Origin: Candidatus Rifleibacteriota bacterium | Lineage (GTDB): Bacteria > Muiribacteriota > Ozemobacteria > Ozemobacterales > Ozemobacteraceae | Length of the DNA: 31,824 nt | Assembly (NCBI GenBank): GCA_051747585.1 | Contig: JBNJGH010000030.1 | Location: forward strand, 1 to 31,824 | Direction of reading: 5' to 3' | Shown: positions 1 to 31,824 of the stretch, in pieces | Position numbering within the stretch: position 1 is the stretch's first letter | Layout: every line of letters begins with the position of its first letter | Translations under genes and position numbers: made by a program | Notes under the pieces: model-generated | What the model saw: only the letters and a program-made list of their open reading frames with translations | Told to the model about the DNA's origin: nothing | The model's database searches: none

Positions 1-2
1 TC

Positions 3-101
3 AAAATAGAGTTGAAGCCCGAAAGCCGTGAAATGATAAAAACCTGGTTTCCAGACGCAGAAAAATATGTTTGTTCTGCTGCAATCACAGCCAGAAAATA
101 A
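3..101 (+). CDS. arsM: 3' end of a gene entering from the left edge, probably arsenite S-adenosylmethyltransferase
   Basis: Frame 3 reads KIELKPESREMIKTWFPDAEKYVCSAAITARK* (TAA at 99-101). This resembles the ArsM C-terminus as I recall it (I.PK.ESREFIKDW.P...E.YVVSA.I.A.K). Only 32 codons are visible. Confidence 0.55.
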   Translation, partial: KIELKPESREMIKTWFPDAEKYVCSAAITARK

Positions 102-162
102 ATTTTTTAACTTTGTCTTTTCAGTGGCTGTGGGGGTAGGACATTAACTGTCGTTTGTCGGT

Positions 163-239
163 ATCGGTATTTATTAAATTAAATTATCCTGTTTTCGTCA
201 TTCCGGCCGAATGAAATGAGAACCGGAATCCAGGGTCAG
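163..239 (+). repeat. Repeat family C copy 1 (CGTC-tagged REP-like palindrome with AT-rich flank)
   Basis: 77 bp containing CGTCATTCCGG...CCGGAATCCAGGGTCAG. It aligns ungapped to the reverse complement of 19106-19182. Confidence 0.85.
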
Positions 240-275
240 TTTAATAGCAGGGGATACAGAGGTCCGCCCCTAAGA

Positions 276-533
276 TTTTATTTCTTTTGTCAAATATCGA
301 ATTTTAACCACAGAGATCACCGAGGACACTGAGACGATTTTTTAATCTTTTTCAGCCGTGGATTGTCCTTTGGACAATTAGCCGGCGGTTTCACCGTCCG
401 GCTTTCCCTTCGTCAGCAAGCCTTCAGAAAAACACAGGTGTTTTTCTGAAGGCTTGCTGACGAAGGGAACAATGGCTGAAAAAGATTCTCTGTGCTTCTC
501 TGCGAGCTCTGTGGTTATTTTCTTTGTGGTTTG
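276..533. repeat. Repeat family A copy 1 (flanks on - strand, core on + strand)
   Basis: IRs AATCTTTTTCAGCC 344-357 / GGCTGAAAAAGATT 474-487 enclose a 116-bp core (358-473) with a perfect 32-bp stem (404-435/438-469). The flanks are reverse complements of the flanks of copies 2 and 3. Confidence 0.95.
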
Positions 534-540
534 CTTGATT

Positions 541-570
541 TTGACTTTTGTGCACTTGTTCTGTTAAACT
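541..570 (+). promoter_or_regulatory. Putative sigma70 promoter of fba
   Basis: TTGACT (541-546), 18-nt spacer, TGt-TAAACT extended -10 (565-570). Confidence 0.55.
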
Positions 571-598
571 TTCAAGGTCGTAAATTCAGCGCTATTAG

Positions 599-1573
<975 letters not shown>

Positions 1574-1585
1574 TTTTAAACCATT

Positions 1586-1647
1586 AAAAATTTGTGGGCT
1601 GTTTTTGCAGAATTAGTTGTGATTCTGTAAAAGCAGCCCCAATTTTT
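1586..1647 (+). terminator. Long imperfect hairpin, likely fba terminator
   Basis: GGGCTGTTTTTGCAGAAT ... ATTCTGTAAAAGCAGCCC pairs with G-U wobbles and is followed by AATTTTT, just after the fba stop. Confidence 0.6.
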
Positions 1648-1650
1648 AAG

Positions 1651-1842
1651 CAGTAATAATCCATTTAGTAATATCAGCGAGTTTCAATACATTTTTGTTT
1701 TTTTTAATGAAAATTTTTAGAATATCAAAGATTGCTTCGCTTTGCTCGCAATGACTGCCCCGTATTGTCATTGCGAGGAGCGTAGCGACGAAGCAATCTA
1801 AATGTCTTGAAACGGTTTATAAAAACAAATGGAGGATTACTG
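1651..1842 (+). repeat. Repeat family B copy 1 (nested inverted-repeat, MITE/REP-doublet-like)
   Basis: Outer IR CAGTAATAATCCATTT/AAATGGAGGATTACTG; second IR GTTTCAATACATTT/AAATGTCTTGAAAC; inner AGATTGCTTCG..CTCGCAATGAC-N11-GTCATTGCGAG..CGAAGCAATCT. Homologous to 9409-9626 and 29757-29962. Confidence 0.92.
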
Positions 1843-1859
1843 GTTTTTAAGTAATGATT

Positions 1860-1888
1860 TTGACAGCATTCTCTTGTGGTTGTACAAT
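1860..1888 (+). promoter_or_regulatory. Sigma70 promoter of the 1918 gene cluster
   Basis: TTGACA (1860-1865), 17 nt, TACAAT (1883-1888); near consensus. Confidence 0.75.
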
Positions 1889-1917
1889 AAACAGAACTTC
1901 AAAGCGAGAGGGTTTTT

Positions 1918-2460
1918 ATGCCCAATTTTTTAACAAAAAATTCAAGTTTGGTTTTGTTATCGGGATTTGTTTGCCTGGTTTTATTAATAACCGGTTGTGG
2001 CGGCGGTGGCGGAGATTCTGCAATTTCAACTTCGCCGGAAGAACTGGAAGTGCGCGAAAGTCTTGCCGCTTTGGCAGCAAATATTAGAAGCAAAGACCTG
2101 AGCGCTACCATGAACGGCTTTTATTCCAATCTTAAATATTATCCGGTTGATACGCAGGTTTTTGATGGGTATGAAGATTATATTTTTTTTAAGAACAGGC
2201 TTGATAATTTTTTTACCAAAGCTGTCTTAACCGAATTTACTATTGAAACTCTCGGAGTAAGTATTGGTATCGGCGGCGATATCGCTCAGTCACGAGCCAG
2301 TCTTCGCTGCAAATACACAGATAATGAAGGCGAAGATCATTTAATCGAAGAAAGAATTGAAATGTTGCTCGAAAAAGACAGCGAATGGGGCATTACAGAA
2401 ATATATGCCTATGATAGTTCTGCCGGACAGACCGGAATGCGTTTCCCCCCAGAAATTTGA
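1918..2460 (+). CDS. Putative lipoprotein, possible NTF2/SnoaL-like fold
   Basis: Hydrophobic signal with lipobox LITGC followed by a Gly linker. The C-terminal ...LEKDSEWGITEI pattern suggests an NTF2-like fold (inference). Confidence 0.7.
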   Translation: MPNFLTKNSSLVLLSGFVCLVLLITGCGGGGGDSAISTSPEELEVRESLAALAANIRSKDLSATMNGFYSNLKYYPVDTQVFDGYEDYIFFKNRLDNFFTKAVLTEFTIETLGVSIGIGGDIAQSRASLRCKYTDNEGEDHLIEERIEMLLEKDSEWGITEIYAYDSSAGQTGMRFPPEI

Positions 2461-2480
2461 AATGAAAAGAGGACTTTTTA

Positions 2481-3956
2481 ATGACTACCGGAATTAAAGT
2501 AACGAGTTCTAACCACTCTACCTGTCTTAACTTGGAGGTTTCTTCTCTTGAATGGCATAACTGGTTGCATGATAATTTTTCTCTTCTTTCTATCGCCAGT
2601 TCTGATGAGCGTGCGCTGGCCCTTTTTTCTTTTAAAACCGGAGAGGTGCTTTTTCAAGAATCAATGAAAGAGGAACAAATAAAAGATATTCTTTCCAGGA
2701 ATGTTCTTGCTCTAACAAACGCCTCAGATCAGCAAGAACTAGAGAATATGGTTTTTAAATTTGAAGCTTTCGATACCAGCGGTTATTTTTTCTCAGGAAT
2801 CCATTTTCACAGCCAGGGTGAGTATAAAAGAGCCCTGAATTGCTATGAAGAAGCATTAAAAATCAATTCGCAGCTTTACAGGACAATGAATCTGGCCGGC
2901 TTGTGTTATCGCCTTACAGACCAGCCTGAGAAAGCCGAAGAAAAGTATCTGGCTGCAATAAAGGCTCGCCCCGAAAGCCCCGAAGCTTTCAGTAATCTTG
3001 GAACTCTATACGCTAAACAGGGAAAAAACAAAGAAGCAGAAGAAAATTTTTTAAAAGCTCTCGAAATTGATAATTTTTATTTAAGTGCGTTGTTGAAGTT
3101 AGCCCGAATTTATCTCGATGCCGGCGATATTAAGAACCTGAAGCTTGGAGAAACCTGTCTCAAGTTGTCTCAGCTGTTCCCGGAAATAGCGGCAACAACC
3201 GAAATAATTGCCAAAGGTGCCGGGCTTGCCGATTCCAGTCCCGAAAGTTTTGTAGATGATCTAAAAGACAGTTTCCCGTTGTGGACTGATCAAAATTCGA
3301 TTCAGCTTATGAAAAATATCGAGCATTGCAGCTTGAATGGAGCTTTGTTCTATGCTTTAAGAGATATTAGAGAACTGTTGAATAGCGAAAAAAATAAAGA
3401 ATCTTTTAGCCAGATCAAAGACTGGTGTCATAAAAGGTTCGAGAGAATAGCCAATTATGCAAAAAACCTCGACCACGAGAACTTGAACTCTGCTGTTAAA
3501 AAAACAGAGGAACTTTTTTCAGGCACAAACCCAAAAGCGAAAGAAAACGATAACAAAAACGAGAACGATGAAGAAAGCCAAGACAGCAGTTTTGACCCAT
3601 TGGGAAGTCTGGAATTTTTTACCCATACTCTTTATGAAATTATGAGAGATGGGGAAATTACAGAAACCGAAAAGAAAATGGTAAAAAAACTCAAGGGTCT
3701 TTTGCGCGTTACTGATGACAAATACAAGGAGCTTGTTGCTAAAATTAAGTCTCAGGTTAAATCAAACCCATTACTTGATAAGGAAGAAAAAGGTTTTAAC
3801 CCCGAAAGATTTTATAAAAATCTTGTTCGCTCGGCTATCAGAGATAACGTTGTTGATGAGGGCGAGAAAAAAATTCTGGTTTTTGCCAGTAAAGCTTTTG
3901 GCTTGTCATCAGAAAAAGCTAATAAAATAATAGCTGAGGTAAAAAATGAACATTGA
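2481..3956 (+). CDS. TPR-repeat protein with C-terminal TerB-like domain
   Basis: TPR units (GEYKRALNCYEEALKINS, AFSNLGTLYAKQGKNKEAEENFLKALEID). The duplicated C-terminal motif RDGEITETEKK / RDNVVDEGEKK is typical of TerB-like folds. RBS GAGGA. Confidence 0.75.
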   Translation: MTTGIKVTSSNHSTCLNLEVSSLEWHNWLHDNFSLLSIASSDERALALFSFKTGEVLFQESMKEEQIKDILSRNVLALTNASDQQELENMVFKFEAFDTSGYFFSGIHFHSQGEYKRALNCYEEALKINSQLYRTMNLAGLCYRLTDQPEKAEEKYLAAIKARPESPEAFSNLGTLYAKQGKNKEAEENFLKALEIDNFYLSALLKLARIYLDAGDIKNLKLGETCLKLSQLFPEIAATTEIIAKGAGLADSSPESFVDDLKDSFPLWTDQNSIQLMKNIEHCSLNGALFYALRDIRELLNSEKNKESFSQIKDWCHKRFERIANYAKNLDHENLNSAVKKTEELFSGTNPKAKENDNKNENDEESQDSSFDPLGSLEFFTHTLYEIMRDGEITETEKKMVKKLKGLLRVTDDKYKELVAKIKSQVKSNPLLDKEEKGFNPERFYKNLVRSAIRDNVVDEGEKKILVFASKAFGLSSEKANKIIAEVKNEH

Positions 3957-4539
3957 AAAAGCTGAAGTAAAAATAGATAAAGCTGCAGATAAAGCCATGC
4001 AAATGGTCAGACAGTTTCTCCAGGAAGAAAAAATTAAATTCAACGATGTTGATAAAGATGCTGTCGAGTTATACATGCAGGCAAAAAACCTTACTATACA
4101 TCTGCTGATTTATACCAGCAACGGGCATTTGATTTTCAGGGTCCCCGGTTTCATAAGAAATGTTAATCTCAATCGTCTTGAAATTCTCATGTTGATTATG
4201 AAAATTATGAATGAAATTCTCGATATCAGGTATGAAATATCGCCCGATGGAAAGAGTTTGTCAGCTTGTTGCCATCACATTCTCGAAGACGGTGCCATAA
4301 CTAAATCTCAGTTTGATCTTGCTATGATGATTATTATCAGGCTTGTTGATGATACTTATCCTCAGTTTATGCAGATGATATATTCGGCTGACGGTGATTC
4401 TGTCGAATTTGCATCTGTAGATGAGAATCAACCGGTTTCTACTGATCAGGATTATATCGATGAAGAAGAATTGGTCGATTCAGATGAACAAGATTCTGAT
4501 GCTGAAGAAGATGAAGAAGAGAAACTCAAGATTAATTAA
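3946..4539 (+). CDS. YbjN / type III chaperone-like protein with acidic C-terminal tail
   Basis: About 150-aa alpha/beta domain with YbjN-like pattern (FLQEEKIKF..., IMNEILDIRYEISPDG, IRLVDDTYPQF) and a D/E-rich tail. Overlaps the upstream stop. Confidence 0.55.
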   Translation: MNIEKAEVKIDKAADKAMQMVRQFLQEEKIKFNDVDKDAVELYMQAKNLTIHLLIYTSNGHLIFRVPGFIRNVNLNRLEILMLIMKIMNEILDIRYEISPDGKSLSACCHHILEDGAITKSQFDLAMMIIIRLVDDTYPQFMQMIYSADGDSVEFASVDENQPVSTDQDYIDEEELVDSDEQDSDAEEDEEEKLKIN

Positions 4540-4562
4540 TTGTTTTAAAAGGAGCTTGTTAA

Positions 4563-5666
4563 ATGCCCTCTGTTAAACTTGTAAAACAAATAGCCCTGAT
4601 TAGTTTGTTCTTTATATATGCAACCCTTTGCCAGGCGGCTACCCCACAGATTCCAGAATGGTACCGGGTTGAAATCTCTCTCGACGCCGCTCCTCAGTTC
4701 AAAGAGAAGTTGCAGGCCAGAGTTAAGGTCACTTCAATTCTTGGAGATTTAAAAAATACAGTTGTAAGAATTATTTATCCTGAAGACTGGAAAACCACAA
4801 AAGAAAAGCAGAGTATACCTCTCATTAAAGCTGGTGAAAGTAAAACCCTCAGTTTTGAGTTGATTCCGACCACTTATTTGAGTCAGGGTTCTATTATTGC
4901 CGAAGCTCAGCTGAATGTGCCTTTCAAGGCAATTGAAAAGCAGATAAAACAGCAATTTGATGACCCTTCGCCAATGATAAGCGGCTTAAGAAACTGGCCT
5001 GAAACAGTCAAAGGCTATAGCGAGATATCCTTTGCTCTGCTTGAGAAAGAATCATTATATCCCCTCGATTCGCTTATCTGGAAAAATTATTATGAGCCGT
5101 TGGCTCCCGAAGATGGCTTTGCAGGGCCGGTTTTTTATGATGACACTGTTTTAACAACTTATCAGGCACAGACTGACGTTGAAATGTACGAAAAACTGAG
5201 TTCTTATTTAAAAGCGGATGAGCAGCTGAAAAATAAATTGCTCAATTCCGGCATAGATCTCAATAAAAAGAAGTTTCACCAGCTTAATGGTCTTTTTGTT
5301 CTGGCTACCCGAGCTTTTTTAAGCAATGATTCTAAGCAGGCCAAAATGTTGATAGGCCGTTTCGAACAGGAATCTGAAGAAATAGATGCGGAATTGATCG
5401 AGCATCTTAAAATTGCCGTTTTTAATCTGAAAGCTATTATTTTCTGGCAGGAAAATAATAAAAGACTTGCAGAAACCTATTTTAAAAAGGCATTTTATAC
5501 TAATCGAAAGCATCCTTTGCAACGCTATGTTTTAAGAAATATCGCTTTACTTATGATTGCCCGAGATGAAAATCGAACCGCAGAAAATATGATGCGACTC
5601 GCTTTAAAGTTTAATTCAGGCTACACGCTGCTGAAAAAGGAATATGCAAAGGTAAGCAATCCCTGA
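4563..5666 (+). CDS. Exported hypothetical protein, Ig-like N-terminus and TPR-like C-terminus
   Basis: Signal peptide ending CQA; beta-rich segment (IIYPEDW...LIKAGESKTLSFELIP); helical TPR-like end (AETYFKKAFYTN). RBS AGGAG. Confidence 0.65.
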   Translation: MPSVKLVKQIALISLFFIYATLCQAATPQIPEWYRVEISLDAAPQFKEKLQARVKVTSILGDLKNTVVRIIYPEDWKTTKEKQSIPLIKAGESKTLSFELIPTTYLSQGSIIAEAQLNVPFKAIEKQIKQQFDDPSPMISGLRNWPETVKGYSEISFALLEKESLYPLDSLIWKNYYEPLAPEDGFAGPVFYDDTVLTTYQAQTDVEMYEKLSSYLKADEQLKNKLLNSGIDLNKKKFHQLNGLFVLATRAFLSNDSKQAKMLIGRFEQESEEIDAELIEHLKIAVFNLKAIIFWQENNKRLAETYFKKAFYTNRKHPLQRYVLRNIALLMIARDENRTAENMMRLALKFNSGYTLLKKEYAKVSNP

Positions 5667-7988
5667 ATGGACCCAGTAAAAGAGTTTTTTAACGATTTGA
5701 GATCGCCGGATCCTTCGATTCGGTTTTCTGTGCTGTCAAGAATTGAAGATCTCGAATGGAACGAGCAGCAACGCCATGCTTTAAAAAGTCTTATTGCAAA
5801 AGAACAGGATCCCGGCATCAGATTTCACATGCTCAAGGTTCTGGCTCGTTTCGACCAAACCGAAGACAATAAGGCTACCGTTGAAGAGATAGAAGCTTTG
5901 TTAAAAGAGCCGGAAAAAGACGAAATAGCTCTTGCTTTAATGCTTGAATCGGTAAAAAGAAAAGATGCTCCAAAAGTAGTAAGCTGCCTTGAAAAAGTTA
6001 ACTGGCCCGAATTTTCCGACTACGTTTTGCCGTCTGTTTTAAAATTCCTGAAAAAATACGCCAACCAGTCAAGCGGACCGGTTATAGAGATGCTATGCTC
6101 TCACCCTGACCCGAGAGTATGCAGTTCTGCAATTGAAACCCTTGAAAAAATTGCACCCGATAGGCTTAAAAAGCATATTGTGCCTTTGCTGCTGAACAAA
6201 AATCTGGGCATAAGGTCTCGTGCGGTTAAACTGCTTCATAGATGGGATCCAAGTGAAGCTTTGCGCCATTTTGAGGCTATGCTGTTTTCTGAAGATAAGA
6301 ACGAAAAACAGGCAGCAATGTTTCAAGCTTACTTTTTCCCGTTCAATCAGATCGAGCATTTGATGCTGAGGTTTATTTCAGTCGAAAATGACGCTGATTT
6401 GATCAAAAAGGCCGGGCTTCTTTTTATGACCAATCCCGATGGTCGTATGCCGGCAAGGCTGCTCGAGGCTCGCCAGGCCAGCGGTGGCGAAAAATACAAG
6501 CTGATAGACAAGATTTTAAAGGGTGTTCTGATTTCTTTATATCAGGCAAAGATTGTTAAAGCTACACCAGAGCAGATGATAGAAGTCCTCGAAAATCATT
6601 TCAGAAAAAAAAGATTGAAGCTTTTTATCGAACGATACAGTCTTGGTTTAAAATCAGGTGCGCCTGAAACCCGTCTAAAGTCAGTGGCAAAACTTTGTGA
6701 TTTGGTTCGCTACGGTATTGAAGAGGCTTGCCCGATTGTGGAAGAGTATCTGGGCAAAGAAAAAGATGCTGAAATAAAAAGTCGTGCTCTCAAGTTGTTT
6801 TCAGCTTGTCAACCCGAAACCGTCGAAAAACAGGTTGCTCAGACAGAACAAAAAACTGAGCGTGAAATATTCGCCGAACTTTTAAATTCGGCTGATAAAG
6901 AAAGTTTTCCAGAGTTTATAAAGCTTGCCGAAAAATTTTACTCAGATCTTGAGTCTTCTGAAAAACTTCAAGTTTTGAAAATAATTGAAAGGTTGGGCAG
7001 TAAAAACGATTCTCGAATTCCTGAGCGATCTTTAAAAAGCGAAAATTCCGAAATTCTTGCCGGTGCAATTGATTGTCTGAGTGTTATTGAACCTGACAGT
7101 CTTACACCTTTTCTTCCCCAGCTGATAAAACACCGTTCTCCTGAAGTTAGAGAGGCGGCTATCAAAGTTTTTGCTCTTTTTGACAAGCAGCAGGCAATTG
7201 CTCTGGTTGAAAAAATGTTGTTCTCTGTTCAACCTATGCAAAGAAGACAGGCAATTCATTGTTGTACCCATTTTGACTTTCAGTCTGTGCGACATTTACT
7301 TGTAAGAGCTCTCAAGCTCGAGGGTGATCCGGAAAATCAACAGCAACTCTGTTTTTTACTCAGGTCAAATGCTGATGAAGAGCTTTTTTATCGCATCTAT
7401 TCAGATTGGAAGTCTTGCAAAACCACCAAACAGAAAGTTTATGAGCAATTATGTCATGAAATGGCTGATATTTTAGCTGAAGGCGAGGCTAAACTCAGTA
7501 AAGAAGTCTTATTTAAAAATGCGATCAGGAAACTTGAAGAAGAAGAAGAGATTAAGTCGCAAAGGCAGGCATATAAGCTCGAAAAAATTCAGGAAATTAG
7601 AAAAGATAATAATCAGTCATTTAAGATTGATGCTTCGTTAGCACGGTTTACCCTAATGGCCTATTTGATCGGTGCAATTGCAACTGCCGGAATCTGGTTT
7701 TTGTTTATTGCGCCTAGTCCTTCCTCGGGTGGAAAAAGCGAAGTGGGCGGTAAAAGCAAAAAAGTTCAGCTTAAAAATGCTGTGGTGATACGAGGAAATG
7801 TTATTGCAGTCAACAGCGAAAAGCGTGAAGTAACTATTGTGAATACGCTTGAGAATAATAAAAAATATATGATTAAAATCTCAGAAAATTATGGGGATTT
7901 GCCTGAAACAGGTGATGTTTTTAATGCTCAGGTAAAGCCTCTAGGGTTGGGGCCTGTTGTAAAGGCCGAGTTGCTTACTGTATTCTAG
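5667..7988 (+). CDS. HEAT-repeat protein with C-terminal transmembrane helix and small beta domain
   Basis: Repeated HEAT motifs (DLRSPDPSIRFSVL, LCSHPDPRVCSSAIETL, LIKHRSPEVREAAIK); TM segment LMAYLIGAIATAGIWFLFIA. Starts directly after the upstream stop (TGA-ATG). Confidence 0.8.
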   Translation: MDPVKEFFNDLRSPDPSIRFSVLSRIEDLEWNEQQRHALKSLIAKEQDPGIRFHMLKVLARFDQTEDNKATVEEIEALLKEPEKDEIALALMLESVKRKDAPKVVSCLEKVNWPEFSDYVLPSVLKFLKKYANQSSGPVIEMLCSHPDPRVCSSAIETLEKIAPDRLKKHIVPLLLNKNLGIRSRAVKLLHRWDPSEALRHFEAMLFSEDKNEKQAAMFQAYFFPFNQIEHLMLRFISVENDADLIKKAGLLFMTNPDGRMPARLLEARQASGGEKYKLIDKILKGVLISLYQAKIVKATPEQMIEVLENHFRKKRLKLFIERYSLGLKSGAPETRLKSVAKLCDLVRYGIEEACPIVEEYLGKEKDAEIKSRALKLFSACQPETVEKQVAQTEQKTEREIFAELLNSADKESFPEFIKLAEKFYSDLESSEKLQVLKIIERLGSKNDSRIPERSLKSENSEILAGAIDCLSVIEPDSLTPFLPQLIKHRSPEVREAAIKVFALFDKQQAIALVEKMLFSVQPMQRRQAIHCCTHFDFQSVRHLLVRALKLEGDPENQQQLCFLLRSNADEELFYRIYSDWKSCKTTKQKVYEQLCHEMADILAEGEAKLSKEVLFKNAIRKLEEEEEIKSQRQAYKLEKIQEIRKDNNQSFKIDASLARFTLMAYLIGAIATAGIWFLFIAPSPSSGGKSEVGGKSKKVQLKNAVVIRGNVIAVNSEKREVTIVNTLENNKKYMIKISENYGDLPETGDVFNAQVKPLGLGPVVKAELLTVF

Positions 7989-8019
7989 ATTGACAAGAGT
8001 CAATACTAAGAGGTATCAT
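7989..8019 (+). promoter_or_regulatory. Internal sigma70 promoter with palindrome over the -35
   Basis: TTGACA 7990-7995, 18 nt, TATCAT 8014-8019. The ATTGAC-N4-GTCAAT palindrome lies at 7989-8004. Confidence 0.55.
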
Positions 8020-8025
8020 TCGCCT

Positions 8026-8376
8026 ATGAGCAATTTCTCTCTGACAACTGATAAAAAAGACGACATTTATATAATACGCTCCAATGGTTACGTTGATGAC
8101 ATCGGCGGCGAAGTTCTTTTTGATGCCGTTCAAAAAGCGCTTCCCGAGGGTTATCAAAAATTTATACTAAATTTGAGTAAATCGCCGGTGATTAACTCGC
8201 AGGGAATTGCCCAGATAATTGAAATCAGCGAAATTATAGTTGATGAGAAAAGCGGTGATCTGGCGTTTGTGGGGTTGAGTGAGCTGACTATGGGAGTTTT
8301 TAAAATGGTTGGCCTGCTGCAGATGGGCAACCCTTATCCCGATGAAGAAGAAGCAATTAAAGACTTTTCCGACTAA
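8026..8376 (+). CDS. STAS-domain anti-sigma factor antagonist
   Basis: GYVD..GG, FILNLSKSPVINSQGIAQII (SpoIIAA-like D/N-S-x-G with phosphorylatable Ser), VFKMVGL. ATG 8026 is preferred over TTG 7990, which is the -35 box. Confidence 0.85.
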   Translation: MSNFSLTTDKKDDIYIIRSNGYVDDIGGEVLFDAVQKALPEGYQKFILNLSKSPVINSQGIAQIIEISEIIVDEKSGDLAFVGLSELTMGVFKMVGLLQMGNPYPDEEEAIKDFSD

Positions 8377-8399
8377 TATTTTTTTGCTTTAGCTTTCTA

Positions 8400-9182
8400 T
8401 TACCATCGCTGCCATTCAGGTTTTTGCGCATAAACATCTAAGTAGTATTGCTTTCTTTTGAGCTTTTGTGCGGCACCCTTATCCAGAATTATTACTGCTT
8501 TTCGGTGGTGTTGTAATATGGTTGCCGGCCAGCTTGCCGATACCGGTCCTTCGATCATTTGATAAACTGCTTCGGCTTTTGATTCGCCGAAGGCCATCAA
8601 CAGACAGATGTCGGCATCCATTATGCTGCCGAGACCCATGGTGACGACATGGCGTGGTACTTTGTCGATATGGCCGAAAAACCTTGAATTTGCTTCGAGT
8701 GTTTCCCGGGAAAGAGTTTTTAGTCTGGTTCTGGAACTTAACGAAGAACCCGGCTCATTGAAACCCAGATGGCCGTCATGGCCGATGCCAAGTATTTGCA
8801 GGTTTATTCCGCCGGCTTTTTGTATTTCTGCTTCATAATTCCGGCACATGGCTTCAATATCTTTGGCCTGGCCGTCAGGTATATTAACAGCTTGAGGTGG
8901 AATATCTATTTCAGAAAAGAGGTTTTTCTCCATTTCGTTATGAAAAGAACAGGGGTGATCGGGAGCCAGCCCAACATATTCATCAAGATTAAAACTGGTT
9001 ACTCTGCGAAAAGAAACTTCTTTTGTACGATTCATCCTCACCAGTTCTTTATATAATAACAAGGGTGTAGAACCCGTAGCGAAACCAATTACCGCCGTAG
9101 GGTTACTTTTAATAATTCGCTCAACTATATGGGCTGCCAGCAAGCTTGCCAGTTCTTTGTCGGGTTTTATAATTACTTCCAC
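8400..9182 (-). CDS. nagB: Glucosamine-6-phosphate deaminase
   Basis: Motifs GFATGSTP, FNLDEYVGL, LGIGHDGHLGFNEPGS, TMGLGSI, GESKAEAV, PATILQHH. Confidence 0.96.
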   Translation of the reverse strand: MEVIIKPDKELASLLAAHIVERIIKSNPTAVIGFATGSTPLLLYKELVRMNRTKEVSFRRVTSFNLDEYVGLAPDHPCSFHNEMEKNLFSEIDIPPQAVNIPDGQAKDIEAMCRNYEAEIQKAGGINLQILGIGHDGHLGFNEPGSSLSSRTRLKTLSRETLEANSRFFGHIDKVPRHVVTMGLGSIMDADICLLMAFGESKAEAVYQMIEGPVSASWPATILQHHRKAVIILDKGAAQKLKRKQYYLDVYAQKPEWQRW

Positions 9183-9316
9183 AACACACCTCGCGTAAAA
9201 TGTCTGCTAAAAATACTAGCACCGCTTATTAATGCATTCAACAATTAAACCTCGGGGCAGAAAAAGCAGCAATTCTCAGACAACCATTATCAGGTATTTT
9301 TTCAAAAGTTTTGCTT

Positions 9317-9353
9317 TTATTTCTTTCTGGCTTGGAGGCTTCGTGTGAGGCAA
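9317..9353 (-). repeat. Motif D copy (CCTCACACNAAGCC..AAAG)
   Basis: The reverse complement TTGCCTCACACGAAGCCTCCAAGCCAGAAAGAAATAA matches segments at 15645, 18797, 23543 and 26358. Confidence 0.7.
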
Positions 9354-9408
9354 ATTCTTTTCTGGAACACACTGATTTTCGTTGACCGAGAAATTCCTGA
9401 AAAATGCG

Positions 9409-9626
9409 TAGTAATTATCTATTTGGTAATATTGGCGAGTTTCAAGACATTTTTGTTTTTTTTATAAAAATTTTTAGAATAGCAAAGATTGCTTCGTCGT
9501 TCTGCTTCGCATAAAGCTTCGCAGAACTTCTCGCAATGACAGTTCCAAGTTGTCATTGCGAGGAGCGTAGCGACGAAGCAATCTAAATGTCTTGAAACGT
9601 TTATACAAACAGATGGATAATTGCTG
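9409..9626 (+). repeat. Repeat family B copy 2
   Basis: Perfect 14-bp IR GTTTCAAGACATTT/AAATGTCTTGAAAC and the same inner doublet as copy 1. The left arm has an extra branched insert, GTTCTGCTTCGCATAAAGCTTCGCAGAAC. Confidence 0.92.
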
Positions 9627-9644
9627 AATTAAGTCCAAAACAGA

Positions 9645-9674
9645 TTCACTGCTTGCAAAACTAAATGATATAAT
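9645..9674 (+). promoter_or_regulatory. Putative sigma70 promoter of the SpoIID/LytB gene
   Basis: TTCACT 9645-9650, 18 nt, TGa-TATAAT extended -10 (9669-9674). Confidence 0.6.
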
Positions 9675-9706
9675 TAAAAAATAAGCTTTACTCAAGAGGT
9701 TTAAAA

Positions 9707-11299
9707 ATGTTGAAAACTGGTAATAATACATTCTTGGTTCGTTGGCTGCAGGCTACTTTGCTGTTTGCTTTTTGTACGTTCGTTTCTTTTGCTTATGCCG
9801 ACGCCAGAGAAGTCAGTATAAAAGTAGCTCAATATAATGAAAAAATAGATTTTAATTGTAATAATGGCGCTGCCTGGGAACTCGGTGGAGTAAAAGGGCA
9901 AATTTCTTCTGGCGACAGATGCAGCCTGCAAGCCGAACTTAAAGAAAAAGCGCAAAAAAAATATCATGTAATGGTTTCTTCGGTAGGGTTCTCAGAATCA
10001 GAACAAGCACAGGATACTTTAAAAAAATGGCAGAAAGCCGGTTATAAATGTGAAAACATGGTTCTGGGTAAAATTCTAAAAACTGATCAGTCGCAACTTA
10101 CCTTTGATAATCGCAAATTAGCTACCAGCATTGGTGTTTTCGATGATAAGAAGTCTGCCCAGGCATTGGTTGACAAGCTTGCAGCTCAGGGTAAATCCAG
10201 CTGGATTCATACCGAAATTGTTTCCCTGGCCCAGGGAAGCTTGAAACTCTTCATTAACAATCAGTTTAAAGCAGTTGGCAACAACCTGCTTGTTATTCCT
10301 GAAAAAGAAATCGAACTAAAAGAAGTCGAATATGCCGCCGGTTACCCCTGGCATGGTTTCGAAGACAGAACTTACGCCGGCCCTGTTTCTATAAGATTTG
10401 GTGCCTGGGATGCGATAGACTGCATTCTAAAAGCCAGTCTTGAAAAAATACTTGCCGGGGTAGTTCCTTCGGAAATATCGGCGTATGCAGCGACCGGCGC
10501 TTTAAGAGCCCAGGCTGTTGCTGCCCGCGGTGAGATTCTTGCCAAAATAGGCATAAGACACCAGGGCGAAGGGTTTGATATTTGTTCAGAACAACATTGC
10601 CAGGTGTATAAAGGTGAAACAAAATATTCAAAAATGGTAGAGCCCAAAATTGCTCCTACTGCCGGCTATGTCCTTACCCATAATGGCGACATAGTAGAGG
10701 CTGTTTACTCGGCTAACTGCGGTGGACATACCGAAGCAAATCATTATGTCTGGACAACTCAGCCTGACCCCGTTCTTTCAGGAGTCTGGGATCACAACTC
10801 CCCACCGTCATTAGATCTGACCGAAGAAGAACAGGTCGGGGTTTTCATTAAAAATCCTCCGCAGAATTGTTATTGCGCCAGTAGCGGTGTGCCTGGTTCT
10901 CATAATTTCCGCTGGCAAAAAGCCATTAACGAAACCGAATGGAAAGAAATCGAAAACAAACTCGGTGTCGGCCGCATAAAAGGTATAAAAAATATTGCTC
11001 GCGGCTTGTCGGGAAGAATTTATCAAATGACTTTTATCGGACAATTCGACAATAAAACCCTTATGAAAGAGCTCAATATCAGAAGAATGTTTGGCAGCCT
11101 TAAGAGCGCCTGTTTCGTTTTGCATTTGCAAAAAGATTCGTCTGGTTTTGTCAGGAGCGCGGAACTCGACGGAGCCGGGTTCGGTCATGGAGTAGGCATG
11201 TGTCAGACCGGTGCGCAGAGTATGGCAAAAAAGGGCCTGGATTTTAAAACCATTTTGCTTCACTATTACCCGGTTAGTAGACTGCAAAAGTGGTATTGA
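9707..11299 (+). CDS. SpoIID/LytB-domain lytic transglycosylase with SPOR-like N-terminal region
   Basis: Signal peptide; GVVPSEI, ALRAQAVAAR, DICSEQHCQVYKG, YSANCGGHTE, GAGFGHGVGMCQTGA, ILLHYYP; SPOR-like IGVFDDKKSAQALVDKL. Confidence 0.92.
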   Translation: MLKTGNNTFLVRWLQATLLFAFCTFVSFAYADAREVSIKVAQYNEKIDFNCNNGAAWELGGVKGQISSGDRCSLQAELKEKAQKKYHVMVSSVGFSESEQAQDTLKKWQKAGYKCENMVLGKILKTDQSQLTFDNRKLATSIGVFDDKKSAQALVDKLAAQGKSSWIHTEIVSLAQGSLKLFINNQFKAVGNNLLVIPEKEIELKEVEYAAGYPWHGFEDRTYAGPVSIRFGAWDAIDCILKASLEKILAGVVPSEISAYAATGALRAQAVAARGEILAKIGIRHQGEGFDICSEQHCQVYKGETKYSKMVEPKIAPTAGYVLTHNGDIVEAVYSANCGGHTEANHYVWTTQPDPVLSGVWDHNSPPSLDLTEEEQVGVFIKNPPQNCYCASSGVPGSHNFRWQKAINETEWKEIENKLGVGRIKGIKNIARGLSGRIYQMTFIGQFDNKTLMKELNIRRMFGSLKSACFVLHLQKDSSGFVRSAELDGAGFGHGVGMCQTGAQSMAKKGLDFKTILLHYYPVSRLQKWY

Positions 11300-11354
11300 T
11301 TGCTGCTCTGCAGCTAAAATAATAAACTTTTTTCTCCAAAACGCTTTCAATTGC

Positions 11355-11383
11355 TTGACGCATCGCAGCAATTATGGCATAAT
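11355..11383 (+). promoter_or_regulatory. Sigma70 promoter of the symporter gene
   Basis: TTGACG, 17 nt, TGg-CATAAT. Confidence 0.65.
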
Positions 11384-11421
11384 TTTCTCCAGATATATAA
11401 GAGCAAGAAAGGGAAAAAGTT

Positions 11422-12948
11422 TTGAGTCATTTAACACTTGTATGGGCGGCGTTAATCGTATATGTCGTCATAACTCTCTATTTAACCGTACGCGGTGCTT
11501 TGCGCACCAAAGACCTCGAAAGCTTTGCTGTCGGCAACCATGATATTTCGCCTGCTTTCGTCGGTTTGTCGTTAACTGCACAGCTTACCAGTGTTGCAAC
11601 ATTTGTTGTAAATCCCGGCCTGGTTTATCATTACGGTCTTTCTGCGCTAATGGGGCTTGGTCTTGCAGCCGGGCTTGGAATTATCACCGGTTTACTGTTG
11701 TTATCCGGGCCATTCCGTACTGTTGGTGCAAAGGTTAAAGCCCTGACTATTCCCCAATGGATCGGCGCAAGGTATGAGTCCAAAGGCCTGCGTTTATTTT
11801 TTGCTGTTATTTCGTTGTCGTTAGTCAGCTTTATTGTCTTGATTGCGGTAGCCATAGCCCTGACCTTGTTCTCTTTGCTTCAGCTGCAGGATATTAATTC
11901 GACCACCTGGCTGGTTGTTGCTATTATGACTTTCGTTTTTGCTTATACTCTTATAGGCGGCGCAAATACTTCGACTTATACCAATGCCATTCAGGCTATG
12001 GTGATGCTGGTAGTAGGTATTATTTTGATCGGAAGCGGTTATGAATATTTTATGTCCGGGGAAGGTTTGCTGGCAAAATTAAGTGCGATAAACCCTGATC
12101 TGGCATCGGTTACCAATCCGACTTCATTATATTTTAGAAACTTTTTTGAAGTATTTTTCTGTAATTTTCTTGTCGGCCTGGCTATTGTCTGTCAGCCTCA
12201 TATCCTAGGTAAATCTCTACTTCTTAAAGACTCAAGTCAGATTAAAACTTATCTGTTGGTTGCCTTGCTTGCCGGAACCGTATTTATAGGGGTTATGCTG
12301 GTAGGGCTTTATGCGCGGGTCAGCATTGCCGACATTGCTAAAGTTGACCTTGTTGTTCCGACCTATATTGCTCAGAACTTTTCTTCGCCGGTTCAAGTTC
12401 TTATAAGCATAGGATTGCTTTGTGCCGGGATTTCAACTTTAGAAGGATTGTTACTGGCACTTTCGGCTATTTTCTCAAGCGACATCTACATGACTTTAAA
12501 ACCAATTGATCCCGAAAATCGTCAGCAGGAACTTAAAAAGGCGCTCAGATTCGGAAGAATTGCTCTGATAATAACAGGTATTGGCTGTGTTTTGTTGTCG
12601 ATCTGGCAGTTGCGTAATCCGACCGGCGGGTCCGTCGCTATCTTTGCCCAGTACGGAGTCTATTTGCTTTTCACCGCAAGCTTTCTTCCGATTGCATGTG
12701 GGTTGTTTTTGCCAAAAGTAACCAAAAACCTTGTTTGTATGGGGGTTTTTGCTTCGACATTCTTCTATTTCCTGCCTGCGGTTGTTTATAAGTTTTATCC
12801 ACAAGCGCCTTTCTTTTTCATGGGCAACAACCCCGCAGTGCTGGCAGCAAGTGGAATAATCGCAGGCTGGGTGGTTATCGGTCTGGGATTGCTTTTACAG
12901 AAAAGCGAAAAACAAATTAATGAAGATGAAGAAATCCTGGCGGCCTGA
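11422..12948 (+). CDS. Sodium:solute symporter (SSF, PanF/PutP-like)
   Basis: About 13 TM helices; motifs FAVGNH, LTIPQWIGARYES, YTLIGG, TNAIQA, CQPHIL, AGISTLEGLL. TTG start. Confidence 0.9.
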   Translation: MSHLTLVWAALIVYVVITLYLTVRGALRTKDLESFAVGNHDISPAFVGLSLTAQLTSVATFVVNPGLVYHYGLSALMGLGLAAGLGIITGLLLLSGPFRTVGAKVKALTIPQWIGARYESKGLRLFFAVISLSLVSFIVLIAVAIALTLFSLLQLQDINSTTWLVVAIMTFVFAYTLIGGANTSTYTNAIQAMVMLVVGIILIGSGYEYFMSGEGLLAKLSAINPDLASVTNPTSLYFRNFFEVFFCNFLVGLAIVCQPHILGKSLLLKDSSQIKTYLLVALLAGTVFIGVMLVGLYARVSIADIAKVDLVVPTYIAQNFSSPVQVLISIGLLCAGISTLEGLLLALSAIFSSDIYMTLKPIDPENRQQELKKALRFGRIALIITGIGCVLLSIWQLRNPTGGSVAIFAQYGVYLLFTASFLPIACGLFLPKVTKNLVCMGVFASTFFYFLPAVVYKFYPQAPFFFMGNNPAVLAASGIIAGWVVIGLGLLLQKSEKQINEDEEILAA

Positions 12949-12990
12949 TTTTTTATAGTGCTGCAGTTCACAAGCAAAGAGCTAAAATAA

Positions 12991-13030
12991 AAACGGAGCA
13001 GGTTTTATATTACCTGCTCCGTTTCTTTTT
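12991..13030. terminator. Bidirectional rho-independent terminator
   Basis: AAACGGAGCAGGT/ACCTGCTCCGTTT hairpin with A and T tracts, between convergent genes. Confidence 0.85.
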
Positions 13031-13051
13031 GTAATTGTTTAAATTAGAAAA

Positions 13052-14056
13052 TTATTTTATTTCGCCGGTAGCCTGAAGGATTAAATCTCTATATTCAGGA
13101 AGCTTAACATAAACTGTTTTACCCGGACATGATTTTGGCGAAAAATCACAATGGCCATAGAGGTTCGCTCTTACGTCAATACGATAATAAGAAGCTACCC
13201 ATGCCATGAGTTTGATTAGTGCGTTTTCCATAACCGGAGTGATTTTGTCTTTATTGGGATCATAATCACCAATAAGGCAAATACCAACTGAATTGGTATT
13301 TGGTGAGCAGTGGGCTCCAACGACGGTTTCGGGTCTGCCCTGATAAATAACGCCGTCAGGACCTATAAGGAAATGGTAGCCTATGTCGTTCCATTTAGTA
13401 TGTTCGCCATACATGTGATAATTCTGAATCCCTCTAATAGAGGCTGCGCCCTTATATTGTGATTGATTGGGAATATAGCTGTGATGAACTATGATTCTTT
13501 GAGGATCGTGCTGAGCATAGCCATACTTAGGTGGCTTGGCTCCCCAGTCTTCTCTTGATTCGATGTCTGGTTTAGCAGTTACTTTGGCCGGAGTAAAAGG
13601 CATTGGTTTTTGAACGAAATATTCCATCTCATTTTCAGGTATATAATAGCCGTTCATGGTTACGGCGTTAATTCTGGTGTCACCTTTTTCCGGATCTCTA
13701 ACGATAAACATAAGCTGATATTCGGCGAGAGTGTCGACAGAAGAAAAATGATATTCGCCATCAAAGGGCATGTATCTGGTCCATTTGCCGGTTTTTGCAT
13801 ATTTAAATCTTGCATACCCACGCAACATCGCGTCTTTTGATTTGTTTGCATCAACACCAATTATGATGTTGTTAACTTCGTGATCAAAAGTATAGGGGTT
13901 GGTTTGAAGCTTTTTATATGATTCCCCACTGGCCACAAAATCAGGCTTGAGTACCTTTTGGTAATCGGGAACATCAATGTCGGCCAAAAGCGATGTGATG
14001 CCAAAAAGACAAAAAACAGAAACAAAAGCAGATAACAAAATTTTCCTTGGATACAT
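13052..14056 (-). CDS. Exported N-acetylmuramoyl-L-alanine amidase, PGRP/Amidase_2 type
   Basis: IESREDWGA, IIVHHS, WNDIGYHFLIG.DG.IYQGR, GAHC, GHCDFSPKSCPG (Zn ligands H, H, C intact). ATG 14056 follows AGAGGT and gives a signal peptide (ORF track start 14119). Confidence 0.9.
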   Translation of the reverse strand: MYPRKILLSAFVSVFCLFGITSLLADIDVPDYQKVLKPDFVASGESYKKLQTNPYTFDHEVNNIIIGVDANKSKDAMLRGYARFKYAKTGKWTRYMPFDGEYHFSSVDTLAEYQLMFIVRDPEKGDTRINAVTMNGYYIPENEMEYFVQKPMPFTPAKVTAKPDIESREDWGAKPPKYGYAQHDPQRIIVHHSYIPNQSQYKGAASIRGIQNYHMYGEHTKWNDIGYHFLIGPDGVIYQGRPETVVGAHCSPNTNSVGICLIGDYDPNKDKITPVMENALIKLMAWVASYYRIDVRANLYGHCDFSPKSCPGKTVYVKLPEYRDLILQATGEIK

Positions 14057-14239
14057 CTTATAAACCTCTTTTATACTTATTACTTCGTACATTTTTAATT
14101 CTAATATAGCCAAATCCAAAATTCAACCAGTGGATCCGTCTTTTAATTTTAATTGCTGGTCAAAAACAGGTAAAGTCTGCTAAATTTAGAGTAGATGATA
14201 AAAATTGTCTTATAGTTTGCAGACGATGGAGGACATAAT

Positions 14240-14716
14240 ATGAAGAAATTTATCTTTTTAATCAGTCTTGTTTTAATAACTCTGGGAGGGCATGCGATGA
14301 TTCAGACTCTTAGTTTAAGCGAGCTTGCAGCTGATTCAGATATAATTGCATTTGCATCGGTAGTTGCCATTAAAAATACAGGTAAAACTCCACAGGGAGT
14401 AGATGTGGTTGCCAATCTGGTAAGATTGGAAGAGCCTCTTAAAGGAAATATTGCTGCGGGTGAAAAAGTTAAGATTAAAACATTTGCCGGAGTTGAAGAT
14501 AACGTAGCTTTTGATGAAGGGCAAAGATACCTTCTTTTCCTGAAAAAACATGAAGATTTTTATTTCGTTACCAATCAAGTTCAGGGCAGTTGGCCGGTAG
14601 AAAAAGATGGCAAATTTGCCGGCATGGGTACTGGAAAAACACTGGAAGATGTGAAGTCAGCAATAGAAACAAAGCCGATAAATGTCGATCAAAGGATTCC
14701 TGATTTGCAGTTGTAG
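14240..14716 (+). CDS. Exported hypothetical protein
   Basis: RBS GGAGG, signal peptide, LSELAADSDII..., F..GQRYLLFL pattern. Confidence 0.75.
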   Translation: MKKFIFLISLVLITLGGHAMIQTLSLSELAADSDIIAFASVVAIKNTGKTPQGVDVVANLVRLEEPLKGNIAAGEKVKIKTFAGVEDNVAFDEGQRYLLFLKKHEDFYFVTNQVQGSWPVEKDGKFAGMGTGKTLEDVKSAIETKPINVDQRIPDLQL

Positions 14717-14724
14717 TAAATAAA

Positions 14725-14769
14725 TGCAATAAAAAAAGCCCGGAAAGAAAACCGGGCTTTTTTATTGCA
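14725..14769. terminator. Bidirectional rho-independent terminator
   Basis: TGCAATAAAAAAAGCCCGG...CCGGGCTTTTTTATTGCA between convergent genes. Confidence 0.9.
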
Positions 14770-14774
14770 AAAAA

Positions 14775-15566
14775 TTATTCGCTAAGCAGGTTCAATACCG
14801 AGGTGCGATTTTCATCCTGCATTTTAAACGCTTTAATTGCCGCTTTTGTTTGCAGTTCAGAGCGGTTCATATTAATTATTTCTGCTGCTATATCGGCATC
14901 TTCAATTCGTGATTCGGCGGCCAGAGAGTTTACCAGTTCGGTTTGAAGTTTGTTGACTTCGGAACTTATGCCGTTTTGCAGGCTGCCTATGGTGCTTCGG
15001 TTGGAAGTTACCTGGTTAATAGCTGTTGTCGTTGAAGAAATCGCCTGTTGAGCCTGATCTATATTTGTCAGGTTGGTTTGATTTACTCCAAGTGATTCAG
15101 AATTCATCGATGGTAACGAGAAGTTTTCACCGTTCTGAAGTTGAATATTTAAAGAGCCATCGAGCAGGTTTTTGGTATTGAATTGAGTGTTATTTGCTGT
15201 CTGGTCGATTTGTTGTTTTAATTGATCGACTTCCATTTGAATTGCTTCGCGGTCGCTTTCGGTTAGTGTTCCGTTGGAAGCTTGCACCGAGAGTTCGTTT
15301 ATACGTTGAAGCATGTCGGAAGTAGAAGATAATGCCCCTTCTGCGGTTTGAAGCAGAGAGATCTCATCTTGTCGGCTGGCTATCTGCATGAACAGGTCTC
15401 TATTTTGTGATTCCATTGCCATTGACATGGAAAGACCTGCCGGATCGTCACTTGCAGAGTTTATACGCTTGCCACTGGCAATACGGTTAAGAGTTTTTGA
15501 AGTAGATTCGCCCGCTTTCAGCAGGTTATTATGCGTTCTTAAAGAATTACCTGTTTTTCCGATCAT
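14775..15566 (-). CDS. fliC: Short flagellin (conserved N- and C-terminal domains only)
   Basis: RIASGKRINSASDDPAGL, LLQTAEGAL, LQRINELSVQASNGT, TQFNTKNLLDG, AESRIEDADIAAE, SVLNLL. Confidence 0.88.
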   Translation of the reverse strand: MIGKTGNSLRTHNNLLKAGESTSKTLNRIASGKRINSASDDPAGLSMSMAMESQNRDLFMQIASRQDEISLLQTAEGALSSTSDMLQRINELSVQASNGTLTESDREAIQMEVDQLKQQIDQTANNTQFNTKNLLDGSLNIQLQNGENFSLPSMNSESLGVNQTNLTNIDQAQQAISSTTTAINQVTSNRSTIGSLQNGISSEVNKLQTELVNSLAAESRIEDADIAAEIINMNRSELQTKAAIKAFKMQDENRTSVLNLLSE

Positions 15567-15610
15567 TTTTGTTCACCCACTTTTTTTACTATCTATTCTT
15601 AATATACTGT

Positions 15611-15638
15611 ACATCGACGTTTTAGTCTAGTTTTGTTA
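15611..15638 (-). promoter_or_regulatory. Candidate sigma28 (FliA/SigD) promoter of flagellin
   Basis: The minus strand reads TAAC-N16-GTCGATGT, against consensus TAAA-N15/16-GCCGATAW, about 45 nt upstream of the ATG. Confidence 0.55.
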
Positions 15639-15644
15639 ATGTTA

Positions 15645-15820
15645 TTCCTCACCCCAAGCCACAAAGAAATATAATCATACTCGCTTGTCCACCATAGCCC
15701 TGGCGACAGCGGATGCTCGCGTTCCCGTTCGTGCTCGTGCTCGTGCTCGTTTTCGTAATCGTTGTCGTCGTCGCTTTTTCTTACAAATAAAAACGTAGGG
15801 CCTCAAAATTTTGAGCCCCT
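15645..15820 (+). repeat. Intergenic repeat mosaic: motif D, small GC hairpin, TCG-hexamer tract, GTAG-type REP
   Basis: TTCCTCACCCCAAGCCACAAAGAAAT 15645-15670; TCGTGCTCGTGCTCGTGCTCGTTTTCGTAATCG tract ~15715-15773; GTAGGGCCTCAAAATTTTGAGCCCCT 15795-15820. Confidence 0.7.
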
Positions 15821-15844
15821 GGTATTAAACAAAAGCATTGTTTC

Positions 15845-15873
15845 TTGACGCTATTGTGCATTAAGACTAAAAT
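15845..15873 (+). promoter_or_regulatory. Sigma70 promoter of the phospholipase D gene
   Basis: TTGACG, 17 nt, TAAAAT; RBS AGGAG follows. Confidence 0.7.
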
Positions 15874-15903
15874 TAAAAGGTATATATACAAGAGGAGATA
15901 GGC

Positions 15904-17421
15904 ATGCGTAACTTTAATAGGTTTTTGCTTTTTACTTTAATGTTTTTCCTGGTTGTTTCGAGCGTTTATGGTGCTTATCGTCCGGTTCCCGACAACCGAA
16001 ATCTGGGTGAAATTTTCAACAGTATCAAGGTAGAAGGCAAAACGGAACTTACCAGAGTCAGATATGTTCCCGACAACGACGAGGCATGGTATTGCCGCTG
16101 GAAAATGATAAAGCAGGCTAAAGACACCATAGACTGTACCTACTACATTATAGACAAAGATATATTCGGTCAGGCTTTTCTGGGGTTATTGTTAAACAGA
16201 GCCCGTCATGGCGTTAGAATCAGACTGATGGTTGACGGCCGGGTATATAGAATGCCATATATGAGTAAAATGCCGGATAAAATTCAAGAGCTGGCTGCCT
16301 ACCCGAACGTTGAAATCAAGCTTTACAATTCCGTCAGCAAATCTCTTGCCCATCTTTTTAAAGGGGTAAAAGAGGTTTTCGCTTCGAATCACGATAAAAT
16401 TATTATTGTAGACGGTGAAACCTGCATCGTTGGCGGCCGAAATATTGGAGCAGATTATTTTTCCGGAAAAGGCGAAAATGACATTGTCTACAGAGATTCA
16501 GATGTTCTGCTCCAGGGCCGACATGTGGCAAAGCAGCTAACAAAAGCCTTTGATGAAGAGTGGAATCTTTTGAGAAACTCTGTAGTAAAAGAAGATTTTA
16601 TTAATTTCAAAGATCAACTGGCAATTGTTGATCTGGCTTACAGGGTGATGTCTCGTTACATGCAGGGTCGCGGACTTTTTGATCCCAAAAAAGTCAGGGT
16701 TTCAAAAAAGCTTGTTAAAGCGCTTACAGAAATGAACAAGGAGATATCAAAATATAAAAATATTTCTTCTTATTCAGGTTTCAGGCTGTTTCGCGGCGAA
16801 CGTAAAAAACCGGTAAAAATTCTGGATAAGCATTCGCACATAGGAGCTCTTAACGGTATTACTCCTAATCTTATCAAGATGATCAATGCCTGTGAGCATG
16901 AAATTATTATTCAGAATCCATATCTGGTTATTACCGAAGAAGCTGAAGCAGCCTTAAAAAGAGCCGCCCAACGCGGAGTAAAAATTATTTTCCATACCAA
17001 TTCCGCCGAATCGACCGATTCTCCCTTCCCTCAGGCGTTCTTATTGAATGACTGGAAAAGAATATTGAAAGAAATGCCTGGCGCACGGCTTTTGGTAGCT
17101 CCCAGTCAAAATGAAAGACTACATTCCAAAACATTCGTTTTTGACAGTCTTATTACCATAGTTGGCTCTTACAATATGGACCCATTAAGCGAACAAATTA
17201 ACTCAGAGGTCGTCGCCGCTATTTACGACAAGTCTTTTTCTACCAGAACAAGACTTCAGATTATCAAAAAAGATTTAAAGAAATTTATAGAATACAGACT
17301 TAAAATCGACGACAAGGGTAAAATTATCAAAGCTTATGGTCCCAGTGATCATGTAAATAAAGGAACTTTAAGAAAACTTAAGATTCTAAGTAAAATTGGC
17401 TGGCTTAGACCACTGATTTAA
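15904..17421 (+). CDS. Phospholipase D family protein (cardiolipin synthase ClsC/YmdC-like)
   Basis: Two HKD motifs, NHDKIIIVDG..GGRNIG..YF and LHSKTFVFD..VGSYNMDPLS..INSE; N-terminal signal peptide. Confidence 0.92.
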   Translation: MRNFNRFLLFTLMFFLVVSSVYGAYRPVPDNRNLGEIFNSIKVEGKTELTRVRYVPDNDEAWYCRWKMIKQAKDTIDCTYYIIDKDIFGQAFLGLLLNRARHGVRIRLMVDGRVYRMPYMSKMPDKIQELAAYPNVEIKLYNSVSKSLAHLFKGVKEVFASNHDKIIIVDGETCIVGGRNIGADYFSGKGENDIVYRDSDVLLQGRHVAKQLTKAFDEEWNLLRNSVVKEDFINFKDQLAIVDLAYRVMSRYMQGRGLFDPKKVRVSKKLVKALTEMNKEISKYKNISSYSGFRLFRGERKKPVKILDKHSHIGALNGITPNLIKMINACEHEIIIQNPYLVITEEAEAALKRAAQRGVKIIFHTNSAESTDSPFPQAFLLNDWKRILKEMPGARLLVAPSQNERLHSKTFVFDSLITIVGSYNMDPLSEQINSEVVAAIYDKSFSTRTRLQIIKKDLKKFIEYRLKIDDKGKIIKAYGPSDHVNKGTLRKLKILSKIGWLRPLI

Positions 17422-18665
17422 AAGCCAGAATTTTTATCTGGTGCAAAAACCTCAGGAGCATCAATAGCTTTAAAATTCATTTGAGGCTGGGCTTTGAACT
17501 CTCCATTGCCCAGCCTTATCAGTTTCCAGTTTCTGTATTTAATTACCTTTTGCAGGTCATCTGTATTTAAATTGATCAAACCCTTCCAGGCTATTTCTCC
17601 CAGTTCGTGATTGTAAACCTTTTGTTCGTTAACGTAACCTTCGAGAATTGGTGCGAGATTTTTTCCAAGTTGACCGCGCACGCTCGGATTAAGCTTGAAA
17701 CCAAATGGATTAACAAAAAGAAAGAGATGAATTATAGCAGTGAGAACTATAATTCCCCCCAGCTGGTAGTTCAAAGACATGGGTTCTATATCGGAAAGGC
17801 TTTTGAGAAGCATTATCGCTCCCATTAGTATGAAAACGGGAGTGTAGAGGGGGCTTATAAGGGCTATAAAACCGGTTATGGCATAAAAAACCAGGTTTGG
17901 CATGTCGTCGTAGGTTAATCTACCAAGTGTAATCAGGTTAACAAGCACAAATATACCAGATAACAAATACATGATTTTGATATCTTCAATTGGCATGAAC
18001 TGCCAGTTTAATACTGAGTTTGGATTTACGCTGATTGCCGCTCCTTCCGGGAAAAATAGAACTCCAATCAGGCCACAAACTACCAGGCTCAGGCTGTAAT
18101 TTTTATTGAAGAATGCGTGACAGGCAATAAGAATTAACAGCAGCCAGCTGTTTAGAGTCAGGGCGCTTGCTGCCGCAGTAATGGGAATGAGTAAAATTCC
18201 AAAATTGTTTTTCAGTCGGTTATTATCGAGCAGGGTCAGTAAGCCAAGAACAAAAATAAGCTGTAACAGCATGCGGAAACTCAGAAAAAGCTGCATTGAA
18301 AGTGCAAAAACTCCCAGAACGATAAGACCGGGTAGTATTTCTCTGCTTTTAAAGACCCAGATACACAATATGCAGCAAAGTAGAAAGTAAGCTATATGAT
18401 AAATCGCTTTTAAACCCAACAATGAAGCTGAAGAGTTTACAATATTCAGCGCAATGGACTCAGGAAAAATAACTGCGCCGATACTTAAATCGAAATCTCG
18501 AGCGAGCATAAGATCCCAGAATGTGGTCGAAGGGAAAGGTGTCGAGCGGGTGAAAATAAATAAAACAGCTACTGCTGCCACAAGAGCAGCAATTCTATTC
18601 CATTCAATCTGTTTGGAATCTTCCTGGATTTCCTCTATTTCCAAATCATCGGGTTTCGACGACAT
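17418..18665 (-). CDS. Polytopic membrane protein of unknown function
   Basis: About 11 hydrophobic segments. ATG 18665 follows RBS GAGGAG (ORF track start 18707). The 3' end overlaps the PLD gene by 4 nt. Confidence 0.75.
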   Translation of the reverse strand: MSSKPDDLEIEEIQEDSKQIEWNRIAALVAAVAVLFIFTRSTPFPSTTFWDLMLARDFDLSIGAVIFPESIALNIVNSSASLLGLKAIYHIAYFLLCCILCIWVFKSREILPGLIVLGVFALSMQLFLSFRMLLQLIFVLGLLTLLDNNRLKNNFGILLIPITAAASALTLNSWLLLILIACHAFFNKNYSLSLVVCGLIGVLFFPEGAAISVNPNSVLNWQFMPIEDIKIMYLLSGIFVLVNLITLGRLTYDDMPNLVFYAITGFIALISPLYTPVFILMGAIMLLKSLSDIEPMSLNYQLGGIIVLTAIIHLFLFVNPFGFKLNPSVRGQLGKNLAPILEGYVNEQKVYNHELGEIAWKGLINLNTDDLQKVIKYRNWKLIRLGNGEFKAQPQMNFKAIDAPEVFAPDKNSGF

Positions 18666-18796
18666 GCTGTCTCCTCTTATCCGAATGCTATGATTAATTT
18701 CTTTCACAATAATACAATAATCTTAAGCTGACAAGTGCCGACAAAAACCCTGGGAATTCTCGGCCAATGATTACTAAACTGTTTAAAAAAAGAATA

Positions 18797-19040
18797 TTCC
18801 TCACACCAAGCCACAAAGATAATTACCACAGAGCCCTCAGAGCAGCACAGAGAATCTTTTTCAGCCATGGATTGTCCTTTGGACAATCAGCCGACGGTTT
18901 CACCGTCCGGCTTTCCCAGCAACAGCAAGCCCTCAGAAAAGCACCGGTGTTTTTCTGAGGGCTTGCTGTTGCTGGGAACCATGGCTGAAAAAGATTAAAA
19001 AATCGGCTCCGTGCCCTCGGTGATCTCGGTGGTGAAATTT
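18797..19040 (+). repeat. Repeat family A copy 2
   Basis: Perfect 18-bp IR AATCTTTTTCAGCCATGG 18853-18870 / CCATGGCTGAAAAAGATT 18979-18996; long stem 18913-18978; ~9-nt-period flanks (CACAGAG.. / CTCGGTG..). Confidence 0.95.
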
Positions 19041-19105
19041 AGAAAATTGGTAAAATACAATTTATTTTAGGAGACTGCTGAGGTTTTCCATTGCAAATTA
19101 TTTTC

Positions 19106-19182
19106 CTGACACTGGATTTAGGCTCTAATTTTGTTCGGCCGGAATGACGAAAATAGGGTAATTTAATATAACAAATACCGAT
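19106..19182 (-). repeat. Repeat family C copy 2
   Basis: The reverse complement ATCGGTATTTGTTATATTAAATTACCCTATTTTCGTCATTCCGGCCGAAC...TCCAGTGTCAG matches 163-239. Confidence 0.85.
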
Positions 19183-19201
19183 CTTGCCCCCAATTGTTGA
19201 G

Positions 19202-20512
19202 TTAGAAGAAGTATTTGTAGCGAATTTCGACCTTGGCATCACTTACTTTCTGCCCAAACTCTGAATTGTTATTACCTTGATTGCCGGTAATTCTGAAGGT
19301 GAAAATCTGATCGGTAAGAGCGGTATAGTTAAGCTCTACGCTTGACATGAAACTTTTGTCGTGAAGATTGTAAACTGTGAATACAGACCCCTTTAAATAA
19401 AGATCATCAAAAAGCTCAGGCTTTGAAACTTTGAAATAGAGATAATCCTGCATGCCGAATTGTTTGTTAATAAATTGATTAAAATAATAAGCGCTTTTTT
19501 TCATATTTGCTTTGTTGTTTGTAAGCAATGCCCGGTCTGCAGAATTATAGTAATTTTGCAGATCATCCTGGGTAAAGCCGCTGCCATTGTGTAGATACTC
19601 AAGAATATAGGTTATCTCTCGGTAGTCGAGATATCTGGTACCGATTAAATAGTTTGTAGTGCGTCTGGTTTCAGCAGTTAACAGGCCCGCGCCATTTATG
19701 GAATATTGTTTATCTTCTTCTTTAACTGCTATTTCTCCGTGTATTTCATGGTTACTGGCCAGATTGCGGCTGAAGTCGATGCCATAGCTGTTCTGGCCGG
19801 CGTAGCCGGTGAGTAGATACAAATCGACATCTGTATTCCTGATGAGCATGTAGAGTTGATTTGCAAAGAACCAGCCCTTGTCGCGCGCAAAAGAGTGGTT
19901 CAGGTCTTCTCCTACAGGAATCAATGCCGTTGTCAGGCTTAAATTCGACAAGGGGCCTTCCATTGTTCGGTTATATTGAGAATAGATCATGGTATAACCT
20001 GACAAGGCAAGTTCCAGATCATTGAGATCTTTTTGTCGCCCTGCCAGGTTAACCGGGTTCCAGCTGTAGCCTTTACCCCATTTAAAAGTCTTTTTACCGA
20101 TGCCGAGGCGAAGTCTCGAGTCTATGTCAAAGCTCAGGTAAGATTCGTTCAAGACATGATTGTCGCTTGTTTGGCCGGCAAATCTTTTAATAGTGGATAA
20201 AGCTGCAAAGTTGTATTTTGAATTATCGCCCAGTAGATAATGCCCGCCCATTTCTGTAAGTATGCTGTGATTTTGCTGGCTTCTTCGTGGTTTGTCAGCT
20301 GAGTTGGTAAGCTTGTAGAAACGAGAAGATTCATTGTAAAAGCTGAAACCTGGTCTGAGGTCGAGATTATAATTTGTTTCAAGTCTTCTGGGTTTGAAAG
20401 AGCTTAAATCGAAACTGTAGTCGTCTGCTTGAGCCTTATAACAAACTACAATCGGTTGAACGAGCAAAACCAGGAAAAGGATCGAGATAAATTTTGCTAA
20501 TTGTTTTTGCAT
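19202..20512 (-). CDS. Putative outer-membrane beta-barrel protein
   Basis: Signal peptide, aromatic-rich alternating strands, LNESYL..., GKKTFKWGKGYSWNPV motif, C-terminal YKYFF. It lies downstream of the LolA-like gene. Confidence 0.7.
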   Translation of the reverse strand: MQKQLAKFISILFLVLLVQPIVVCYKAQADDYSFDLSSFKPRRLETNYNLDLRPGFSFYNESSRFYKLTNSADKPRRSQQNHSILTEMGGHYLLGDNSKYNFAALSTIKRFAGQTSDNHVLNESYLSFDIDSRLRLGIGKKTFKWGKGYSWNPVNLAGRQKDLNDLELALSGYTMIYSQYNRTMEGPLSNLSLTTALIPVGEDLNHSFARDKGWFFANQLYMLIRNTDVDLYLLTGYAGQNSYGIDFSRNLASNHEIHGEIAVKEEDKQYSINGAGLLTAETRRTTNYLIGTRYLDYREITYILEYLHNGSGFTQDDLQNYYNSADRALLTNNKANMKKSAYYFNQFINKQFGMQDYLYFKVSKPELFDDLYLKGSVFTVYNLHDKSFMSSVELNYTALTDQIFTFRITGNQGNNNSEFGQKVSDAKVEIRYKYFF

Positions 20513-20518
20513 AGAAAA

Positions 20519-21367
20519 CTAACGTAGATCCTTATATTTGTGCATGCTGTTAATGTTAAAAAGCTCTTTATCAAGATTTTTGCGTTTTAATTGCGAAAAA
20601 ATCATAATCGATTTGGCTCCTTTATGAAGCGGACTGGTTGTTTCGGTTACCGATGGTCGTGAAAATCCATTTTCAAATTCAACGATTTTTTTGAATTCAA
20701 GGGTTTTTACAAGCATTCCACTGGCAGTAAAGCATTTTATAAATTTCGGAAGAAATCTTTCTTTGTCGGCTTTTATAGTTACTTTGTCATAGGCTACCGA
20801 ATTATTTTTCGCTTTCAGTTCAAGAATATAAAAGTTGTCTTCTTCATCGACATTGACGCAGTCATATTCGTATGAATAATCAAGACTCATTATATCTGAA
20901 TTGTTGAAAAGGCCTCCGGTAACAGATTGCAGACTGGTTATGCGAACCGGCTTTCTTACATTGGGAATATAGAGCCACATATTGTCACCTATTCGCAAGG
21001 TGGCTCGTCCAACCTCACTTTTGGGAGCAAGAAAAGCACCTAATACTTTGTCACGGCCAAGTTTGCCAACATACATTACAAATTCTTTTCTGGTATTGTC
21101 GGTGTCTATGTTGATAATCTTTTTGTAAGAAACAAAAGACTCTGGATTTAATGCCCGGTCTACCTTCTTTAATAAGTCGTTATTGCTGATTTTAGTATCT
21201 ATTTCAGCTGAATCTGAAGCCGACACTTGAATACGGGCTTCAGAAGCGATATTTGTTGAAGCTGATGCCTTAATTTCAAGAGCCGGACTTGCGGTTTTTG
21301 CTGTAACATAAGCAGCGGAGAAACATAGGATAAGGGCAATTGTGAAAATATAATAATTTAATTTCAT
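20519..21367 (-). CDS. Outer-membrane lipoprotein-sorting protein (LolA-like)
   Basis: FLAPKSEVGRATL, NMWLYIPNVRKPVRI, GGLFNNSD, YILELKAK, SGMLVKTL. ATG 21367 follows GGAG (ORF track start 21412). Confidence 0.85.
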   Translation of the reverse strand: MKLNYYIFTIALILCFSAAYVTAKTASPALEIKASASTNIASEARIQVSASDSAEIDTKISNNDLLKKVDRALNPESFVSYKKIINIDTDNTRKEFVMYVGKLGRDKVLGAFLAPKSEVGRATLRIGDNMWLYIPNVRKPVRITSLQSVTGGLFNNSDIMSLDYSYEYDCVNVDEEDNFYILELKAKNNSVAYDKVTIKADKERFLPKFIKCFTASGMLVKTLEFKKIVEFENGFSRPSVTETTSPLHKGAKSIMIFSQLKRKNLDKELFNINSMHKYKDLR

Positions 21368-21383
21368 ATTTAACTCCGTAAAA

Positions 21384-22616
21384 TTAATGTCGTAATGCTT
21401 CGACAGGATCAAGTCGGGAAGCTTTGTAAGCTGGTTCGATTACTCCCAGAAGGGTGATAAAAATAACGATAATGGTTGTGGCGGCCATGGTGGTGCCTGA
21501 AATCTCGGGGGTGAGAAGTATATTGTCGTTTTGACCGAAGCTTATGGTTATTTCTGCCGCTCTTAAAATATAAACAAGGATGATACCTATAATATTGCCG
21601 ACGGCTGCTCCTCCTATGCCCAGCAAAAGACCTTCGCATACGAAAAGATTCATAATTGTTCCCGGAAGTGTTCCTATTGCCGCAATAGTGCCGATTTCGC
21701 TGGTGCGCTCATAAACTGCCATGAGCATTACATTCATAATGCTTATTAATACAATAGTTACCAGAATTACCTGAATAAAAATTGTCATTATATCTATCAT
21801 TACGGCGATATTGCTGAATGGCGTCAAAGCCTTCCATGGATGAACCTCAAAAACCGGTTGATTGTTTTTGTCTTTAATTGTTTTAAAAGCAGATTTAAGT
21901 TCCTGCACAACTTTGTTGAGACTACCTATGTTTTTAAGTCTAATAGCAACTTCACTGACACTTGTCTGGTTCATTCGCAACAAGCTTCTTGCATCTTCAA
22001 TATGGATATAGCCGTATTTACCACTTGGCCCAACCGTGGTTTCTACTATTCCCGAAATTGATAAAGAAGTTCCATTAACTGAGCCGTCGACATTAGTAGC
22101 AATTAATACCGCTTCAGAGGCGACTCCCAGCTTGAGTCCGCTTGTTACGAGGTTTGGTAATAGAATCTGGCCTTTTTTTAAAAATTCACCCTGAGCTATG
22201 CGACCTTTGAGCAAAGGAATTACCTGCTTTTCAGATTCAGGGTTTATGGCGGCAACTTTTATGTTGGTAGTGTCTTGATAGTTGCTTAATAGCGTAGTTA
22301 GAAGAATTCGAAGTGAATAAGCCTCTATTTCATCTATATTTTTCAGCATCTCTTCGAGTTTTTTCAGTTGGTCAGGCTCGATCATAATATTGAGCGGCAT
22401 GGTGTCGAGTGACTGAACATAGCCTTTGCGGTGTATTTGCAGATGACCCAGCATTGAGTCGGTTATCTGGCTGATCATCATGTTTTTAAACGATCCGGCC
22501 AGGGCGCTGAAAAGTAAGACTGCTATTACCCCAAAAGCAATTATTGAAACAGTGAGGGCAGTTCGTCTGCGTTGGCGGGAAAGATTTCTGAACGCAATTT
22601 TAAAAATCTGTTTCAT
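21384..22616 (-). CDS. ABC transporter permease, LolC/E-MacB/FtsX family
   Basis: IAFRNLSRQRRRTALT, IMNVMLMAVYERTSEIGTIAAIG, PAYKASRLDPVEALR. Confidence 0.92.
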   Translation of the reverse strand: MKQIFKIAFRNLSRQRRRTALTVSIIAFGVIAVLLFSALAGSFKNMMISQITDSMLGHLQIHRKGYVQSLDTMPLNIMIEPDQLKKLEEMLKNIDEIEAYSLRILLTTLLSNYQDTTNIKVAAINPESEKQVIPLLKGRIAQGEFLKKGQILLPNLVTSGLKLGVASEAVLIATNVDGSVNGTSLSISGIVETTVGPSGKYGYIHIEDARSLLRMNQTSVSEVAIRLKNIGSLNKVVQELKSAFKTIKDKNNQPVFEVHPWKALTPFSNIAVMIDIMTIFIQVILVTIVLISIMNVMLMAVYERTSEIGTIAAIGTLPGTIMNLFVCEGLLLGIGGAAVGNIIGIILVYILRAAEITISFGQNDNILLTPEISGTTMAATTIIVIFITLLGVIEPAYKASRLDPVEALRH

Positions 22617-23335
22617 TGTTTGTCCCCGCTTTCATTTTTTGCGGAGTTCATGAGTTCTTTATTAGTAATCATTCCATCTTCGAGGGAAAAGACCACATCT
22701 GCATGATTTACCACTTTGGGGTCATGGGTAGAAAAAACAAAGCTTGTGCCGGACTCATCTTTCAGTTTTTTCATGAGATCGATGATTTTATAAGAAGTTG
22801 CCCGATCGAGGTTTGCAGTAGGCTCGTCGGCAAGCACTAGTTTAGGATGCGTTGCCAGTGCTCGGGCAATTGCAACTCTTTGCTTCTGCCCGCCCGAAAT
22901 CTGGCTCGGAAGTTTATCGCTTTGTTCTAAAATCCCTGTTTGCTCCATAAGGTTGGTGACTATTTTTTGCCTTTCTGCTTCAGGAGTTGGCTTAATCATG
23001 AGTAACGGATACTCGATGTTTTCATAAACCGTTAATACCGGTATGAGGTTGAAATCCTGAAAAATTATACCTATGTTATTGCCACGAAAACGTGCCCGGT
23101 CTTTAATATCGAGTTTGTTTACTTCCTGATCGGCTATTTTAAGCTCACCCGAGGTTTGCACGTCCAGGCTGCCGATTAAATTAAGTAATGTGGTTTTGCC
23201 GCTGCCTGAAGGACCGGTGAAACTGACAAATTGTGATGGTTCTATCTCGAATGAAACTCCTCTCAGAGCTTTAACATCAACTTCCCCGCTGTGATATGTC
23301 TTGGTAAGATCCTTTGCACTTACAATGTTGGTCAT
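22613..23335 (-). CDS. ABC transporter ATP-binding protein, LolD-like
   Basis: GPSGSGKTT, IFQDFNLIP, ISGGQKQRVAIARAL, LADEPTANLD, FSTHD. Confidence 0.95.
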   Translation of the reverse strand: MTNIVSAKDLTKTYHSGEVDVKALRGVSFEIEPSQFVSFTGPSGSGKTTLLNLIGSLDVQTSGELKIADQEVNKLDIKDRARFRGNNIGIIFQDFNLIPVLTVYENIEYPLLMIKPTPEAERQKIVTNLMEQTGILEQSDKLPSQISGGQKQRVAIARALATHPKLVLADEPTANLDRATSYKIIDLMKKLKDESGTSFVFSTHDPKVVNHADVVFSLEDGMITNKELMNSAKNESGDKQ

Positions 23336-23439
23336 TGCTTACTCCTTATCCTTTTGTAAAATGATAGCACATAATATTACCGCCTTCCAGCCAATGAAAT
23401 CAGTCATTCTCAATGTAGCTGCTAATCAAAATTTAAATT

Positions 23440-23674
23440 TCGATATCGTTATCGGGATCGCTTCTCGGCATCGAAATATTAAAATCATTTCAGAAAATTT
23501 CGAAAAGGGACTTCCGATTCCGATCTCGACAACCGACAGTTCTTGCCTCACACCAAGTCGCAAAGCCACCAAGATCACCAAAGAAGCCTGTAAACTGTCA
23601 TTGCGAGGAGTGAAACGACGAAGCAATCTCAAATTTCTATCCGTCATTACTGCCCTGACCCTGGATCCCGGCTC
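23440..23674. repeat. Intergenic repeat mosaic: TCG/CGA hexamer tracts, motif D, half family B, fragment of family C
   Basis: TCGATATCGTTATCGGGATCG 23440-23460; CGATTCCGATCTCGAC from 23515; TTGCCTCACACCAAGTCGCAAAGCCACCAAG from 23543; TGTCATTGCGAGGAGTGAAACGACGAAGCAATCT 23596-23629; CTGACCCTGGATCCCGGCTC 23655-23674. Confidence 0.8.
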
Positions 23675-23714
23675 GCTATTGTCATTGTAGGGATTGGTAT
23701 TCGATTCTCTGTTG

Positions 23715-24209
23715 TCAGTTTTTATCTGAGTTGTTTTGTTGTTTATGTTCATTTCTGACAATAGGATTTTTATCTAGTAACAGTTCCGGATTTTCCAGAG
23801 CTTTTTTCAAATATTCAAGTGTCCAGTTCCCCTTATGCCTACCAACATAATGCATAAAGTCAGGTAATTCAGCAAAAATAATTGTTTTTCCATCAATTTT
23901 GGCACTGGTTTTTTCGTTTATAGATACTGCAAAGGGAAAATGTTGGGTTGGAAGACCTCTTTGCGTAATTAATTGTTCATTTGCCGGTTCCGTAATCAAG
24001 ATCCTTTTAACAGTAAATTTCGACTTATAGTTTTCAAGCAGCTCGCTAACTTTATCGAGTGTTTTTAAAGATGGTTCTTTTTCTTTGTAAAAAACTTCTA
24101 TAATTGGCTTTTCAGTTTGGGCAAATGCCATCTGTACCTGAAAGCAGAAAAAGAATAACAAGCAAAATAATGAAGTAGATACAGTAAAATTTTTAAGTGT
24201 AAGATTCAT
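23715..24209 (-). CDS. Exported hypothetical protein, possibly thioredoxin-like fold without CxxC
   Basis: Signal peptide ending AFA; IIEVFYKEKEPS...; QHFPFAVSINEK resembles the cis-Pro strand. RBS GGAG. Confidence 0.65.
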   Translation of the reverse strand: MNLTLKNFTVSTSLFCLLFFFCFQVQMAFAQTEKPIIEVFYKEKEPSLKTLDKVSELLENYKSKFTVKRILITEPANEQLITQRGLPTQHFPFAVSINEKTSAKIDGKTIIFAELPDFMHYVGRHKGNWTLEYLKKALENPELLLDKNPIVRNEHKQQNNSDKN

Positions 24210-24233
24210 AAAAATAGTCTCCTTTTATTATAT

Positions 24234-24971
24234 TCAATAAATCCATTTTCTTTTAATATTCCATAAACTTAGAGTAAAGAGTCCGATACAGAATGCCAGC
24301 AAAAGAGTAAAATCAATGCCGAATGACATCATGTGTTGCCCATGAATAGAGCCGTGAAGAATGTCTACGCCATAAGTTAGTGGTAAAGCGTATGACAAAG
24401 GTTTTATAAAAAACGGTAATTTCGAAATCGGGAAAAACAAACCGCAAAGAAACATCATTGGGAAGCGAAAGAAATTAGAAAAGGTTTGTGCCTCAAATAC
24501 TTCACTAACTGCTACGGCTATGAATAACCCCAGAAAAGTTGAAGCAACAGCTATAAGAAATATTGCGGGTGCAAGAGTAAACCAGTTTATTTCTGACAAA
24601 TTCATGAAGAAACCAGCCATTATTACAGGCACAAAAGCGTTAGCAACCCCAAATATAATTGCGCCGCTGGTTTTGGCGAGCATAAGAATTTCAAAAGGAA
24701 TAGGTGCCAGCAGAAGGCGTTCAAATGAACGATTTTTCTTTTCAAAGGTAACGGTTACCGCCAGCATTGAAGTAGTGCCAAAGAGAAGAGAAATGGCTAT
24801 AAGTCCCGGTAAAAGCTGAGGGATGCTGTCGGGGCCTGACCCTGAGCGGAGAAAGAACATTCCCGTCCATGCAAGGGGAAAGATTAAACCCCAGCTTATG
24901 TTTGGAGGCTTTAAATAATAAGTCGCCATATCTTTTTTCAAAATATTCCAGAATGCTGTAACTAGTTTCAT
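24234..24971 (-). CDS. ABC-2 type transporter permease
   Basis: EKKNRSFERLLLAPI, PMMFLCGLFFPI, LPLTYGVD; 6 TM segments. Confidence 0.92.
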   Translation of the reverse strand: MKLVTAFWNILKKDMATYYLKPPNISWGLIFPLAWTGMFFLRSGSGPDSIPQLLPGLIAISLLFGTTSMLAVTVTFEKKNRSFERLLLAPIPFEILMLAKTSGAIIFGVANAFVPVIMAGFFMNLSEINWFTLAPAIFLIAVASTFLGLFIAVAVSEVFEAQTFSNFFRFPMMFLCGLFFPISKLPFFIKPLSYALPLTYGVDILHGSIHGQHMMSFGIDFTLLLAFCIGLFTLSLWNIKRKWIY

Positions 24972-25945
24972 TTCCCTTTGCCTGCTTTCTCTATTTGCAT
25001 CAGTTTAACTTCTATTCCGGTAATCTTTACAAAGACTTCTTCAAGAGTTGGCCGGATACGTCTTGCTTCAAAAATCTCTATACCTTTTTCTTCCAGAAAT
25101 CTGAAAATAGGAGCAAGGGATATTATATTGTTTGATTCTATGCGTATTTTCTTTGAGTCGGGAATATTGAATTCGAGGTCTTTAAAAGAATTGTTCAAGT
25201 CGTCGGCAAGTTGGGCAAAGTCATTACTACAGCTTAACTGCACGACATTTTTTGATTTGATTGGTTGAATAAGGTTTGTAACAGTATCAATGCGGACAAT
25301 TTTCCCGTTGACTATAAACGCAATTTGATCACATAGTCTTTCAGCCTCTTCAATGTAATGAGTGGTAAGAAAAATTGTAGTGCCCTGAGCATTCAAATCC
25401 TGAATAAGTTTTCGTAAATGGCGGGCGCTTGCCACGTCTATGCCGGTAGTCGGTTCGTCTAAAAATAGAATTTCGGGATTGTGAATAATTCCAGCTGCAA
25501 TAGTCAGCTTTCTTTTCATGCCTTTTGAATATTTTGCAAATTTTTTGTTGGCTGCTTCTGATAAGGCAAAAGTTTCCAGCAGTTGGCGGGCTCTTTTTTC
25601 TCGTTCAGTTTTGCTTATTCCATAAAGGGATGCGCAGAAACAGAGATTCTCAAATCCGCTTAATTCGGGATAAAGATTGCTTTCATCGGGAACGACTCCG
25701 ATCAGATGTTGTGCCGCTCGTGGATGTTTGATGCAGTCTATATGGCTGATTTTTATCTGCCCATCGTTGGGTCGAGCCAGGCCTGTCAGCATGTTGATTG
25801 TCGTGGTTTTTCCGGCACCGTTGGGACCTAGAAAGCCGAATAATTCACCTCTTTTTACCTCAAAGCTGATTTTGTCAACCGCTTTAAATTCTTCAAAATT
25901 TTTGCTGAGGTCGGTAACTTCAATCATAGCTGATGTTTCATTCAT
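24968..25945 (-). CDS. ABC exporter ATP-binding protein (DrrA/NodI-like)
   Basis: GPNGAGKTT, YSKGMKRKL, FLDEPTTGID, LTTHYIEEAERLCD, PTLEEVF. ATG 25945 follows GAGGT (ORF track start 25966). Confidence 0.93.
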   Translation of the reverse strand: MNETSAMIEVTDLSKNFEEFKAVDKISFEVKRGELFGFLGPNGAGKTTTINMLTGLARPNDGQIKISHIDCIKHPRAAQHLIGVVPDESNLYPELSGFENLCFCASLYGISKTEREKRARQLLETFALSEAANKKFAKYSKGMKRKLTIAAGIIHNPEILFLDEPTTGIDVASARHLRKLIQDLNAQGTTIFLTTHYIEEAERLCDQIAFIVNGKIVRIDTVTNLIQPIKSKNVVQLSCSNDFAQLADDLNNSFKDLEFNIPDSKKIRIESNNIISLAPIFRFLEEKGIEIFEARRIRPTLEEVFVKITGIEVKLMQIEKAGKGK

Positions 25946-26237
25946 CAGTCTTGTTACCTCTTTCACTAAAATTAAAAATCTGGTTTAAATCCCTTTTTAT
26001 CTGCTTGAGTTTGGCCTGATTTAATCTGTAGTGAACAAAGTAGCCGCTTTTCTGGGCGATGACGAATTCTGAATCACGCAGAATTCTAAGATGTTGTGAA
26101 ACAGCAGCCGGTGTTATGTTGAGCTTTCTTGACAAGGCGTTGACGCATAAAGGTTTGTGTTTTAACAACCTGACGATGCGTAACCGCGTATCTACAGAAA
26201 ATATTTTAAAAATTCTTGCCGATTTTTCCAGATTCAA
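25938..26237 (-). CDS. ArsR/SmtB family transcriptional repressor
   Basis: FKIFSVDTRLRIVRLL, LCVNAL, AVSQHLRILR, GYFVHYRLN. TTG start after GGAG. Confidence 0.9.
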   Translation of the reverse strand: MNLEKSARIFKIFSVDTRLRIVRLLKHKPLCVNALSRKLNITPAAVSQHLRILRDSEFVIAQKSGYFVHYRLNQAKLKQIKRDLNQIFNFSERGNKTDE

Positions 26238-26256
26238 TAAAGGTCTCCCTATCCAA

Positions 26257-26302
26257 TTAAGTGAGTATGCATATACTTAACACAAGCCCGGGGGCGAGTC
26301 AA
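26257..26302 (-). promoter_or_regulatory. Putative promoter/operator of the ArsR operon
   Basis: TTAAGT-N12-ACTTAA dyad at 26257-26280 (inner AGTAT-N4-ATACT) downstream of a minus-strand TTGACT (26297-26302). The -10 is weak. Confidence 0.5.
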
Positions 26303-26357
26303 ACAGCTAAGAATAGCTCTATCAGATCGATTCTTGTCAGCAGTAAAAAAAATGCAA

Positions 26358-26628
26358 TACACCAGGCCTCAAAGCCACAAAGAAAATAACCACAGAGCTC
26401 ACAGAGCTACACAGAGAACCTTTTTCAGCCGTGGATTGTCCGTTGGACAATCAGCCGGCGGTTTCACCGTCCGGCTTTCCCAGCAACAGCAAGCCCTCAG
26501 AAAAACACTGGTGTTTTTCTGAGGGCTTGCTGTTGCTGGGAACAAGGGCTGAAAAAGATTAAAAATCGGCTCCGTGGCCTCGGTGATCTCGGTGGTGAAA
26601 TTTTGATATTTGCCAGAGAGAAATAAAA
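26358..26628 (+). repeat. Repeat family A copy 3
   Basis: IRs 26417-26430 / 26547-26560, 116-bp core 26431-26546, perfect 32-bp stem 26477-26542. Same orientation as copy 2. Confidence 0.95.
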
Positions 26629-26713
26629 CGAAAAAAAAGAATTTGATTGCGATTTATTGGGGTTGATGGTTGTGGTATTATGCTGATGCTTAATCTGCAT
26701 GCGGGAGAAATAT

Positions 26714-27622
26714 ATGAGTTTAGATAAGGTTCAATTTTGCGGAGCATATAACTTTCTTGGGTTACCAGAAGAAGATGCAAACTACGAAGATGCCCGGGCA
26801 GTTATTATCCCGGTGCCTTACGACAGTACCACTTCGTATCGTGCCGGCACCCGTGAAGGGCCTGCGGCTATACTTATGGCATCCCGACAGGTTGAACTTT
26901 ATGATCTCGAGCTGGAAACTGAGCCTTTGAACAGCGGCGTTCACACTTTTCCGGAGCTTGAACCAGACATGCAGGGGCCCGAGGCTACACTCAAGAATAT
27001 TGAAAATGCGGTTCGCTCTGTGGTTGGCGAGAATAAATTTCCGGTAATTCTCGGTGGAGAACACAGCATAACCACGGCACCGGTAAGTGTGCTTCGAGAG
27101 AAATATCCGGATTTGTCGATATTACAGCTTGATGCTCATTCGGATTTGCGCGAATCATACGAAAATACTCCTTACAGCCATGCCTCGGTTATGAAAAGAA
27201 TTTTTGAACCCGGTCGACTTACCCAGGTTGGTATAAGAAATACCTGTAAAGATGAGATGGATTTTATTAAGAAAACTGGTCACGACGGTATTTTCTGGGC
27301 CCACGAAATTTTTGCCGGGAATGACGATAGCTGGATGGATAAAGTCCTTGAAAGGCTTAATGATAACCTTTATATAACCATAGACCTGGACGCTTTCGAC
27401 CCTTCAATTATGCCTGCGGTCGGCACCCCCGAACCCGGAGGCCTGCTGTGGTATCAAAGTTTGAAGTTATTAAACAGGGTTATCGATGAAAAAAATGTGG
27501 TAGGCTTTGATGTGGTTGAGCTTTGTCCAATTTCGGGCAACATCGCACCGGATTTTATGGCGGCAAAGCTTGTATTTAAAATGCTCGGTCGTATTTTTAA
27601 AAAGAACAACTGGATAAAATAG
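26714..27622 (+). CDS. speB: Agmatinase
   Basis: PYDSTTSYRAGTREGP, GGEHSIT, DAHSDLR, QVGIR, TIDLDAFDP, GTPEPGGL, FDVVELCP. ATG 26714 follows GGAG (ORF track start 26699). Confidence 0.93.
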   Translation: MSLDKVQFCGAYNFLGLPEEDANYEDARAVIIPVPYDSTTSYRAGTREGPAAILMASRQVELYDLELETEPLNSGVHTFPELEPDMQGPEATLKNIENAVRSVVGENKFPVILGGEHSITTAPVSVLREKYPDLSILQLDAHSDLRESYENTPYSHASVMKRIFEPGRLTQVGIRNTCKDEMDFIKKTGHDGIFWAHEIFAGNDDSWMDKVLERLNDNLYITIDLDAFDPSIMPAVGTPEPGGLLWYQSLKLLNRVIDEKNVVGFDVVELCPISGNIAPDFMAAKLVFKMLGRIFKKNNWIK

Positions 27623-27631
27623 GAGAAAATT

Positions 27632-28438
27632 TTGGAGCACCTGCAAATTCACTTTGCATTAATTGCAGCAGTTATAGCAGCATTTGCCGGCAAAAGAATC
27701 GGCTGGGCAATTCGCGCATGGCCAGGACATGAAGAATTTCATTGCGATTATCTGGATTGTGCTGATTGCGAAGGTGGTAAACGTCGCGGTTGCTATAATG
27801 CCGGTCGAACTCAGGATCGACTTTATATTGCTTTTTCTGCAATCGTTGCCGGCCTTTCAGTTTATTTTTTCGGTTTTTCGATCAAGGCTTTTATTTCATG
27901 GCTTTTCTCGGTCAGCTGTCTGATTATAACCATAGTCGACATACGCTACCTTATTATTCCCGATACCCTGTCGATAAATGGTTGCTGGACAGGCCTTGTT
28001 TATGCGGCAGTTGTTACCTTGTGGGTTAACGCAGGCTATGCTGAGCCCTCATATTTTATTGATTTTAAAAGTTCGCTCATTGGTTTCCTTGCTGGCGGCG
28101 GTTTTTTATGGTTACTTGGCTGGATAGCCCTGCTTCTTCTTAAAAAAGAAGGCATGGGTGGCGGTGACGTTAAGTTGTTGGCGGCCATCGGTGCCTGGAC
28201 CGGCTGGAAGGTCGTGCTGGGAACCATTATTGTTGCCAGCTTCTTAGGGGCATTTTTTGGTATTGCTGGTATTATTTACCGCAAGATTCGCTACGGAACC
28301 AAATATCAACCTCTTTCTCACATGATCCCATTTGGGCCGTATCTTTGTATTGCTTTTATTTTTATTTTTTATTGTGGATTAGACCCGTTGTTTGATCTTA
28401 TGGATGCCTATAATAGCTGGTTGTTGAGTTTTAGATAA
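27632..28438 (+). CDS. pilD: Prepilin peptidase (A24 family)
   Basis: IVDIRYLIIPD, GMGGGDVKLLAAIGAW, IPFGPYL; multi-TM. TTG start after AGGAG. Confidence 0.88.
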   Translation: MEHLQIHFALIAAVIAAFAGKRIGWAIRAWPGHEEFHCDYLDCADCEGGKRRGCYNAGRTQDRLYIAFSAIVAGLSVYFFGFSIKAFISWLFSVSCLIITIVDIRYLIIPDTLSINGCWTGLVYAAVVTLWVNAGYAEPSYFIDFKSSLIGFLAGGGFLWLLGWIALLLLKKEGMGGGDVKLLAAIGAWTGWKVVLGTIIVASFLGAFFGIAGIIYRKIRYGTKYQPLSHMIPFGPYLCIAFIFIFYCGLDPLFDLMDAYNSWLLSFR

Positions 28439-28439
28439 A

Positions 28440-29216
28440 ATGTTTCAGCAGTTAAAAAAATTAGAAAAATATCTTCTTGATCACGAGAATGTTGCAGTAG
28501 CATTCTCAGGCGGTATGGACAGCACATTCTTGACGCTTATGGCCCGGAAGGTAATGCCTGATAATTACAGGGCTTTGCTTGTGAATTCAGAGTTCATGGC
28601 CCAGAGTGAGTTAAATATCGCTCGCTCTATTGCGGAAAAAAATAAGCTTAATTTAAAAGAAATACGAATAGACGTTCTTACAAATGCGATGGTTTGCTGC
28701 AACGATATAAATCGTTGCTATCATTGCAAAAAGGCAATTTTCAGTCGACTGCTTGAGGAAGCAGGGAGCGCGGTTTTGTGTGATGGCTCGGTTACCGATG
28801 ATGATAATGATTATCGACCGGGCAAAAAAGCACTTAAAGAGTTAAAAATTAAAAGCCCGCTTAAAGACTGTGGTTTTAGCAAGGAGCTTGTCGCAAAGGG
28901 GTTGAAGCAGCTTGGTGCCGCAGAACTGATAAGACCTGCGCAAAGCTGCCTGGCCACCAGAATCGTTACCCACGAAACAATAGAAAAAAAGAAGCTCGAG
29001 CAGATTGAGCAAGGTGAGAAGCTTTTAAGAAAAGCAGGGCTGAGATTTTTCAGGTTGCGGCATCACAATGATATTGCCAGAATAGAAGTAGGTTGTGATG
29101 AGCTCGATCAGGCACTTGAAAAGATTAAAACAGTTGTTTGTGAAATTAAAAATCTTGGCTACCGCCATGTAACCCTAGATTTGGAGGGTTACAATAAGGG
29201 ATCAATGAATCGCTAA
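28440..29216 (+). CDS. larE: ATP-dependent sulfur transferase LarE family
   Basis: PP-loop AFSGGMDS, RCYHCKK, DDNDYRPG, SCLATRI, RLRHH..IARIE, VTLDLEGY..GSMN. Confidence 0.9.
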   Translation: MFQQLKKLEKYLLDHENVAVAFSGGMDSTFLTLMARKVMPDNYRALLVNSEFMAQSELNIARSIAEKNKLNLKEIRIDVLTNAMVCCNDINRCYHCKKAIFSRLLEEAGSAVLCDGSVTDDDNDYRPGKKALKELKIKSPLKDCGFSKELVAKGLKQLGAAELIRPAQSCLATRIVTHETIEKKKLEQIEQGEKLLRKAGLRFFRLRHHNDIARIEVGCDELDQALEKIKTVVCEIKNLGYRHVTLDLEGYNKGSMNR

Positions 29217-29224
29217 AAATAATT

Positions 29225-29719
29225 TTATCCTTGATTTTCAAGCAAAGCTGCTTTTAATTTTTTTAAAAACTGGGCTTCTTCTGCGTCGATTTCTGAACTT
29301 AACCCGAGAAAACCACCGCCTGCTGCTTTGCAAACTTCACAGGAAAGTTCATAAACAAAAGCGCGATATTCTCCGGCTTCTTTTTCGTTCGATTTTTCTT
29401 TTAATGCATCATTTACCCTGTCTATAAGAGGTTCAAAAAACTTAACGTCATTCATAAGTTCACTTTTGTTGTTAAAGGCATTGTTCTCTTTTTCTTTCTG
29501 AAGCCCCTTTATAATATCAGCAATCAACTGGTTGTCAGGGTATTTTTGCTCCAATTTTCCCAGAGTTTGCTGGTAAGAAAAGGCTTCTTTTACTGTTGAA
29601 AAAATTTTTCTGATCGTAAAAGTGTTAGCTTTTTTTAAAACTTTTCTTCCAATGCCTATACCCGCAAGCACAGTCAGATCGCGCCACTCTTCCGGACTAT
29701 AGTCGGTATTATCGCTCAT
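29225..29719 (-). CDS. Conserved hypothetical helical protein
   Basis: RBS GAGGAGG before ATG 29719 (ORF track start 29770 lies in repeat B3). C-terminal KAAGGGFLGLSSEIDAEEAQFL. Confidence 0.75.
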   Translation of the reverse strand: MSDNTDYSPEEWRDLTVLAGIGIGRKVLKKANTFTIRKIFSTVKEAFSYQQTLGKLEQKYPDNQLIADIIKGLQKEKENNAFNNKSELMNDVKFFEPLIDRVNDALKEKSNEKEAGEYRAFVYELSCEVCKAAGGGFLGLSSEIDAEEAQFLKKLKAALLENQG

Positions 29720-29756
29720 TATAAATTCCTCCTCAAAGAATTTTATTTCTATTATA

Positions 29757-29962
29757 CAGAAATTATCCATTTAGCAATATTAGCAAGTTTCCAGATATCT
29801 TTGTGTTCTTTGCTATGAACTAAATTTTATCATATCAAAGATTGCTTCGTCGTTCTGCTCCGCAGAACTCCTCGCAATGACAATTCAGGACTGTCATTGC
29901 GAGCAACGCGAAGCAATCTAAATGCCTTGAAACGGTTTCTACAAACAAATGAAAAATTACTG
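29757..29962 (+). repeat. Repeat family B copy 3
   Basis: CAGAAATTATCCATTT/AAATGAAAAATTACTG ends; AGATTGCTTCG..CTCGCAATGAC-N11-GTCATTGCGAG..CGAAGCAATCTAAATGCCTTGAAAC. Confidence 0.9.
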
Positions 29963-29979
29963 GTCGTTATATAGAATTG

Positions 29980-30007
29980 TTGCAACTTACTATATTTAAT
30001 GTACAAT
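29980..30007 (+). promoter_or_regulatory. Putative sigma70 promoter of the right-edge gene
   Basis: TTGCAA 29980-29985, 16 nt, TACAAT 30002-30007. Confidence 0.5.
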
Positions 30008-30016
30008 ATTTTAGCC

Positions 30017-31824
30017 ATGAACAAGGCAAAAGAACATAGTTTTTTTTCTGTGCGAAATATTTTTATTTATTTCGCTATTGTTTTATTGCCTCTGGCTGTT
30101 TCTTATTTTGCCGTCCGCAATATGGTCGTAGAGCAGTATAAAGCACAAAAAGATATTCTCAAGCAGGAATTAAATCGCCAGTCTGCAAAGCTGCCTTTGC
30201 TTGCAAAAGATGCTTACCAATTTAACGATTTTTTTTCCACTCTATTTCGAGAAAAAAAGCTTCTTGCCCGCTCTCCAGAGGTTCTTGCAACTCTTATAGA
30301 TGAAATTAACCGGCGTTATCCAAAAGCTTTTAAATGGATATTCTGGAATGAAAAAGCAGACATAATTCCGGTAAAAAGCAAAAATATTGTTGAGGGTAAA
30401 AGAGCCTGGCATGGGCTTTTTCTTCACCTTATGAGCAAATTCAATGTTTTGGGCAACAACGCTGCGCTAAAAGAAAGAAAACATTTTAAAGGGAAAATGG
30501 GACCTTCTCTTTATATATTGCAAAAAGCGTTGGGTGAAAATACCAAGGTCGAGCACCTCAACTCTGCTCGCAACAATCCTATAGACGCACAATGGTTTGA
30601 TCGCAACTGCATGATCGTCTGGGATATAGATGTGGCTTCTTACCAGTATGAAAACATACCCGAGCGCATCAGAGGCGGAGCTATGGCAATGGTATTTGAA
30701 GATGCTCTCCCCGAAAATTTCTGGCTTTTACGCTTATTAAAAAGACGTTCACGTATGGAAAATACTTTGCCTTATCCAGTCCTTGCCCTGAATTTATCAG
30801 ATAAATCTCCTTTATATATTGAAAAAAGTATTAGATATCCCGGCATTACCAGAAGCCTGGTTAAGGCATATATTAACCGTACTGATAAGATTTTCGAGTT
30901 TGACAATTATATGGCAAAAGCCAGTTTGTTGAGTCAGGATTCTACCATAAGAGTTTTTTCTGTAGTAGACCTGAGTCAGCTTAAATCTATAAGGAACAGA
31001 CAGCTGATTTTATTGAAAATAGCGGTCTTGTCATTATTGTTAATTTCACTCTGGTTAGCTTATAGACTGCTTAAGAAACGTAAAAGTGATTTTACTCTTA
31101 AAAAGCGTATTGCAGGTTTATTTTTGATTTCCATACTTTTGCCGGTTTTGAGTTTGGTAAGTATAGGTAGAACATTTCTGGCTCATGAAGAGAAGCGGCT
31201 ATACGAAACCGCCTATGCCCAGATGGAGGAAGGAATAGAGGCGCTGGAATTAAGGTATAAAGACGCTCCCAGGTTGATGGAAAATGAGGTCTTCAAGGAT
31301 TTGAAGGAATTTATCGGCAGTGATGCCCAAAACCTCAAACAGGTTGAAGACGGCCTTGCAAAAGCTGTAGAGGCTGATTTAATCAAACATTATATTGTTG
31401 GCGATGCTGAAGGAGATTTTCTGGCGAGCAACTGGGAAGACATTCATCCTGCTTTAAAAAATGCATTGAAGTACTCGCTGAGAAAATTGGTTGAACTTGA
31501 AAATGATATGAAAAAGTCGAAGCGCTCTGCACTTAAAGCTGTTATAGATGATGAAATGAAAGGTGTGCTGAACGTAGTTGGCGCGTTTCTGGATCTTTCG
31601 AGACCGAGTCATCTCCGATACTACTGCTTTCAAGATTACCACATGTATTTTCTTTCAGCGACCATTGATGTAAAAGATAAAACAAGATCAGTCGTTGTGC
31701 ATATTCCTGAGGGCTTTATCGAGAAAAGCTTTGTTCGTTCAGAATTTGTTAAGAATATTATGGCCTCAGGGGCTGACCGCAATGAAAAATATGAATTGAA
31801 CTCTGAATTGTTCTTTTACTCGAG
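30017..31824 (+). CDS. Large membrane protein, 5' part (truncated by window end); possibly a sensor-type signalling protein
   Basis: Starts MNKAKEHSFFSVRNIFIYFAIVLLPLAV and is still open in the same frame at the window end. Its absence from the ORF track is consistent with no stop in the window. N-terminal TM plus a TM hairpin near 31000-31170. No output domain is visible. Confidence 0.8.
   Translation, partial: MNKAKEHSFFSVRNIFIYFAIVLLPLAVSYFAVRNMVVEQYKAQKDILKQELNRQSAKLPLLAKDAYQFNDFFSTLFREKKLLARSPEVLATLIDEINRRYPKAFKWIFWNEKADIIPVKSKNIVEGKRAWHGLFLHLMSKFNVLGNNAALKERKHFKGKMGPSLYILQKALGENTKVEHLNSARNNPIDAQWFDRNCMIVWDIDVASYQYENIPERIRGGAMAMVFEDALPENFWLLRLLKRRSRMENTLPYPVLALNLSDKSPLYIEKSIRYPGITRSLVKAYINRTDKIFEFDNYMAKASLLSQDSTIRVFSVVDLSQLKSIRNRQLILLKIAVLSLLLISLWLAYRLLKKRKSDFTLKKRIAGLFLISILLPVLSLVSIGRTFLAHEEKRLYETAYAQMEEGIEALELRYKDAPRLMENEVFKDLKEFIGSDAQNLKQVEDGLAKAVEADLIKHYIVGDAEGDFLASNWEDIHPALKNALKYSLRKLVELENDMKKSKRSALKAVIDDEMKGVLNVVGAFLDLSRPSHLRYYCFQDYHMYFLSATIDVKDKTRSVVVHIPEGFIEKSFVRSEFVKNIMASGADRNEKYELNSELFFYS

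Follow-up and report, generated by a model that had tools for sequence, protein, structure and literature searches.

What turns a short stretch of DNA round between two identical inverted repeats (IRs) is the question raised by a dispersed repeat of a Candidatus Rifleibacteriota bacterium, three copies of which lie in the stretch analysed here (contig JBNJGH010000030.1, 31,824 nucleotides, hereafter the window). A sequence-only reading of the window had proposed that the 116-bp structured core of the repeat is inverted by a trans-acting recombinase, belongs to a 144-bp mini-element inserting in either orientation at one site of a host repeat, or flips by template switching at hairpins. Flip/flop of the core is real and recurrent, and the flip is probably a by-product rather than a regulatory switch. 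Three features had escaped the earlier reading, namely an enclosing MITE, the GxxExxY origin of the arms around the core, and a second flip nested at the tip of one hairpin.

The element is built in three layers, with a MITE of ~369 bp outside, an imperfect inverted pair of arms (A and B), each composed of three phased CAC(N)GAG units, and the unit IR-core-IR innermost (Table 1). All coordinates first given for the three copies and their 116-bp cores were found to hold; the cores read on the + strand in all three, and the flanks of copy 1 are swapped and reverse-complemented, as had been described. The inversion breakpoints were also correctly placed within the IRs: the bases just inside the 14-bp IR move with the core and the arms stay with the flanks, position 17 being G on the side of hairpin H1 in 93 of 99 copies and T on the side of hairpin H3 in 94 of 99. 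The extent of the copies had been drawn too short, and the TIRs lie ~110 bp beyond each IR, in decayed form in the three window copies. Folded as single-stranded DNA, each 144-mer (IR-core-IR) gives a closing stem with three hairpins (z = -16 to -18; none of 200 shuffles folded as well), that is, a four-way junction with a closing stem of 14-16 bp, two short hairpins (H1 and H2) and a long one (H3) of 31-32 bp. The element is non-coding. A coding reading of the H3 arms was dismissed by eye because stops occur, and Rfam gave no match at the gathering score in the window. Another palindromic repeat, which we take to be of the CGTC-tagged REP type, adjoins copies 1 and 2 on their B side, oriented alike at both (window 163-246 and 19099-19182), and repeat families accumulate at these same intergenic sites.

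Table 1. Positions in the window of the parts of the three copies and of one control repeat.
Copy	Feature	Position	Strand	Description
1	B arm	307..333	-	three CAC(A/C/T)GAG units, 9-10-bp phasing, GxxExxY-cassette type
1	14-bp IR	344..357	+	closing stem; contains inversion breakpoint
1	hairpin H1	362..378	+	7-bp stem; flips almost never
1	hairpin H2	381..402	+	bulged 9-10-bp stem; no flipped case seen
1	long hairpin H3	404..469	.	32-bp arms, perfect pairing, variable middle
1	conserved H3 tip palindrome	429..444	.	AAAACAY-NN-RTGYTTT; common to gene-less GxxExxY-arm cassettes of Bacteroidales
1	partner IR	474..487	-	
1	A arm	488..515	-	copy 1 state BA (majority); H3 adjoins A arm
2	left TIR of enclosing ~369-bp MITE	18751..18764	+	decayed
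2	A arm	18825..18852	+	
2	IR-core-IR	18853..18996	+	state AB; IRs 18853-18866 and 18983-18996; H3 at 18913-18978; tip state G.T
2	B arm	19007..19033	+	
3	A arm	26389..26416	+	
3	IR-core-IR	26417..26560	+	state AB; IRs 26417-26430 and 26547-26560; H3 at 26477-26542; tip symmetric
3	B arm	26570..26596	+	
control	interior of unrelated MITE between 11-bp IRs	1729..1799	.	outside element; inverted relative to copy at 29839-29919

The orientation states of the core were compared across loci, from contigs. In the host assembly (G000), a fragmented MAG of 4.14 Mb in 330 contigs (93.6% complete), 101 IR-bounded copies were found, of which 99 measure 142-147 bp and 2 are longer and contain two long hairpins. 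Tabulated genome-wide, the core lies in state AB (H1 next to arm A) in 40 copies and in state BA (H3 next to arm A) in 61; copy 1 is therefore not the sole flipped copy among many but shares its state with the majority (61/101). The copies lie within contigs, with genes flanking them on either side; judged by crude ORF calls, 48 of the 62 scorable copies turn their A end towards a gene start, and 7 copies lie between convergent genes. Searches with the element DNA in 60 relative genomes returned weak partial matches in 2 and no full copy; none was found in plasmids, three patterns had no match in viral contigs, and the 5 matches of the junction pattern in metagenomes were all due to chance. 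Several variants were seen among the host copies. In a subfamily of five (C13:13941, C18:5112, C78:11961, C126:9027, C133:2673), a different phased-repeat segment replaces part of arm A, the IR and part of H3, and in C35:30229 and C323:2371 arm B is broken at the same place by an identical ~110-bp sequence that reaches the contig end and is possibly the end of another multicopy element.

Most of the ~215-bp gene-less cassettes lie within the ~369-bp MITE, whose TIRs start CAGCAATTCTCGGT; the TIR pairs around a cassette are spaced 367-378 bp apart and enclose no ORF. Both backbone halves were present in 57 of the 87 cassettes with room on both sides, and neither half was detected by blastn in 23, some of which are decayed MITEs, e.g., copy 1. 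One backbone was found to lack the cassette (C11:42995-43149). Among the 40 copies in which both TIRs were located, the target duplication matched at 9/9 positions in 13, at 8/9 in 8, at 8/8 in 1 and more poorly in 18. An autonomous IS of 1564 bp with both TIRs was identified in a relative (G022, L138:297-1860), and the 443-aa DDE_Tnp_1 protein it encodes matches IS4 weakly, below the cut-off, and falls below all NCBIfam cut-offs, so the IS possibly represents an unclassified IS4-like group. Another relative (G006) carries the left TIR and a homolog. In the host genome, the assembly of which is incomplete, only a distant transposase homolog of 22% identity was found (C307); two DDE_Tnp_1 matches in that genome were rejected as the cognate transposase, both lacking the TIR, and no IS256-type transposase was found. 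By its TIR, TSD and cognate IS, the element is a MITE. Like the prokaryotic MITEs of DDE (IS4-like) transposases, it is non-coding, short (~369 bp), bounded by TIRs and a 9-bp TSD, and accompanied in relatives by an autonomous IS with the same TIR; unlike them, it contains an interior cassette that is more conserved than the backbone, that also occurs without the backbone, and that flips.

Several relatives carry the same TIR in many copies, where it bounds MITEs whose interiors are unrelated. Such MITEs, of 278 bp and 287 bp, in G017 (L098-L117) and G015 (L087) have interiors unrelated to this element that also fold, into a long stem capped by two small hairpins; no flip was evident among the few of them listed. 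Many contig ends of a further relative (G003, L118-L137) fall within ~55 bases of this TIR and are of two types, which suggests a collapsed multicopy element of the same family. Internally deleted forms of the 369-bp MITE, joined at short microhomologies and some with intact TSDs, were observed at window 9320-9392 and at host C3:10954-11083, C318:58-270 and C5:57153-57409.

Two nested segments of the element occur in both orientations, the core of 116 bp enclosed by the 14-bp IRs and, within it, the ~10 bp at the tip of H3. The H3 stem contains one mismatch, 4 bp from the tip, and this block is found as exact reverse complements: 45 copies were in tip state A.C, 33 in G.T, 19 were symmetric and 1 was of another kind (n=98, one copy with a changed tip being left out). 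The tip state is independent of the core state (Fisher p=0.24), and 15 copies with otherwise identical cores differed in both, with core states at 13:2 and tip states at 10:5. The remaining inverted pairs hardly take part. H2 was reversed in 0 of 99 parsed copies; the H1 loop read TGT in 37 copies vs ACA in 1, and TTT in 22 vs AAA in 0; and the imperfect outer arms were inverted within the backbone in 0 of 57. Orientation also depends on copy age. In a young subfamily of 35 copies, which differ by ~1.5 substitutions per 107 sites, the core states stand at 31:4, as against 29:34 in the 63 older copies (p=3e-5), and the tip states at 23:9, as against 22:24 (p=0.04); flips therefore build up once a copy has been made, rather than being fixed at random by each insertion. 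On a tree of poor resolution, the minimum number of changes was 19 for the core among 92 rows (shuffle mean 27.9) and 22 for the tip among 74 rows (shuffles 23.3). The arms of H3 have been kept complementary throughout: its middle has 61 distinct arm sequences, and mismatches occur in at most 4 of 95 copies at any position other than position 4, where they occur in 76 of 95 (3 gapped copies were dropped). Positions 2, 3 and 5-8 of the tip are altered in 1 of 95 copies, in a stem whose middle reaches a diversity of 0.63, and the arm motif columns and the H1 and H2 stems are invariant while the MITE backbone drifts.

A second MITE of the window, unrelated to this element, served as a control. 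It measures ~213 bp, has a related TIR start, surrounds a GTCATTGCGAG palindrome and is present three times (window 1650-1850, 9410-9620 and 29758-29970), its interior between 11-bp IRs being inverted in one of these relative to another (Table 1). Of the 37 copies genome-wide, 25 share one orientation, 9 have the opposite one and 3 have homogenised arms, and the inner spacer alone is flipped in 2 of 22 scorable copies. As an unrelated MITE flips too, flipping is a property of palindromes in this genome and not of this element.

We lean towards the reading that a gene-less GxxExxY-type hairpin cassette, carried in a MITE, has the core as its four-way-branched centre, and that the core flips passively when the strand being replicated changes template from one inverted arm to its perfect match. 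The ~369-bp unit would have been copied, and the 9-bp duplications left, by a DDE transposase belonging to the family seen in relatives; after insertion, template switches between strands would invert a segment lying between long perfect arms, and young copies would keep the orientation of their founder while old ones approach 50:50. Fold-back switches would rewrite one arm of H3 from its partner, while the mismatch 4 bp from the tip would persist because it would lie inside the fold-back primer, and copies may also swap segments by gene conversion. Of the three routes first proposed, switching at hairpins is the one that fits best. It agrees with the way flipping depends on stem length and on copy age, with the tips that are symmetric and half-converted, and with the behaviour of the control family. 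According to the portions of the literature that bear on the process, template switching between inverted arms homogenises the arms and, if intermolecular, inverts the spacer reversibly (PMC8604942; also PMC8794818, PMC5941160), and in yeast such inversion was seen only with arms >9 bp (PMC8604942). Perfectly complementary arms, reversible inversion and the need for long perfect arms are shared by the present element. It differs from the cases in those portions in being nested at two levels, in nearing equilibrium over ~100 paralogous copies, and in its structured spacer of 116 bp, as compared with the 2-5 bp of the yeast inversions (PMC8604942, PMC8794818, PMC5941160); the length of the spacer counts against passive switching.

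The arms relate the cassette to the GxxExxY proteins (PF13366), which are encoded in 29 of the 87 genomes of the phylum. Arms of this type flank the PF13366 gene in 5 of 24 printed loci (scored by eye, with 11 loci unparsed), the others using different heptamers. The H3 arm may itself be such a phased array in degenerate form, which would account for the conservation of its A columns. In the phylum, the H3 tip had one match outside the host genome, inside a CDS; against GTDB its pattern had 3 matches, 2 of them chance and 1 within a gene-less cassette of a Bacteroidales MAG that also contains a GxxExxY pseudogene with matching arms. With a related Bacteroidales cassette as the query, matches were obtained in 46 of 101 genomes of that genus, many to the arms alone, and AAAACAY-NN-RTGTTTT was exact in 13 of the 30 returned loci, a count that includes the query and its first match and is enriched because the query contained the palindrome. 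In these cassettes the palindrome usually occurs twice, beside an inner arm heptamer. Five Bacteroidales genomes picked for their matches held 70, 21, 7, 4 and 2 palindrome sites vs 2, 3, 0, 3 and 0 for reversed-pattern controls, and PF13366 is encoded in every one of the five. Among 251 genomes drawn at random from the Bacteroidales family, the 18-nt tip was matched 9 times vs 5 for the control, and only 2 matches lay in cassettes; the tip is therefore not enriched family-wide, only in cassette-bearing genomes. Gene-less GxxExxY-arm cassettes are abundant in one Bacteroidales genus (G374, G391, G407, G149 and G061; L164-L213, L218), where the paired 16-bp palindromes mostly lie ~40-60 bp apart (70 sites in G374). 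No obvious flip was seen by eye in the Bacteroidales cassettes examined.

Some selection appears to act on the arm motifs, the H1 and H2 stems and the H3 tip. Passive switching does not account for a near-invariant H3 tip beside a variable stem middle, for invariant arm motif columns and H1/H2 stems beside a drifting backbone, for the same tip palindrome in gene-less GxxExxY-arm cassettes of Bacteroidales, for the cassettes with no detectable MITE backbone (23/87, some merely decayed), or for near-identical young cores on many backbone haplotypes. A wider reading, which we regard as conceivable though rather unlikely, is that the cassette is the gene-less replicator of a cross-phylum mobile system driven by the GxxExxY nuclease, with the arms and tip as putative recognition sites; hairpin nicking and self-primed repair would yield parvovirus-like flip/flop isomers, and the cassette would hitch-hike here on a DDE MITE. 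Its narrower form, that a cassette nuclease (GxxExxY/PDDEXK_3 or a recruited host factor) recognises the arms and tip and nicks the extruded hairpin, so that hairpin-primed repair produces isomers, arm homogenisation and spread as a chromosomal analogue of parvovirus terminal resolution, is in our judgement unlikely. It draws on the arms shared with GxxExxY genes, on the near invariance of the tip and its conservation across phyla, on the palindrome counts given above, on one tip-bearing Bacteroidales cassette (L218) lying immediately upstream of a GxxExxY gene that shares its arms, on the cassettes devoid of a MITE backbone, and on T7 endonuclease I as the sole, non-significant PDB match of the GxxExxY profile (E 0.24-0.32). 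Yet young copies have flipped, and a GxxExxY gene was found neither in the host genome (93.6% complete, its contigs often broken at the repeat) nor in 5 congeners; flipping is seen in the unrelated MITE too; none of 35 gene-bearing loci contains the tip, nor do 10 of a further 11; the family-wide sample showed little enrichment of the tip; and the fold of the GxxExxY protein is a generic PD-(D/E)XK one (best Z 8.2), in which Hjc (Z 6.4, rmsd 3.1, 84 aligned) is tied with many non-resolvases.

The termini of AAV and other parvoviruses and the telomeres of poxviruses have small hairpins inside a closing stem and occur as two reverse-complement flip/flop isomers. The analogy with AAV drawn in the sequence-only reading is good as to shape, since both features recur here, and does not extend beyond it: the present copies lie inside a chromosome rather than at the termini of a linear genome, they have no linked Rep/HUH or resolvase gene, and the isomer ratio is age-dependent rather than ~1:1. 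Hairpin priming of these viral termini is mentioned in PMC8794818. A likeness in layout is also found with REPINs and their RAYT/TIRYT genes, as portrayed in portions of PMC3116915 and PMC3733652, as these are gene-less inverted doublets, have arms that also flank a small nuclease gene, and contain a hairpin spacer with compensatory changes. The element is REPIN-like in this respect only and does not belong to the REPIN/RAYT group: its arms are phased heptamer arrays and not GTAG/CGTC REPs, the linked gene encodes a PD-(D/E)XK nuclease (PF13366) and not an HUH tyrosine transposase, its core is a branched four-way structure, and the sole Y1_Tnp gene of the host, at the end of contig C196, has no such arm on its assembled side. 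That gene (C196:4566-5205) is RAYT-like, is cut by the contig end, and is followed downstream by short GATTCCG(G/C) repeats.

Exchange between loci offers another route, in which orientation changes mainly through gene conversion, the core being copied from another locus and landing either way thanks to the identical IRs. We consider this improbable as the main cause. Four-gamete conflicts affect 229 of 306 left-by-right pairs of backbone sites vs 8 of 38 nearby pairs, Mantel r between modules is near 0 in older copies, and two copies carry two different long hairpins, all of which speaks for exchange; yet part of the mosaicism may stem from chimeric assembly or homoplasy, homology of the arms should tend to preserve the orientation already in place, and the independent flips of the tip are left unexplained. 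In the two copies with different long hairpins (C52:1327-1518 and C92:8205-8401), these flank H2, one of them replacing H1, and the copies look like flip x flop recombinants.

Inversion of the core at its 14-bp IRs by a trans-acting site-specific recombinase, acting as a switch, is very unlikely. The breakpoints do fall inside the IRs, and the IRs are conserved, in part owing to how the copies were ascertained; yet the tip, which flips at least as often as the core, has ~10 bp and would not plausibly be inverted in this way, its spacer presumably being too short for synapsis, an unrelated repeat flips too, the young subfamily is far from 50:50, no clear link was seen between core orientation and the direction of neighbouring genes (by crude ORF calls), and the core of copy 2 has no promoter- or terminator-like content. 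Phase-variable invertible elements such as fim, hin and shufflons also invert a segment between short IRs; the present element departs from them in its ~100 dispersed copies with no linked recombinase found and no promoter cargo detected, and in its nested flips at unrelated stems.

Insertion of the 144-bp IR-core-IR as a mini-element of its own, either way round at one site of a host repeat, has its terminal IRs and two orientations to commend it and is most improbable, as 0 of 96 arm pairs in the host genome were empty, all 101 IR pairs lie in arm-like flanks, and a ratio that tracks copy age, at 31:4 in young copies vs 29:34 in older ones, contradicts random insertion. Equally improbable is an assembly or library artefact, of the kind that a fragmented MAG with many contigs ending in the repeat might yield: the 14-bp IR should be shorter than the usual assembly k-mers, both tip states are present in contigs of runs X1 and X5, and a contig of run X1 equals window 62-417 with 0 differences across unique flank, arm, IR, H1, H2 and the start of H3. 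The left junction of copy 1, which a misassembly might have produced, is therefore not private to this assembly, run X1 being available as contigs only and perhaps not independent of the source sample; in runs X2, X3 and X5, no piece joining the unique flank to the core was among the matches listed.

Passive template switching at perfectly paired stems remains the reading we prefer for the flips. The ~100 paralogous copies, being of differing age, form a natural time series in which inversion and the homogenisation of arms can be read against the length of the stem, a kind of record that is rarely available in bacteria. They also warn that the presence of both orientations between short IRs need not mean phase variation. 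In the open-access literature, no description was found of GxxExxY-linked repeats or of internal flip/flop in bacterial MITEs, and the GxxExxY-linked repeat family is apparently undescribed. PDDEXK_3 is listed as of unknown function in the relevant part of PMC3424549, and a 16-bp palindrome kept in the gene-less GxxExxY-arm cassettes of two phyla is a concrete, testable candidate substrate for this widespread nuclease family, which makes the conserved tip a good experimental lead.
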